Shown here: positions 1 to 52,012 of the stretch, one piece after another | Layout: each line of letters starts with the position of its first letter | Numbering within the stretch: the stretch's first letter is position 1 | Source: Deltaproteobacteria bacterium | GTDB lineage: Bacteria > Desulfobacterota > Desulfobacteria > Desulfobacterales > JAFDMD01 | Reading direction: 5' to 3' | Length of the DNA: 52,012 nucleotides | Assembly (NCBI GenBank): GCA_019306185.1 | Contig: JAFDMD010000016.1 | Span: 1 to 52,012, forward strand | Position numbers and translations under genes: made by a program | Notes under the pieces: generated by a model | What the model was told of the DNA's origin: nothing | The model's database searches: none | What the model saw: only the letters and a program-made list of their open reading frames with translations

Positions 1-134
1 GTCAAAAAAAAATGTCAAAAAAGCCGTTTTTGTGTCATTTTATGGCATTTAAAGTTAATTTCTATGCTTTCCGAAAGTTCCGCAAAGCCGTTTAAAATCT
101 GGACAAGTTCCTTATATTACTACCTTTTTATAAA

Positions 135-207
135 TGCCCCCGGCAGGAATCGAACCTGCGGCGCAAGGATTAGGAATCCTTTGCTCTATCCCCTGAGCTA
201 CGGGGGC
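135..207 (-). tRNA. tRNA-Arg (anticodon CCT)
   Basis: The reverse complement folds as a canonical 73-nt cloverleaf: acceptor GCCCCCG/CGGGGGC, D stem GCTC/GAGC, anticodon stem AAGGA/TCCTT with loop TTCCTAA (CCT), T stem GCAGG/CCTGC with loop TTCGATT. CCA is not encoded. Confidence 0.93.
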
Positions 208-310
208 AAAAAATAAATCGAAACATCCTTATAATTATTTATCCTTATTTACAAGTTTTTTTCATATAAAACGCCGATAATGAGAAAGCCAATTATAAAA
301 ATGTAGAGGC

Positions 311-620
311 AACAATAAAGGGATTTCTCCCTTCGGTTCGAAATGACAATCAAAAATAACTTATGTTAAAATAATAGACAAAAAAAATTTCCCGTCATTT
401 CGAGCGTAGCGAGAAATCCCTTTATTATTGCCTTCTAATCTTATCCTTTGTTCCTTTATACAAAACTTTTTGCGATTAAAAACCTTTTTTAATAATGGGA
501 AGCTTATCTTAATATTTGCAAGAAAATATTAAAATCGATATTAATTTCTTGCAAATATATTACCTTATTTTTATTAAAATTTATAATAATTACAATATGT
601 ATTATACTTTTTTAGTATCG
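311..620. repeat. Composite non-coding dispersed repeat, copy 1: an inverted pair of GGGATTTCTCC...CGAAATGAC units at 318-349 and 392-423, then a ~110-bp module TTAATATTTGCAAGAAAATATTAA...ATTATACTTTTT at 507-618
   Basis: Near-identical to 50001-50308 in the same orientation and to 15563-15875 as reverse complement. No ORF. Internal palindrome arms TTGCAAGAAA (516-525) and TTTCTTGCAA (545-554). Confidence 0.85.
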
Positions 621-666
621 AATAGTTAAAACCTATTATATTAAAATTATATAATCGTTTTATCCG

Positions 667-3600
667 TTAGTTTAACTCTTTTTTAAAAAGAGCGTTATAG
701 GCTTGTATGCAAGCAACCTCCATCGGCTTTTCTTTTAAGGACTTAAGCGCTTTGCATACCGCTAAAGCGCCCGCTATTGTGGTTGTATATGGTATTTTAA
801 ATTTTAAGGCGGCGCGTCTTATTTTAATTCCGTCCTCTTTTGAAACCCCGCCGGATGCGGTATTTATTATTAATTGTATTTCTTTGTTTTTTATAGCGTC
901 TATAAGGTTAGGTCTTTTAAAGGAGATTTTATTTACCTGTTTATTGATGATTTTTTTATTTGTAAGATAAGCCGAAGTTCCGGACGTAGCCGCTATATTG
1001 TATCCTAAATTTTTTAAATCTTTTGCTATTAGCGCCGCCGGTTCTTTGTCTTTATCATTTACGCTTATTAAAATTGTTCCTTTTAAAGGAAGGTTTTGAC
1101 CCGCCGCAAACTGAGCTTTTGCGTAAGCAAATCCCAAATCCGGGTCTATGCCCATTACTTCGCCTGTAGATTTCATTTCGGGACCTAAAACAGCGTCTGT
1201 TTTTTCAAATCTGTCAAACGGAAAAACCGCCTCTTTTACGCAATGATAGGGCGGTTTTTTCGCCTCTTTTAAATCGAGTTCTTTTAAGGTTTTTCCTATC
1301 ATAACCTTTGTCGCAAGCTTTGCAAAAGGAATGCCTGACGCTTTGCTTACAAAAGGTATTGTTCGGGAGGCTCTGGGGTTTGCTTCTAATATGTAGAGTA
1401 TATTATTTTTTACCGCATATTGAACGTTCATAAGCCCTATTACTTTAAGCTCTTTTGCCATAGCCTTAACCGAGATTTTTATCTGCTCTATTATTTTATC
1501 GCTTATCGAATAAGGGGGTATAACGCATGCGGAATCGCCGGAATGGATTCCCGCCTGTTCTATATGCTCCATTATGCCCGCGATTATTGTTGTTTTTCCG
1601 TCCGATATGGCGTCAACATCCAATTCTACGGCGTTTTCCAAAAATTTATCTATTAAAAAAACCGCTCCGGAATCTAATTCTTTTACGGTAGCCTTTAAAA
1701 AGTTTATAAGCGCTTTTTTATTATAAACTCTGTCCATTCCTCTTCCGCCCAAAACATAAGATGGTCTTACCATTACGGGATATCCTATGGTTTCGGCTAT
1801 GTTAACCGCCTCTTTAATTGTATAAGCGGTTCCGTTTTCCGGCTGTATTAACCCGAGCTTATTTAACATTTTTGCAAAAAGTTCTCTGTCTTCCGCTTGC
1901 GCTATGCTTGCGGGGCTTGTTCCCAAAACCGGAATTTTTGCCTTGCTTAAAGCGTCTGCCATATTTAAAGGGGTTTGTCCGCCGAATTGAATTATTACTC
2001 CGTCCGGTTGTTCTAATTCTATTATGTTAAATATGTCCTCTTTTGTAAGCGGTTCAAAATAAAGTTTGTCCGATGTGTCGTAATCCGTGCTTACGGTTTC
2101 GGGGTTGCTATTTATCATTATGCTTTCTATATTCTCTTCTTTTAAAGCATAAGCCGCATGAACGCAGCAATAATCAAATTCTATGCCTTGCCCGATTCTA
2201 TTAGGACCTCCGCCGAGTATTATAACTTTTTTGCAATCGTTTATTCTCGCTTCGGTCTCCTCTTGGTAGGTTGAATAATAGTATGGAGTTTTTGCCTCAA
2301 ACTCGCCCGCGCATGTGTCTATAAGTTTATATGCGGGGATAATTTTTGCTTTAAGCCTTATTTGTTTTATTTCCGCTTCCGTTTTTTTAGTAAGAAAAGC
2401 TATTTGAATGTCCGAAAAGCCTTTTTTTTTCGCCTCTTTTATAGTTTTTGCGGATATGTTTGAACCTTCCGCTTTTATTTTGGTTTCGTATTCTGCAATA
2501 TCTTTAAACTGATATAAAAACCAAGGGTCTATGCCCGTAAGCTTATATATCTCTTTTATGCTTATTTTGTTTGTTAACGCCTCTTTTAAATAGAATATTC
2601 TTTTGGAATTGGGAACCGCGAGTTTTTGTTTTATTTCGGATAAGGAGCGGGGCGTATCTTTGCCGTCGCTTCCGAAACCGCTTCTGCCGATTTCAAGGGA
2701 ACGCAAGGCTTTTTGAAAGGCTTCTTTAAATGTTCCGCCTATAGCCATTGTTTCGCCTACCGATTTCATAGACGTTGTTAAGAGGTCTTCGGCTTTGGCA
2801 AATTTTTCAAATGTCCATCTCGGTATTTTAACCGCGCAATAATCTATTGCAGGTTCAAACGATGATACTGTTTTGCCTGTTATATCGTTTTGTATTTCGT
2901 CTAACGCGTAGCCTACGGCAAGTTTCGCCGCTATTTTTGCAATAGGAAAGCCTGTGGCTTTAGAGGCGAGAGCGGAGCTTCGGGATACTCTGGGATTCAT
3001 TTCAACCACTATCATATCGGAGTTTTTAGGGTTTACCGCAAATTGAACGTTAGAGCCTCCGGTATCTACGCCTATTTCGCGTATTATGGCGATGGAGGCG
3101 TCTCGTAATTTTTGATATTGTTTATCGGATAATGTTTGGGCGGGAGCTACTGTAATGCTGTCTCCGGTATGAACTCCCATAGGGTCTATATTTTCTATGG
3201 AGCATATTATTACAGCGTTATCATTTTGGTCTCTCATTATTTCAAGCTCATATTCTTTCCATCCTAAAACCGATTCTTCTAACATAATTTGAGAAATCAT
3301 ACTTGCTTCTATGCCGGCTTTTGCAATTTTTTCCAGCTCTTCTAAGTTATAGGCAATGCCGCCGCCTTTGCCTCCCAAAGTAAAACTGGGACGCGCTATT
3401 AAAGGAAATCCGATTTCTTTTGCCGCTTCTTCGGCTTGTTGAATATTTGTAACTATTCTGCTTTTCGGAATTCTTAATCCTATTTTATTCATAGCTTTGC
3501 CGAAAAGTTCTCTGTTTTCCGCTTTTTGTATGGCTTTTAAAGAGGCGCCTATAAGTTTTACCTTGTTTTTTTCCAATACTTTGTTTTCGGAAAGTTTAAC

Positions 3601-3897
3601 CGCTACGTTAAGCGCTGTTTGCCCTCCGAGAGTCGGCAGCAGGGCGTCCGGCTTTTCTTTTTCTATGATTTTTTTTGCGGCTTCAAAGGTTACGGGCTCT
3701 ATATAGGTAAAATCGGCAAGGTCCGGGTCGGTCATTATTGTCGCGGGGTTTGAATTTAATAAAACTATTTTATAACCTTCCTCTTTTAAGGCTTTGCAAG
3801 CTTGAGTTCCGGAATAATCGAATTCGCAGGCTTGCCCTATTACTATTGGACCCGCTCCTATTATAAATATTTTTTTTATATCCTCTCTTTTCGGCAT
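667..3897 (-). CDS. carB: Carbamoyl-phosphate synthase large subunit
   Basis: 1076-aa ORF with the duplicated ATP-grasp architecture and a typical CarB N-terminus ([30 protein letters not shown]), a second half starting [24 protein letters not shown], and a C-terminal MGS-like domain. Confidence 0.97.
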
Positions 3898-4099
3898 ATT
3901 TTTAATTTATCCTTTTTGGTTTTATTAAAATTTTCCGCAGCCTTTTTTAGTTTTTTAACCTATAAATCGGAAGAATAATATATATCTTGATTTATAAAAA
4001 AAATATCATTTGATAAAGGCAATTACAATAAATAAATAAGGTAAAGGAAAAAAGATATAAAGCGGTAAATAAGTATCTATTTGTAGTTTTCCTTTTTTT

Positions 4100-4128
4100 T
4101 TGCCGTTTTTATCTGAATTTATAATAAA
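4100..4128 (+). promoter_or_regulatory. Conserved upstream motif TTGCCGTTTTTATCT[G/A]AATTTATAATAAA (copy 1, upstream of the SIR2-TPR gene)
   Basis: A 29-nt block repeated with one mismatch at 6254-6282 upstream of the NTPase gene. It contains the -35-like TTGCCG and a TATAAT element. The exact promoter register is uncertain. Confidence 0.35.
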
Positions 4129-4172
4129 AAACCGGCGAGTAATAAAAAAATATTAAATGGGATATTAAAAAA

Positions 4173-5966
4173 ATGTTAAACTCTCTTAAAATTAATGAAA
4201 TAGCCGCTTCAATTCAAAATAAAAACCTTGCGGTTTTTTGCGGGGCGGGAATATCGGTAAATTCCGGCGTTCCAAGCGTTGTAAAAATTGTAAATTATAT
4301 ATTAAGACAATTAGAGGTAGAAGAAGAGGATATAAAATCTCTTGTAAATGAAAAGAATTTAAATAGTCCGTTTAAGTTTGCTTTTGAAATGTTTATAGAG
4401 CAACTTTTGCAAGCCTGCAAAGAAAAAAGTTTATTTGAGCTGTTTGAAATTTATAATACAAAAAATCTTGAACCGAATAATAATCATATATTTTTTGCAA
4501 AGCTTGCCAAGCAAGGATTATTAAAAATTATTTTTACTACAAATTTCGATACTCTTATTGAAAAGGCTCTTAAAAAAGAGGACGTTGCATACAGAGTAAT
4601 TTATCAAAGTAAAGATTTTGAAAAGATAAATGAAGAGCCGAATAAAGTTAAAATTATAAAACTTCACGGCGATTATGGAGACGGAAGCGAGCATTATAAA
4701 AAAAGCATTGTTTCTACAATAGAAAAAATATCTCGGGAAAATCAAAAATATAAACAGGATAATTTTATAAATTATCTTTTTTCAAAAGGAAAACATAAAG
4801 AGGTTTTAATTTTAGGCTATAGCTGTTCGGATCAACTTGATATAACTCCGCAAATAGAATTAATAGATAAAAATTTAAAGCGGGTATTTTTTATTCAACA
4901 TTCGGACAATAAAGAAAAGATTGAATCTATACAAAAAGAGGAAAGCAAAAACCCTTTTGAAAAATTTAATAAGAGTCATCGAATATATTGCAATACAGAT
5001 AACATAATTTCCGCTTTATGGAAGCGGATAATAAAAGAACCTCTGCCGTTATCGGATAATAACAAGATTGAAACAAAGGAAGCAAAGCCGAACTGGCAAA
5101 AAGCAATAGAAAACTGGAAACGGAATATTCATAGTAATAATTATGTTGCCGGATGGATATTTGATGGTTTGGGGGCTTATAAGGAAGCTAAAAAATATTT
5201 TGAGAGCGCGCTTGTCATTTTTAAAAAGATATACGGAGAGGAACATCCGGAGGTGGCAAAGTATTTAAACAATATCGGCGGGGCATTGAAAGAATTAGGG
5301 GAATATAAAAAGGCAATAGAAGCTTTAGAAAAAGCGCTTGATATAGATAAAAAGGTTTACGGAGAGGAACATCTGAATGTAGCGAGAGACTTAAACAATA
5401 TCGGCGAGGCGTTAAGAGAATCAGGAGAGTATAAGAAGGGAATAGAATCTTTAGAAAAATATAAAAAGGCGATAAGCTATTATGAGAAAGCGCTTAATAT
5501 TTATAAAAAGGTTTACGGAGAGGAACATCCTGATATAGCAACAAATTTAAACAATATCGGCGCGGTATTGGAAGCATTAGGGGAATATGAAAAAGCGATA
5601 GAATTTTTAGAAAAGGCGCTTAATATTTATAAAAAGATTTACGGAGAGGAATATCCTGATATAGCAACAAACTTAAACAATATCGGCGCGGTATTAAGAA
5701 AATTAGAGAAATATGATGAGGCAATAGAATATTTAGAAAAAGCGCTTGATATAGATAAAAAGGTTTACGGAGAGGAACATCCGAATATAGCGAGAACCTT
5801 AAACAATATCGGCATGGTATGGTTTAAATTAGAGGAATATAAAGAAGCGCTTGGATATTTGGAAGAATCTTTAAAAATTTGTATGCGGTTTTTGGGAGAA
5901 AATCATCCCGATACAAAGAATGTAAAAAAAGGTATAGGCATTGTTAAACAAAAGCTTAATAATTAA
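4173..5966 (+). CDS. SIR2-like (SIR2_2 family) domain protein fused to a C-terminal kinesin-light-chain-type TPR array
   Basis: N-terminal ~300 aa carry the SIR2_2 hallmarks FCGAGISVNSGVPS, TTNFD (aa 122-126), KLHGD (aa 163-167) and GYSCSD (aa 215-220). The C-terminal half is six to seven 42-aa repeats with consensus YGEEHPxxAxxLNNIGxxLxxLGEYxKAIExLEKAL. Confidence 0.85.
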   Translation: MLNSLKINEIAASIQNKNLAVFCGAGISVNSGVPSVVKIVNYILRQLEVEEEDIKSLVNEKNLNSPFKFAFEMFIEQLLQACKEKSLFELFEIYNTKNLEPNNNHIFFAKLAKQGLLKIIFTTNFDTLIEKALKKEDVAYRVIYQSKDFEKINEEPNKVKIIKLHGDYGDGSEHYKKSIVSTIEKISRENQKYKQDNFINYLFSKGKHKEVLILGYSCSDQLDITPQIELIDKNLKRVFFIQHSDNKEKIESIQKEESKNPFEKFNKSHRIYCNTDNIISALWKRIIKEPLPLSDNNKIETKEAKPNWQKAIENWKRNIHSNNYVAGWIFDGLGAYKEAKKYFESALVIFKKIYGEEHPEVAKYLNNIGGALKELGEYKKAIEALEKALDIDKKVYGEEHLNVARDLNNIGEALRESGEYKKGIESLEKYKKAISYYEKALNIYKKVYGEEHPDIATNLNNIGAVLEALGEYEKAIEFLEKALNIYKKIYGEEYPDIATNLNNIGAVLRKLEKYDEAIEYLEKALDIDKKVYGEEHPNIARTLNNIGMVWFKLEEYKEALGYLEESLKICMRFLGENHPDTKNVKKGIGIVKQKLNN

Positions 5967-6160
5967 AAACCCTTGCGCAACCTCCTATTTTGCTTATTTT
6001 ATGCGTTATGCTTAACTTTTAATCCTCGAAATACTTTGATTATTCCTACGGTTAAAGTTTTTATGCGTCTTGAAAAGAATAAACAAAATTTTTAATAAAC
6101 GTCTTTTTAATTAAGGGATTTCTCCTCGCTACGCTCGTCGAAATGACAGGTAAAAATAAA
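5967..6160. repeat. Duplicated 3' flank (TTAATCCTCGAAATAC family element plus one GGGATTTCTCC...CGAAATGACAGG unit)
   Basis: Aligns almost base-for-base with 9209-9392, downstream of the second TPR gene. The TTAATCCTCGAAATAC part also recurs at 11271-11335. Confidence 0.85.
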
Positions 6161-6253
6161 GTCCGCCGAAATGAACATGCACAAAATAAAGCTCGTTGCA
6201 ATTAAAAAATTAAAAGCCGTTTTTTTCAACTAACGGCATTTTTCATAATTTTC

Positions 6254-6282
6254 TTGCCGTTTTTATCTAAATTTATAATAAA
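6254..6282 (+). promoter_or_regulatory. Conserved upstream motif TTGCCGTTTTTATCTAAATTTATAATAAA (copy 2, upstream of the NTPase-TPR operon)
   Basis: Same 29-nt block as 4100-4128. In both copies a further ACCGG follows, 4 nt after the block at 4132-4136 and 9 nt after it at 6291-6295. Confidence 0.35.
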
Positions 6283-6366
6283 TAGGCTTAACCGGATTTT
6301 TACAATAAAATTTGTTAACATAAAGAATAATTGCAAAAAAGCATATGAATAGAAAAGAGGTTAATT

Positions 6367-7698
6367 ATGGTTAGTAAAAAAGCTAAAACAATAGACGAAA
6401 TAGACGCGGCGGTTCAATATAAGGTTCCGGTAACGCCGGATAATATATTTTTTACCGATTTAAGCAAAGCAAGAGGAAGTTTTAAAGAGAGCAGGCTTTT
6501 AAAAAGCCTTAAACTTAACGCAAAAAAACCTTATAGAATGGTTGGAGACCCGGAGAATAAAAAGCTTATATTTCTTGCCGGAATGTACGGCAGCGGCAAA
6601 ACTTCAGAGTTAAAGAGAATTGCACAAGAGATTGAAAATCCGGAAAGTTATTTGTGTATTACATGCAGTTTGGATACGGACCTTGATATGAATAATATCG
6701 ATTTTGTAGATATTCTGATATTTATGGCGGAAGGTTTGTTAAAAAGGATGGAACAAAAAAAAATCCGGATCAATACCGATATTATAGATTCTTTAAATAG
6801 CTGGTTTACGGAAAGAATAAAAGAGACAAACAGGGTTGCGGAACATTCCGCAAAAATAGAGACCGAAATATCCGCCGGAGCGAGCTTATTAAGTTTAATA
6901 AAAATTATAGGAAGCTTAAAAAACGCGTTTGCCTATAATACATCTTATGCGGAAAAGGCAAGAGTAGTGTTTAGGGATAATTTTTCGGACCTTAAGGATA
7001 AGTTTAACGAGTTTATAGGAGAAACCGTTTTAAAGATACAAAGCAAGAAAATAGCAAAAGATATTCTTTTTATAATAGACGGAATAGAAAAGGTTCAAAC
7101 TGCAAAATTGCGTGAAAAAATAATAAAAAAGGACGGTTTAAGAATAAAGGCTATAAAAACGAATATGCTAATTACAATGCCTATAGAGCTTCATCATCAG
7201 GTAAGTAATTTGCGGGCAATAGAGCCGGAAATAATAAGGTTCCCTTTTATAAAGCTTATGGATAAAAGAACCGGCGAGCCTATAACAGAGAATATAGAAA
7301 TTTTAAAAGAATATGTATATAAGCGGGTTGATAAATCCCTTTTTGAAAATGAAGATTTGGTAAAAGATATAATTTTAACAAGCGGAGGTTCGCCTCGGGA
7401 ACTTTTGCGCATTATCAAGACTATGGGCGTAGAGCTTGACCCGGAAGCGACCGTATTGAACAGACAGGCTTTTAATGACGCGGTTAAATATTTGGGCAAT
7501 TTATATGCTACGGGCATTACGCAAGAGGAGTTTGATTTAATAAACAAGGTTGTAAACAGCAAAGGGGAAATACCTTTTAGCAAAACTTTGCAAGGGCTTT
7601 TGTCAAGGGTTATTATAATGGAATATAACGACGGAACATATAAAAAGGTTAATCCTATTATAGAGGCTTCCGCGATATACAAAAAATATGTTAATTAA
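6367..7698 (+). CDS. P-loop NTPase (KAP/STAND/AAA+-like, family unassigned)
   Basis: Walker A LAGMYGSGKTSE, a ~155-aa insertion, Walker B-like DILFIIDGIEK, and a sensor/lid-like SGGSPRELLRII followed by a helical C-terminal region. GAGG lies 8 nt upstream of the ATG. Its stop overlaps the next gene by 11 nt. Confidence 0.75.
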   Translation: MVSKKAKTIDEIDAAVQYKVPVTPDNIFFTDLSKARGSFKESRLLKSLKLNAKKPYRMVGDPENKKLIFLAGMYGSGKTSELKRIAQEIENPESYLCITCSLDTDLDMNNIDFVDILIFMAEGLLKRMEQKKIRINTDIIDSLNSWFTERIKETNRVAEHSAKIETEISAGASLLSLIKIIGSLKNAFAYNTSYAEKARVVFRDNFSDLKDKFNEFIGETVLKIQSKKIAKDILFIIDGIEKVQTAKLREKIIKKDGLRIKAIKTNMLITMPIELHHQVSNLRAIEPEIIRFPFIKLMDKRTGEPITENIEILKEYVYKRVDKSLFENEDLVKDIILTSGGSPRELLRIIKTMGVELDPEATVLNRQAFNDAVKYLGNLYATGITQEEFDLINKVVNSKGEIPFSKTLQGLLSRVIIMEYNDGTYKKVNPIIEASAIYKKYVN

Positions 7699-9208
7699 AG
7701 ATAATAAGTATAAAAAAAATCTTAACCGGCTTTTAAGAACAGTAGCAAGCGGGCTATTTGAATTTATAATATTGCGCTACAACATTACGGAACTGTTTAA
7801 CGAGGCGGTTACATCCTTAAAAAACGCTTATCCTAATAGAGAATGCAAAATATTTTCCGCAAAGGATATGGATTATAATCTGTTTATGGAAAAGGCAAGG
7901 GAGGCGGAGAGCGGGTTTTTAATAATAGAGGATTTTGAACATTTATTGGATAAGCAGGATATATACGATATAAATTATAGAAGAGACCTTATAGCGCAAA
8001 AAGATATTGCTTTAATAGTTTGCATTCCGGCAGAAGATGAACATCTTTTAAAGCTTATGAAAAAAATGCCGGATTTTTGGTCTTTTCAAAGCCTTACAAT
8101 AAAACTTACCGCTCAAATATCAAAAACCGAATCAAAACAGGATAATTTTGCCTCGGAACTTAAAGAAAACAGAAAAACCTCCTCTTTTACCTCCTTAACA
8201 ATAAGCGCAAAACTTGCGGAATTGAAAAGATTGGAAAAAAGAATTAAAGAGCCGGAAGCCCAAAAAAGCTTTAATCTTTTATCCTCCTTATACTCTCAGA
8301 TATTTACCCTTGCCGAAGAGCTTGCGGAGTATAAAAAGGGTTTGGAATATGCGAATAAATATCTTCAAATTGCAAAAGCCGCAAATAACCCTTCCGAAAT
8401 TTCAAAAGCTTTAAATAAGGCGGGAGAATTTAATATATATTTGGGTAATTATTCCAAAGGGTTAAAGTTATGCGAAAAAGCATTGAAATCGGATATTGAA
8501 AATTTAGGCAATGAGCATCCTAATACTGCAGTAAGCTTAAACAATATCGGCGGGGCATTGCAATATTTAGGCGAATATAAGCGTGCGGTAGAGCATTATG
8601 AGAAGGCGCTTGATATAGATAAGAAGGTTTACGGAGAGGAGCATCCGAACGTTGCTATTCGTTTAAGCAATATCGGCGGGTCGTTGCAATATTTAGGGGA
8701 ATATAAGCGGGCGATAGAGCATTATGAGCAAGCGCTTGATATAGATAAGAAGGTTTACGGAGAGGAACATCCGAAAGTTGCTACAAGCTTAAATAATATT
8801 GGCGGGGCGTTGCAATCTTTAGGGGAATATAAGAAAGCGATAAGGTATTATAAGCAAGCGTTTGATATAGATAAGAAGGTTTACGGAGAGGAACATCCGA
8901 AAGTTGCTACAAGCTTAAATAATATTGGCGGGGCGTTGCAATCTTTAGGGGAATATAAGAAAGCGATAGAGCATTATGAGCAAGCGCTTGATATAGATAA
9001 GAAGGTTTACGGAGAGGAACATCCGAAAGTTGCTATTCGTTTAAACAATATCGGCGTGGCGTTGCAATATTTAGGTAAATATAAAGAAGCGCTTGGATAT
9101 TGTGAAAAAGCTTTAAAAATTCGTATGCGGCTTTTGGGAGAAAATCATCCCGATACAAAGAATGTAAAAGTAGGTATAGGCATTATTAAACAAAAGCTTA
9201 ATAATTAA
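7688..9208 (+). CDS. TPR-repeat protein (unassigned ~170-aa N-terminal domain plus seven to eight kinesin-light-chain-type TPR units)
   Basis: 506-aa ORF whose ATG lies inside the last codons of the NTPase gene. The TPR consensus is the same as in 4173-5966 and the C-terminal cap is nearly identical (LGENHPDTKNVKxGIGIxKQKLNN). It contains a perfect 105-nt duplication at a 126-nt period (8738-8842 = 8864-8968). Confidence 0.85.
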   Translation: MLIKDNKYKKNLNRLLRTVASGLFEFIILRYNITELFNEAVTSLKNAYPNRECKIFSAKDMDYNLFMEKAREAESGFLIIEDFEHLLDKQDIYDINYRRDLIAQKDIALIVCIPAEDEHLLKLMKKMPDFWSFQSLTIKLTAQISKTESKQDNFASELKENRKTSSFTSLTISAKLAELKRLEKRIKEPEAQKSFNLLSSLYSQIFTLAEELAEYKKGLEYANKYLQIAKAANNPSEISKALNKAGEFNIYLGNYSKGLKLCEKALKSDIENLGNEHPNTAVSLNNIGGALQYLGEYKRAVEHYEKALDIDKKVYGEEHPNVAIRLSNIGGSLQYLGEYKRAIEHYEQALDIDKKVYGEEHPKVATSLNNIGGALQSLGEYKKAIRYYKQAFDIDKKVYGEEHPKVATSLNNIGGALQSLGEYKKAIEHYEQALDIDKKVYGEEHPKVAIRLNNIGVALQYLGKYKEALGYCEKALKIRMRLLGENHPDTKNVKVGIGIIKQKLNN

Positions 9209-9392
9209 AAACCCCTTGCGCAACCTCTTATCTTATGCATTACGCTCAAATTTTAATCCTCGAAATACTTTGCTTATTCCTACGATTAAAATTTTTATAC
9301 GCCTTGAAAAGAATAAACAAAATTTTTAAAAGCCGTTTTTTAATTCAGGGATTTCTCCTCGCTACGCTCGTCGAAATGACAGGTAAAAATAA
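9209..9392. repeat. Duplicated 3' flank (copy 2 of 5967-6160)
   Basis: Shares AAAACCC(C)TTGCGCAACCTC..TTAATCCTCGAAATACTTTG.TTATTCCTACG.TTAAA...CTTGAAAAGAATAAACAAAATTTTTAA...GGGATTTCTCCTCGCTACGCTCGTCGAAATGACAGGTAAAAATAA with the first copy. Confidence 0.85.
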
Positions 9393-9498
9393 TATTCGTA
9401 GCTATTACAACAAAATAAGATTTGTCGAGATGCGATACAACGTAAGGTTTGTCTATCGGTTTGGATTTTTCCCGAACAGGTAAACAAGGATAGCCTAA

Positions 9499-9906
9499 TC
9501 AATCAAGCATTAAATCTTTTATAAATTCCGGCGGGCGTATAACCTTATGCTCGGAATTTATAAAAGCATGTTTTGTAAACCCTTTGGCGCAAACTTTTTT
9601 TTCATCTTCGGAAAAGATTGTATATAAAAAGCATATCCCTTTTTTATATTCCGGATCTATCGAGGTTTCGATTATAATAATATCGTCGTAATGTATAGGC
9701 TTTATATATTTGCAGTTTGCCTCGGCTACCGGCAGAAATATTTTTTTCTCCTCTATTGTTTTGTACGTTATCCCGAGATTTCTAAAAAGTTCGTTTCTGC
9801 CGATTTCAAAAAATCTAAAATAATTGGCGTTATATACCACGCCCAGCCTGTCCGTATCTCCGTATATAACTCTATAAGAGACTTTAAAGCTATTATTTTT
9901 CATCAT
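9499..9906 (-). CDS. Acyl-CoA thioesterase, 4HBT/YbgC-like hotdog fold
   Basis: 135 aa with the typical YbgC-family N-terminus (VIYGDTDRLGVVYNANYFRFFEIGRNELFR). Overlaps the 3' end of hom by 14 nt. Confidence 0.8.
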   Translation of the reverse strand: MMKNNSFKVSYRVIYGDTDRLGVVYNANYFRFFEIGRNELFRNLGITYKTIEEKKIFLPVAEANCKYIKPIHYDDIIIIETSIDPEYKKGICFLYTIFSEDEKKVCAKGFTKHAFINSEHKVIRPPEFIKDLMLD

Positions 9907-11203
9907 CTTCTATTCTTATAAATACCGGTTTTTGCAATACAATATCCAAAGCGGATATTTCTTTTAACGCTTTTTTAACTTCCGCTTCCTTTGCAAGATG
10001 AGTAATTATTATAACAGGAACCCCTTCTTGAGGGTTTCTTTCTTTTTGATGAACAGATTTTATGCTTATGCCGTAGGCGCCGAGTATTCCGGCAACTAAC
10101 GATAAAACGTTGGGCTTGTCTAAAAGAAAAAATCTAAAATAATAATTGGTTAAAATATCCTCTATCGGCGTAACCGGCTTGCTTTTTATTTGAGCGGGCA
10201 TAAATCCGGCAATCGGGATTCTTGTTTTTGCATTAAAAAGTATGTTTCTTGCAATATCTATTATATCTCCTACAACCGCGCTTGCGGTAGGCATCATACC
10301 CGCGCCGTAACCGCATAGCATAAGCTCGCCCACGGCGTCTCCGAATACTGAAATTGCATTTAAGGAACCGTCTATTTTAGCAAGCATGTTGTTTATAGGT
10401 ATCATTGTAGGATGAATTCTGGCTTCGATGGAGTTTCCCAAATCTTTTGTTATTGCAAGAAGTTTTATTAAATAGCCGAACTCTTTTGCATATTTAATGT
10501 CGGTTTTGGTAATGCCGGTTATTCCTTCTATATAAAGATCGTCGAAATTTATTTTTGTTCCGTAAGCCAAAGAGGCTATTATTGCGGTTTTATGAGCGGT
10601 ATCAAAACCTTCTATATCAAAGGTAGGGTCCGCTTCGGCATATCCGTTTGCCTGAGCTTGAGCAAGCGCGTCTTTAAACTCCATTCCTTTGTTTGCAATT
10701 TGAGATAATATATAATTGCATGTGCCGTTTAATATGCCGTTGACCGCGGTTATATTGTTGCCCGCAAGCGATTCTCTAATGCTTTTTATTATTGGTATTG
10801 CGCCGCCTACGCTTGCTTCGTAAGCTATATCTACGCCGTTTTTATACGCAAGCTCAAATAGCTCTTCTCCGGCTTCCGCCAAAAGAGCTTTATTTGCGGT
10901 AACTACATGTTTTTTGTTTTTAAGCGCTTTTATAATGAATTCTTTGGCGATTGTTTTTCCGCCTATCATTTCTACTATAATATCGATTTTGTCGTCGTTT
11001 ATTACTTCAAAAACGTCATTTGTAAGGGTTCCTTTTTCAAAAACAACCCCTCTTTTTTTATTGAGATCAATATCCGCAGCCTTTTTTAAATGCAGATTCG
11101 CCCCGGTTTTTTTTTTTATGATCTCCTTATTTTCTATAAGGATTTTTGCGGTTCCGGTTCCTACTGTGCCAAGTCCTAACAGCCCTATATTGAGTTTTTT
11201 CAT
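9893..11203 (-). CDS. hom: Homoserine dehydrogenase
   Basis: NAD-binding N-terminus MKKLNIGLLGLGTVGTG, a catalytic domain and a C-terminal ACT domain. I place the start at the ATG at 11203, preceded by GAGGG, rather than the ORF-track start at 11335, because that 44-aa extension runs into a non-coding repeat. Confidence 0.92.
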   Translation of the reverse strand: MKKLNIGLLGLGTVGTGTAKILIENKEIIKKKTGANLHLKKAADIDLNKKRGVVFEKGTLTNDVFEVINDDKIDIIVEMIGGKTIAKEFIIKALKNKKHVVTANKALLAEAGEELFELAYKNGVDIAYEASVGGAIPIIKSIRESLAGNNITAVNGILNGTCNYILSQIANKGMEFKDALAQAQANGYAEADPTFDIEGFDTAHKTAIIASLAYGTKINFDDLYIEGITGITKTDIKYAKEFGYLIKLLAITKDLGNSIEARIHPTMIPINNMLAKIDGSLNAISVFGDAVGELMLCGYGAGMMPTASAVVGDIIDIARNILFNAKTRIPIAGFMPAQIKSKPVTPIEDILTNYYFRFFLLDKPNVLSLVAGILGAYGISIKSVHQKERNPQEGVPVIIITHLAKEAEVKKALKEISALDIVLQKPVFIRIEDDEK

Positions 11204-11304
11204 TATTCCCTCTATTATATTTAGTCGGATAACTTTGTAGTTTGCCCGTTTGCGGCGTTGAAAATTTTTTTTAATCCTCGAAATACCACATGTATTCCTC
11301 CGGT

Positions 11305-11935
11305 TAAAAAAATTTTTCGCCTTGCAAACAAACAAACTACTTTGTTATCCGGCAAAATTAATCATTATTCATTAGACAAATGAATAACCTGTTTTGTTAC
11401 AAATCAAAAAAAATTTTGCTTTGCAAACAAACCGTTTTGTTACAAATCAAAAAAAAATCGTCTTGCAAACAAACAAACCGTTTTGTTATCCGACAAAATT
11501 AATCATTATATTTTACAATTAAAAGTCATTATTCATTAGATAGATAAACAAACCGTTTTGTTACAAATTAAAAAAAAATCGTCTTGCAAACAAACAAACC
11601 GTTTTGTTATCCGATAAAATTAATCATTTTATTTTGCGATTAAAAGTCATTATTCATTAGATAAATGAATAAACCGTTTTGTTACAAATTAAAAAAAAAT
11701 CGTCTTGCAAACAAACAAATTGCTTTGTTATCCGATAAAATTAATCATTTTATTTTGCGATTAAAAGTCATTATTCATTAGATAAATGAATAAACCGTTT
11801 TGTTACAAATTAAAAAAAAATCGTCTTGCAAACGAAGAAATTGCTTTGTTATCCGACAAAATTAATCATTTTATTTTGCAATTAAAAGTCATTATTCATT
11901 AGATAAATGAATAAACTGTTTTGTTACAAATCAAA
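11305..11935. repeat. Tandem array of about five ~120-bp units (first unit shortened)
   Basis: The string TCGTCTTGCAAACAAACAAA recurs at 11458, 11579, 11700 and 11820 (the last copy diverging to AACGAAGAAA), a period of 120-121 nt, with a diverged copy near 11318. Full-length units are highly similar along their whole length. Each carries two AAACCGTTTTGTTA sub-repeats and small inverted repeats (TTATTCATT-AGATA-AATGAATAA; ATAAAAT-TAATC-ATTTTAT). Confidence 0.9.
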
Positions 11936-12019
11936 ATATTATTATGTTGCGTAATTAAAAAATAGATAAACAAACAACCTGTCTTGTCAACTAAAGCAAA
12001 AAATTCCTTAATATTTTTA

Positions 12020-13186
12020 TTATAAAACTTTTTTAATTCCTCTTAAAGCCTGATGAATTCGCATTTCATTTTCTATAAGAGCAAAGCGAACGTAATCGTC
12101 TCCGTATTCCCCGAAACCAAGCCCGGGAGATACGGCAACTTTAGCCTCGTTTATAAGAAATTTAGAAAATTCTACGGAACCCATTTTTATATATTTATCC
12201 GGTATTTTGCCCCATACAAACATTGTTCCTTTGGGGGCGGGTATATGCCATCCTATTTTATCAAGCCCTGTTATCAGAGCGTCCCGTCTTTTTTTGTATG
12301 TTTCGCATATTTCGGAAACGCAACTTTGATCTTCGTTTAAAGCTATTATGGAGGCGATTTGAATTGGTTGAAATATACCGTAATCAAGATAAGATTTAAT
12401 TCTGCGAAGCGCGCTTATAACCTCTTTGTTGCCTACGCAAAAACCTACTCTCCAACCCGCCATGCTGTAGCTTTTGGACATTGAAAAGAATTCTACGCCT
12501 ACATCTTTTGCCCCTTTTGCCTGTAGAAAGCTGGGCGGCTTATAACCGTCAAAAGATATATCCGCATATGCAAGGTCGTGTATTACGATTATATTATGTT
12601 CTTTTGCATAATCCACTATTTTTTCAAAGAATTTTAAATCAACCACTTCGGTGGTAGGATTATGAGGATAGCATAAAATTAAAACTTTAGGTTTAGGCCA
12701 TGTTTGTCTTGTCGCGTCCATAAGGTTTTTAAAAAAATCCTGTTCCGGACCCGTAGGAATTCCGCGAACGTCTCCTCCTGCAATTATAGCCGAAAAAGGA
12801 TGTATAGGATATGTAGGGGTAGGAGTAAAAACTACCTCGCCGGGTCTGATTGCCACAAGTATAAGATGCGACATACCCTCTTTTACTCCGATTGTTACTA
12901 TTGCTTCTTGATCCGGGTCTATATCTACGTCGTATTTTTTTTTATACCGATTAGCGATCGCAAGACGAAGTTTGGTAATGCCCATTGACGCGGAATATCT
13001 GTGGTTATGAGGTTTTTTAGCCGCTTCTATAAGCTTATCCACTATATGCCGCGGCGTTCCCAAATCGGGATTGCCCATACCAAGATCAATAATATCCTCT
13101 CCTTTGTGTCTTGCTTCCATCTTAATTCTATTTACGGTGGCAAATACATAAGGAGGCAGCCTATCTAATCTTGCGAATTTTCTCAT
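12020..13186 (-). CDS. Class I/II PLP-dependent aminotransferase (AlaC/AspC-like)
   Basis: 388 aa. N-terminus LPPYVFATV...[15 protein letters not shown] and the PLP-lysine region [16 protein letters not shown] are typical of this family. Substrate cannot be assigned from sequence alone. Confidence 0.88.
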
Positions 13187-13498
13187 TGGTATTCTCCTTT
13201 TAATAATTAAAAGATAATTTCCTATGTTTTAACGCCGATTATGTCAAGAACGATTTGTTTTGCTTATATTGCTTATAATGTTCTTTAATGTTATATCTTA
13301 TCCGTTTATTTTTCTACTATGAAATTCCCCCCGCTTTTTTTTGTTGAGGTTATAAATAAAAAAAAGATTTTTGTTTTATCAATAATAAGAGGGAAGGTCT
13401 TTATAAAATATAGATAGATTTCAATAAAATGATTTAAAAAGATTTGTTGGACTGAGTAATAAGCGTATGCTGATTTAAATCAATTCGTCTATGTCCGA

Positions 13499-13617
13499 GT
13501 TTGTTTGCTCCGCTTTTTGCTTGTTGTCTCGGATTTTCGGCTTTGTTTTCACACTTTTTTACGAAAAACCAGCCGGAAATTGTTTCATAGACAACAAGAG
13601 GCGCTACGCAAATAAAC
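13499..13617 (+). ncRNA. Candidate structured RNA / long imperfect hairpin (function unknown)
   Basis: Four co-linear helices: 13499-13508/13608-13617, 13520-13529/13589-13598 (perfect 10 bp), 13533-13542/13571-13580, and 13545-13550/13563-13569. The two non-Watson-Crick pairs are G-T/T-G, which pair only in a plus-strand RNA. Weaker pairing extends out to about 13447/13668. Confidence 0.3.
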
Positions 13618-13702
13618 TTTGAACATATCCTTTCCGAAGCATTCTTTATGGCATACTTTTACAATCAATTTATAGTAATCAGGCTATAATAAGAGGATTT
13701 TT

Positions 13703-15496
13703 ATGAAGTTTAAAATAATTATTATATCAATTTTGTTATTAATGTTTCCGTTTTTTATAGATCAAGTCGCGGCGGAAGAGCTTTCTAAAGATATTGTATG
13801 GGAAACCAACGATTCGGATGCCGTATTTTCTTCGGATAAGGCTAAAAAAGGCGGAACTTTACATTTATCGTTATTAAGCTTTCCTATGACCTTTAGAACC
13901 GTAGGTCCTGATTCCAACGGAGCTTTTAGAAGCGCAATATTGGATAATCAGCTTGGCTTAATAGGCATACATCCCAACACTTTAAATATTATACCGGAAA
14001 TAGCGACTCATTGGGCGTTCGGAAAAGATAAAAAAAGTATGTATTTCAAGCTTAATAAAAAGGCAAAGTGGTCGGACGGCAAACCGGTAACCGCTCATGA
14101 TTTTGCATATACTTTGGAATTTATGCGCTCGAAACATATTATTGCGCCTTGGTATAACGATTATTATACCAAAGAGATTGAGAAAGTAACGGTATTTGAC
14201 GATTATACTTTGGCGGTAGTTTCTTCAAAGCCTGTTCCTGATTTGCATTTAAAATTGGCTATTATTCCGATTCCAAAGCATTATTACGCGCCGCTTGATA
14301 AGGATTTCGTCCGAAAATATAATTGGAAGATAGCTCCTAACACGGGACCTTATAAAATTTCCGATTTTAAAAAAGGAAAGCATATAAAATTTAAAAGAAA
14401 AAAGGGTTGGTGGGGAAAAGACCTTAAATATTTTAAAAACAGATTTAACGTAGATAGAGTAATATTTGAAGTGATTAGAGATTTTAATATAAGCTGGGAA
14501 TATTTTAAAAAAGGTAAAATAGATGTTTTTTCTCTTAATTTTCCAAAATATTGGCATGTTAAGTCGGATACCGGAGTTTTTAAAAAAGGATATATTCATA
14601 AGATATGGTTTTTTAACAACACTCAACGATCAGCGTCCGGAATGTGGCTTAACTGCGATAGAAAAATATTCGCAGATAAAAATATCAGATACGCTTTTGC
14701 CCATGCTATGAATATAGAAAAGGTTATCTCCGAAATATTACGAAACGACTATTCCAGACTTCAGCAGGCATATGTAGGCTACGGCGAATATAGTAACCCC
14801 GATATAAAAGCCCGAAAATTTGATATGGAAAAGGTAGATTTTTATATGAAAAAATCCGGGTGGACAAGGGGGGAAGACGGAATATGGGCAAAAAAGGGAA
14901 AACGTTTTGAGGTAGAAGTTGTATATGGCATCGAAGAGCATACTCCGCGTCTTGTGGTTTTAAAGGAGGAGGCAAAAAAAGCGGGCATTGAGATTAGGCT
15001 TCAAAAGATGGATCCTTCGGCTCTTTTTAAAAAGATTTTAGAAAAAAAACATGACGTAGCATGGATGGGATGGAGCGTTTCTTTACGTCCTCAATATTGG
15101 GAGTTTTTTCATTCCGCAAACGCTCATAAGCCGCAGACTAATAATATAACGAATATTGACGATCCCGAGATGGACGCTTTAATAGATTCTTTTAGAAATT
15201 CTTTGAACGAACAGGAGAGGAGCAAGCTTTCCCGCGAAATTCAAAAAAAGGCGCATGAAGCCGGAGTTTTTGTTCCGACTTTTATGACGCCTTATGTAAG
15301 GCTTGGATATTGGAGATGGTGGAGGCTTCCGGAAATACCCGGCGTTAAAAAAAGCGAAGACCTGTTTGACCCGTTTTCCGTTATGACCGGCGGGCTTTTT
15401 TGGTTTGATAAAGGCTTATATGAAGAGACGAAAAAGGGTATGAAACGGGGCGTAAGTTTTGAGCCTGCAACCATTATAGACGATCGATACAAATAA
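13703..15496 (+). CDS. ABC transporter substrate-binding protein, family 5 (OppA/YejA-like)
   Basis: 597 aa with a signal peptide (MKFKIIIISILLLMFPFFIDQVAA) and the size and overall sequence character of periplasmic SBP_bac_5 proteins. No permease or ATPase genes are adjacent. Confidence 0.75.
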   Translation: MKFKIIIISILLLMFPFFIDQVAAEELSKDIVWETNDSDAVFSSDKAKKGGTLHLSLLSFPMTFRTVGPDSNGAFRSAILDNQLGLIGIHPNTLNIIPEIATHWAFGKDKKSMYFKLNKKAKWSDGKPVTAHDFAYTLEFMRSKHIIAPWYNDYYTKEIEKVTVFDDYTLAVVSSKPVPDLHLKLAIIPIPKHYYAPLDKDFVRKYNWKIAPNTGPYKISDFKKGKHIKFKRKKGWWGKDLKYFKNRFNVDRVIFEVIRDFNISWEYFKKGKIDVFSLNFPKYWHVKSDTGVFKKGYIHKIWFFNNTQRSASGMWLNCDRKIFADKNIRYAFAHAMNIEKVISEILRNDYSRLQQAYVGYGEYSNPDIKARKFDMEKVDFYMKKSGWTRGEDGIWAKKGKRFEVEVVYGIEEHTPRLVVLKEEAKKAGIEIRLQKMDPSALFKKILEKKHDVAWMGWSVSLRPQYWEFFHSANAHKPQTNNITNIDDPEMDALIDSFRNSLNEQERSKLSREIQKKAHEAGVFVPTFMTPYVRLGYWRWWRLPEIPGVKKSEDLFDPFSVMTGGLFWFDKGLYEETKKGMKRGVSFEPATIIDDRYK

Positions 15497-15562
15497 ACGG
15501 TTTATCCGTTTAAAGAGTTGAAATTTTTTCGTTTTGCAAAACCGGACTTCCTCTATAATTAG

Positions 15563-15875
15563 TCTATACTGAAAAAGTATAATACATATTGTAATTATTA
15601 TAGATTTTAAGAAAGATAGGGTGAAATATTTGCAAGGAACTTAGTATTAATTTTAATATTTTTTTGCAAATTTTAAGAAAAAATCCTCATTATTAAAAGA
15701 TATTAATCATAAGAAATAATGATTAAATTCGGGCAAAAGATTAAAGGATAAAGGCAATAATAAAGGGATTTCTCCCTTCGGTCGAAATGACAGGCAAAAA
15801 TTACTTCCTGTTATGGCGAGACCTTTATTTTTACTTGTCATTTCGACGAGCAAAGCGAGGAGAAATCCCTTAATA
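15563..15875. repeat. Composite dispersed repeat, copy 2 (reverse orientation relative to copies at 311-620 and 50001-50308)
   Basis: Reverse complement of the ATTATACTTTTT...TTGCAAGAAAATATTAA module, followed by the unit pair GGGATTTCTCCCTTCGGTCGAAATGACAGG (15765-15794) and TGTCATTTCGACGAGCAAAGCGAGGAGAAATCCC (15837-15870). Confidence 0.8.
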
Positions 15876-15943
15876 AAAAGCGATAAATAATAGATATTGC
15901 AAAACAGTTTAAGCTTAAAATGTAGGTTTCGGCATCGAACAAA

Positions 15944-15972
15944 GTAGGGACAGAACATTGTTCTGTCCCTAC
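15944..15972. repeat. Perfect palindrome GTAGGGACAGAAC-ATT-GTTCTGTCCCTAC (13-bp stem, 3-nt loop)
   Basis: Read directly from the sequence. It lies in the ~1.1-kb gene-free region between convergent genes, between two oppositely oriented repeat copies. Confidence 0.8.
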
Positions 15973-16140
15973 GGAATATTAACGGCTTGCCTTCCCTATA
16001 AATATTTATAAAATTTTAAAGCCTCCATAAGCTTACCTTAAGCGCAAGTTGAGTTTTTGCTTTCTAACCAAAACCAAACCGAAAATCCTCGACGGCAAGA
16101 GCCTCTTTGCAAATAAAACTATCGCTTTTGATAGTAATGA

Positions 16141-16500
16141 GTATTTCTTCTTAATATTTGCAAGAAAATATTAAGAAGAGTATTGAACGCTTACAAATAT
16201 CTCACCTTGTTTTTTATAAAATTTGCAATAACTTCAATATATAATATACTTTTTCAGCGCCAATAATTAAGAGGTTTCTCCTCGCTTCGTTTGTTCGAAA
16301 TGACAAACCCAAACAACTTTCGGCGAAGAGACGGGAAAAAATCACTTTCCGTTATTTTGATAAATTTTATTTTTGCCTGTCATTTCGTGCGCGGCGAGAA
16401 ATTTCTTGATTAAAAGCGATAAAGTAATAACAAAGCGATAAATAGTCGAAATGACAAGTATCGCTTCATGTCATTTCAAATTATAGTAACTTGGCTATAT
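16141..16500. repeat. Composite dispersed repeat, copy 3 (TTAATATTTGCAAGAAAATATTAA module, then GGTTTCTCC...CGAAATGACA units and a CAAATTATAGTAACTT tail)
   Basis: 16148-16256 matches the module at 507-618 and 50194-50308. The units at 16271-16306 and 16376-16404 and the tail at 16470-16500 match 50331-50415. Confidence 0.75.
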
Positions 16501-16572
16501 AATGAAATGCGTTGACGATAAAGTTTTTTAAAAATTTATTATAAAAGCGGATTGGCAGGTTTTTTTGGATTT

Positions 16573-16609
16573 AATAAGGCGGCTTTTTGTAGAATAAAGC
16601 CGCCTTATT
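16573..16609. terminator. Hairpin terminator candidate downstream of the TAXI receptor gene (possibly bidirectional)
   Basis: Perfect 14-bp stem AATAAGGCGGCTTT / AAAGCCGCCTTATT with a 9-nt loop, 28 nt past the stop of 16637-17605. The outer A/T pairs can serve as a U-tract in either orientation. Confidence 0.5.
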
Positions 16610-16636
16610 AAAGAGGATAGATGGATTATGATTGTT

Positions 16637-17605
16637 TTATTTTAATATGCCTTTTTCTTTCCAGAATTTTTCGGCTCCCGGATGTAACGGGGTTACTACT
16701 CCGTTTACGCCTGTTTCTAAGCTCATAGCTTCAAAAACTTTTTTCTGTTCGCGCATATGAGCAAGTCCTTCGTCCGTATAGATTAAGGATAGCATTTTAT
16801 ATACGAGTTCCGCATCGACATCTTTGTTGGCTACTAACAAAGTGGAATCTTGAAAAGACGGGGCGTCCTGATCGACTCCTTTGTATGTTCCGGCGGGAAT
16901 GCTTACTTTTGAAAAGTAAGGATATTCTTTAAAGAAACCGGTAGCTTCCGCGTCCGCGTTAAGATCGATCATCGCTATATCGTTGGTTTGAGCCGCCATA
17001 ATAACCGCTCCGCTCGGAAATGCGGTAAAAAGCCAAAAAGCGTCAAGCTGATTGTTGCCGAAAGCGTTTGCCGCATCATTATATCCCATAGCGTTTCTTT
17101 CTATTTTATCCCATATGCCGAGATGACTAAAGAACATTTCGCAGTTTGCAAAAGCTCCTGATCCCGCATTGCCTACGCCCACTTTTTTACCTTCTAAATC
17201 TTTGCAACTTTTTATGCCGGATCCTTTTTTAACTACAAGCTGAGCCGGAGCGCCGTAAAGATATGCCACAGCCATAACATTTTCGTATTTCTTAGGGTCG
17301 GCTTTCATTTTTCCTTCTCTGCCAAGCCATACGTGTCCCGAATACACTACGCCGAAATGAGACTTTCCGGAATTTATTTTTCTTAAATTTTCAACCGATC
17401 CCGCAGAAGACTGAGCTTGGATGTTGTAGCCTTCAAGGGCTTTTACAGGGTCATAAACCTGAATTGCATTAGCCACAACCTGAAATGTTCCGCCTGCGGG
17501 TCCTCCGCCGACTACCACTCTTTTTTTACCCGCATAAGCTGAGCCTGCAAAGATAAAGACTACGGCGATTAATCCTATTAATATGCCAATAAAACTTTTT
17601 TTCAT
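16637..17605 (-). CDS. TRAP transporter solute receptor, TAXI family
   Basis: 322 aa with a signal peptide and the TAXI-type motif VVGGGPAGGTFQVVANAI. No DctQ/DctM permease gene is nearby. Confidence 0.8.
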   Translation of the reverse strand: MKKSFIGILIGLIAVVFIFAGSAYAGKKRVVVGGGPAGGTFQVVANAIQVYDPVKALEGYNIQAQSSAGSVENLRKINSGKSHFGVVYSGHVWLGREGKMKADPKKYENVMAVAYLYGAPAQLVVKKGSGIKSCKDLEGKKVGVGNAGSGAFANCEMFFSHLGIWDKIERNAMGYNDAANAFGNNQLDAFWLFTAFPSGAVIMAAQTNDIAMIDLNADAEATGFFKEYPYFSKVSIPAGTYKGVDQDAPSFQDSTLLVANKDVDAELVYKMLSLIYTDEGLAHMREQKKVFEAMSLETGVNGVVTPLHPGAEKFWKEKGILK

Positions 17606-17807
17606 AATTACGTTCCTTTCTTTAACATTTAAATAATTTTGTAAAGCCTCTCTGATAACTGTTTATGTTTCGCGTTATAACGCAAAATTTTGTTATCAAG
17701 CGCCGTTACAATTTGAAAATTCAACGCTTCTCATTAGAGATTTATATAAAATATTGCGAAACTATGCAAGGGTAATTTGCTCATGCAAATTTGCCCGCCT
17801 CTTTTGT

Positions 17808-19019
17808 TTAATCCGCTTTTTTTCTTAAAAATGTAGGTATATCCAATTCATCTTCGTTAATATCTTCGCCTTGCGTATATATTCCTTTATAGCCGGACTT
17901 TTGATTGTTTTCGGATGTTTTAAGTTTTCGGATGTAAGCGGGCGTCTCCTGTTCCCCCTCCGATTTTTTATAATGCTCGGCTTCTGGTTTTTCAGTCCGT
18001 TGACCCGCGCTTAAAATTGGTTTTACTTTGTCGCTTTTTTGATAATCCTCATTGTCAAAACCGGAATTTATTCCGGTGGCAATTACCGTAACGCTTACTT
18101 CGTCTCCCATTGTTTCGTCCATCACGGCGCCCCATATAATATCGGCTTTATCTCCGACCTCTTTGTATATGCGATCCGAAGCTTCGCTCATTTCTTGCAT
18201 TGTCAAGCTGCTTGTGCTGCTTATGTTCATAAGAACGCCTTTTGCGTTAGCTATCGATATATCTTCTAATAGGGGATGAGATATTGCTTTTTCCGCAGCC
18301 TCTATCGCCCTGTTTTCTCCTCCGGCTCTGCCTATTCCCATTATTGCCATGCCCGCTCTGTTCATTGTGGTTCTAACGTCTGCAAAATCAAGATTAACAA
18401 GTCCGGGAAGCATGATAAGATCGGTTATTCCTTTTACGGAATGCAGAAGTATTTCGTCCGCTTGCGAAAACATTTCTATTAAAGTGGCATTTTTAGAGGC
18501 TAATCCTCTGAGTCGATCATTTGGAATGGTTATAACCGTATCGGTTACGTCTTTTAAAGTTCTTATTCCTTCTTCCGCCTTTTGCATTCTTTTTTTACCT
18601 TCGAATTTAAAGGGCTTGGTTATGACGGCAACGGTTAATATTCCGAGTTCTTTACATATTTCCGCTATTACAGGCGCGGCTCCGGTTCCTGTTCCGCCTC
18701 CAAAACCTGCGGTAATAAATACCATATGAACATTGTTGCCTATAGCTTCTTCTATCTCTTTTTTGCTTTCTAACGCGGCATTTTTGCCGACATCCGGTTC
18801 CGCTCCCGCTCCGAGCCCTTCGGTAAGGGTTCCTCCTATCTGCACTTTTACGGGCGCTTTTGATATTTCAAGAGCCTGTGAATCCGTATTAGCTGTTATG
18901 AATTGCACGCCTGTAAGATTGGCGCCGATCATGTTGTTTACGGCATTTCCGCCTGCGCCTCCTACTCCGATCACTTTGATTTTTGCGGATTTTTCATTTT
19001 CTACATATCTAAAAGACAT
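17808..19019 (-). CDS. ftsZ: Cell division protein FtsZ
   Basis: Tubulin signature GGGTGTGAAPVIA, N-terminus IKVIGVGGAGGNAVNNM, and the conserved C-terminal peptide DIPTFLRK. Confidence 0.98.
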   Translation of the reverse strand: MSFRYVENEKSAKIKVIGVGGAGGNAVNNMIGANLTGVQFITANTDSQALEISKAPVKVQIGGTLTEGLGAGAEPDVGKNAALESKKEIEEAIGNNVHMVFITAGFGGGTGTGAAPVIAEICKELGILTVAVITKPFKFEGKKRMQKAEEGIRTLKDVTDTVITIPNDRLRGLASKNATLIEMFSQADEILLHSVKGITDLIMLPGLVNLDFADVRTTMNRAGMAIMGIGRAGGENRAIEAAEKAISHPLLEDISIANAKGVLMNISSTSSLTMQEMSEASDRIYKEVGDKADIIWGAVMDETMGDEVSVTVIATGINSGFDNEDYQKSDKVKPILSAGQRTEKPEAEHYKKSEGEQETPAYIRKLKTSENNQKSGYKGIYTQGEDINEDELDIPTFLRKKAD

Positions 19020-19103
19020 TTTTCGCTCCTTTGCTTTAGTCCCTTGAAAAACAAAACTTTTTTATTATGGAACTGCTTTAAACGCGTTCTTATTTTGCAA
19101 TAT

Positions 19104-20330
19104 CTATAAAATTTCTTTGAACCACATTTTCATTCTATTAAGAGTTTTTTTAAAAAAATTAGCGTCGCTCACCTCAAAATTTTCATGCGGCTGATTTTTA
19201 TAACCATATAAAACAAGCCCTACTCCGGTTGCGTATATCGGATTATTTACTACGTCTTTAAGCCCGTTGATGCCTATGGGGCTTCCGGACCGGACCGGAG
19301 CTCCGAATATTGATTCGGAAAACTCTACGGCATCGTTTATTAAAGAGGTGCCGCCGGTTATGACAATTCCCGATGGTATTGCCCCCCCTATATTAACCCT
19401 GTTTAACTCTTTTTTTATAAGAGCAAATATCTCCTCCATACGAGGTTCTAATATTTCGCCCAGTATTTGTCTCGAGAGTTTTCTGGGCTGTCTGCCTCCC
19501 AACCCGGGAACTTCTATTATTTCCTCTTTATTTATATTTCGGGCTATGCAGGTGCCGTATTTTTTTTTGATTATTTCGGCTCCCGCCGTAGGCGCTGCAA
19601 GCCCTATGGCTATATCGTTGGTAAGATTATTTCCGCCTAACGGCAAAACAAAAGTATGTTTGATGTTATTATCGTAAAATACGGCAAGGTCCGTAGTCCC
19701 GCCTCCAAGATCGATTAAAGCCGCTCCAAGCGCTTTTTCCTCTTTGGTAAGAACCGCTTCTCCTGACGCTATTGATTCCAAGACTATATCTTTTACGTCT
19801 AAACCGGCTCGATTTGCGCATTTTACTATATTGCGAACGGAGGTAACCGCTCCGGTAACTATATGAACGTCCGCTTCGAGCCTTACGCCTGTCATTCCTA
19901 CCGGATTTTGTATTCCTTTTTGATTATCCACCGCGTAACCTTGAGGTAAAACATGTATTATTTCCCTATCCGTAGGTATTGCCACCGCTCTTGCGGCTTC
20001 TATTACTCTATCTACATCCTGTTTTAAAACTTCGGAGCTTTTTATTGCGATTATGCCATGACTGTTAAAGCCGGATATGTGGCTTCCGGCTACGCCGATA
20101 TAAACGTCTCTGATTTCGCATCCCGCCATAAGTTCCGCTTCTTCAACCGCTCTTTTTATGGAGTTTACGGTAGATTCTATATCTACTACCACCCCTTTTT
20201 TTAAGCCTTTTGACGGGTGAGCGCCTATTCCTATTATACTGATTTCATTCTGTAATACCTCGCCGACTACGGCGCATATTTTGGTAGTGCCTATATCGAG
20301 CCCTACTACGATTTCTTCCTGTTTTTGCAT
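19104..20330 (-). CDS. ftsA: Cell division protein FtsA
   Basis: Actin-like ATPase motifs (VGLDIGTTKICAVVGE; IDLGGGTTDLAVF) and position between ftsQ and ftsZ. Confidence 0.97.
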   Translation of the reverse strand: MQKQEEIVVGLDIGTTKICAVVGEVLQNEISIIGIGAHPSKGLKKGVVVDIESTVNSIKRAVEEAELMAGCEIRDVYIGVAGSHISGFNSHGIIAIKSSEVLKQDVDRVIEAARAVAIPTDREIIHVLPQGYAVDNQKGIQNPVGMTGVRLEADVHIVTGAVTSVRNIVKCANRAGLDVKDIVLESIASGEAVLTKEEKALGAALIDLGGGTTDLAVFYDNNIKHTFVLPLGGNNLTNDIAIGLAAPTAGAEIIKKKYGTCIARNINKEEIIEVPGLGGRQPRKLSRQILGEILEPRMEEIFALIKKELNRVNIGGAIPSGIVITGGTSLINDAVEFSESIFGAPVRSGSPIGINGLKDVVNNPIYATGVGLVLYGYKNQPHENFEVSDANFFKKTLNRMKMWFKEIL

Positions 20331-20465
20331 ATAAGACCTTTTTATTATGCTTTTTTTTTTATAATTGAATTATGATATCTCGCCTCGACATTACAGGATA
20401 AAAAAAATTTTCCCTTTACTACGAAAATCTCTTTTATTATTTCCTTTTAATCTATTTTGCTCTCT

Positions 20466-21266
20466 TTATAATGCAGGCTTGATAACTATTCTATCTAAAT
20501 CGGTTAAATCTGCGAAATCAAATTTTTCGTAATTTTCAAAAGAGGATACTACTTTTTTAAGACGCTTGCATTTTAAATTAAAATCGCCGTATCCAAGTTT
20601 AATTTTTTTAACTTTGGGTATTCCAAGTATTGTCAAACCTATTTTTTTATCTACATAAATTTTTGCAATGCTGTTTTGAGAAATAAGTTTTTCGCATTTA
20701 TTTTTGTCGGTTAATATCTCCGTTATTGATTCAAGTAAAAATTTTTCCTCTTTTAATTTAGCGTTTATGTCTGAAAAATCAAGCCCTAATATTATAGGAA
20801 GTCGCATAGTATCGGTATTTTTTTTTTCTTTTATTATTTTGCCTTTATCATTTAATATATATTTTTTCCCTATAACCGCTATTGCCATAGGATTTTCCTC
20901 TTTAACCGTTATAATGATATTTCTCGGAGGCTTTCGTTTAATTTCCGCCTGTTCTATCCAAGTATGCGCTATCAGGGATCGAATGGCTTTTGAAATATTT
21001 ACGGAAAATATGTTGTCCCCTTTTTTTATTCCGGTCTGTTTTAATATGTCTTTTTCCGTTAATATGCTTAAATTATTAATTTTTATATTATCAATCGCAA
21101 AATAATCGGAGGTTGTTATAAACCCGTACCCCGCGACAAGAATATAGCTTACTGCTATTATACAAAACCCTGTCGCGATTATTTGCAAAAATGCAAATAA
21201 CAGACCCGAAAATTTTTCTTTTTCTATTTTTCTTTTTCTATTTTTAAAATTTTTAATCGCCAACAA
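20466..21266 (-). CDS. ftsQ: Cell division protein FtsQ (POTRA domain)
   Basis: A single N-terminal TM helix followed by a POTRA-like segment (FAIDNIKINNLSILTEKDILKQTGIKKGDNIF). Conserved position between murB and ftsA. Confidence 0.85.
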   Translation of the reverse strand: MLAIKNFKNRKRKIEKEKFSGLLFAFLQIIATGFCIIAVSYILVAGYGFITTSDYFAIDNIKINNLSILTEKDILKQTGIKKGDNIFSVNISKAIRSLIAHTWIEQAEIKRKPPRNIIITVKEENPMAIAVIGKKYILNDKGKIIKEKKNTDTMRLPIILGLDFSDINAKLKEEKFLLESITEILTDKNKCEKLISQNSIAKIYVDKKIGLTILGIPKVKKIKLGYGDFNLKCKRLKKVVSSFENYEKFDFADLTDLDRIVIKPAL

Positions 21267-22185
21267 TTTTCACCTCTAATTGAAGCTCAATTGAAAATTT
21301 TTTTTTTACTCTATTTCTAATTAGTTCCGCAAGATTCAATATTTGCCGCGCTGTAGCGTTGGAGCGATTTATTATAAAATTAGCATGTTTTTCGGATATC
21401 GCTGCGTTTTCTAAAATTTTTCCTTTTAAGCCCGCAAGTTCTATTAAAGCGCCGGCGCTTTTTTCTCCCTCCGGATTTTTAAAAAAGCAGCCTGCGCAAT
21501 ATTCGGTTAAGGGTTGTTTTTTTTTTCTCTCTTTAATAATTTGCCCCGCATTTTTTTTAACCTCGTTAGGTTCGCCGACGCTAAAGCTTAAAGAGCTTTC
21601 TACTATAATCGGACTGTTATAATTTTTAAAGGATGTTTTTCTGTAAGAAAAATCCATCTCTTTTTTTTCGATTTTTTTTATTTCTCCGTTTTCGTCAACT
21701 ATTATGACGTTATTTAAAATTTTTTCAACGGAACCTAAACCGGTTCCTGCATTCCCGTATATCGCGCCTCCTATTGTTCCGGGTATTCCGTAAGCGAATT
21801 CAAAACCTCGCAAACCGTATTTTAAGGCTACGCTGGTCAAAGTTGCAATTTTTACTCCCGCCATAGCGGTTATATTAACTGTTTTCGCTCTTTTTTTTGC
21901 TATTGAAATTGTATTAAAATATTTTTGTAAATCTATTGTAACGCCTCTTATTCCTTTATCTTTTACAAGGAGATTCGAACCGCCGCCTTTGATAAAAAAG
22001 GGGATATTCTCTTTTTTAACAAATTTAACCAACTCTGCGATTTCTCGAATATTTTTCGGGTATATGTAGGCGTCCGCATTTCCCCCTATTTTAAACGAGG
22101 TATGCAAAGACATTGGCTCGTCAAACAATGCTCTGTTTTTAAACTTTGTTTGAAGGCATTTTTTATATTGAGAAGTTAAACTCAT
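21253..22185 (-). CDS. murB: UDP-N-acetylenolpyruvoylglucosamine reductase
   Basis: FAD-binding MurB motifs (HTSFKIGGNADAYIYP; GGGSNLLV). The start is placed at the ATG forming an ATGA overlap with the murC stop. The ORF-track start at 22212 is an alternative. Confidence 0.93.
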   Translation of the reverse strand: MSLTSQYKKCLQTKFKNRALFDEPMSLHTSFKIGGNADAYIYPKNIREIAELVKFVKKENIPFFIKGGGSNLLVKDKGIRGVTIDLQKYFNTISIAKKRAKTVNITAMAGVKIATLTSVALKYGLRGFEFAYGIPGTIGGAIYGNAGTGLGSVEKILNNVIIVDENGEIKKIEKKEMDFSYRKTSFKNYNSPIIVESSLSFSVGEPNEVKKNAGQIIKERKKKQPLTEYCAGCFFKNPEGEKSAGALIELAGLKGKILENAAISEKHANFIINRSNATARQILNLAELIRNRVKKKFSIELQLEVKIVGD

Positions 22186-23543
22186 TTTAAAAGCGCTTCT
22201 CCTATTTTCCATACGTCTCCGGCGCCGAGAGTGATTAATATATCATTAGGTTTAAGCCTTTTTTTAAGGTATAAAAGCGCCGCCTCTTTACTTTCGACGT
22301 AGGTTGCGTTTTTATGTCCCGCTTCGATTATGCCTTGACATAGACTTTTTGAACTAGCCTCTTTTATCTGTTTTTCTCCGGCGGAATATATAGGAATTAC
22401 GATTAATTTATCGGCATAAAAAAAGGCTTGTTTAAAATCGTTAAATAATAGTTTTGTTCTACTATATCTGTGGGGCTGAAATGCCACTACAAGTCTTTTG
22501 TCTTCCCATACCGTTTTTGCGGTTTTAAGGGTTGTTTTTATTTCCGTAGGATGATGCCCATAATCGTCTATTATGATTGCGTCATTTACGGTTCCTTTTA
22601 TTTCGAGTCTTCTTTCCACTTTCGGAATTTTAGTAAGGGCTTTTTTTATGGAACCGAAAGGTATTCCCAATTCTAATCCTACGGCTATTGCGGCAAGAGC
22701 GTTATAAACGTTATGGATGCCCGCAAGGTTTATAACGGCTTTGCCTAATTTTTCTTTTTTATTATACGCTACAAATTCTGTTTGTTCTCCTTTAAATGTT
22801 ATCTCAGACGCCGTTATATCCGCTTTTCCGTTTATCGCATAGGTGGCGTATCTTTTTTTTATTTGAGGCATTATTGCTTGTATATTCGGATCGTCCGCGC
22901 AAAGAACCGCAAGCCCGTAAAACGGTATTTTCTCTGTAAATTGAATAAATATCTCTTTTATAGCGTTTATATCCGAATAATAATCAAGATGGTCTTCGTC
23001 TATGTTTGTTATTATTGATATTGTCGGCGAAAATTTTAAAAATGAGCCGTCGCTTTCGTCCGCTTCGGCTACTATGTAATCTCCTTTTCCTAATATGGCG
23101 TTTGTTCCTATTGTATTAAGTTTGCCGCCTATTACTACCGTAGGGTCAAGCCCGCCTTTTTGTAATACCCACGAGATTATAGAGGTGGTTGTGGTTTTTC
23201 CATGCGCCCCGGCTACCGCTATACTGTATTTTAGTCTCATAAGCTCCGCAAGCATTTCGGCTCTTGGTATTACGGGCACGGCGGCTTTTTTTGCTTGAGC
23301 TATTTCCGGATTATCCGAAAAAATTGCCGAAGAATATACTACCACGTCTGCGTTGGCAATGTTATTTTTATGATGAAAATGAAATATTTTTACTCCGAGT
23401 TTCTCTAATCTTTTTGTAATTTCGGAACGCGCTATATCGGAGCCGGACACTCTATACCCTGTGTTTATAAGTAGCTCGGCTATGCCGCTCATTCCTATGC
23501 CGCCTATGCCTACAAAATGTATATGGTACTCTTTTTTATACAT
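22182..23543 (-). CDS. murC: UDP-N-acetylmuramate--L-alanine ligase
   Basis: N-terminus IHFVGIGGIGMSGIAELL and the Mur ligase P-loop AGAHGKTTTTS. Confidence 0.97.
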   Translation of the reverse strand: MYKKEYHIHFVGIGGIGMSGIAELLINTGYRVSGSDIARSEITKRLEKLGVKIFHFHHKNNIANADVVVYSSAIFSDNPEIAQAKKAAVPVIPRAEMLAELMRLKYSIAVAGAHGKTTTTSIISWVLQKGGLDPTVVIGGKLNTIGTNAILGKGDYIVAEADESDGSFLKFSPTISIITNIDEDHLDYYSDINAIKEIFIQFTEKIPFYGLAVLCADDPNIQAIMPQIKKRYATYAINGKADITASEITFKGEQTEFVAYNKKEKLGKAVINLAGIHNVYNALAAIAVGLELGIPFGSIKKALTKIPKVERRLEIKGTVNDAIIIDDYGHHPTEIKTTLKTAKTVWEDKRLVVAFQPHRYSRTKLLFNDFKQAFFYADKLIVIPIYSAGEKQIKEASSKSLCQGIIEAGHKNATYVESKEAALLYLKKRLKPNDILITLGAGDVWKIGEALLK

Positions 23544-23547
23544 GCTT

Positions 23548-24645
23548 TTATTGTCCTAATAGGTTTTTCATTATATCGTCCGTTATAATTTGAGCGGCGT
23601 TTGTTTTTCCGAACTTTTTTGCTTCTTTTCCTATTTCTATTAGTTTGTCCGGATTTGCTCCGTAATATTTAATTTTTTCCGCGGTTTTTTTTCCGTCAAA
23701 ATCCTTTTCGGATATTACTTCGCATGCTCCGGCTTTTTCCAATATTCTTGCGTTTAGCTCTTGATGTCCGTCCGCGGCGTAAGGAAACGGAATATATATG
23801 GCGGCTTTCCCCAACGCCGTTATTTCCGATATTGTAGTAGCGCCGGCTCTTGCTATTATAATATCCGCTTTTTGATATGCGGACGCCATATCGTCGATAA
23901 ACGCGCAAACCGTATTTTGTATCTTATAATTTAAATATTCTTCTTTTACTTTTTTCAAATCTTTAACGCCGCTTTGATGTATAAATCTTATTTTTGCTTT
24001 ATTTTCTATATGATTAAGAGAAGCCATAACCGCTTTGTTAATGCCCGAAGCGCCTTGACTTCCGCCTATTATTAAAACCGTAAAACTTTTATCGTCCGAT
24101 ATTGTTTTCGTTTTTTCCGCTTTAATTATTTCTTTTCTTAACGGGTTGCCCGTATGCAACGTTTTTTTATTATTAAAATATTTTTTGCTATCCTTAAAAG
24201 CTATATATACTCGGTTCGCTATTTTGGATAAATACCTGTTTGTAATTCCGGGCATTATATTCTGTTCGCAAATAGCGATTTTTATTCCGAATAATCTGCC
24301 GGCTATTAATACCGGAGCGGAAGAGTAGCTTCCGACTCCTATGATTAAATTCGGAAGGAATTTTTTTACTATTATTGACGCCCTAAATACCGAAATCGGA
24401 AGTTTTATCAACGCTTTTATTTTCTTAAAAATTGTCGTCCCTTTTAATTTGGGGGTTTTTATGCTTTTTAATTTAAATCCTTTTTGAGATAATATTTTTT
24501 TTTCAAAATCATTGCCTATGCTTACAAATAGTATTTCGGCATTTCGGCTTTGTTTTATAATTTCTTCGGCTATAGCTATTGCCGGAAACAGATGCCCGCC
24601 GGTAACTCCTCCGGCTATTATTATTTTATTTGTTAAATTAGGCAT
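23548..24645 (-). CDS. murG: Undecaprenyl-PP-MurNAc-pentapeptide UDP-GlcNAc transferase
   Basis: GT28 motifs (GGVTGGHLFPAIAIAEE; ARAGATTISEITALGKAAIYIPFPYAADGHQ). Confidence 0.96.
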   Translation of the reverse strand: MPNLTNKIIIAGGVTGGHLFPAIAIAEEIIKQSRNAEILFVSIGNDFEKKILSQKGFKLKSIKTPKLKGTTIFKKIKALIKLPISVFRASIIVKKFLPNLIIGVGSYSSAPVLIAGRLFGIKIAICEQNIMPGITNRYLSKIANRVYIAFKDSKKYFNNKKTLHTGNPLRKEIIKAEKTKTISDDKSFTVLIIGGSQGASGINKAVMASLNHIENKAKIRFIHQSGVKDLKKVKEEYLNYKIQNTVCAFIDDMASAYQKADIIIARAGATTISEITALGKAAIYIPFPYAADGHQELNARILEKAGACEVISEKDFDGKKTAEKIKYYGANPDKLIEIGKEAKKFGKTNAAQIITDDIMKNLLGQ

Positions 24646-25310
24646 AAGCTTGTCCCATGTTTAAAAGGGTCGGATATTGAATCCATTCTTTTCCTAACAA
24701 TTTTTTTCCGTTTGATTTTTTATTTCTTTTTATGCCGTCCGCTCCCCATGTTCCCCATTGCTTAAAGAAAAAAGCTTTATTTTGCAATTCGCATTCTTGT
24801 AAGATTTAATTTGCCTATGTCTTCAAGCATCGGTTCTACGGATATAAATTTAATCGAAGCTTTTATTTTTTTTAATATTTCTATTCTCGGCATCCCGTCT
24901 TTTTTATTTTCCGCTGTTATTCCAAGCCATATATTCGGGGGAATTTTTTTATTTTTTAAGTATTGTTCCATTCTTTCGGCTCGTTTTGTAAGTATTTGGT
25001 ATGTATGGCGCGGGGTCTTTTCCATAACTTCAAATACTCTGTTTAAAAATAATTCCGGTATATCTTTATGAAACAGGTCGCTCATGGAATTAACAAAATA
25101 TGTCGTAGGTTTCTTTTTTTTAATCGGTTTTGATAATCTTTGAGGCATCAAGGTTAATGCGAAACCGTTTTCATAGCTTACGACTCCTATTGCCTGAAGT
25201 CTTTTTGCCATAACTTCGGCATAGCAGTTTTGGCATCCCGCAGATATTTTAGAACATCCTACCGTAGGATTCCATGTTTCCGCCGTCCATTCTATTTTTG
25301 TATTTGCCAT
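24638..25310 (-). pseudogene. Decayed phage Gp37/Gp68 (DUF5131) family gene: internal deletion plus frameshift
   Basis: The N-terminal part (MANTKIEWTAETWNPTVGCSKISAGCQNCYAE...ISVEPML) stops at 24777. The family's C-terminus (LQECELQNKAFFFKQWGTWGADGIKRNKKSNGKKLLGKEWIQYP) continues in the +1 frame down to a TAA at 24638-24640. The conserved WVIVGGESG..ARP core expected between them is absent. Confidence 0.7.
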
Positions 25311-25346
25311 TTTCTTAACCGATTTCACTATTCAAAATAATTTTTA

Positions 25347-25946
25347 TTATGACTGTCCTTGAATGAATTCAATCCGCTTAACATCTCTGGTATTTAAGTA
25401 AACCCCTTTGCCATCAATAGTGTATAAAGCTTCTAAATTTTCATCGACTCTTCTGGCGCTGCTTAAAAGAAAATCCTGATTCTCATTATTAGGATTATAG
25501 GTATAATTAGATATCCATCCGAGATAGATGCAGTTGTCATTTAAAAAGACAACTGCCCAATCCGTATTTTCTTTTTGATTAATTTTTACCCAAATTGACT
25601 GTGGGTCCGGCGCCATAGATCTAAAAGAATTATATTTAAGCGAAAGCTTAAATCGAATCATATATAAATATATTCTAATAATTCCCAACAGTAACCCCGA
25701 GCCGAATAAAGCAATTATAAAACGAAATGAAGGGAAGCTTTCACTGTTACTGTTCAGGGCAAAACTAAAAAATTTTTCGTCAACCCATCTAATGACGCTT
25801 AAGATGATTATACCCCAAATTATACTCCACGTTATTTGGACAAACTGCCCCCGTTCCTTGACAGGATATTTTGCATTATATAACTCCGAAGCTATAAAAC
25901 CGGGAGCAAGATAAAGAATAAATTCTATTAAATCTTTTATAGGCAT
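25347..25946 (-). CDS. Hypothetical membrane protein (three predicted TM helices plus a ~100-aa soluble C-terminal domain)
   Basis: 199-aa ORF. Hydrophobic segments are IEFILYLAPGFIASELY, ITWSIIWGIIILSVIRWV and FRFIIALFGSGLLLGIIRIYLYMI, followed by a region that looks beta-rich. It resembles DUF6338-type proteins from memory only (unverified). Confidence 0.6.
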   Translation of the reverse strand: MPIKDLIEFILYLAPGFIASELYNAKYPVKERGQFVQITWSIIWGIIILSVIRWVDEKFFSFALNSNSESFPSFRFIIALFGSGLLLGIIRIYLYMIRFKLSLKYNSFRSMAPDPQSIWVKINQKENTDWAVVFLNDNCIYLGWISNYTYNPNNENQDFLLSSARRVDENLEALYTIDGKGVYLNTRDVKRIEFIQGQS

Positions 25947-25949
25947 ATT

Positions 25950-26141
25950 TTACTCATTGCTTGAGGCGTGATTTGTATTTCCTTGTTGGCTGTTCGTAGC
26001 CGGATTGCCGTTTGCATTCTCTTGCCGAGCTTCCGGTCTGGATGTAGGAGCGGCATTTGCAGGCGCAGGACGTTCATGAGTATAGGATTTTCTATAATCG
26101 TCATTTATGGTTAATGTTACAGGCTTTTGTTTTTTAGTCAT
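25950..26141 (-). CDS. Small low-complexity (Ala/Pro/Asn/Gln/Thr-rich) hypothetical protein
   Basis: 63-aa ORF with an AAAGGAGAA ribosome-binding site about 6 nt upstream of its ATG. Its stop lies 3 nt before the ATG of the membrane protein gene. It is visibly more GC-rich than the surrounding DNA (by eye). Confidence 0.45.
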   Translation of the reverse strand: MTKKQKPVTLTINDDYRKSYTHERPAPANAAPTSRPEARQENANGNPATNSQQGNTNHASSNE

Positions 26142-26210
26142 TTTGTTCTCCTTTCATATAGTTTGAAAAAAATTTTAACTATCTTCTATATACAGCGTTT
26201 TCTATAATAA

Positions 26211-27326
26211 CTAAACCGGTTTTTCGTTTTTTCCTATATTAGCCAAGATGCCTAAAGCCGCGGAACTTACCAAAAGAGAGGTGCCTCCATAGCTTAAAAG
26301 CGGAAGCGTCAATCCTTTTGTAGGCAAAAGCCCCATTGCGACTCCTATATTTATACATACCTGAAGCCCGAATGATGTCGTGATTCCTACGGCAAGAAGG
26401 GTTCCGAATAAATCCTTTGCATTTTTAGATATTATTATGCCTCTGAATATTATTATCATGTAGAGCGAAATTATAAATAACGTTCCCAAAAGTCCTAATT
26501 CTTCTCCTATAACGGAGAATATAAAATCGGTATGAGCTTCCGGCAGATAAAAAAGTTTCTGATAACCGTTTCCGATTCCGGCGCCGAATATTCCTCCTGT
26601 TCCAAAAGCCATTAGAGAATGGACTGCCTGATAACCTTCGTCCGTAGCGTACTTCCAAGGATCAAGATAGCTTAATATTCTTTCGGCTCTATAGGTTGCG
26701 CTGAATATAAGGTTGTATATTATAGGAATAAAAAGGAGTAATGCGCTGCTTAAATGTAATATTCTAACTCCCGCAACAAACATCATTATTCCTACTATGC
26801 AGGCTAATATTAAGGCGCTTCCCAAATCCGGCTGGTTTAATATTAAGCATAAAAATCCGGCTAATATTACTATATGCGGGAAAAAACCTATGGAAAATTT
26901 TTTAATGTTTTCATGTTTTTTGCTTAAAGAATATGCCATGTAGATTATTAATCCGATTTTTGCCGCTTCCGACGGTTGAAAATGTAAAGCCCCTATTTTA
27001 AGCCATCTTGTAGCGCCGCCTTCGGTAATTCCAAAGCCGAAATATATCAGCGAAAGAAGAAGCGCCGAACCGAACAATCCCAAATAAGCGATTTTTTTAA
27101 AAAAATTATAGGAAATGTTAGAACATATTAAAAAACCGGCTATGCCGAATAACGCAAAAGCCGTCTGTTTTTTTAAAAAAAACATAGCGTCGGCCCGCTT
27201 TGCCGCCGCCGTGGCAGAGCTGGCGCTATATATCATTAATACCCCGATCGCTATTAAGAGCAGAAGCGGGATTATAATGAAAGGATCATAACGTAAGCCT
27301 TTGCTATTTTTTTCCCTCTTATTCAT
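26211..27326 (-). CDS. ftsW: Peptidoglycan glycosyltransferase FtsW (SEDS family)
   Basis: A ~10-TM SEDS protein (PEAHTDFIFSVIGEELG; LTLPLLSYGGTSL) in the dcw position after murD. Confidence 0.93.
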   Translation of the reverse strand: MNKREKNSKGLRYDPFIIIPLLLLIAIGVLMIYSASSATAAAKRADAMFFLKKQTAFALFGIAGFLICSNISYNFFKKIAYLGLFGSALLLSLIYFGFGITEGGATRWLKIGALHFQPSEAAKIGLIIYMAYSLSKKHENIKKFSIGFFPHIVILAGFLCLILNQPDLGSALILACIVGIMMFVAGVRILHLSSALLLFIPIIYNLIFSATYRAERILSYLDPWKYATDEGYQAVHSLMAFGTGGIFGAGIGNGYQKLFYLPEAHTDFIFSVIGEELGLLGTLFIISLYMIIIFRGIIISKNAKDLFGTLLAVGITTSFGLQVCINIGVAMGLLPTKGLTLPLLSYGGTSLLVSSAALGILANIGKNEKPV

Positions 27327-28698
27327 TCTTCAACCCTCTTAATTCCTTAACTGCTTTGCAAAAGGTTTCTCCTCTTTCGGCGTAATTGCAAAACATATCA
27401 AAACTTGCGCACCCCGGAGAAAGCAGCGCTCCTTCTCCATGAGCGGCGCTTTTATGCGCAAGATTTACGGCTTCTTCCATAGAATTGGCGTCTATTATTT
27501 CGGTAATATCCGCAAAAGCGTTTATTATTTTTTGCTTTGCTTCCCCTATTACTATAAGTTTTTTTACTTTTTGTTTTATAAGAGGTTTTAATTTTTCAAA
27601 GTTTCCGCCTTTATCTATGCCTCCCATTATTAGTATTAAGGAAATGTTAAAATTTTGTAACGCCCTTAATACTGCGTCCGTGTTTGTAGCCTTTGAATCA
27701 TTATAATATGAAACTCCGTTGATAGTATCGATGTATTCGATTCTATGCTTTATCCCTTTAAATTCGGAAACGATTTTTTGAATCGTATCGATATTAACGC
27801 CTGCCGCAAGGGCGCAAAGGCTTGCCGCTGCAATATTTTCTATATTGTGCGCTCCGATTAATTTTATGTTATTAAGGTTTATAGATTTTTTTTTCTTTTC
27901 GTCCCTATTAATAAAATTAAATATTAGTTTTTTTTCCTTAAAGTTTATTATGCTTCCCGCCTCTTTTTTTTGAGGATAAAAAAAAAGTTTCTTCGATTTT
28001 ATGTTTTGGGTCAAAGTTCTGATAAGCGTATCATCGCCATTTATAACCGCTATATCTTTTTCATCCTGATTTGCAAAAATTTTTGCCTTTGAAGCCGCAT
28101 ATTCGGAATAGCTTTTATAACGCTCCAGATGATCTTCGGATATATTTAAACAAGCCGCTATGTTCGGTTTAAATGCGGAAATCGTATCAAGCTGGAAACT
28201 GCTTATTTCCGCCGCAATTATATCCGCTTTATTATTATTATTCGCATAATCTATAAGCGGTTTTCCTATGTTGCCTCCTATAAATACTTTTTTGCCGTAA
28301 TGTTTAAGCATTTCCCCTATAAGCGTAGTAACCGTAGTTTTGCCGTTTGTTCCGGTTACGGCTATTACGGGAGTTTCTATAAATTGAGATGCAAACTCTA
28401 TTTCTCCGGTTATTTTAACTCCTTTTAATGCGGCTGATGTTATAGGTTTTATATCATGCGGAATTCCGGGGCTTATGATTATAAGATCGGAGTTTTGAAA
28501 TGTTTGAGTATTATGATAGCCGATCTCCTTTTTTATGCCGGAAAAAAGGGATTCTTGCTCGGATATTTTTGCAAGGGCGTTTTTATTAATATCGGTTACG
28601 GTAATATCCGCCCCTTTTTTTTTACAAAAAGAGGCTAATCTTATGCCTGTTTTACCAAGACCAACTATTAAAATTTTTTTACCTTTTAATCGTATCAT
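27319..28698 (-). CDS. murD: UDP-N-acetylmuramoylalanine--D-glutamate ligase
   Basis: N-terminus KILIVGLGKTGI, P-loop VTGTNGKTTVTTL, and dcw position. Confidence 0.95.
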   Translation of the reverse strand: MIRLKGKKILIVGLGKTGIRLASFCKKKGADITVTDINKNALAKISEQESLFSGIKKEIGYHNTQTFQNSDLIIISPGIPHDIKPITSAALKGVKITGEIEFASQFIETPVIAVTGTNGKTTVTTLIGEMLKHYGKKVFIGGNIGKPLIDYANNNNKADIIAAEISSFQLDTISAFKPNIAACLNISEDHLERYKSYSEYAASKAKIFANQDEKDIAVINGDDTLIRTLTQNIKSKKLFFYPQKKEAGSIINFKEKKLIFNFINRDEKKKKSINLNNIKLIGAHNIENIAAASLCALAAGVNIDTIQKIVSEFKGIKHRIEYIDTINGVSYYNDSKATNTDAVLRALQNFNISLILIMGGIDKGGNFEKLKPLIKQKVKKLIVIGEAKQKIINAFADITEIIDANSMEEAVNLAHKSAAHGEGALLSPGCASFDMFCNYAERGETFCKAVKELRGLKNE

Positions 28699-28704
28699 TT
28701 CTTT

Positions 28705-29784
28705 TTATCTCAATTTTAAGGCGCTTATAGATATTAAAGCCAATATTATGGATATTATCCAAAATCTTACTATTATTTTAGGTTCCGATAAGCCTTTTAA
28801 TTCAAAGTGATGATGCAAAGGCGCCATTCTAAAGAATCTTTTACCTTTGCTGATTTTAAAAAATCCTACTTGTATAATAACGGATAAAGCCTCGACAACA
28901 AAAAGCCCGCCTAATATTACAAGCATAAATTCCTGTTTTGTTATTACCGCTATAACTCCTATTAAGGCTCCCAAAGATAAAGACCCCGTATCTCCCATGA
29001 ATATTTGGGCGGGATATGTATTAAACCATAAAAATCCGAGCCCCGCCCCCGCAAGAGCGCCGCAAAAAACGGTTGCTTCGCCGCAGCCCGAAACATAGTT
29101 GATGTGCAGATATTCGGCTATGTTCACATGTCCGGTAACATAAGAAAAAAGCATGAATGTCGCCCCTATAATTATTACCGGTCCTATGGCAAGCCCGTCT
29201 AAACCGTCCGTAAGATTAACGGCGTTAGATGCGCCGACTATTACAAAAGCCGCAAATGGTATGTATAATATGCCCAAATCCGGAGTGAAATTTTTTAAAA
29301 AAGGAAATGTTATTTTAGAGCTAAAATCCGGAGTAAACCATATTAATATGCCGATTAATATTCCGACGAAGGTTTGTAATAAGAATTTGCCTTTTGCGCT
29401 AAGTCCGTTGTTTTTTTTTTTTGCCTGTTTAAAATAATCGTCCGCAAAACCTATTAACCCAAAAGTTACGGCGGTAAATATAAGAATTAAAATATATCTG
29501 TTTGTTAAGTCCGCCCATAAAAGAGTAGAGGTTACTATTGAAAAAAGTATTAAAAGTCCTCCAATAGTAGGGGTTCCGGCTTTTAATTGATGAGACTGAG
29601 GCCCTTCTTCGCGGATGAATTGTTTTATTTGAATCTGTTTTAGTTTTTTTATTCCCCAAGGTCCTAACAAAAAACAGATTAAAAACGCTGTGAGCCCTGC
29701 ATAAATCGTTCTGAATGTAATGTAACGAAATATGTTAAAAAATGAGAATGTCTCATGTAAAGGATATAAAAAAAGATATATCAT
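28705..29784 (-). CDS. mraY: Phospho-N-acetylmuramoyl-pentapeptide transferase
   Basis: Polytopic membrane protein with MraY motifs (GTPTIGG; [13 protein letters not shown]; [10 protein letters not shown]; APLHHHFE). Confidence 0.97.
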
Positions 29785-29789
29785 TTTAT

Positions 29790-31175
29790 TTAATTCCGAA
29801 TTTTTTTAATTAATTGTTCCATAAAACTTCCTCTTGAGCCTTTTACCAAAATTGTATCTTTCGGTTTTAAAACATTATTTAAAATTATGGCTATTTGCTC
29901 TTTGTCGCCCGTAACTATTTTTTTTTTGTCAAAACCGGAATTTATCGCCCCTTTTTTAACGTCAAGGCTAAAATTTCCGGTTATAAAAAGCCCTGATATG
30001 CCTGACTGCGCCGCTATTTTTCCTATTTCAAAATGTAGTCTTTCGGAATGCTCGCCCAGTTCTAACATGTCGCCGAGCGCTGCAAATTTTCTTCCTTTTA
30101 TATCCGAAAGAAGCCTAAAAGCGGCTTTTGTCGAATCGGGGTTTGCATTATAAGCATCGTTTATTATAGTAATTTTTTTTTCGGTTGTTATAAAATCGAT
30201 TCTATTTTTAGGCAGTATAAAGCTTTCCAAGCCTTTTTTTATATCCTCGACGGATAGCCCAGCTATATATCCTACGGAAGCCGCCGCAAGCGCGTTATGT
30301 ATCATAAAAAAAGCGCTTGTCGGAAGTTCTATATCCGCCCGCCCGTCCGGCGTTATCAGCTTGAAAAATATTTTGTCCTTTTTTTTTTCAGGACTATCCG
30401 CCGTTATATCGTATTTTTTTTCTTTGTTAAGATAACCGAAAATAACGGCTCTACTCTGATAATCTTTTATTGCGTTTATAAGCATAGGATCGTCTCCGTT
30501 TAAAACCGCCGCTCCTTTGTCGGGTATCTGTTGCAAAAGCTCCGTTTTTGCTTTCATAACCCCTTTTATGGAGCCGAGCCCTTCAAGATGAGCATTCCCT
30601 ATGTTTAATATAACTCCTATATCCGGAGCGCATATTCGGCATAGCCGCGTCATTTCGCCATGATGATTTATGCCGAGTTCCAAAACCGCCCATTTATTTT
30701 CCGGCGCAATTTCAAACAAGGTTAAAGGCAGCCCTATTTCGTTATTATAATTTTTTTTTGTGGAATGAGTTGAAAATTTCCGTTTTAAAACGGAAGCCGT
30801 CATTTCCCGCGTAGTCGTTTTGCCGTTTGAGCCTGTAATTGCCGCAACCGATATGTTCGATTTATCTCTTATGAATCGAGCGAGATCGCCGAGCGCTTTT
30901 GTTGTATTTTTTACGCTTATAACAACCGTTTTTTCTATCAAAGACCTAACTTTTTCGGCATGCTCTCGGTCTATAATAAAGCCGCCGGCTCCGGCGTTTA
31001 AAGCCTGTTTTATAAAGTTATGCCCGTTATGATTTTCTCCTATAACGGCTATAAAAAGGTCACTATTCAAAACCGTTCTGGAATCTATACTAATTCTAAT
31101 AAAACGGCGCTTTTCTTGTTTAGAAAGCAAAGCGCCGTTTGTAGCTTTTAATATGTCTTTAATTGATAGTTTCAT
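29790..31175 (-). CDS. murF: UDP-N-acetylmuramoyl-tripeptide--D-alanyl-D-alanine ligase
   Basis: Mur ligase P-loop [13 protein letters not shown] plus the [10 protein letters not shown] motif. dcw position. Confidence 0.95.
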
Positions 31176-32665
31176 AAGCTTACAATCTGTTCCGCTATTT
31201 TCCTATCGTCAAAATCAAGTTTTTTATCCTTTATTATCTGATAGGTTTCATGCCCTTTTCCTGCTATAATTAATATATCTTCACCTGTTAAGGCTTTGAT
31301 GCCGACTTCTATTCCTTTTTTTCTGTCCGGCTCTATTATAAAATTATCGGTTTCGGTTTTAACCCCTTTTATTATCTGTTCTATAATTTCATTCGGGTCT
31401 TCGCTTCTCGGATTATCGGATGTTATTATGCAAAGATCGGATAGTTTTCCGGCTATTTTTCCCATTATGCTTCGTTTTGTTTTATCTCTGTCTCCTCCGC
31501 ATCCGAAAACCGTTATTATTTTTTTCGGTTTTAATTCTTTTAAGGCTAAAAGAACATTTTCAAGCGCGTCCGGAGTATGAGCGTAATCTACAAATATATA
31601 TTTTTTTGCCTTATTAAAAACTTTTTCAAGTCTGCCGGGTATATTTTTACTATTTTCTATTCCCTGAATTATATCTTCGCCGGATATTCCGGCGGCTATG
31701 CCGGCTCCCGCAGCGCATAGTATATTTTGAAGGTTATGTTTCCCTATTAACGGGGAGTTTAATTCAAATCTTTTTCCGGCAATTTTTAAAACCGCTTTGA
31801 TTCCCGTAATTTTGTATTCTACGGATTCGGCGCCGATAAAGTTATCTCCGCCGCTTCCTACGGAGATTTTTTTTGTAACAACGGTTTGGTAAAGCTGTTT
31901 TCCGTATTGATTATCCATGTTTATAACGGATACAACCTTGTCTTTTTTACATCCTTTTATGATATGGTTTGTAAAAAGGCTTTTTTTACAATTCCAATAG
32001 GTCTCCATATCCTTATGATAATCAAGATGATCTTGGGTTAAGTTTGTAAAAACAACAGCATCAAATAAACAGTCTTCAATTCTGAAAAAGTCTATTGCAT
32101 GAGAAGTTACCTCCATAACCGCATGGGTTACTCTGTTTTTTTTCATTTCAAAAAAGGCTTTTTGCAGATGACAAGCTTCCGGCGTGGTAAGCGAATTTGC
32201 AACTTCGGCTCCTGCATATCTGGTATTTACAGTTCCTATTACTCCGGTATTTTTACCCGCCGTATTTAATATGTTTTCTATAAGGTATGTAACTGTGGTT
32301 TTTCCGTTTGTGCCTGTTACGCCGATTAAAAAAAGATGCTCGGAAGGATTATTAAAAAAGGAAGCGGAGACGCCGGAAAGAATTTTTCTGGAATTTTTTA
32401 CTACTATTACCGGAACATTGCAGTTTTTTACTTTTTTTTCGGATATTATTGCTTTTGCTCCTTTTTTCATGGCTTCTTTAATATAGTTATGTCCGTCCGC
32501 ATTAAAACCTTTTATGGCTATAAATAGTCCGCCTTCTTTTACGTTTTTTGAGTTTGAATGGATTGATTTTATTTCATAATCATTCTCACGGACTTCGTAT
32601 TTGTTCGGATAGAGCTTATCTATAATGTCCGATTCAAATTTTTTTATAAACGCTGATAGTTTCAT
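31172..32665 (-). CDS. murE: UDP-N-acetylmuramoyl-L-alanyl-D-glutamate--2,6-diaminopimelate ligase
   Basis: P-loop VTGTNGKTTVTYL and the DNPR motif (TSDNPRSEDP) typical of meso-DAP-adding MurE. Confidence 0.95.
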   Translation of the reverse strand: MKLSAFIKKFESDIIDKLYPNKYEVRENDYEIKSIHSNSKNVKEGGLFIAIKGFNADGHNYIKEAMKKGAKAIISEKKVKNCNVPVIVVKNSRKILSGVSASFFNNPSEHLFLIGVTGTNGKTTVTYLIENILNTAGKNTGVIGTVNTRYAGAEVANSLTTPEACHLQKAFFEMKKNRVTHAVMEVTSHAIDFFRIEDCLFDAVVFTNLTQDHLDYHKDMETYWNCKKSLFTNHIIKGCKKDKVVSVINMDNQYGKQLYQTVVTKKISVGSGGDNFIGAESVEYKITGIKAVLKIAGKRFELNSPLIGKHNLQNILCAAGAGIAAGISGEDIIQGIENSKNIPGRLEKVFNKAKKYIFVDYAHTPDALENVLLALKELKPKKIITVFGCGGDRDKTKRSIMGKIAGKLSDLCIITSDNPRSEDPNEIIEQIIKGVKTETDNFIIEPDRKKGIEVGIKALTGEDILIIAGKGHETYQIIKDKKLDFDDRKIAEQIVSL

Positions 32666-34404
32666 TATAGAGACTCCTTATTAATAGATGTTATAAAGTT
32701 TTGTATATTTTTTTTAGACGGAACTTTAAGATAATCCAAAGCTTCGCGAACTATGCGGCCGAAAGCCGGCGACGCCACCACCCCGCCGTAATATTTATTT
32801 GTAGGCTCGTCTAATGAAATAAGTATAGTAAGCTTGGGATCCTCCGCTGGAGCAAAGCCGAGAAAGGAGGAGACATATTTTCCTTTTTCGTATCCGAATT
32901 CCGACACCTTTTGAGCCGTTCCGGTTTTTCCTGATACGTTATACATGTCGCTGCTTGCATTGACCCCTGTGCCGCCTTCTTGAGTCGCCCTGTTAAGCAG
33001 GTTTCGGACTATTGCGGCGGTCTCTTGCGATATGGCGCGTTTTACCTGTTGAGGTTGCGTCTTTTTTATAATTTCTCCGTTTTTTCCTATTATGGAATTT
33101 ACTATATAAGGTTTCATAAGCGCCCCGCCGTTTGCTATGGCTGATGCCGCGGCTACAAGCTGTATCGCCGTAACCGATATGCCCTGCCCGAAAGCTATTG
33201 TAGCGGCGTCTATATCCGCCCATCTTCTAAAAGGATTTAATACTCCGGCGGCTTCTCCTGGATAGTCTATGTCGGTTTTTTCTCCGAATCCGAAATTTGC
33301 CAGCGCATTATAAAGCGTCTCTTTTCCTATTATTTCGCTTATTTTTGCGGCGCCTATATTGCTAGAAAATTTAATTATATCGGCTACCGTAAGATCTTCG
33401 TATTTATGAACGTCATGGATTACATGCTTGCCTATTCTGTATCTGCCGTTTTCGCAAAATAATACGGTATCCCGGGTGCAAAGTCCGGATTCTATCGCGG
33501 CGGAAACAAGAAACATCTTCATTATGGAGCCGGGTTCAAAGGCGTCTGTTACCGCTCTGTTGCGCCAAATATTTTTCGGAAATTTTCTATAAATATTCGG
33601 GTTGAAAAAAGGATAATTTGCAATGGCGAGTATAGCTCCGGTTTTGGCGTCCGCAACCACCGCAATTCCGGATTTTGCCTTATGTTTATCCGCAACCTCC
33701 TTTAAAGCCCTTTCCGCGATAAATTGTATTGTGTTATCTATGGTAAGAATAATATCGTTTCCGGCGTTTTGGTATTGAAAATTCTCCTTATCGTTAAAAT
33801 CAAACCATTGTCTTTTGCCGTCTTTTTTGCCTGTTACCTTTTTTTTTTCCCCTTTAAGATAATCATGATAATAAACCTCGATTCCTTCCAACCCTTTGCC
33901 GTTTAAGCCTGCCAGCCCTATAATTTGCCCCGCTAGAGTTTTATTGGGGTAAAATCTTGTATGTTCCGGCAAAAAATTTATACCTGCAATATCCATTTTT
34001 TTTATATCGCTTGCTTGTCTATGACTTGCTTGTCTTTTAATCCATACGAATTTATTTGCCGAATTTAATTTTTTTAACAACTTTCTATGGTTTATATTTA
34101 AGACCTTCCCTATTTTTTTGGACGCTTTTTTTTTATTTTTTATTTTATACGGATTCGCGCTTATCGAAACTTCGTCTGTGGTTGCCGCTAATTCTATGCC
34201 GCTTTTATCATATATGGTTCCGCGTTTTCCTATTACCGTAACGCAGCTTTTATATTCTCTTGCGGCTCTTTCGGACAATTCCGTATGTTTATACGCCTGA
34301 AGCCATACGGCGCGTGCCGTTATCGCCGTAAACATCAATCCGAAAAGAACGCCGACAACAATAATTCTTAAGGAAATATATTTTTTTTTCTTCTCTTTTA
34401 TCAT
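32665..34404 (-). CDS. ftsI: Peptidoglycan D,D-transpeptidase FtsI (class B PBP)
   Basis: N-terminal TM anchor and the transpeptidase motifs SIMK, SSN and KTGT. Position between ftsL and murE. Confidence 0.94.
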   Translation of the reverse strand: MIKEKKKKYISLRIIVVGVLFGLMFTAITARAVWLQAYKHTELSERAAREYKSCVTVIGKRGTIYDKSGIELAATTDEVSISANPYKIKNKKKASKKIGKVLNINHRKLLKKLNSANKFVWIKRQASHRQASDIKKMDIAGINFLPEHTRFYPNKTLAGQIIGLAGLNGKGLEGIEVYYHDYLKGEKKKVTGKKDGKRQWFDFNDKENFQYQNAGNDIILTIDNTIQFIAERALKEVADKHKAKSGIAVVADAKTGAILAIANYPFFNPNIYRKFPKNIWRNRAVTDAFEPGSIMKMFLVSAAIESGLCTRDTVLFCENGRYRIGKHVIHDVHKYEDLTVADIIKFSSNIGAAKISEIIGKETLYNALANFGFGEKTDIDYPGEAAGVLNPFRRWADIDAATIAFGQGISVTAIQLVAAASAIANGGALMKPYIVNSIIGKNGEIIKKTQPQQVKRAISQETAAIVRNLLNRATQEGGTGVNASSDMYNVSGKTGTAQKVSEFGYEKGKYVSSFLGFAPAEDPKLTILISLDEPTNKYYGGVVASPAFGRIVREALDYLKVPSKKNIQNFITSINKESL

Positions 34405-34473
34405 AATAATTATATTAATAAATCTATTCGGTTTGCATCCGGTCCGCCCTTAAGGACGAGCGGCAAAAATATT

Positions 34474-34788
34474 TTACGGCATTCTTGTAATCTGTTCCTG
34501 TTTCGGCATTATCAGTCCGAGACTATTCGCGATTGAAGCTATTCTTTCCGGAGACTTTAAGCTTGCCAATTCCACCTTTAATTTTCTTTCCTTCTCTTTA
34601 ATAATTTTATTTTTAGAAATTTGTTCCGAAATGTCATATCCTATCTTTCTTATTTCGGTTCTGCATAAAACCAACAAAAAAGCTTCTATTATAAAAAGCG
34701 TTAAAAATACGCTCCATATTATCGTTAAATTATTTCTTTCGGCCGACACTTTTCTATTTGAATTTTTCATTTTAAATTTTTTCCGCAA
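34474..34788 (-). CDS. ftsL: Cell division protein FtsL
   Basis: 104-aa bitopic protein (TM IIWSVFLTLFIIEAFLLVL, then a coiled-coil region) in the conserved position between rsmH and ftsI. Confidence 0.8.
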   Translation of the reverse strand: MRKKFKMKNSNRKVSAERNNLTIIWSVFLTLFIIEAFLLVLCRTEIRKIGYDISEQISKNKIIKEKERKLKVELASLKSPERIASIANSLGLIMPKQEQITRMP

Positions 34789-35710
34789 CTCTTAATTTTG
34801 CGCTTCTTGCCTTACGGTTAAGTCTTACCTCTTCGTCGCTTGGAATAATCGCTTTTTTTGTAATTATTTTTATTTTAGGTTTTTTGCCGCATACGCATTT
34901 TACAAAATCTGCGGGGCATATGCACCCTTTTGCCATAGCTTTTATTTTATGTTTAACGATTCTATCTTCCAAAGAATGAAAAGAAATTATGCAAATACGC
35001 CCCTTGGAAGCCAAAGAATCCACTCCGTCTTCAATAAATTTTTCTAATATTCCCAACTCGTTATTTACGGCTATCCTAAGAGCCATAAAAACTTTGGTTG
35101 CCGGATGTATTTTATATCTACCTTTTTTTTTTCTATAAGCCGCTTTTTCCACAATTTTGGCGAGACGAACGCTAGAAGTTATTTTTTCTTTTTTTCTTTC
35201 TTCTATTATTCTTTTTGCAATAAATCGGGCTCTTGGTTCCTCGCCGTAATCTTTAAAAATAGAAATAAGCTTTTTTTCTTCAAAGGCGTTGATAATTTTT
35301 TCTGCGGTTAAAAAGGTTTTCGGGTTCATACGCATATCAAGAGGCTCCTCTTTTTGAAAACTAAAACCTCTGCCGCCGTATTCTATCTGGTTAAAAGATA
35401 TGCCTAAGTCTGCAATTATTCCATCCGCCTTGTCAACGCCCGCCTCTGATAAAATAGAAGGCAAATTTTTAAAATTATCATAAAAAATTTTTATATTATC
35501 CTTATAATCGGACAAAGCGTTATAAGCGTTTTTTATAGCGTCCGGATCCTGATCGATCCCTATTAACAAGCCCTTTGAAATAATTTTTTCACAGATTAAT
35601 TTTGAATGTCCCGCTCCCCCTATAGTGCAATCTGCGATTATCTTGCCGTTTGTGCAATTAAGATAATTAATAACTTCTTTTGGCATTACGCTTGTATGCT
35701 CATAGCTCAT
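34772..35710 (-). CDS. rsmH: 16S rRNA (cytosine1402-N4)-methyltransferase
   Basis: HTSVMPKEV...DCTIGGAGHS SAM-binding N-terminus and the ISFHSLEDRIVK motif. Confidence 0.96.
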   Translation of the reverse strand: MSYEHTSVMPKEVINYLNCTNGKIIADCTIGGAGHSKLICEKIISKGLLIGIDQDPDAIKNAYNALSDYKDNIKIFYDNFKNLPSILSEAGVDKADGIIADLGISFNQIEYGGRGFSFQKEEPLDMRMNPKTFLTAEKIINAFEEKKLISIFKDYGEEPRARFIAKRIIEERKKEKITSSVRLAKIVEKAAYRKKKGRYKIHPATKVFMALRIAVNNELGILEKFIEDGVDSLASKGRICIISFHSLEDRIVKHKIKAMAKGCICPADFVKCVCGKKPKIKIITKKAIIPSDEEVRLNRKARSAKLRVAEKI

Positions 35711-35719
35711 TTTTTATGC

Positions 35720-36163
35720 TTATAATCCTAATTTTGCTATTTCGTTTCTAACCTCTTCGTTTACCATTTCTTTTTCCATAACCTTATTTTCATTATCCCA
35801 ATTTTCAAAAGATCTGATTTCAAAATGAGTAAGAACGCCTATAAGAACGATCTCTTTTACAAGTCCGGCATATTCCCGTAGCATAGGAGGGATAAGGATT
35901 CTAGACTGTTTATCGCATATGCATTCAAAGGCTCCGCCTATAAAAACTCGTCTGAACCGTCTCATACTTTCGCTTTTTTCAGCCATAAACATAATTTTGG
36001 CTTCAATTTTATTCCATTCGTCAAAAGTATAAGCCACAAGTCCTTTATCTAATTTGGAAACCATAACCCCGTTTCCGGAATCGGAAATCTGTTCCCGAAA
36101 CCGAGACGGAATTATTATTCTTCCCTTAGGGTCTATAGTATGGTTTGAAGTTCCTCTGAACAT
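35720..36163 (-). CDS. mraZ: Transcriptional regulator MraZ
   Basis: MFRGTSNHTIDPKGRIIIPSRFR with duplicated SpoVT/AbrB-like halves (DKQSRILIPPMLREYA). First gene of the dcw cluster. Confidence 0.96.
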   Translation of the reverse strand: MFRGTSNHTIDPKGRIIIPSRFREQISDSGNGVMVSKLDKGLVAYTFDEWNKIEAKIMFMAEKSESMRRFRRVFIGGAFECICDKQSRILIPPMLREYAGLVKEIVLIGVLTHFEIRSFENWDNENKVMEKEMVNEEVRNEIAKLGL

Positions 36164-36193
36164 AAGCCTGCTTTAAATGTTTGATTTATAAAT

Positions 36194-36212
36194 ATCCACT
36201 ATACTCCACTTT
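36194..36212 (-). promoter_or_regulatory. Candidate MraZ operator: two direct GTGGA boxes at a 10-nt period
   Basis: The minus strand reads AAAGTGGAGTATAGTGGATATT, 31-50 nt upstream of the mraZ ATG. Described MraZ operators are direct (A)GTGG/TGGG repeats at a ~10-nt period. Only two boxes are seen here. Confidence 0.35.
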
Positions 36213-36555
36213 GATGTAAAAATACATTTTAAGGTAATAGTCAAGCAAAAAGTTAATATAACGTCTTATATCATTTCGTATAACGGATAAACTTTATTTT
36301 TAATTTCAATATGTTAAATTGTCGAAAAAAAAGATAAATTTCTCCTTCTTTAAAAAACGGAATCTTGTTTTTTGCTTCCTTATATTATTTTTTGCTAATA
36401 TATAATTTTTTTCCAAAAACCGAACATTATTAAATTAAAGGCGTTTAAAATTTTTCTTGCTCAATTTAAGATTTTTTGCGAATTATAAAAGATTATATTT
36501 ACAGACAAACAAAATTCGCAAAAAAATTTAATTTATAAATTTAAGGAGGTTGTCA

Positions 36556-37206
36556 ATGGATAAAAAAGCCGCTTATTTACTTTCCGCGGGCGCAGTAATT
36601 ATTTTGTTTCTTTTTATATCTTTAATTTCTCATCACAAGGGCTCGGAAACTCAAGAAAACCGGCTTGTCAAAACCGAGTTGGAGTCTCCCGAAGAGGTAA
36701 AAGGGGTTTTTAAAAATATATATACTGCAAAAAAAGAGGATGAACATGAAGCCGAAGAAACTCATGAAAGCGAAGATATAGAAGAAGAGACTATTGAAGC
36801 CGAAGGAACTCATGAAGGCGAAGCGCCCGTAGAAGAGGAAACGCAAGAGGGTATTATGAAAATGGAAGAGCCGAGCTATAAGCATAAAAAGCCTATAGTC
36901 GTATTTACCCATTTAACTCATATAGAAAAATACCAAATTACATGCGGCAGCTGCCATCATGACGACACAGGCGCGCCTTTGGATAATATTACTCTTGAAG
37001 CCGAAGTTGACAAGTGCATCGCGTGCCATAATAAGCCCGGAGTAAAACCAAAAGGAAAAGACGCTCCGAAATTAACTCCTGCGGAAGAGCTTGAGTATCA
37101 CGCTGAAGCGCTTCATCAAAATTGCATAAAATGTCATAAAGAATCTAACAAAAAAACCGGAACAAAAGCGGCGCCTACAAGCTGTAGCAAATGCCATGCA
37201 AAATAA
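36556..37206 (+). CDS. Membrane-anchored tetraheme cytochrome c (class III / c3-like)
   Basis: Four CxxCH motifs (CGSCHH, CIACHN, CIKCHK, CSKCHA) in the C-terminal ~100 aa, an N-terminal hydrophobic anchor and an acidic Glu/His-rich linker. The ATG at 36556 lies 6 nt after AAGGAGG. The ORF-track TTG start at 36550 is unlikely. Confidence 0.85.
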   Translation: MDKKAAYLLSAGAVIILFLFISLISHHKGSETQENRLVKTELESPEEVKGVFKNIYTAKKEDEHEAEETHESEDIEEETIEAEGTHEGEAPVEEETQEGIMKMEEPSYKHKKPIVVFTHLTHIEKYQITCGSCHHDDTGAPLDNITLEAEVDKCIACHNKPGVKPKGKDAPKLTPAEELEYHAEALHQNCIKCHKESNKKTGTKAAPTSCSKCHAK

Positions 37207-37378
37207 TAAAAATTTTATAAAAAATTTGGCATGCCCGCAATGCAAAGGGCAGCTTTATACAGAAGATAAAAAAAACGGGTTGGTCTGCAAAAAATGCCTT
37301 CTTTTATATCCCATAAGAGAAGGCATTCCGATAATGCTTAAAGAGCAAGCTTTAACTATAGAGGCGATAAAAAAATAA
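37196..37378 (+). CDS. Trm112/YcaR-family small zinc-ribbon protein (UPF0434)
   Basis: 60 aa with CPQCKG...LVCKKCLLLYPIREGIPIMLKEQA, the canonical family pattern. Overlaps the cytochrome gene stop. Confidence 0.8.
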   Translation: MQNNKNFIKNLACPQCKGQLYTEDKKNGLVCKKCLLLYPIREGIPIMLKEQALTIEAIKK

Positions 37379-37585
37379 CTATCGTCCGTTTATTCCGTTC
37401 TATATCAAAAGCAAATGCGGATTTTAAAAAAATAATTTAATTTTGACGGATAACAAACTATAAAGTTATACGTTAAAATTTAAACGGAGAAAAATTAACG
37501 GCTAAAAAAATTTAGCCGCGAAAAAATAAACTTATTGCAAAAATAATTATAATTCGGCTGCATAACAAAGGAAACGCTTTATATA

Positions 37586-38518
37586 ATGATAGGGAAAAGT
37601 TTTTTACAACGACTTAAACAAGGATTATCTAAAACAAGCAAAAATCTTTCCGGCGGCATTGAAAAAATTTTTGCAGACAAAAAAAAAATAGACGACGAAT
37701 TTATAGAGGAATTGGAAGAAACCCTTATTGCCGCGGATATAGGATTTAAAACCGGCTCCGAATTAATTCAAAAAGCTTTGAAAAATTCTAAAGCAAAAGA
37801 TGCGGAAAGCTTTAAAAAAGCGCTTGCCAACGAAATGTCGGTTCTTTTCAACTCCCTTAAAAAATATGAAAAAAATCAAACCCAAGCGAAGCCGAGAGTA
37901 ATAATGACGGTCGGAGTAAACGGAGTGGGAAAAACTACCACCGTAGGCAAGCTTGCATATAAATATTTTAAACAAGATAAAAAAACCCTTATTGCAGCGG
38001 CAGACACTTTTAGAGCGGCGGCAATCGAACAGCTTAGCGTATGGGCAAAAAGAGCCGATGCAAAAATAGTAAAGCATCATCATAATTCGGATCCGTCCGC
38101 CGTTGTATATGACAGCGTTAAGGCGGCAATAGCAAGAAACAAAGATGTAGTTATAATCGATACTGCGGGAAGACTTCATACTCAAAAAAATCTTATGGAA
38201 GAACTAAAAAAGATAAGGCGAACCGCAGAAAAAGTTTTGCCCGGAGCGCCTCACGAAATATTGCTTGTATTAGACGCCACTACCGGACAGAATGCTTTAA
38301 ATCAGGCAAAAGCATTTAACGAAGCCTTAAACGTAACCTCTTTGGCTTTAACAAAATTAGACGGCACTGCAAAAGGCGGAATAGTTTTAAGTATAGCCGA
38401 CGATGTAAAGGTTCCTTTAAAGTATATAGGCATAGGGGAACAAATGGAAGATTTACAGGAATTTGACGCCGAAAATTTTGTGTCCTCTCTGCTTGAAATC
38501 GAAGATAATAAGGAATAA
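37586..38518 (+). CDS. ftsY: Signal recognition particle receptor FtsY
   Basis: SRP-GTPase NG domain motifs: GVNGVGKTTTVGKLA, DTAGRL, TKLDGTAKGG. Confidence 0.96.
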   Translation: MIGKSFLQRLKQGLSKTSKNLSGGIEKIFADKKKIDDEFIEELEETLIAADIGFKTGSELIQKALKNSKAKDAESFKKALANEMSVLFNSLKKYEKNQTQAKPRVIMTVGVNGVGKTTTVGKLAYKYFKQDKKTLIAAADTFRAAAIEQLSVWAKRADAKIVKHHHNSDPSAVVYDSVKAAIARNKDVVIIDTAGRLHTQKNLMEELKKIRRTAEKVLPGAPHEILLVLDATTGQNALNQAKAFNEALNVTSLALTKLDGTAKGGIVLSIADDVKVPLKYIGIGEQMEDLQEFDAENFVSSLLEIEDNKE

Positions 38519-38568
38519 TATTTGACATAAAACAGCTTATAACATATACGAAAAACTCTTTTCATAAT

Positions 38569-38645
38569 GCGCCCGTAGCTCAGCTGGATAGAGTAACGGA
38601 CTACGAATCCGCAGGTCGCAGGTTCGAATCCTGCCGGGCGCGCCA
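38569..38645 (+). tRNA. tRNA-Arg (anticodon ACG), CCA encoded
   Basis: 77-nt cloverleaf: acceptor GCGCCCG/CGGGCGC, D stem GCTC/GAGT, anticodon loop CTACGAA (ACG), T stem GCAGG/CCTGC with TTCGAAT loop, 3' GCCA. Confidence 0.93.
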
Positions 38646-38748
38646 ACCAAAGCCTGCTTTATTTTATGCCCGCGATTTCGAGTGAAGTCCAATTTATAAT
38701 GATTTTTTTTTTGAACAAATAGATTGTTTGGGTTTGCTTAAATTTTAA

Positions 38749-39360
38749 TCAAATTCTATTTTCCTTGCCTTTTATAATGCGCCCTATATTTTTTCTATGC
38801 GCAAAGAGTATTAATAAAGCGATAAATATTGCAAAACATATAGCGTTTTTTGGAATATCCGTATAGAAGCTCATTACAAAAAGAATAAAAGGCGTTAAGC
38901 ATGTTGAGATAAGCGAGCCTAACGAGGAGATTTTTGTAATTATAATAACAGATACAAATATTATAAGAGATATTGCCGCCGCAATGGGCGTCATTACAAA
39001 AAATACGCCTGCCGCGGCAGCTACGCCTTTACCCCCTTTAAATTTTAAAAATATGGAAAATATATGACCCAGCACAGCCGCTCCGCCGGCAATAAAAGAT
39101 ACGGTTTCATTCTCGAATAAATGTATATCATAAGATATACGCGCAATCCATATGGCTGAAGCGGCGCCTTTAAATAGATCAAAAAATGCCGTAAAAGCGC
39201 CGGCGGAGCGCCCTACCGTTCTGTAAACATTGGCGGCTCCGGGGTTTCCGCTTCCGTATTCTCTTATATCGGTATTTGCAAATATTTTAGAAATTATTAC
39301 GCTTGCAGGTATTGAGCCGACTATATAAGATAAAATTATTACGCTTAATAAATTGGTCAA
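38749..39360 (-). CDS. plsY: Glycerol-3-phosphate acyltransferase PlsY
   Basis: Polytopic membrane protein with the PlsY motifs GSGNPGAANV and KGGKGVA. I favour the TTG start at 39360, which overlaps the aroC TGA. The ORF-track ATG at 39420 would overlap aroC by 64 nt. Confidence 0.88.
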   Translation of the reverse strand: MTNLLSVIILSYIVGSIPASVIISKIFANTDIREYGSGNPGAANVYRTVGRSAGAFTAFFDLFKGAASAIWIARISYDIHLFENETVSFIAGGAAVLGHIFSIFLKFKGGKGVAAAAGVFFVMTPIAAAISLIIFVSVIIITKISSLGSLISTCLTPFILFVMSFYTDIPKNAICFAIFIALLILFAHRKNIGRIIKGKENRI

Positions 39361-40409
39361 CTTATCGCCCTTTGTCTTAAAAGATGGTCCGCAAGAGTTA
39401 TGCTTGTCATTGCCTCGCATACCGAGTTAATTCTTGGTATTGCGGATATATCGTGTCTTCCTTTTATAGAAATGTTTTTTTTATTTCCTTTTTCGTCTAT
39501 TGTTTTTTGCTCAAGCCTTATGGAAGGTATAGGTTTTACCGCAACCGTTATTATAATATCCTCCCCGTTTGATATTCCTGCAAGTATTCCGCCCGCATTA
39601 TTGGTCGCGAAACCGTTTGGGGAAATAGAATCGTTATTTTCGGAGCCTTTCATTAAAGCCGCTTCAAATCCCGCTCCTATTTCAACTCCTTTTACCGCTC
39701 CTATGCTCATTATAGCTTTGGCAATGTCGGCGTCAAGCTTGTCAAAAACAGGCTCGCCCAATCCCGACGGCGCTCCTTTGACAATTATCCGAACTACTCC
39801 GCCCAAAGAATTTCCTTCTTTTTTTATCTTTTTAACCTCCCGTTCCATAGCTTCGGAGGCTTGTCGATCCGGGCATAAAAAAAGGTCGGTTTTTGCATAA
39901 TTAAAATCGTATTTATTTGCGATAATACTGCCGAGACGAATTGTATAAGCGTCAACCCGTATATTCTCCTTATTAAGAACGGCTTTTGCAACCGCTCCGG
40001 CGGCTACTCTTGCGGCGGTTTCTCTTGCGGAGGCTCTGCCGCCTCCGCGCCAATCTCTTATTTTATATTTTTGCATATAAGTTATATCCCCGTGCCCTGG
40101 CCTGTATATATCCGCAATATCTTTATATGCGTCGCTATCCGCCTCTTTGTTCGGAATGAATATCATTAAAGGGGTTCCGGTTGTAACCTCTTTAAATATT
40201 CCGGATGTTATTTCCGCTTGATCCGGCTCTTTTCTATCTGTTCCGGCAATAGATTTACCTGTTTTTCTTTTATCAAGGGCTTTTCGTATCATGCGGTTAT
40301 TTATTGCAATGCCGGGCGGGCATCCGTCTATAACCGCGCCTACGCCGCTTCCATGCGATTCGCCATAGGTTGTAACCTTAAATATTTGTCCGGTTGTATT
40401 GCCGGCCAT
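39357..40409 (-). CDS. aroC: Chorismate synthase
   Basis: FKVTTYGESHG N-terminus and the RPGHGDITY and GRHD motifs. 350 aa. Confidence 0.97.
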   Translation of the reverse strand: MAGNTTGQIFKVTTYGESHGSGVGAVIDGCPPGIAINNRMIRKALDKRKTGKSIAGTDRKEPDQAEITSGIFKEVTTGTPLMIFIPNKEADSDAYKDIADIYRPGHGDITYMQKYKIRDWRGGGRASARETAARVAAGAVAKAVLNKENIRVDAYTIRLGSIIANKYDFNYAKTDLFLCPDRQASEAMEREVKKIKKEGNSLGGVVRIIVKGAPSGLGEPVFDKLDADIAKAIMSIGAVKGVEIGAGFEAALMKGSENNDSISPNGFATNNAGGILAGISNGEDIIITVAVKPIPSIRLEQKTIDEKGNKKNISIKGRHDISAIPRINSVCEAMTSITLADHLLRQRAIS

Positions 40410-40545
40410 AATTTTTTCCCCGCTTAAATTTCGTTATTATGTTTTGCTGTTAAATGTTTTCTATAGTTATATTAGCTCGCCCGTTTTACAATCATTTTTT
40501 TTTATGATTAAATATTTTAACTCCGGCAAATTATATTTAGAACAA

Positions 40546-41205
40546 TTACAATATCTCCGTCATAATTTTTTTCATATCTTCCCAAACATAACTCTTTTTA
40601 TTTTTATTTTCAATAAGTTCGGCGGGGTGAAAAGTAGGCATTACCTTGATTCCGTTATAATTATGAAATTTTCCTCTTAAAGCGGTTATGCCTGCTTTTG
40701 AGTTTAAAAGCGTTTTTGAAGCATATGTTCCAAGCGTGCAGATAACATCAGGATTTATTTTTTTTATCTGCTCTTTTAAAAAAGGAAGACATTTTTTTAT
40801 CTCTTCTTCGCAATCTTTTATATTTTTTTCTGTTTTGCATTTAAGAATGTTGCAAATATAAACGGTTTTCAAAGAAAGCCCCATAGCCGATATTATTTTG
40901 TTTAAAAGCGTTCCGGCGTCTCCGGATAAAGGCTTGCCCGATTTTTCCTCTTCCGCTCCGGGAGCGCTTCCTATAAAAAGAAGCTTTGCGTCAAGAGCGC
41001 CGTCCCCGAAAACTATGTTGTTGCGACTTTTGTCAAGCCCGCATTTATTGCATGAAATAACTTCCGATTTCAGCTTTTTAAATTTCCATTGTTCTATTAT
41101 TTTAAGGCTTTTTTCGGAACATTCAAAATCATTGCAGCCGATCTCCTTTAAAAAGCTTAAACTTTCCTTTGTTTCTTCTATTATTGAATTAAATGATAGA
41201 GGCAT
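40546..41205 (-). CDS. Uracil-DNA glycosylase, family 4
   Basis: The CNKCGL...R..IVFGDG cysteine motif and GSAPGAEEEKSGKPLSGDAG match the family-4 UDG signature. Confidence 0.85.
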   Translation of the reverse strand: MPLSFNSIIEETKESLSFLKEIGCNDFECSEKSLKIIEQWKFKKLKSEVISCNKCGLDKSRNNIVFGDGALDAKLLFIGSAPGAEEEKSGKPLSGDAGTLLNKIISAMGLSLKTVYICNILKCKTEKNIKDCEEEIKKCLPFLKEQIKKINPDVICTLGTYASKTLLNSKAGITALRGKFHNYNGIKVMPTFHPAELIENKNKKSYVWEDMKKIMTEIL

Positions 41206-41394
41206 AGTATTTTTTTTCCGTTATAAAATTTTTATCTAAAGAATAATGCTTTTATATACGGACTGCAAGCGGTTTATTTTTTTAAAAAAATGTAAAGACA
41301 TTATTGCATAAAATTGATATATCGGTTTTGTAATAAATTTATTGATAAAAGACTTTAAATAAAAAAATCAAACCGTATATTAAGCGAGGGGATA

Positions 41395-42774
41395 ATGCTT
41401 ACAAAAGATTATCTTGAAAAAATAAAAAAAGAGGGCGGAACGGTTTTATCCGATATTTTTAATTCCGGAATAAATAATAATGAAATTATATTTATTTTAA
41501 ATAACCTCGGTCGTCTTCCCGCCGGCTTTAAAGGGGATACTTTTATACCGTTGCTTAACCATCCTAATGATAAAATAAGGCTTTTAACCGTAAAAAATAT
41601 TGGCAAACTGTGTAATGATTCATATTTGGGGGTTATAGCTTATATAGCTAAGACAGACGACAATACTATGATAAGAAGAGAGGCTATTTCTACAATAGGA
41701 AGAATGAGAACTGAAAAAGCGATTCCGATTCTTATTAAACAATTAAACGATAAAGATCCGAAGGTGGTTTTACAGGCGATAAGAGCGCTTTTTATATTTA
41801 AGAATATAAAAAAGGTTGAAAAGAGCCTTAAAGAATTATTCAAACATCCTAATGAAACCATTAAATCGGTAATAGAAAAAGAGTTTTCGAATAAGCCTAA
41901 ATCCGACGTAAAACATAGTCAGTCTCCCGCAACTATGCAAAATGTCCTTGTTCAAGGAGACGTCAGAAAAATTTTAAAAGTTATTCCGGACGAAACAATA
42001 CATCTTACATTTACTTCGCCGCCGTATTATAATGCGAGAGATTATTCGATTTTTAAAAGTTATAACGAGTATCTTGATTTTTTAAAAAATGTTTTTTCCG
42101 AGGTTTACAGGATTACTAAAGAAGGCAGATTTTTTATTTTAAATACTTCTCCCATTATAATCCCGAGAGTCAGCAGGCAGCATTCGAGTAAAAGATACCC
42201 AATTCCGTTTGATATACATTCCTTTTTAATTGAGATCGGCTGGGAGTTCATTGACGATATAATTTGGGTTAAACCGGAAGCGAGCGTTAAGAACAGAAAT
42301 GCCGGTTTTTTACAGCATAGGAAACCGTTAGCTTATAAACCTAACCCGCGCACAGAATATGTTATGGTTTATAGAAAACAAACTGATAAGCTTTTGGATT
42401 GGAATATAAAACAGTATGATAGTAAAATAACGGATAAAAGCAAAGTATTGGGAGAATATGAAACTTCTAACGTATGGTTTATTGATCCTTGTTTTGATAA
42501 AGTTCATTCCGCAGTTTTTCCGTTGGAGCTATGCAGGCGGGTAATAACTTTTTATTCGTTTGTAAATGATTTGGTTTTTGACCCTTTCGGAGGAAGCGGC
42601 ACTTTGGCAAAAGCAGCGTTGGAATTGGAACGATATTTTTTATTAACTGAAATAAAAGGCGATTATGTTAAAAGAATAAAAAATAGGCTTGCAAAACAGG
42701 CTCTTTTAGAGCCGAAAAAGCCAGCTTTTTTTTCTCTTAAAGAATTTATAAAAAAGTGTAAAAAGGAATTATAA
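41395..42774 (+). CDS. HEAT-repeat domain fused to a beta-class N4/N6 DNA methyltransferase (SPPY type, likely m4C)
   Basis: aa 1-170 hold PBS-lyase/HEAT-like repeats (HPNDKIRLLTVKNIGKL; IRREAISTIGRMRTEKAIPILIKQLNDKDPKVVLQAIRAL). The C-terminal domain has motif IV TFTSPPYYNARDY before motif I VFDPFGGSGT. Confidence 0.8.
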   Translation: MLTKDYLEKIKKEGGTVLSDIFNSGINNNEIIFILNNLGRLPAGFKGDTFIPLLNHPNDKIRLLTVKNIGKLCNDSYLGVIAYIAKTDDNTMIRREAISTIGRMRTEKAIPILIKQLNDKDPKVVLQAIRALFIFKNIKKVEKSLKELFKHPNETIKSVIEKEFSNKPKSDVKHSQSPATMQNVLVQGDVRKILKVIPDETIHLTFTSPPYYNARDYSIFKSYNEYLDFLKNVFSEVYRITKEGRFFILNTSPIIIPRVSRQHSSKRYPIPFDIHSFLIEIGWEFIDDIIWVKPEASVKNRNAGFLQHRKPLAYKPNPRTEYVMVYRKQTDKLLDWNIKQYDSKITDKSKVLGEYETSNVWFIDPCFDKVHSAVFPLELCRRVITFYSFVNDLVFDPFGGSGTLAKAALELERYFLLTEIKGDYVKRIKNRLAKQALLEPKKPAFFSLKEFIKKCKKEL

Positions 42775-42775
42775 C

Positions 42776-43678
42776 ATGTTGTTATCTAAAAAATCAAAGG
42801 CAAAAATAATTAAGAATCTAATAAACGGAAAAGATTACAGAGGCGATATTATATCTTTAATAGATGATCTTTTTTTAACCTATTGCATTGATTTTTTAAA
42901 AAAAGTAGCAAATGCAAAGATAGAAAATAAAAATATAACATCTGATTGGTATAAAAAAGAATTTCTTGATCATAATCTTACTAAACAGGAGTTGGCTATT
43001 AATTCCGGCTTGAATATGAAGACAATTACCAATAGTTATAATTCCGGTAGAAAAGATATAGTAATAGAGGCTTCGGAAAAAAATTACGACAGATTATATA
43101 ATACTATTAATGAATTAATCGGTTCGGACGAGGATTTGCAGATAACGCTTACTATAAAATTTAGAAGAGTTAGCGTAGAGCTTACAATTAGCGAAAGTTT
43201 GATAGTCATTAATACATTAGCCGTAAAAAGAGCTGAAATACGAGGCGGTTTATGGAGTTCTGCCGGAAAGCAGATAGAAAAGCCCATTATGGTTGTTTTA
43301 TGTAAACTTTTTAATGTTCCGTTTGAAGCTTTTGACCAAAAAAATAATCCGACATCTTTTCGGGAAGTGGATTTTTATATTTTATCTTCAAATAAAAAAA
43401 AATTAAGATGCGAAGTTAAACTTATGGGCAAAGGAAACCCTGAAAGCGCAGATGCAATTTTTGCAAGAGAGCCGAATATTTTTATAGCGGATAAACTTTC
43501 GGATAAAAATAAATTGCAGGCGGATAAGCTGGGCGTCCAATGGCTTCAATTAAGAGAAGAAAACGGATATAAAAAATTTTCCGACATATTAAAAAAATTA
43601 AAGGTTAATTTTAAGGAGCCTTCGGAAGATATAAATAGAAAATTGGATAAAGTTTTAAAGGAGATTTTTATCAATTAA
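42776..43678 (+). CDS. Candidate type II restriction endonuclease (PD-(D/E)xK-like)
   Basis: 300-aa ORF starting 1 nt after the methyltransferase stop and lying between two methyltransferase genes. It has a possible catalytic pattern EVDFYILSSNKKKLRCEVKLMG (D...E-x-K). No family is recognised. Confidence 0.5.
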   Translation: MLLSKKSKAKIIKNLINGKDYRGDIISLIDDLFLTYCIDFLKKVANAKIENKNITSDWYKKEFLDHNLTKQELAINSGLNMKTITNSYNSGRKDIVIEASEKNYDRLYNTINELIGSDEDLQITLTIKFRRVSVELTISESLIVINTLAVKRAEIRGGLWSSAGKQIEKPIMVVLCKLFNVPFEAFDQKNNPTSFREVDFYILSSNKKKLRCEVKLMGKGNPESADAIFAREPNIFIADKLSDKNKLQADKLGVQWLQLREENGYKKFSDILKKLKVNFKEPSEDINRKLDKVLKEIFIN

Positions 43679-43833
43679 GCATTGGCTTAAATTAAGCATA
43701 AAACATGCAAATCAGATGTCCTACCTTGAGCTCTCTTTTATGTATAACTGATAACCGAGCGTTATAAAGATTATAATATTATGAGCTCGTTAGTATTGCG
43801 GGAGTTTTTATATCAGCTATAAGGAAAAATATT

Positions 43834-44889
43834 ATGCAAAATTTACTGATTAAAGGAGATAATATCGACGCCCTTGATTATCTGATAAAAGATAGAGACT
43901 TAAAAGGAAAGATTGACTTGGTATATATCGATCCTCCTTTTGCAACAAACGGCAACTTTACAATTACAAACGGCAGAGCTTCTACAATAAGCAACTCCAA
44001 AAACGGAGTTATTGCGTATTCGGACAAACTTATAGGCGGAGATTTTATTGAATATTTAAAAAAAAGGGCGCTTCTCATTAAAGAATTATTATCGGAACGC
44101 GGCTCTGTTTATTTACATGCCGATTATAAAATAGGGCATTATATAAAAGTAATGATGGATGAGGTTTTTGGGATAGAGAATTTTAGAAACGATATTACAA
44201 GAGTTAAATGCAATCCGAAAAATTTTACCCGAATTGGTTACGGCAATATTAAAGACCTTATTCTTTTTTATACAAAAACTTCAAAAGCTATATGGAACGA
44301 GCCGTTAGAGAAATATACAGAAAAAGATATTAAAAGATTATTTCCGAAAACAGACAAACAGGGTAGAAAATATACAACCGTACCGCTCCATGCCCCCGGA
44401 GAAACCGAAAACGGAAATTCCGGTTTGCCTTTTAAAGGAATTAGTCCGCCTAAAGGCAGACATTGGCGCGCAGATGTTACAACGCTTAAACAATGGGATA
44501 AACAGGGGTTAATTGAACGATCTTCAACCGGAAATCCGAGAAAGATAATATTTGCAGACGAAAGAGAAGGCAAAAGAGTTCAAGACATTTGGGAATATAA
44601 AGACCCTCAATATCCTGTTTACCCTACCGAAAAAAACTCTGCATTATTAGATCTAATTATTAAAACCTCTTCTAACTCGGACAGTATAGTTTTAGATTGT
44701 TTTTGCGGTTCCGGAACGACTCTTAAAGCGGCTGGGATAAACGAAAGAAAATGGGTAGGAGTAGATCGATCCGAATATGCTATAAAGGCTACGGTTGAAA
44801 AACTTAAAACGATTTCAGGCGACCTTTTTACCGCGAAACCGGAATATAAATTTATGAATTTAAAAAATAGTCGAAAATTAATTGCATAA
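43834..44889 (+). CDS. Beta-class DNA methyltransferase (DPPF type, likely N6-adenine)
   Basis: Motif IV DLVYIDPPFATNGNF near the N-terminus and motif I VLDCFCGSGTT near the C-terminus. Confidence 0.85.
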   Translation: MQNLLIKGDNIDALDYLIKDRDLKGKIDLVYIDPPFATNGNFTITNGRASTISNSKNGVIAYSDKLIGGDFIEYLKKRALLIKELLSERGSVYLHADYKIGHYIKVMMDEVFGIENFRNDITRVKCNPKNFTRIGYGNIKDLILFYTKTSKAIWNEPLEKYTEKDIKRLFPKTDKQGRKYTTVPLHAPGETENGNSGLPFKGISPPKGRHWRADVTTLKQWDKQGLIERSSTGNPRKIIFADEREGKRVQDIWEYKDPQYPVYPTEKNSALLDLIIKTSSNSDSIVLDCFCGSGTTLKAAGINERKWVGVDRSEYAIKATVEKLKTISGDLFTAKPEYKFMNLKNSRKLIA

Positions 44890-44923
44890 AACAGTATAAA
44901 TTTCGGCGTTAGGGAACAAAAAG

Positions 44924-45259
44924 ATGAAACAATATAAAATAGACGAACTTAGAGTAGAAGATTATGATAAAATCAAATCGCATATGGAAGAATTTCATAA
45001 CGATAACTGCATAGAGGGAATATACAGGATTTTTTTAGATGAGAAACTTTTAAATAAAGAACAAAAAGAGCATGAGAAGGAATGCGGTCCCTTTTATTTT
45101 GCGGTTGAAATTGATAACATGGGCATATCTTTTGAATTTTTGGTAAGAGCAAAAAATAAAATAAGATGCTCCTGCATAAGATATGCGGATAAAAAACAGA
45201 GGGACTGGCTGATAGATTACGTCGACGCTACAATTAATAAACTTAACATAATAGCTTAG
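44924..45259 (+). CDS. Hypothetical protein (111 aa)
   Basis: ORF with clean coding appearance, 34 nt after the methyltransferase stop and followed by a terminator hairpin. No recognisable domain. Confidence 0.5.
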   Translation: MKQYKIDELRVEDYDKIKSHMEEFHNDNCIEGIYRIFLDEKLLNKEQKEHEKECGPFYFAVEIDNMGISFEFLVRAKNKIRCSCIRYADKKQRDWLIDYVDATINKLNIIA

Positions 45260-45334
45260 AGATAGGCTTAAATAATAACAGCCCGTTTTATGCGTTGATA
45301 TAATTTTAATGTTCTGTTTATATTTAATGAGTAT

Positions 45335-45358
45335 GCGGATAAAATTTTTATCCGCTTT
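45335..45358 (+). terminator. Rho-independent terminator candidate
   Basis: GCGGATAA-AATTT-TTATCCGC (8-bp stem) followed by TTT, 76 nt after the stop of 44924-45259. Confidence 0.5.
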
Positions 45359-45562
45359 GAAACCAAAGAAAAGGATAAAAATTATATCAATAAAGCAACG
45401 GATATATAAAAAGATTGAAACTTTTCATTTTATCTTTATAATAAATTATAAATTATGCCGAATTTTTACGATTTAAGATTGGTTTTATTTATTTATTATG
45501 GAAAAATATTTTATTTGTAAATCATTCGGTTTTCGATCAACTTATTATAAAAAAGGTTAAAA

Positions 45563-47212
45563 ATGTTAAAAATAATTCCTCTCGGCGGCCTTGGCGAGAT
45601 CGGTTTAAATATGATGCTTTTTGAATACGAAGATTCTATATTTATAATTGACGCGGGGCTTATGTTTCCCGAAGATTATATGATGGGAGTCGATATAGTT
45701 ATTCCGAAAATGGATTATATTGACCGGAATAAATCCAAAATAGCCGCTATAGTGTTAACTCACGGACACGAAGATCATATAGGCGCAATTCCGTATCTTT
45801 TAAAAAAGGTGAACGCTCCCATATTTGCGACTCCGTTTACTTTGGGTTTAATTCGCCATAAATTGTCCGAGCATCAGCTTTTAACCGAAGCTAATCTTTA
45901 CGAAATAGATACAACCGAAGAATTAAAAATAGGGCCGTTTAAACTGGAATTTATACGAGTAAGCCACAGCGTTATAGACGGCGTAGGAATAGCGATTTAT
46001 ACCCCCGAGGGTCTCATAGTTCATACCGGAGATTTTAAAATAAATCATAGCTTCCTAAATAATAAAGAGACCGACCTCAATAAATTTGCCGAATTGGGGG
46101 AAAAGGGGGTTCTTGCTTTGCTTTCCGATTCTACCAACGTAGAAAAAGAGGGGTATACAATATCGAGCCAAGAAATTGCGGAAAAGCTTAAAGGCATTAT
46201 AAAAAAAGCCTCCGGCAGAGTAATAGTGGCTCTTTTTGCTTCCAACATAAGCAGAATAGAAGCAATAGTAAAAATAGCGGAAAAACATGGAAAAAAGATA
46301 ATATTTAACGGCTTTAGCCTTGAAACAAGCGTAAGAATAGCAAAAGAATTAGAATACATAAATATATCCGAAGGCGCTGAAATAACCATCGGGGAGATCG
46401 ATGATTATCCTCACGATCAAGTAATAATAATAACAACCGGAAGCCAAGGCGAACCAATGTCCTCTTTAGCGAGGATGTCCGCCGGAATTCATAAATATTT
46501 AAAAGTTAAAAAAGGGGATACAATAATTTTATCCTCAAAGTTTATACCCGGCAACGAAAAGGCGATTACAAAGATAATAAATAATCTTTATAGAAAAGGA
46601 GCGGACGTAATATACGAGAAAATATCCGAAATACACGTTTCCGGTCATGCCTTTAAAGAAGAACTCAAATTAATGATAAATCTTGTAAAGCCGAAATATT
46701 TTATACCTATACACGGAGAATACAGGCATCTTGTTCTTCACTCAAGGCTGGCTAAAAAAATGGGAATTGACTCTGAATATATATTGCTTACCGAAAACGG
46801 ACAGGTTATAGAATTTGACGACAATAGAGGCAAATTTGCCGAAAAAATAACTACGGGCAGAGTCCTTATAGACGGCAAAGGAATAGGGGACGTAGGCAGC
46901 AGCGTTTTAAGGGAGAGACGGGCTTTATCCGAAGACGGACTTGTGATAGTAATAATGGCATTGGACGAAGAGACCGGCATAATAATTTACGGACCTGCAA
47001 TATTTTCAAAAGGCTTTGTGTTTCCTATGGAAACAGGTTACTTATTAGAAGATGCCAAATGCGTTGTTCTGGAAGTAGTAGAGGAGATAAATTACGGAGT
47101 TAAAAATAGAAACCAAAAGCTTGAGGAAAAATTAAAGAGCTCTTTAAGACAATATTTTGCATATACAATAAAAAGAAGACCTGCAATATATCCTTTTATT
47201 ATCGAGGTTTAA
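45563..47212 (+). CDS. rnj: Ribonuclease J
   Basis: Metallo-beta-lactamase motif LTHGHEDHIGA, a beta-CASP region and the RNase J C-terminal domain. 549 aa. Confidence 0.94.
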   Translation: MLKIIPLGGLGEIGLNMMLFEYEDSIFIIDAGLMFPEDYMMGVDIVIPKMDYIDRNKSKIAAIVLTHGHEDHIGAIPYLLKKVNAPIFATPFTLGLIRHKLSEHQLLTEANLYEIDTTEELKIGPFKLEFIRVSHSVIDGVGIAIYTPEGLIVHTGDFKINHSFLNNKETDLNKFAELGEKGVLALLSDSTNVEKEGYTISSQEIAEKLKGIIKKASGRVIVALFASNISRIEAIVKIAEKHGKKIIFNGFSLETSVRIAKELEYINISEGAEITIGEIDDYPHDQVIIITTGSQGEPMSSLARMSAGIHKYLKVKKGDTIILSSKFIPGNEKAITKIINNLYRKGADVIYEKISEIHVSGHAFKEELKLMINLVKPKYFIPIHGEYRHLVLHSRLAKKMGIDSEYILLTENGQVIEFDDNRGKFAEKITTGRVLIDGKGIGDVGSSVLRERRALSEDGLVIVIMALDEETGIIIYGPAIFSKGFVFPMETGYLLEDAKCVVLEVVEEINYGVKNRNQKLEEKLKSSLRQYFAYTIKRRPAIYPFIIEV

Positions 47213-47229
47213 TAACCTCGTTTTATTTT
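47203..47229 (+). terminator. Rho-independent terminator overlapping the rnj stop codon
   Basis: CGAGGTT-TAAT-AACCTCG (7-bp stem, 4-nt loop) followed by TTTTATTTT. Confidence 0.55.
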
Positions 47230-47654
47230 GCTTGATTTCCGCATCGGATAAAAGTTTTAATATCCGACTTGTTTTTAATAAGCCCGTATTTAAAATTTTT
47301 GCAACTCGTAAAAAAAATAAAAGATTTAATCGCAAAGTAAAGAATGATGATGAAGATAATTAAGAAATTTTTCGCTTCGTTCAAAACAACAGAAAACGAT
47401 AGTTTGATTTGTTATTTTGATTAACGTTTTTTTGCGATAAAGTTTTAAACGTAAAAACTATATTATTAAAGATAGTTAATTATAAAACATAATAATTTAA
47501 TTTCGATAGATAACAAAACGGTTTGCTCAAGTTGAAGGCGGATGGCAATTTTAACCGTAGTTAAAGGATTAAAATGGCTATCCGTATCATAAATTGTGCA
47601 AATTGCGACGTTATATAACGAAATTTAAATAGAGGAAATCATATACAATAAAAA

Positions 47655-49826
47655 ATGAGAAAAGAATTATATGCCATCCTGCTTTTTTTTCTTGTAGTAT
47701 TAAGTTCTTTAAGCCTGATTTCTTACAGCGGCTCGGATCCTTGCTTAAACAACCCAAACGAAATTTCCGGCGATATAAATAATATATTCGGAATAATAGG
47801 CGCATATCTTGCGGGCGGTTTAGTGGGGTTTTTTGGAATCGGCGCGTTTTTACTCCCGCCGTTGCTTCTTCTATCGGGAATTAACTTTTTGAAAAAAAAA
47901 AATATTTCAGGCGCCGCTGCAATTGCGGGCGGAATAATGCTTATAATAACTACAGGGGCATTTTTTTCCGTTTTTAAAAACAATTATATTATACTCGGAA
48001 CAAAAATAGCCTCCGGCGGAATAATAGGCGCAGCCATTAAAACATTTTCCGTTAAATACGCCAATACAACGGGGGCGGTAATAATATTTTTATTATTATG
48101 GGCGGCGGCTTTTATACTTGCCACAAGTTTTTCCATACTCAAAGCTTATCAAACCGCTCTTAATTTTATAAAAACAAAAAAAGTAAATATCAACGCTTCC
48201 TTAATAAAAAATTTCGAGCGTAGAAAAAAAGCAAAGCGTTTTTACGAAATAAAAAACAAGCGCTCCAACGCCGAAAAGGTTAAAATAAATAGCCCCGCCA
48301 ATCAAATCGAACAGCCGGCTTCCAATAAAAAATCGGCGTTAAAACAGGAAGTTTTTCAATTTGCATCGGAAGAAGCAAAATTTAGCCTGCCATCCGTTAA
48401 CCTTCTTGATATGGTAGAAAAAATCAAGTCTCAAATAGATGAAAACAATCTTTCTATGCAGGCAAAATTACTTGAGAAAAAATTGAACGATTTCGGAGTA
48501 ACCGGCAAAGTAACCGCTATAAATCCAGGGCCTGTTATCACAACGTTTGAATATGAGCCGTCTCCGGGCGTAAAAATAAATAAAATAGCGAATTTAAGCG
48601 ACGATCTTGCGCTTGCGCTTAGCGCCATAAGCATAAGAATTGTAGCCCCAATACCCGGCAGAGCCGTAATAGGAATAGAAATTCCCAATAACAAAAGAGA
48701 AACAGTATATTTTAAGGAAATATCAACCTCTAAAAAATTTTCAGATTCAAAATCGAAACTTACATTATGCTTGGGGAAAAATATAGCGGGCGAACCGGTA
48801 GTAGCTCAGCTTGACAAAATGCCGCATCTTCTTATTGCGGGCGCCACTGGATCCGGCAAAAGCGTGGCTTTAAATACAATGATAACAAGCATATTATACA
48901 AAGCTTTGCCCGAAGAAGTCCGCATGATAATGATAGACCCTAAAAGAATAGAGCTATCCGACTACAACGGCATACCGCATCTTATAGTTCCTGTTGTTAC
49001 GGACATAAAAAAAGCCACAAACGCTCTTTGCTGGGCGGTTAGGGAAATGGAAAGACGCTACGAGCTCCTTGCCCGAAACAATGCGAGAAATCTTACGGGA
49101 TACAACAAAAAAATAAAAGAAATTATAAAATCCGACGATCAAGATGTAAAAGAGGAGGATAAACAGCCGGAGCCGCTTCCTCAAATAGTCATTATAATAG
49201 ACGAGCTTGCCGATTTAATGACCGTAGCTTCAAAAGAGGTGGAGGTTTCGCTTGCGAGACTCGCTCAAATGGCAAGAGCCGCCGGAATACATATAATTCT
49301 TGCCACTCAAAGACCCTCGGTGGACGTTTTAACCGGAGTCATAAAAGCAAATTTTCCTACAAGAATGACTTTTCAAGTATCCTCCAAAACAGATTCTCGA
49401 ACAATCATAGACGCAAACGGAGCCGAAAATTTGCTTGGAAACGGAGACATGCTATTTATACCCCCTTCGGCAGGAAAACTACAAAGAATACACGGGGCGT
49501 ACATTTCGGAAGCCGAAATAACAAGAATAGTAGATCATATAAAAAAGCAGGCGGAACCGGACTATGATAAAACCATTCTAAAACCCGCGGAAAAAAATAA
49601 ATCGGATAACTCGGAAACCGAATATGACGAGAAATATGACGAAGCCGTAGCTCTTGTGGCAAAAGCAAAAACAGCCTCAATATCAATGGTGCAAAGACAT
49701 TTAAGAATTGGATATAACCGCGCTGCCCGTATAATAGAAGTGATGGAGCAAGACGGGGTAATAGGCCCTGCAGACGGAGTAAAACCAAGAGAGGTTTTGG
49801 TTAAAGATTATGAGGATATGGCGTAG
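47655..49826 (+). CDS. ftsK: DNA translocase FtsK/SpoIIIE
   Basis: N-terminal TM helices, a linker, a motor domain with Walker A GATGSGKS and Walker B IVIIIDELADL, and a C-terminal gamma winged-helix domain (ISMVQRHLRIGYNRAARIIEVME). Confidence 0.96.
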   Translation: MRKELYAILLFFLVVLSSLSLISYSGSDPCLNNPNEISGDINNIFGIIGAYLAGGLVGFFGIGAFLLPPLLLLSGINFLKKKNISGAAAIAGGIMLIITTGAFFSVFKNNYIILGTKIASGGIIGAAIKTFSVKYANTTGAVIIFLLLWAAAFILATSFSILKAYQTALNFIKTKKVNINASLIKNFERRKKAKRFYEIKNKRSNAEKVKINSPANQIEQPASNKKSALKQEVFQFASEEAKFSLPSVNLLDMVEKIKSQIDENNLSMQAKLLEKKLNDFGVTGKVTAINPGPVITTFEYEPSPGVKINKIANLSDDLALALSAISIRIVAPIPGRAVIGIEIPNNKRETVYFKEISTSKKFSDSKSKLTLCLGKNIAGEPVVAQLDKMPHLLIAGATGSGKSVALNTMITSILYKALPEEVRMIMIDPKRIELSDYNGIPHLIVPVVTDIKKATNALCWAVREMERRYELLARNNARNLTGYNKKIKEIIKSDDQDVKEEDKQPEPLPQIVIIIDELADLMTVASKEVEVSLARLAQMARAAGIHIILATQRPSVDVLTGVIKANFPTRMTFQVSSKTDSRTIIDANGAENLLGNGDMLFIPPSAGKLQRIHGAYISEAEITRIVDHIKKQAEPDYDKTILKPAEKNKSDNSETEYDEKYDEAVALVAKAKTASISMVQRHLRIGYNRAARIIEVMEQDGVIGPADGVKPREVLVKDYEDMA

Positions 49827-50000
49827 GCGATTATACATAGCCGAGTTATTATAATTTGGTTGGGAAAAATTGTCATCGGATTAATAAGTTAGTCGATGTT
49901 GAAAAAGCTGGATTTGAAGCGTAAACGATTTTACCAATGCCTGAAGTTAAAGTTTAATAAAAGATATAAAAAATCAACCTGTTATTATTTTTTTGCTTTT

Positions 50001-50415
50001 TATTAAGGGATTTCTCCTCGCTTTGCTCGTCGAAATGACAAGCAAAAATAACTTATGTTAAATTTCCCCTGTCATTTCGAACCGAAGGGAGAAATCTCTT
50101 TATTATTGACTTCTGCCTTTATCCTTTAACCTTTTGTACGAATTTAATCATTATTTTTTATGATTAAATTTTTTTTAATACCGGGCGTTTCCTCTTAATA
50201 TTTGCAAGAAAATATTAAAATCAATATTAATTCCTTGCAAATATATTACCTTATTTTTTTTAAAATTTATAATAATTACAATATGTATTATACTTTTCCA
50301 GTATTGACTACTTACTCGCTTTTTATTAAGTGGTTTCTCCTCGCTGCGCCCGTCGAAATAAATGACAGGGACGATTCGGCATGTCATTGCAAATTATAGT
50401 AACTTTTCTATATTT
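50001..50415. repeat. Composite dispersed repeat, copy 4 (most complete: unit pair, ~110-bp module, extra unit and CAAATTATAGTAACTT tail)
   Basis: 50001-50308 aligns with 311-620 in the same orientation. 50331-50415 aligns with 16271-16500. Confidence 0.85.
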
Positions 50416-50499
50416 TTCATAATATAAGACCATATCGGCGGCAGGCTGCAATCTATTTGGATTATCTTGACTTTTGGCGCGTTATATTGCCCTGTTTAT

Positions 50500-52012
50500 T
50501 TAAAAGTATAGTTTTAATCCGAAGCCTAATTGATGGGAAAGGGCGTTTTTTCTTACTATTAGGTCGTAGTTGAAGTGTAGTTGAAGGTTTTTTTGCGTAT
50601 AGGCTTGGATTCCGAATCCTATTGTATAGTTGTTTGCGCCGGAATCGTAGCCGGTTGCGGTAATGGATTGGAGGTTTGCAGGCATGGATAGCAAGCGAGT
50701 TTGTATGTTGTTTACGGTATCTTCAAAGTTGCGTTCATAGATAAAAGATAGGTATGGCTGTAATATCCAATTTTTGTAATTGAACTGTTTTTCCAGCGTA
50801 AAGCCTACGCCCGCAATTAGGGATTGATAGTTTGCCTCTGCTGTTTCAAGATCGCCGATCGATCCGTTTTCTACAAAGGAGTCTTGGCTGTAATCGGAGT
50901 ATTGCAGGCTTATAACCGGCGTAATGGTTAGGTTGTTTTTAAAGGGTATTTTATATCCCGCTGTTATGTATGCGCCGTAGTCGGAGGCTTGCCAGTCCGA
51001 TTTTGCGGTTTCCGCAAGGGTATTTATCATAATTCTTCTGTTCAGATCGTAAGTATGACCCGAGTAGGTTAATATTGCGTCTATGTAATATTTGCGGTCT
51101 TTATTCGGCGCGTAGCTTCCGTAAGCGCTTATGTTGTAAGTTGTTATGTCTCCGTTGGCGTAGCCGTCTTGATATTCTATTTCGGAGTTGGAGTGTCCTC
51201 CGCTTATTCCGAGAAGCAGTTTGCCTACGAGGTAATCTATGCCGGCGCTTATTCCTAATCCGCTTGTATCGAAGCCTATGTGCAGGTTATCGGCATCTTG
51301 GTTGGTTTTGGAGTATGATTGGCGTATCCATAAGTAGTTTTCGGTTTTGTTCGGATTATTAAGGTTTAGGAAACCAAAGTAGTCGGAGGCGAGTTGCGCA
51401 AGCTTATTTTGAGGCTGAGAGCTTATATGATAATAGTTAAGTCTTGCGGATATGTTTTTAAGGTGCGAGCTAATGTTTGCTCTTGCTCCGGCAACTGAGG
51501 AGACTATTGTTTCCGGGGATAGGGATTGCAGCGCTTGGCATATTTTTTTATTTTCTTTTAAGGAATAGATTTTTGTAATGAGTTGGTTTGTAGAATCTGT
51601 GTTTATTCCTTTTTCGAGCTTATTTATTAAGGAGGCTATGTTTTCGGACGGGTTTGTAGCGGCGCAAAGGCTTAAAAGATTAACGTCTTTTACGGTTAGG
51701 CTTATATGGTTTGCGTGGTAATCTATTAGAAAGTCATATATTTCCGAATTGTCGGAATATGAAGCAAATTGTTGATTGAGGTGCGGGGCGGTTAATATTG
51801 TTTTTTCCCATTCGGATGTTATGTTTATATCCTGTTCCTGAATTTGTATGATTAAGTTTGCGTTATTTATGTTCGCCTTATCATAAAATAGAAGAGCGCC
51901 GGCGTCTGTTTCGTTTATATCTAATATAACGGAGCCGTTTAGATTTGGGTTTCCGGTTATTTGAAGAGGCGCGCTTACTTTTAATGTTCCGTTTAAATTG
52001 AGCTCCCCTTGT
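50500..52012 (-). CDS. Autotransporter outer-membrane protein, C-terminal beta-barrel plus part of the passenger (5'-partial, continues beyond the window)
   Basis: I checked the minus-strand frame of ORF 50500-51030 codon by codon and it stays open to base 52012. The C-terminus has alternating-hydrophobic beta strands ending in ...GFGLKLYF with a terminal aromatic residue, typical of autotransporter barrels. Confidence 0.8.
   Translation of the reverse strand, partial: QGELNLNGTLKVSAPLQITGNPNLNGSVILDINETDAGALLFYDKANINNANLIIQIQEQDINITSEWEKTILTAPHLNQQFASYSDNSEIYDFLIDYHANHISLTVKDVNLLSLCAATNPSENIASLINKLEKGINTDSTNQLITKIYSLKENKKICQALQSLSPETIVSSVAGARANISSHLKNISARLNYYHISSQPQNKLAQLASDYFGFLNLNNPNKTENYLWIRQSYSKTNQDADNLHIGFDTSGLGISAGIDYLVGKLLLGISGGHSNSEIEYQDGYANGDITTYNISAYGSYAPNKDRKYYIDAILTYSGHTYDLNRRIMINTLAETAKSDWQASDYGAYITAGYKIPFKNNLTITPVISLQYSDYSQDSFVENGSIGDLETAEANYQSLIAGVGFTLEKQFNYKNWILQPYLSFIYERNFEDTVNNIQTRLLSMPANLQSITATGYDSGANNYTIGFGIQAYTQKNLQLHFNYDLIVRKNALSHQLGFGLKLYF

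What the first reader, a model, noticed from the sequence alone, without database searches (positions are those of the whole stretch)
4100..9208. SIR2-TPR effector beside a translationally coupled P-loop NTPase + TPR pair: candidate three-gene NAD-targeting conflict/defence module (STAND-type modules on three separate proteins)
Seen in sequence: 4173-5966 encodes a SIR2_2-type domain with every hallmark motif, fused to six to seven kinesin-light-chain-type TPR units. The motifs are GAGIS, TTNFD with the Asn at aa 124, KLHGD with the His at aa 165, and GYSCSD. About 400 bp downstream on the same strand, 6367-7698 encodes a P-loop NTPase with Walker A GMYGSGKTSE, a ~155-aa insert, Walker B DILFIIDGIEK and SGGSPRELLRII. 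Its stop overlaps by 11 nt the start of 7688-9208, a protein with an unassignable ~170-aa N-domain and seven to eight TPR units of the same subtype. Established knowledge: SIR2_2 domains retaining these Asn/His residues are NAD+-consuming effectors in Thoeris ThsA, DSR1/DSR2, SIR2-HerA and SIR2-STAND (Avs-like) systems. STAND immune proteins are effector-NTPase-TPR fusions. Inference: the same three modules are spread here over three polypeptides, and the matching TPR arrays could mediate assembly or sense the same ligand. I do not recognise this gene arrangement as a named system. The flanks are housekeeping genes (carB; thioesterase/hom), so this is a compact accessory islet.
Basis: partly seen in the sequence, partly recalled or inferred. 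Interest (0 to 1): 0.85.

Follow-up and report, generated by a model that had tools for sequence, protein, structure and literature searches.

The report
SIR2-TPR gene beside AAA+/TPR pair
A predicted NAD-destroying defence gene sits next to a widespread ATPase + repeat-protein gene pair of unknown function; the two are independent modules everywhere else, but here the defence gene carries copies of the pair's promoter and repeat tail.

Summary
g2+g3 is a deeply conserved two-gene unit. The partner is present in 78 of 86 loci (the rest are truncated or degraded), and the same 11-nt overlap occurs in 47 of 78. No SIR2 gene, swapped effector or recurrent third gene accompanies it, and its neighbours are housekeeping genes. 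g1 belongs to a separate SIR2-TPR single-gene family (at least 368 metagenomic relatives, catalytic Asn/His invariant), sometimes found among defence genes. None of 85 such loci has a g2 or g3 homologue. The closest relative (a Desulfobacterales MAG) has carB-g2-g3 at the same site without g1. The window carries a 2,154-bp indel bracketed by a ~43-nt duplicated promoter-like box. g1's last ~700 coding nt plus ~190 nt of 3' flank are a colinear copy of g3's (78.6% overall, 93% at the 3' end), and its SIR2 part is unusually AT-rich. g2 models confidently as an ORC/Cdc6-like AAA+ with NACHT-like Walker B, a GxP-like motif and a C-terminal winged helix. The g3 N-domain is unassignable. Best reading: a stand-alone DSR-like NADase next to a split, effector-less STAND-like module. 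Functional coupling is possible but unproven.

The parts
4086..4128 (+). Promoter-like box, copy 1 (TTGCCG 4100-4105, 17-nt spacer, TATAAT 4120-4125), upstream of g1; left boundary of the 2,154-bp indel
   Evidence: 34-nt direct repeat, 94% identical to 6249-6282. The 26-nt core occurs only twice in the window, against 0 expected. L007 has one copy that aligns to both.
4173..5132 (+). g1 N-terminal part: SIR2_2 NADase-type domain plus linker (aa 1-320); N124 and H165 are the catalytic pair
   Evidence: Pfam SIR2_2 6.2e-17. PADLOC PDC-S65 3.7e-22 and ThsA 1.7e-17. PDB KomC 2.5e-11 and ThsA 4e-7, with H165 aligned to KomC H146. Motifs invariant in 27 sequences. GC 29.1% and GC3 24%, the lowest in the locus.
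5133..5966 (+). g1 C-terminal TPR array (about 6.5 units of 42 aa, kinesin-light-chain/TPR_12 type)
   Evidence: TPR_12 3e-77. 126-nt periodic repeat family. 62% aa identity to the g3 array.
5265..6159 (+). Copy 1 of the colinear duplicated tract (last ~700 nt of the g1 CDS plus ~190 nt of 3' flank)
   Evidence: Single 900-nt blastn alignment to 8537-9392 at 78.6%. Identity reaches 93% in the last 100 coding nt and 90% in the flank, and homology ends near 6163. The ~150 nt after the stop codon are shared only by these two copies.
6216..6244 (+). Hairpin GCCGTT-N10-AACGGC followed by a T-run: terminator-like end of the g1 transcription unit
   Evidence: Read directly from the sequence. Not listed by the scanner because its loop exceeds 8 nt. 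Inference only.
6240..6282 (+). Promoter-like box, copy 2 (TTGCCG 6254-6259, TATAAT 6274-6279), upstream of g2-g3; right boundary of the indel
6367..7698 (+). g2: AAA+ NTPase. N-terminal conserved region, P-loop core with a ~100-aa helical insert, lid with GGSPRELLR, C-terminal winged helix with the EYNDGTYK hairpin
   Evidence: AF2 pLDDT 89, pTM 0.87. Foldseek Cdc6 1fnn 9e-6, PAB2304, Orc1/Cdc6, TnsC, RdrA. Family of 1,422 50%-identity clusters. 42 invariant columns in 59 sequences.
7688..7698 (+). 11-nt overlap of the g2 stop with the g3 start (translational coupling)
   Evidence: The same -11 overlap occurs in 47 of 78 homologous loci.
7688..8323 (+). g3 N-terminal part: ~135-aa conserved alpha/beta domain of unknown fold family (motifs FRFIIVRYNH-like, LNxRRDxLA, MPDxWSF) plus a variable, probably disordered linker
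   Evidence: Found downstream of g2 in 78 of 86 loci. Alignment A3. No Pfam or PDB relative. Not related to g2. The single-sequence model is low confidence but shows a four-strand beta-alpha pattern.
8324..9208 (+). g3 C-terminal TPR array (about 7 units)
   Evidence: TPR_12 1.5e-103. Model pLDDT above 90 over aa 220-480.
8537..9392 (+). Copy 2 of the colinear duplicated tract (g3 3' CDS plus flank)
6115..6150 (+). Core of a dispersed ~55-nt genomic repeat, included in the duplicated flank (second local copy at 9348-9383)
   Evidence: 4 copies in the window, 0 expected. Only the core is shared with the copies at 15.8 kb and 50.0 kb.

Best explanation
The region holds two modules that are evolutionarily independent, brought together by one local rearrangement. 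Module A (g1) is a stand-alone SIR2-TPR protein of a DSR-like single-gene family. Inferred mechanism: the TPR array binds a trigger, most likely a phage protein. This relieves autoinhibition or drives oligomerisation of the SIR2 domain, which hydrolyses NAD+ through N124/H165 and aborts the infection. Module B (g2-g3) is a widespread, translationally coupled pair. g2 is a minimal NOD-like AAA+ ATPase (P-loop core with a helical insert, lid, winged helix; ORC/Cdc6-like fold with a NACHT-like DGxE Walker B and a GxP-like GGSPR motif). g3 is a TPR sensor protein whose novel N-terminal alpha/beta domain is inferred to dock onto g2. Together they form a 'split STAND' ATP-dependent switch with no recognisable effector and an unknown output. 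In this lineage g1 lies between carB and g2 on a 2,154-bp segment bracketed by a duplicated promoter box. g1's TPR tail and 3' flank were copied from, or converted by, g3. g1 is therefore probably co-expressed with the pair and may sense a similar ligand, but it does not need the pair to work.
For: Shown:
- The ORFs and motifs are as described.
- The g2+g3 pair is found in 78 of 86 loci across Bacteroidota, Chlorobiota, methanotrophs, Desulfobacterales, Brocadiaceae and Gemmatimonadota, with the -11 overlap in 47 of 78.
- No SIR2 occurs in those loci, by phmmer or profile HMM. No recurrent third gene exists. No other effector-TPR lies nearby. Partner proteins are N-domain plus TPR only.
- SIR2-TPR is a family of its own: 41 indexed hits and at least 368 metagenomic relatives. 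g2 and g3-N are absent from 85 of its loci. Defence genes are among its neighbours: ThsB, HamA, pAgo, methylase/Vsr/HNH.
- L007 has carB-g2-g3 without g1, and the indel boundaries fall on the duplicated box.
- The g1/g3 tract is colinear and runs into non-coding flank. The SIR2 part has the lowest GC in the locus.
- The g2 fold is confidently modelled.
- KomC and ThsA are the nearest solved SIR2 structures.
- Published precedent: the Avs7 and Dsr1 TPR sensors are shared and sense the same capsid protein (PMC12803255).

Inferred: NADase activity, trigger binding by the TPRs, docking of g3-N onto g2, and co-regulation through the box.
Against: - No experiment or structure supports any activity here.
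- The pair's neighbours are mostly housekeeping genes, with no defence-island signal. The pair is absent from phages and nearly absent from plasmids. Its assignment to conflict or surveillance therefore rests on architecture alone.
- Foldseek ranks ORC/Cdc6, TnsC and RdrA above any STAND protein.
- The duplicated promoter and shared TPR tail could reflect genuine functional integration of g1 with g2-g3, which this explanation treats as unnecessary.
- The direction of the indel (insertion here or deletion in L007) is not resolved.
Confidence: 0.6

Rival explanations
1. Integrated three-gene system. g2-g3 is an effector-less sensor/switch, and in this lineage it has recruited g1 as its effector arm. 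g1 received the pair's promoter and a copy of g3's TPR array, so it is co-expressed. It either co-assembles with g3/g2 through the matching TPRs or binds the same trigger, which couples ATP-dependent sensing to NAD+ depletion.
For: - Same strand, adjacent, with an identical 26-nt promoter-like core found only at these two places.
- The colinear g3-derived TPR tail and flank in g1 are most similar at the 3' end, 93% there and 90% in the flank. That exceeds the 86-88% orthologous identity to L007, which suggests a recent, lineage-specific event.
- The pair has no effector of its own anywhere.
- Sensor sharing between an NTPase system and a SIR2 protein is documented for Avs7 and Dsr1.
Against: - Co-localisation occurs in 0 of 171 other loci.
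- The closest relative keeps g2-g3 without g1.
- SIR2-TPR orthologues occur alone.
- No swapped effectors are seen beside the pair.
- g1 has its own terminator-like hairpin, so it is a separate transcription unit.
- Recombination between adjacent, similar TPR repeats is expected without any selection for it.
Confidence: 0.2
2. The g2-g3 pair is not an immune module. It is a cellular regulatory or DNA-associated ATPase-adaptor pair, for example a winged-helix AAA+ acting on DNA like ORC/Cdc6 or TnsC with a TPR scaffold partner. g1 is an unrelated defence gene that landed beside it.
For: - The top structural matches are Cdc6/Orc1, PAB2304, TnsC and RuvB, and g2 has a C-terminal winged helix.
- The neighbours are housekeeping genes.
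- The family is absent from phages and almost absent from plasmids.
- No effector domain is present in any member.
- Core motifs are very strongly conserved.
Against: - The phyletic distribution is patchy, contexts are non-syntenic, and some genomes hold several copies.
- TPR arrays vary greatly in length, from 300 to 1,005 aa.
- Walker B is NACHT-like (DGxE) and the GGSPR motif is GxP-like.
- There is consistent remote similarity to the validated defence protein DS-41 (46 of 59 members) and to mad8.
These traits are typical of accessory, immune-receptor-like genes.
Confidence: 0.3
3. g1 is a non-functional by-product of a local duplication or recombination event, that is, a chimeric pseudogene in the making.
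For: It has a chimeric make-up, is unique to this lineage, and its exact protein is not found in public assemblies.
Against: The 597-aa ORF is intact. All 24 family-invariant residues, including the catalytic N124 and H165, are retained. It has its own promoter-like box, leader and terminator-like hairpin. The full SIR2-TPR architecture matches its orthologues.
Confidence: 0.07

Closest known systems
Defence-associated sirtuins DSR1/DSR2 (single-protein SIR2 + helical-repeat sensor NADases)
   Same: g1 has an N-terminal SIR2 domain with the catalytic Asn/His, a C-terminal alpha-helical repeat sensor, no NTPase, and single-gene occurrence, sometimes among defence genes. The Dsr1 sensor is described as TPR repeats (PMC12803255).
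   Different: g1 is half the size or less (597 aa against about 1,000-1,300). The NCBIfam Dsr1 score is 28.6 bits against a cut-off of 1,400, and the PADLOC Dsr1 E-value is only 2e-4. Its TPRs are short, regular TPR_12 units. No experimental data exist for this family.
Thoeris ThsA and Kongming KomC SIR2 NADases
   Same: These are the nearest solved SIR2 domains by sequence (KomC 2.5e-11, ThsA 4e-7). Motifs are shared, and g1 H165 aligns to KomC H146. PADLOC ThsA scores 1.7e-17.
   Different: g1 has no SLOG/STALD nucleotide-sensing domain and no ThsB/TIR or KomA/KomB partner. It carries TPRs instead, so it is presumably activated by a protein ligand, not a nucleotide signal.
STAND/Avs (AVAST) antiviral NTPases, including SIR2-STAND Avs5
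   Same: Taken over the three genes, the logic is effector + NTPase + TPR sensor. g2 has a P-loop, a NACHT-like DGxE Walker B, a GxP-like GGSPR motif in the lid and a winged helix, which is the NBD-HD1-WHD order. There are weak Pfam hits to NACHT, NPHP3_N and NB-ARC.
   Different: The modules lie on separate polypeptides. All STAND Pfam hits fall below threshold. Foldseek prefers ORC/Cdc6, TnsC and RdrA, and the first STAND hit is at rank 44. The conserved unit has no effector at all, and SIR2 does not co-occur with it.
Archaeal Cdc6/Orc1 and PAB2304-type (Pfam ATPase_2) AAA+ proteins; TnsC; RADAR RdrA
   Same: These are the best structural matches to g2: an AAA+ base, lid and winged helix (RdrA additionally has a helical insert in the ATPase).
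   Different: TM-scores are only about 0.3-0.4 with 10-14% identity. g2 has its own conserved N-terminal region, a ~100-aa helical insert, and an obligate TPR partner gene.
DS-41 ('AAA2', DefensePredictor-validated single-gene system) and MADS mad8
   Same: There is consistent remote similarity to the g2 family (DS41_1 in 46 of 59 members, best 8.5e-10; mad8 in 26 of 59). DS-41 is experimentally defensive in E. coli (PMC13092281).
   Different: Scores are far below the family cut-off (29.9 against 370 bits) and confined to the P-loop region. DS-41 is a single gene without a TPR partner.

Membership tests
SIR2_2 defence-type NADase domain | Pfam SIR2_2 match above the gathering threshold | tested here: met
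   62.5 bits against a cut-off of 24.5, E 6.2e-17.
SIR2_2 defence-type NADase domain | Catalytic Asn and His and the GAGxS Rossmann motif are retained | tested here: met
   G24, A25, G26, S28, N124, H165 and G215-Y-S-x-S-D220 are invariant in 27 family members. H165 aligns with KomC H146, the residue mutated in PDB 9xvc.
SIR2_2 defence-type NADase domain | NAD+ hydrolysis activity | not testable with these tools
   Needs a biochemical assay.
DSR1 / DSR2 | Family-level sequence match (NCBIfam Dsr1 equivalog, PADLOC Dsr1) | tested here: not met
   NCBIfam Dsr1 scores 28.6 bits against a cut-off of 1,400. PADLOC Dsr1 E is 2e-4, over the SIR2 region only.
DSR1 / DSR2 | Architecture: SIR2 plus a C-terminal helical-repeat sensor in one protein, functioning as a single gene | tested here: met
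   The architecture is met. Orthologues occur without a conserved partner. Single-gene function itself was not tested.
Thoeris | ThsA SIR2 fused to SLOG/STALD, with an adjacent ThsB (TIR) gene | tested here: not met
   g1 has no SLOG domain and the window has no TIR gene in the locus. ThsB was seen next to only one distant relative.
STAND NTPase (NACHT / NB-ARC / Avs) | Pfam NACHT, NB-ARC or AAA_16 match above threshold | tested here: not met
   NACHT 18.6 bits (cut-off 26.7), NPHP3_N 16.4 (24.8), NB-ARC 12.6 (23.5).
STAND NTPase (NACHT / NB-ARC / Avs) | NBD-HD1-WHD order with a GxP motif in HD1 and an acidic Walker B | tested here: inconclusive
   GGSPR (G340-R344 invariant) and LFIIDGxE are present, and the model ends in a winged-helix-like hairpin. 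The same layout fits ORC/Cdc6, which Foldseek ranks first; the first STAND protein is at rank 44.
STAND NTPase (NACHT / NB-ARC / Avs) | Repeat sensor, and usually the effector, fused to the NTPase in one polypeptide | tested here: not met
   The TPRs are on a separate, translationally coupled protein in all 78 loci. No effector is present.
KAP P-loop NTPase | Insert between Walker A and B that contains transmembrane helices; Pfam KAP_NTPase match | tested here: not met
   The window protein has no KAP_NTPase hit, and only 3 of 120 listed homologues carry PF07693. The insert is a soluble helical bundle in the model. The best viral fold hit named KAP has TM 0.28.
Proposed three-gene SIR2 + NTPase + TPR system | The three genes, or the pair plus an alternative effector, co-localise in other genomes | tested here: not met
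   0 of 86 g2 loci have SIR2 and 0 of 85 SIR2-TPR loci have g2 or g3-N. No swapped effector-TPR genes are seen. The nearest relative lacks g1.
g2-g3 conserved pair (unnamed family) | A g2-type ATPase directly followed on the same strand by a protein with the g3-type N-domain plus TPRs, with a stop/start overlap | tested here: met
   The window has the 11-nt overlap. The same arrangement is found in 78 of 86 loci, with -11 in 47 of them.

The most novel reading that the evidence does not exclude
The window captures effector recruitment in progress. A widespread, effector-less 'split STAND' sensor (AAA+ g2 + TPR g3) has acquired a SIR2 NADase arm. A foreign SIR2(-TPR) gene was fused to a copy of g3's own TPR sensor tail and placed under a duplicate of the pair's promoter. 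The three proteins would then act as one NAD-depleting immune system in this lineage only.
Probability: 0.2. Interest if true: 0.7.

Novelty: new variant of a known kind. Interest (0 to 1): 0.45.

Why it matters
There are three points of value.

1. It defines a large, unnamed, strongly conserved two-gene family: 1,422 clusters at 50% identity, across several phyla. The family combines an ORC/Cdc6-like AAA+ carrying STAND-like motifs with a TPR protein that has a novel N-terminal domain. The two are always translationally coupled and never have an effector. This is a clean target for functional study of how NTPase and sensor modules work when split.

2. It identifies a compact SIR2-TPR family (about 550-1,100 aa) as a likely minimal DSR-like NADase sensor.

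3. The locus is a natural, datable example of a sensor tail and a promoter being copied between an NTPase-based module and a SIR2 effector. This is the process inferred at deep evolutionary distance for Avs7 and Dsr1.

It also corrects the record: the evidence does not support a conserved three-gene system.

Tried and rejected
- The word-indexed homologue search with the g3 N-domain returned nothing. Homologues were recovered from loci downstream of g2 instead.
The single-sequence model is unreliable for residues 1-215, so I did not use it for a fold search.
- Profile searches of g3-N against the PDB and Pfam gave only noise.
- The hhalign test of g3-N as a degenerate copy of the g2 ATPase was negative, with probability below 1%.
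- The PDB sequence-profile search with g2 gave only marginal hits (9zll 0.023, BrxC-BrxB 0.39), which I did not rely on.
- I considered that the shared 3' flank was an independent insertion of a mobile repeat. I rejected this because only a ~55-nt core is dispersed, while ~150 nt are unique to the two copies and continuous with the coding homology.
- I considered an ABC-like gene as a recurrent third partner (10 loci). I rejected it because it lies at varied distances and orientations.
- Rfam found nothing in the locus.
- The exact g1 protein is not in public assemblies, and P0001's contig was too short to polarise the indel.
- Literature searches for 'PDC-S65' and 'SIR2-TPR' found no papers.


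Full report
**1. Observation**

The g2 stop overlaps the g3 start by 11 nt.

- Pfam finds SIR2_2 (E 6.2e-17) plus TPR_12/TPR_10 in g1. It finds only sub-threshold P-loop hits in g2 (AAA_14, NACHT, NPHP3_N, NB-ARC). In g3 it finds TPR_12 (1.5e-103) and nothing in the first ~200 residues.
- All quoted motifs are present.
- The flanks are carB, a 4HBT thioesterase, homoserine dehydrogenase and an aminotransferase.

**2.

- A 34-nt direct repeat (94% identical) lies upstream of g1 (4095-4128) and g2 (6249-6282). Its core reads TTGCCG-N17-TATAAT and occurs nowhere else in the window.
- The 3' end of g1 and the 3' end of g3 form a single colinear 900-nt alignment (5265-6159 against 8537-9392, 78.6%). 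It runs about 190 nt past both stop codons.
- Identity along this tract peaks at 93% in the last 100 coding nt and 90% in the flank, and homology stops near 6163.
- Only a ~55-nt core of that flank is a dispersed genomic repeat (four copies in the window). The ~150 nt between the stop codon and that core are unique to these two copies. This is therefore a local segmental duplication or gene conversion, and not two insertions of a mobile element.

**3. The conserved unit is g2+g3, not three genes**

- g2 belongs to a large family: 1,422 50%-identity clusters at E<=1e-3. It is about 40% identical across Bacteroidota, Chlorobiota, methanotrophs, Desulfobacterales, Brocadiaceae and Gemmatimonadota.
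- 42 columns are invariant in 59 sequences. They include the Walker A residues G72/G75/G77/K78 (GMYGSGKT), D238/G239/E241 (LFIIDGxE), G340-R344 (GGSPR) and a C-terminal EYNxG motif.
- In 86 fetched loci, a protein with the g3-type N-domain lies directly downstream of g2 in 78. The remaining loci are cut by contig ends or degraded. The junction is the same 11-nt overlap in 47 of 78.
- No SIR2 homologue is present in any of these loci, by phmmer or by a family HMM.
- No third gene family recurs, and no other effector-TPR gene sits beside the pair.
- Partner proteins of 300-1,005 aa consist of the N-domain plus TPRs only.
- 146 flanking genes are dominated by metabolic and housekeeping families, with only scattered defence hits.
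- The family is absent from phage genomes and nearly absent from plasmids.

**4. g1 belongs to a separate family**

- The SIR2 domain retrieves a family of SIR2_2+TPR proteins: 41 indexed hits at 30-47% identity, and at least 368 metagenomic relatives.
- GAGxS, TNFD (N124), KxHG (H165) and GYSxSD are invariant in 27 aligned members.
- The nearest solved structures by sequence are the defence NADases KomC (2.5e-11, with g1 H165 aligned to KomC H146) and ThsA.
- The best PADLOC hits are the candidate PDC-S65 and ThsA. Dsr1 models score far below threshold.
- In 85 loci of this family (718 kb), profile HMMs of g2 and g3-N find nothing at E<=1.
- Some members lie among defence genes: methylases, Vsr, HNH and PD-(D/E)XK in L091, and ThsB, HamA, pAgo and caspase among neighbours elsewhere.

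**5. The closest relative**

- L007 is a Desulfobacterales MAG with g2 82% identical. It has carB, a ~320-nt spacer, g2 and g3, but no g1.
- blastn maps L007 371-3850 to window 651-4128, and L007 3808-6092 to window 6240-8524.
- The window therefore carries a 2,154-bp segment (g1 plus its 3' flank) bracketed by a ~43-nt duplication of the promoter-like box. L007 has one box that joins the window's left flank to the g2 leader.
- A GCCGTT-N10-AACGGC hairpin with a T-run at 6216-6244 precedes box 2, so g1 looks like its own transcription unit.
- The SIR2-coding part of g1 has the lowest GC in the locus: 29.1% (GC3 24%), against 33.8% for its TPR part, 34.7% for g2 and 35.9% for the window. This is consistent with a chimeric gene made of a foreign SIR2 part and a locally derived or converted TPR tail.
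- g1's TPRs resemble g3's (308 bits) much more than those of its closest orthologue (about 125 bits). Most orthologues carry a different TPR flavour.
- The direction of the indel is not settled. Identity of 90-93% at the tract's 3' end, against 86-88% orthologous identity to L007, weakly favours a recent event in the window lineage.

**6. Nature of g2 and g3**

- With a 59-sequence alignment, g2 models at pLDDT 89 and pTM 0.87. The model shows a P-loop alpha/beta core interrupted by a helical bundle (about residues 102-226), a helical lid carrying GGSPRELLR, and a C-terminal helical domain that ends in a beta-hairpin.
- Foldseek's best PDB hits are Cdc6 (1fnn, 9e-6), PAB2304, Orc1/Cdc6, TnsC, RADAR RdrA and RuvB. 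The first STAND protein (NRC2) is at rank 44.
- Motif inspection shows a NACHT-like DGxE Walker B and a GxP-like GGSPR. That comparison rests on my knowledge of STAND motifs and is not a test run here.
- g2 is best described as a minimal NOD-like, ORC/Cdc6-like AAA+ module.
- Family members show consistent but far sub-threshold similarity to DS41_1 (46 of 59) and mad8 (26 of 59). DS-41 is a validated single-gene AAA system in E. coli (PMC13092281).
- The g3 N-domain (~135 aa) has the conserved motifs FRFIIVRYNH, GFFxIENF, LNxRRDxLA and MPDLWSFRS.
- It has no Pfam or PDB relative and is unrelated to g2. It shows a four-strand beta-alpha pattern in a low-confidence single-sequence model. Its role as the adaptor that docks onto g2 is an inference from the obligate coupling.

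**7. Mechanism**

- Most likely (confidence 0.6): g1 is a self-contained DSR-like NADase. Its TPR array senses a protein trigger and releases SIR2 activity, which depletes NAD+ and aborts infection.
- g2-g3 is a split ATP-dependent TPR-sensor switch whose output is unknown.
- The adjacency arose from one rearrangement that also gave g1 a copy of the pair's promoter and sensor tail. g1 is therefore probably co-expressed and may share ligand specificity, as published for the Avs7 and Dsr1 sensors (PMC12803255).
- Rivals are: true three-protein integration in this lineage (0.2); the pair being a non-immune DNA-associated or regulatory ATPase pair (0.3, compatible with the independence of g1); and g1 being a dead chimera (0.07).

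**8. Novelty and score**

- No named system matches.
- g1 is a new, compact member or variant of the SIR2-plus-repeat-sensor kind. The g2-g3 pair is an uncharacterised split variant of NTPase-TPR sensors.
- The proposed conserved three-gene system is not supported.
- Interest is 0.45. The headline claim falls. What remains is a widespread, unnamed, tightly coupled pair and a clear local case of sensor and promoter copying onto a SIR2 effector.

Noticed in passing
window 6115-6150 (+), 9348-9383 (+), 15834-15869 (-), 50007-50042 (+): A dispersed ~55-nt repeat (…GGGATTTCTCCTCGCT[AC/TT]GCTCGTCGAAATGACA…). At 15.8 kb and 50.0 kb it pairs with an inverted partner about 40 nt away to form a long hairpin (RNA MFE -36.8 kcal/mol, z = -5.6). 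The two copies after g1 and g3 have one arm only. There is no Rfam match. It may be a REP/MITE-like element or a structured RNA.
   Followed up: partly
L015:13004-13531, L028:12881-13408, L069:13054-13587: A ~176-aa ORF family lies close downstream of the AAA+/TPR pair in three Bacteroidota loci (two labelled Prolixibacteraceae, one Bacteroidales). Three of the 146 scanned neighbour genes match the Macro domain (ADP-ribose binding/hydrolysis), and these ORFs are probably those three. This is probably one lineage-specific arrangement, but it is notable given the NAD/ADP-ribose theme.
   Followed up: no
L051 + L075 (same MAG, CAZDVQ01); L050 + L085 (same MAG, JAXHNU01): Some genomes carry two copies of the g2-g3 pair, and one copy (L085) is degraded. 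The paralogues differ in TPR array length.
   Followed up: no
L087:332-1246: The closest SIR2-TPR orthologue (47% identity) sits directly downstream of a Y1 (IS200-like) transposase fused to a DnaA_C HTH. A Y1_Tnp gene also lies about 1.3 kb upstream of the pair in Bernardetia (L005:6262-6729).
   Followed up: no
L088:8001-17111: Another SIR2-TPR orthologue (38%) lies within about 5 kb of a (split) carB gene. Between them are an unrelated AAA_22 ATPase and a separate 265-aa TPR protein that is very similar to g3's TPRs (2e-47). There is no g2 or g3-N homologue. The recurrence near carB may be coincidence.
   Followed up: partly
window 4001-5000: This is the lowest-GC coding stretch examined in the locus (26-27% in 500-nt windows; 29.1% over the SIR2 part, GC3 24%). 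It suggests the SIR2 portion of g1 was acquired horizontally.
   Followed up: yes

Follow-up and report, generated by a model that had tools for sequence, protein, structure and literature searches.

We identified a 1.57 kb stretch (24638-26210) that separates ftsW from murG in the dcw cluster of an uncultured, sulfate-reducer-type Desulfobacterales lineage, within the 52,012 nucleotides of contig that were analysed as a whole (hereafter the window). The stretch holds three co-oriented genes on the minus strand and is probably a long-resident, repeatedly rearranged and eroding accessory island at a permissive dcw junction. The dcw cluster has a textbook conserved gene order, in which ftsW and murG normally lie very tightly together. 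The island would consist of two unrelated parts: a DUF5131 gene, and a small gene (ORF63) paired with a DUF6338 gene. From ftsW to murG, the features are:

26211-27326, minus strand: ftsW, bordering the island upstream (Pfam FTSW_RODA_SPOVE, E 9e-110)
26142-26210, minus strand: ftsW-ORF63 spacer, 69 nt
25950-26141, minus strand: ORF63, the first gene in the ORF63-DUF6338 cassette, followed by a gap of 3 nt to the 199-aa ORF
25347-25946, minus strand: the 199-aa ORF, DUF6338 (Pfam accession PF19865), followed by a gap of 18-36 nt to DUF5131, depending on the DUF5131 start
24777-25310/25328, minus strand: DUF5131 N-terminal fragment, a pseudogene (Pfam accession PF07505, positions 1-175 of 243, E 4e-70); start codon (25310) taken from the gene call in the related locus L016
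24798/24799, minus strand: site of an 83-nt deletion, from comparison with L016
24638-24787/24798, minus strand: DUF5131 C-terminal remnant in a different frame (PF07505 positions 207-243, E 7e-9)
24638-24645, minus strand: 8-nt overlap of murG and DUF5131, ATGCCTAA
23548-24645, minus strand: murG, bordering the island downstream (Pfam Glyco_transf_28 and Glyco_tran_28_C)

Gene layout and profile matches bear out the statement of the sequence-only reading that three same-strand genes split ftsW from murG. The remaining dcw junctions are as tight as it described, the extremes being an overlap of 31 nt and a gap of 135 nt, and its premise that ftsW and murG are normally adjacent holds in 13 loci that are more distantly related. 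In nine distant loci showing both genes, 8-138 nt separate the FtsW match from the MurG match, and the two genes overlap in four loci with a MurG that is 49-50% identical. Another comparison locus, P0016, was dropped because its MurG is a paralogue outside dcw. In a sister clade the same junction contains either an AAA_15/21 ATPase together with DUF4276 and DUF4160/DUF2442 pairs, or DUF3795; DUF5131 is missing in sister clades, where the junction carries other cargo or is empty. The stretch is accessory cargo that is not present at ftsW-murG in most bacteria. A literature search for insertions into dcw clusters found nothing comparable, and second copies of the insert genes were not found within the window.

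The ftsW-[cargo]-murG arrangement is not a chance one. An assembly or binning artefact, such as chimeric assembly or the collapse of strain variants, is hardly credible as its source. While the sequences are MAG contigs, and the 83-nt indel together with an L016 contig that ends inside murG suggests strain heterogeneity, the same architecture occurs in independent NCBI, JGI and Logan assemblies. Reading frames and junctions are also coherent, and single contigs carry ftsW, the insert and murG in the window, L016, L001 and L002.

DUF5131 proteins, also called Gp37/Gp68, belong to the radical-SAM superfamily. PMC9477430 lists them as a subgroup of radical-SAM proteins whose chemistry is unknown. 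The family was expected to be typical of phages and mobile DNA, and it is indeed found in phage, mobile and defence contexts (PHROG 2045, PADLOC PDC-M30B/M41B and 7 viral contigs). In the window, the N-terminal and C-terminal fragments score 236 and 36 bits, respectively, against a PF07505 gathering cutoff of 28.9, and the fragments match PADLOC PDC-M30B (E 2e-79) and PDC-M41B (E 6e-76). The window’s 183-aa DUF5131 ORF includes a three-cysteine cluster (Cx6CxxC, GCSKISAGCQNCYA) that is conserved in L001, L002 and L016. No solved structure exists for DUF5131 or DUF6338, and literature searches on DUF5131, DUF6338, TcmP and PDC-M30 yielded just passing mentions.

The gene had been described as degraded, and comparison with L016 confirms this. 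The window matches L016 at 100% over 4,002 nt upstream of the deletion and at 99.7% over 782 nt downstream. At window position 24798/24799, L016 has 83 extra nucleotides (L016 4740-4822) and encodes an intact DUF5131 of 251 aa, while the window has two out-of-frame pieces. The deletion takes out a conserved IDWVIVGGESG... segment and shifts the frame, leaving the full-length frame without profile positions 176-206. The N-terminal fragment stops at a premature TAA, and the C-terminal remnant is 96% identical to L016 DUF5131 residues 197-251 (tblastn). The window DUF5131 thus appears to be freshly broken, via an 83-nt deletion that is seen in one assembly.

DUF5131 lies directly upstream of murG in 6/6 lineage loci (the window, L016, L109, L001, L002 and L017), which have MurG identities of 67-100%; all relatives are MAG or metagenome contigs, and five independent lineages were sampled. 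FtsW of the window is 88-94% identical to FtsW of L002 and L001. Synonymous divergence (dS) of DUF5131 from its counterparts is 0.38 in L001 (flanking dcw genes, 0.27-0.48), 0.39 in L002 (flanking dcw genes, 0.48-0.67) and 1.06 in L017 (flanking dcw genes, 1.1-1.4). Over all pairs, dN/dS is 0.13-0.21 for DUF5131 and 0.12-0.20 for MurG. These values point to DUF5131 as an old resident that diverged in step with the dcw genes while purifying selection acted on it. The gene is intact in L001 as well as L016, and also in L109 and L017 as far as these short contigs reach. The frameshift in the L002 copy sits in an A10 run and may be an assembly error.

The sequence-only reading had favoured a recent horizontal insertion, in which the ftsW-murG junction of the window genome took up a piece of phage or mobile DNA that is now decaying. 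Its view of the stretch as accessory cargo stands. Its recent date does not, as DUF5131 occupies the junction lineage-wide with a dS like that of dcw genes, up to >1, and a low dN/dS. The converse possibility, that the same three genes sit at this junction throughout the lineage, holds for DUF5131, which is next to murG in every sampled lineage member, and fails for its partner, which is TcmP in L001 and L002 and ORF63-DUF6338 in the window. Occurrence of DUF5131 in phages and its broken state in the window are consistent with a recent arrival, but the insert has no integrase, transposase, credible flanking repeats or tRNA-type target, and DUF6338 was not found in phage, plasmid or viral collections.

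Composition, which had been described by eye as foreign-looking, proved host-like when GC, GC3 and codon likelihood were computed. Insert GC (0.33-0.35) equals that of the neighbouring genes, insert GC3 (0.31-0.33) falls within the host range of 0.255-0.388, and DUF5131 is host-like in GC, GC3 and codon use. ORF63 has a GC of 0.44, but this arises at codon positions 1 and 2 and so reflects amino-acid content; the small gene does not stand apart in the way that had been claimed. DUF6338 is weakly atypical: its codon-usage fit (0.056, per-gene codon-usage likelihood) is below that of every other window gene, a point in favour of recent insertion. Remnants of ORF63 and DUF6338 in L002 provide another, as their dS of 0.15-0.28 (few codons) is under the 0.48-0.67 of the flanks and hints at a later exchange of the cassette. 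On these comparisons recent insertion seems largely refuted for DUF5131, and we regard it as quite unlikely overall.

We found a TcmP-family gene immediately 5' of DUF5131 in 40/52 metagenome loci with enough upstream sequence. TcmP (PDC-M30A, E 5e-74) is directly upstream of DUF5131 in L001 and L002, which is the usual order; it is split in L001 and internally deleted in L002. Profile and homology searches throughout the window found no TcmP, and ORF63-DUF6338 sits in its slot. In terms of the PADLOC TcmP-DUF5131 pair (PDC-M30/M41), the window thus has the B component, as a truncated gene, and differs in that the A component is missing directly upstream. The window also differs in location, as 0/80 other DUF5131 loci are inside dcw; likewise, 0/80 metagenome DUF5131 loci adjoin FtsW, MurG or DUF6338. 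DUF6338-DUF5131 was rejected as a recurrent pair, with 0/80 DUF5131 loci and 0/4 DUF6338 contexts showing it.

TcmP dN/dS is 0.23-0.31, indicating constraint through most of its history. Because TcmP was constrained as well, TcmP-DUF5131 probably worked as the usual two-gene module. This weighs against the possibility that DUF5131 was domesticated as a dcw component, with a TcmP-independent envelope or division role tied to murG and with the window deletion as a deleterious or compensated variant. Such a role would fit purifying selection equal to that on MurG over a dS of >1, the constant position immediately 5' of murG, a stop/start overlap with murG in the window, L016 and L109, and the intact DUF5131 of L016, which has no TcmP, and of L001, where TcmP is split. 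It is unlikely, however, since the window, and perhaps L002, has an inactivated copy, and since the gene is not found in sister clades (which have other cargo or none) and has no feature in its other family contexts that points to cell-wall chemistry. Still, ‘eroding cargo’ may understate a real lineage-specific function of DUF5131, as the gene was long constrained and is intact in L016 and L001 and apparently in L109 and L017. That it can persist under selection even where TcmP is not intact is a lead for work on the family.

We favour a history in which DUF5131 began as the downstream member of a TcmP-DUF5131 pair, its normal place in the candidate defence systems PDC-M30/PDC-M41. This pair would have arrived at the junction ahead of the diversification of the sampled lineage, with DUF5131 then passed on vertically beside murG under purifying selection. 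TcmP would have been damaged in L001 and L002 and replaced in the window genome and L016, where ORF63-DUF6338, a putatively self-contained and translationally coupled cassette, came to occupy the TcmP slot. The 83-nt deletion would have inactivated the window DUF5131 just recently. Repeated deletions and a tandem duplication probably reshaped the island, the duplication history being a reconstruction from junction sequences. As far as these genomes allow it to be read, the normally rigid ftsW-murG junction can, in one lineage, accommodate cargo and shuffle it.

Three distinct murG 5' ends are present among the loci. The murG start codon sits inside the final codons of DUF5131 in the window, L016 and L109, and this stop/start overlap suggests translational coupling. 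In L001 and L017 a spacer of 110-130 nt follows DUF5131, and the murG N-terminus differs. L002 carries a second DUF5131 copy, whose initial codons form the start of murG; window segment 25320-25297 is found twice in this locus. Three or more times, reshaping may have rebuilt the start of the essential murG out of insert DNA. The first ~25 nt of the spacer below ftsW (26186-26210) are shared by the window, L001 and L002, and the alleles differ beyond this point. After DUF5131, L002 also has a 14-nt string (TTATCATAGAAAAC) related to spacer sequence.

Within the ftsW-ORF63 spacer, ORF63 is preceded by a strong Shine-Dalgarno sequence (AAAGGAG). Promoter-like matches in the insert are at background level, an Rfam search of the insert gave no match, and no minus-strand terminator-like sites were found in it, which makes read-through likely. 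Co-transcription of the insert with dcw is therefore plausible on sequence grounds, given also the short spacers and the murG start inside the DUF5131 3' end. The dcw promoters would then drive all island genes by read-through, and a position in an essential operon could shield the cargo from clean loss.

An HMM search of the 199-aa protein, as had been proposed, identified it as Pfam DUF6338 (37.7 bits, cutoff 26.5), with residues 7-197 aligned to PF19865 positions 9-202 of 205. DUF6338 has 98 homologues of the same length with 39-69% identity. ORF63 is a hydrophilic 63-aa protein without a match in profile searches against Pfam, NCBIfam, PHROG and PADLOC. Homologues of 56-57 aa are encoded 3-5 nt upstream of DUF6338 in L024-L027, and a library of 1.84 billion proteins contains four small ORF63 relatives (56-62 aa). 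The sequenced homologues have 35-44% identity and a common motif (INEDxRKSxTHERPxPxNxAPTxR). The P0123 contig has a 56-aa gene in the ORF63 position; the P0014 and P0123 contexts were judged from Pfam labels only, without DNA.

We counted the cassette as a unit because ORF63 homologues lie 3-5 nt 5' of DUF6338 in four unrelated contexts. Comparative data thus indicate that ORF63 and DUF6338 are a conserved two-gene cassette recurring in unrelated genomes, and it appears intact in the window. When the DNA flanking the cassette was aligned between genomes, neither nucleotide conservation beyond the cassette coding regions nor conserved ends were detected. A related metagenome contig encodes two cassette copies within a fatty-acid-type operon.

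The AlphaFold2 model of DUF6338 (pLDDT 87.7) has three transmembrane helices and a C-terminal Sm-like beta-barrel, with the five-stranded, bent form of an Sm barrel. The best 50 PDB matches in Foldseek are all Sm/LSm proteins (E ~3e-3, target-normalised TM 0.49-0.78). At the C-terminus of the model, ~75 residues can be superposed on archaeal and eukaryotic Sm proteins of the Sm/LSm/Hfq type with an rmsd of about 2-6 A and a probability of 1.0. DUF6338 differs from Sm/LSm proteins in that identity is just 8-21% and the domain is joined to three transmembrane helices. The Sm-like domain is probably cytoplasmic in this model. New here, with no earlier description found, are the constant 56-63-aa upstream partner of DUF6338, its predicted three-helix and Sm-like architecture, and its dcw location. 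A predicted membrane-tethered Sm-like protein that travels with a small upstream protein is a second lead, and for both gene families the value would lie in a lead rather than a result.

The sequence-only reading had suggested envelope-linked phage exclusion or a toxin-like membrane protein coupled to division, a suggestion that nothing in the window backs. It would require an active anti-phage or abortive-infection island wired to the division genes, with a DUF5131 system or with ORF63-DUF6338 as membrane effector or toxin-antitoxin pair, which we consider very unlikely. Both DUF5131 and TcmP match the PADLOC candidates PDC-M30 and PDC-M41, but the window lacks TcmP and has a truncated DUF5131, and the PDC systems are unpublished, unvalidated candidates (PMC11811056) for which a literature search found no experimental paper. 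The sister-clade cargo (AAA_15/21 ATPase, DUF4276, DUF4160/DUF2442 pairs) and the tight coupling of ORF63 to a membrane protein gene would be in keeping with defence. However, the other cassette contexts are metabolic or miscellaneous, with no defence islands among them. Pfam and PADLOC searches place neither ORF63 nor DUF6338 in a toxin-antitoxin family, and likeness to a type II toxin-antitoxin pair is limited to the tightly coupled two-gene layout. A further point for defence is a weak likeness of DUF6338 to Csx27, a membrane protein accessory to type VI-B CRISPR, but the PADLOC hit (E 7e-4) is not significant. The NCBIfam Csx27 model (NF040557) gives 18.8 bits, below its cutoff of 65, and the window ORFs that were examined include no cas genes; a Csx27 identity was rejected on these grounds.

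Known mobile elements were also considered. An integron cassette or attC array was rejected, as the spacers of 69, 3 and 18-36 nt and the 8-nt overlap compare with the >~55 nt that attC needs, and a repeat search gave no suitable inverted repeat. A prophage, IS or transposon remnant was likewise rejected, as the insert contains no gene families beyond the three already named and its repeats are short and chance-like.

The junction appears to have been long occupied (dS >1) with its contents swapped, and a sister clade has different cargo there. It may thus offer a natural system for asking how essential operons tolerate embedded cargo, and whether such a position shelters selfish or defence-type genes from loss. 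A more speculative and rather doubtful extension is that the junction is a recombination hot spot for promoter-less hitch-hiking cassettes, with DUF5131 kept for a murG-coupled function and ORF63-DUF6338 acting as an operon-inserting membrane Sm-ring system. The idea that this cassette spreads into operons comes from its two copies within the fatty-acid-type operon.

Chromosomal hot spots for defence and toxin-antitoxin genes, and dcw accessory genes, similarly have co-oriented cargo at a fixed site with content that varies among relatives. The window site differs from such hot spots in that it is in an essential, tight operon without an integrase, a tRNA or an attC-sized spacer. It differs further in that its essential downstream gene, murG, borrows its start codon from the cargo.

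On the minus strand of the window, the dcw genes run murF, mraY, murD, ftsW, murG, murC, murB and ftsQ. A sequence-only reading had proposed that extra genes split ftsW from murG, and this is borne out: 1,565 nt lie between them, and every other dcw junction lies between an overlap of 31 nt and a gap of 135 nt.

Features of the ftsW-murG junction in the window
26211-27326, minus: ftsW, upstream flank of the insert
25950-26141, minus: ORF63 (63-aa protein), first gene of the insert
25347-25946, minus: 199-aa ORF (DUF6338), beginning 3 nt past the ORF63 stop
24777-25328, minus: 183-aa ORF (N-terminal part of DUF5131), likely ATG at 25310
24638-24787, minus: 49-aa ORF (C-terminal part of DUF5131), in a frame different from that of the 183-aa ORF
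23548-24645, minus: murG, downstream flank of the insert

The insert is best read as an island of accessory genes that has long occupied a permissive dcw junction, and that is being reshuffled and is partly eroded. It resembles the accessory or defence-candidate cargo known from chromosomal hot spots. Notable here are its long persistence within an essential operon, the probable capture of a murG start codon from island DNA, and the partnership, not described before, between ORF63 and DUF6338, which is predicted to be an Sm-like protein tethered to the membrane.

The sequence-only reading described the insert as foreign-looking and ORF63 as compositionally different, an impression that GC and codon-usage profiles do not bear out. 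GC across the insert (0.33-0.35, sliding window) equals that of flanking genes, and per-gene GC3 (0.31-0.33) is bracketed by the values of 29 other analysed genes (0.255-0.388). The GC content of ORF63 (0.44) sits in codon positions 1 and 2 and reflects how much Ala, Pro, Arg and Gly the protein contains. In codon usage, no gene in the window fits better than the two DUF5131 fragments (0.27 and 0.25). DUF6338 fits worst (0.056 versus 0.13-0.23 for host genes), a weak hint that it is the younger resident of the junction.

We compared the junction across this sparsely sampled lineage using a genome scan and MurG protein searches. MurG identities of relatives are 90, 85, 84 and 67%, the next being at most 53%.

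The region upstream of murG in related contigs and the sister clade
L016, MurG ~100%: ORF63, DUF6338, intact 251-aa DUF5131
L001, MurG 90%: ftsW, split TcmP, intact DUF5131, 110-nt spacer, murG
L109, MurG 85%: DUF5131 with intact 3' part, its stop overlapping the murG start
L002, MurG 84%: ftsW, shortened TcmP, frameshifted DUF5131, ORF63 and DUF6338 remnants, murG
L017, MurG 67%: DUF5131, 130-nt spacer, murG; contig begins inside DUF5131
P0014 contig (JGI 3300072015), sister clade: 3.7 kb between ftsW and murG, with an AAA_15/21 ATPase, DUF4276, an acetyltransferase (GNAT) and several DUF2442/DUF4160 genes
L018, positions 1-1330, sister clade: DUF3795, DUF4160, DUF2442 and a decayed (frameshifted) second DUF3795 directly upstream of murG; contig ends before any ftsW

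DUF5131 lies directly upstream of murG in every close relative. The nearest outgroup (MurG 53% identical) carries other cargo at this junction, ftsW overlaps murG in 4 loci with 49-50% identical MurG, and the two genes are adjacent in 9 loci of other phyla. We also observed a MurG paralogue (52% identical; L020, 714-2865) outside any dcw cluster, with a radical SAM/SPASM gene directly upstream and AMP-binding and TraB-family genes downstream.

Nei-Gojobori estimates bear on the age of DUF5131. Its dS between the window and L001, L002 and L017 is 0.38, 0.39 and 1.06, versus 0.27-0.48, 0.48-0.67 and 1.1-1.4, respectively, for flanking dcw genes, and its dN/dS (0.13-0.21) is indistinguishable from that of MurG (0.12-0.20). 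DUF5131 is thus no recent arrival; its inheritance along with the operon, under constraint, predates the split of these genomes. TcmP (dN/dS 0.23-0.31, L001 versus L002) was likewise constrained over most of the L001-L002 divergence. For DUF5131, recent arrival of compositionally foreign DNA is not supported; for the ORF63-DUF6338 cassette it is only possible.

DUF5131 matches PADLOC PDC-M30B and PDC-M41B as well as PHROG 2045; in L001 and L002 its upstream neighbour is TcmP (NCBIfam TIGR04474; PADLOC PDC-M30A). A metagenome scan recovered 80 DUF5131 loci (34-67% identity), none with FtsW, MurG or DUF6338 nearby. Among the 52 with at least 1.2 kb upstream, the gene directly upstream is a PDC-M30A-type TcmP in 21 and a PDC-M41A-type relative in 19, most overlapping the DUF5131 start. 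The usual arrangement is thus a unit with TcmP in first place and DUF5131 in second. The PDC systems are unpublished candidates. DUF5131 is catalogued as a radical-SAM subgroup with no assigned chemistry, and we found no solved structure.

The DUF5131 gene of the window is indeed degraded, as first proposed. The 183-aa and 49-aa ORFs align to positions 1-175 and 207-243 of PF07505 (243 positions), and thus represent a single gene that has lost an internal segment and shifted frame. Window positions 28800-24799 are 100% identical to L016 over 4,002 nt; L016 then has 83 nt absent from the window, encoding the conserved GIDWVIVGGESG... of DUF5131, and beyond them identity is 99.7% across 782 nt. 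The shifted frame stops at a TAA (24777-24779). No flanking repeats were seen at the deletion, which looks real, recent and polymorphic in the population. When L016 4740-5604 is set against window 24017-24798, the stretch past the indel shows 2 mismatches in 782 nt, versus 100% identity before it, and L016 ends within murG. The pattern points to strain-level heterogeneity, or to recombination, right at the indel within the population. Separately, the L002 DUF5131 frameshift (5880-5960) lies within a run of ten A where L016 reads AAAAAAAAGAAA, and may stem from slippage, or from an error in sequencing or assembly, instead of genuine decay.

Between the same flanks (~25 nt past ftsW and ~10 nt ahead of the DUF5131 ATG, common to the window, L001 and L002), the window has the cassette in place of TcmP. 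In L002, the DNA beyond DUF5131 holds, in order, the opening ~8 codons of a window-type murG, a repeat of the post-ftsW spacer (TTATCATAGAAAAC), what is left of ORF63 (with 2 extra A) and a piece of DUF6338 without its first ~115 codons. The series closes with murG, which begins (ATGACAAATACAAA...) with the opening codons of a second DUF5131 copy. Such a layout would result if the entire island had been duplicated in tandem and parts of it then deleted. In the window, L016 and L109, the spacer kept in L001 and L017 is lost and the murG ATG lies inside the DUF5131 3' end (ATGCCTAA or ATGCCTGA); L001 and L017 have a different murG N-terminus (MKKYKSVK... and MKHIKT..., respectively). From these different starts, we infer that island DNA has supplied murG with a new start on at least two occasions.

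Profile and homology searches, which the sequence-only reading had suggested, assign the 199-aa protein to DUF6338 (above the Pfam threshold) and connect ORF63 to small partner genes. DUF6338 has 98 relatives of ~200 aa (39-69% identity) in several phyla. A 56-57-aa gene ends 3-5 nt upstream of DUF6338 in four independent contexts: an Aminicenantes chromosome (L025), L026/L027, L024 and the P0123 contig. At 35-44% identity, the small proteins of L024, L025 and L026 align to ORF63; all four have a conserved motif at the N-terminus and a tail that is polar and of low complexity. Four further small relatives occur among 1.84 billion representative proteins. ORF63, which has the strongest Shine-Dalgarno sequence of the region, and DUF6338 thus form a unit. 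The cassette is linked to DUF5131 nowhere else among the contexts examined and is absent from phage, plasmid and viral collections.

The AlphaFold2 model of DUF6338 (pLDDT 87.7) has three transmembrane helices and, at its C-terminus, a barrel whose top 50 PDB matches are all Sm/LSm proteins; judging by loop charges, this barrel is probably cytoplasmic. DUF6338 (25347-25946, minus) also has weak similarity, far below threshold, to Csx27, a type VI-B CRISPR accessory membrane protein (NCBIfam 18.8 bits versus a cutoff of 65; PADLOC E 7e-4, plus a 'tm_4' match), which could reflect remote homology or merely transmembrane-segment composition. Its closest relative (69% identical) is present twice on the P0123 contig (JGI 3300072015), both copies co-oriented and tightly packed within a thiolase/ChsH2/alcohol dehydrogenase/SDR/enoyl-CoA hydratase operon. 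Their placement suggests a tendency of the cassette to settle within operons.

Within the insert, we saw no terminator-like site on the minus strand, promoter-like matches are at the level of shuffled background, and there is no Rfam match; read-through from dcw promoters would be the simplest expectation. Because of the frameshift, ribosomes would terminate 132 nt short of the murG ATG, so any DUF5131-murG translational coupling of the L016 type would be lost in the window.

Elsewhere in the window, a three-gene plus-strand cluster (4173-9208) encodes a SIR2_2-domain and TPR protein (4173-5966, GC 0.31), a 443-aa protein without a Pfam match (6367-7698) and a TPR protein (7688-9208), a defence-like layout.
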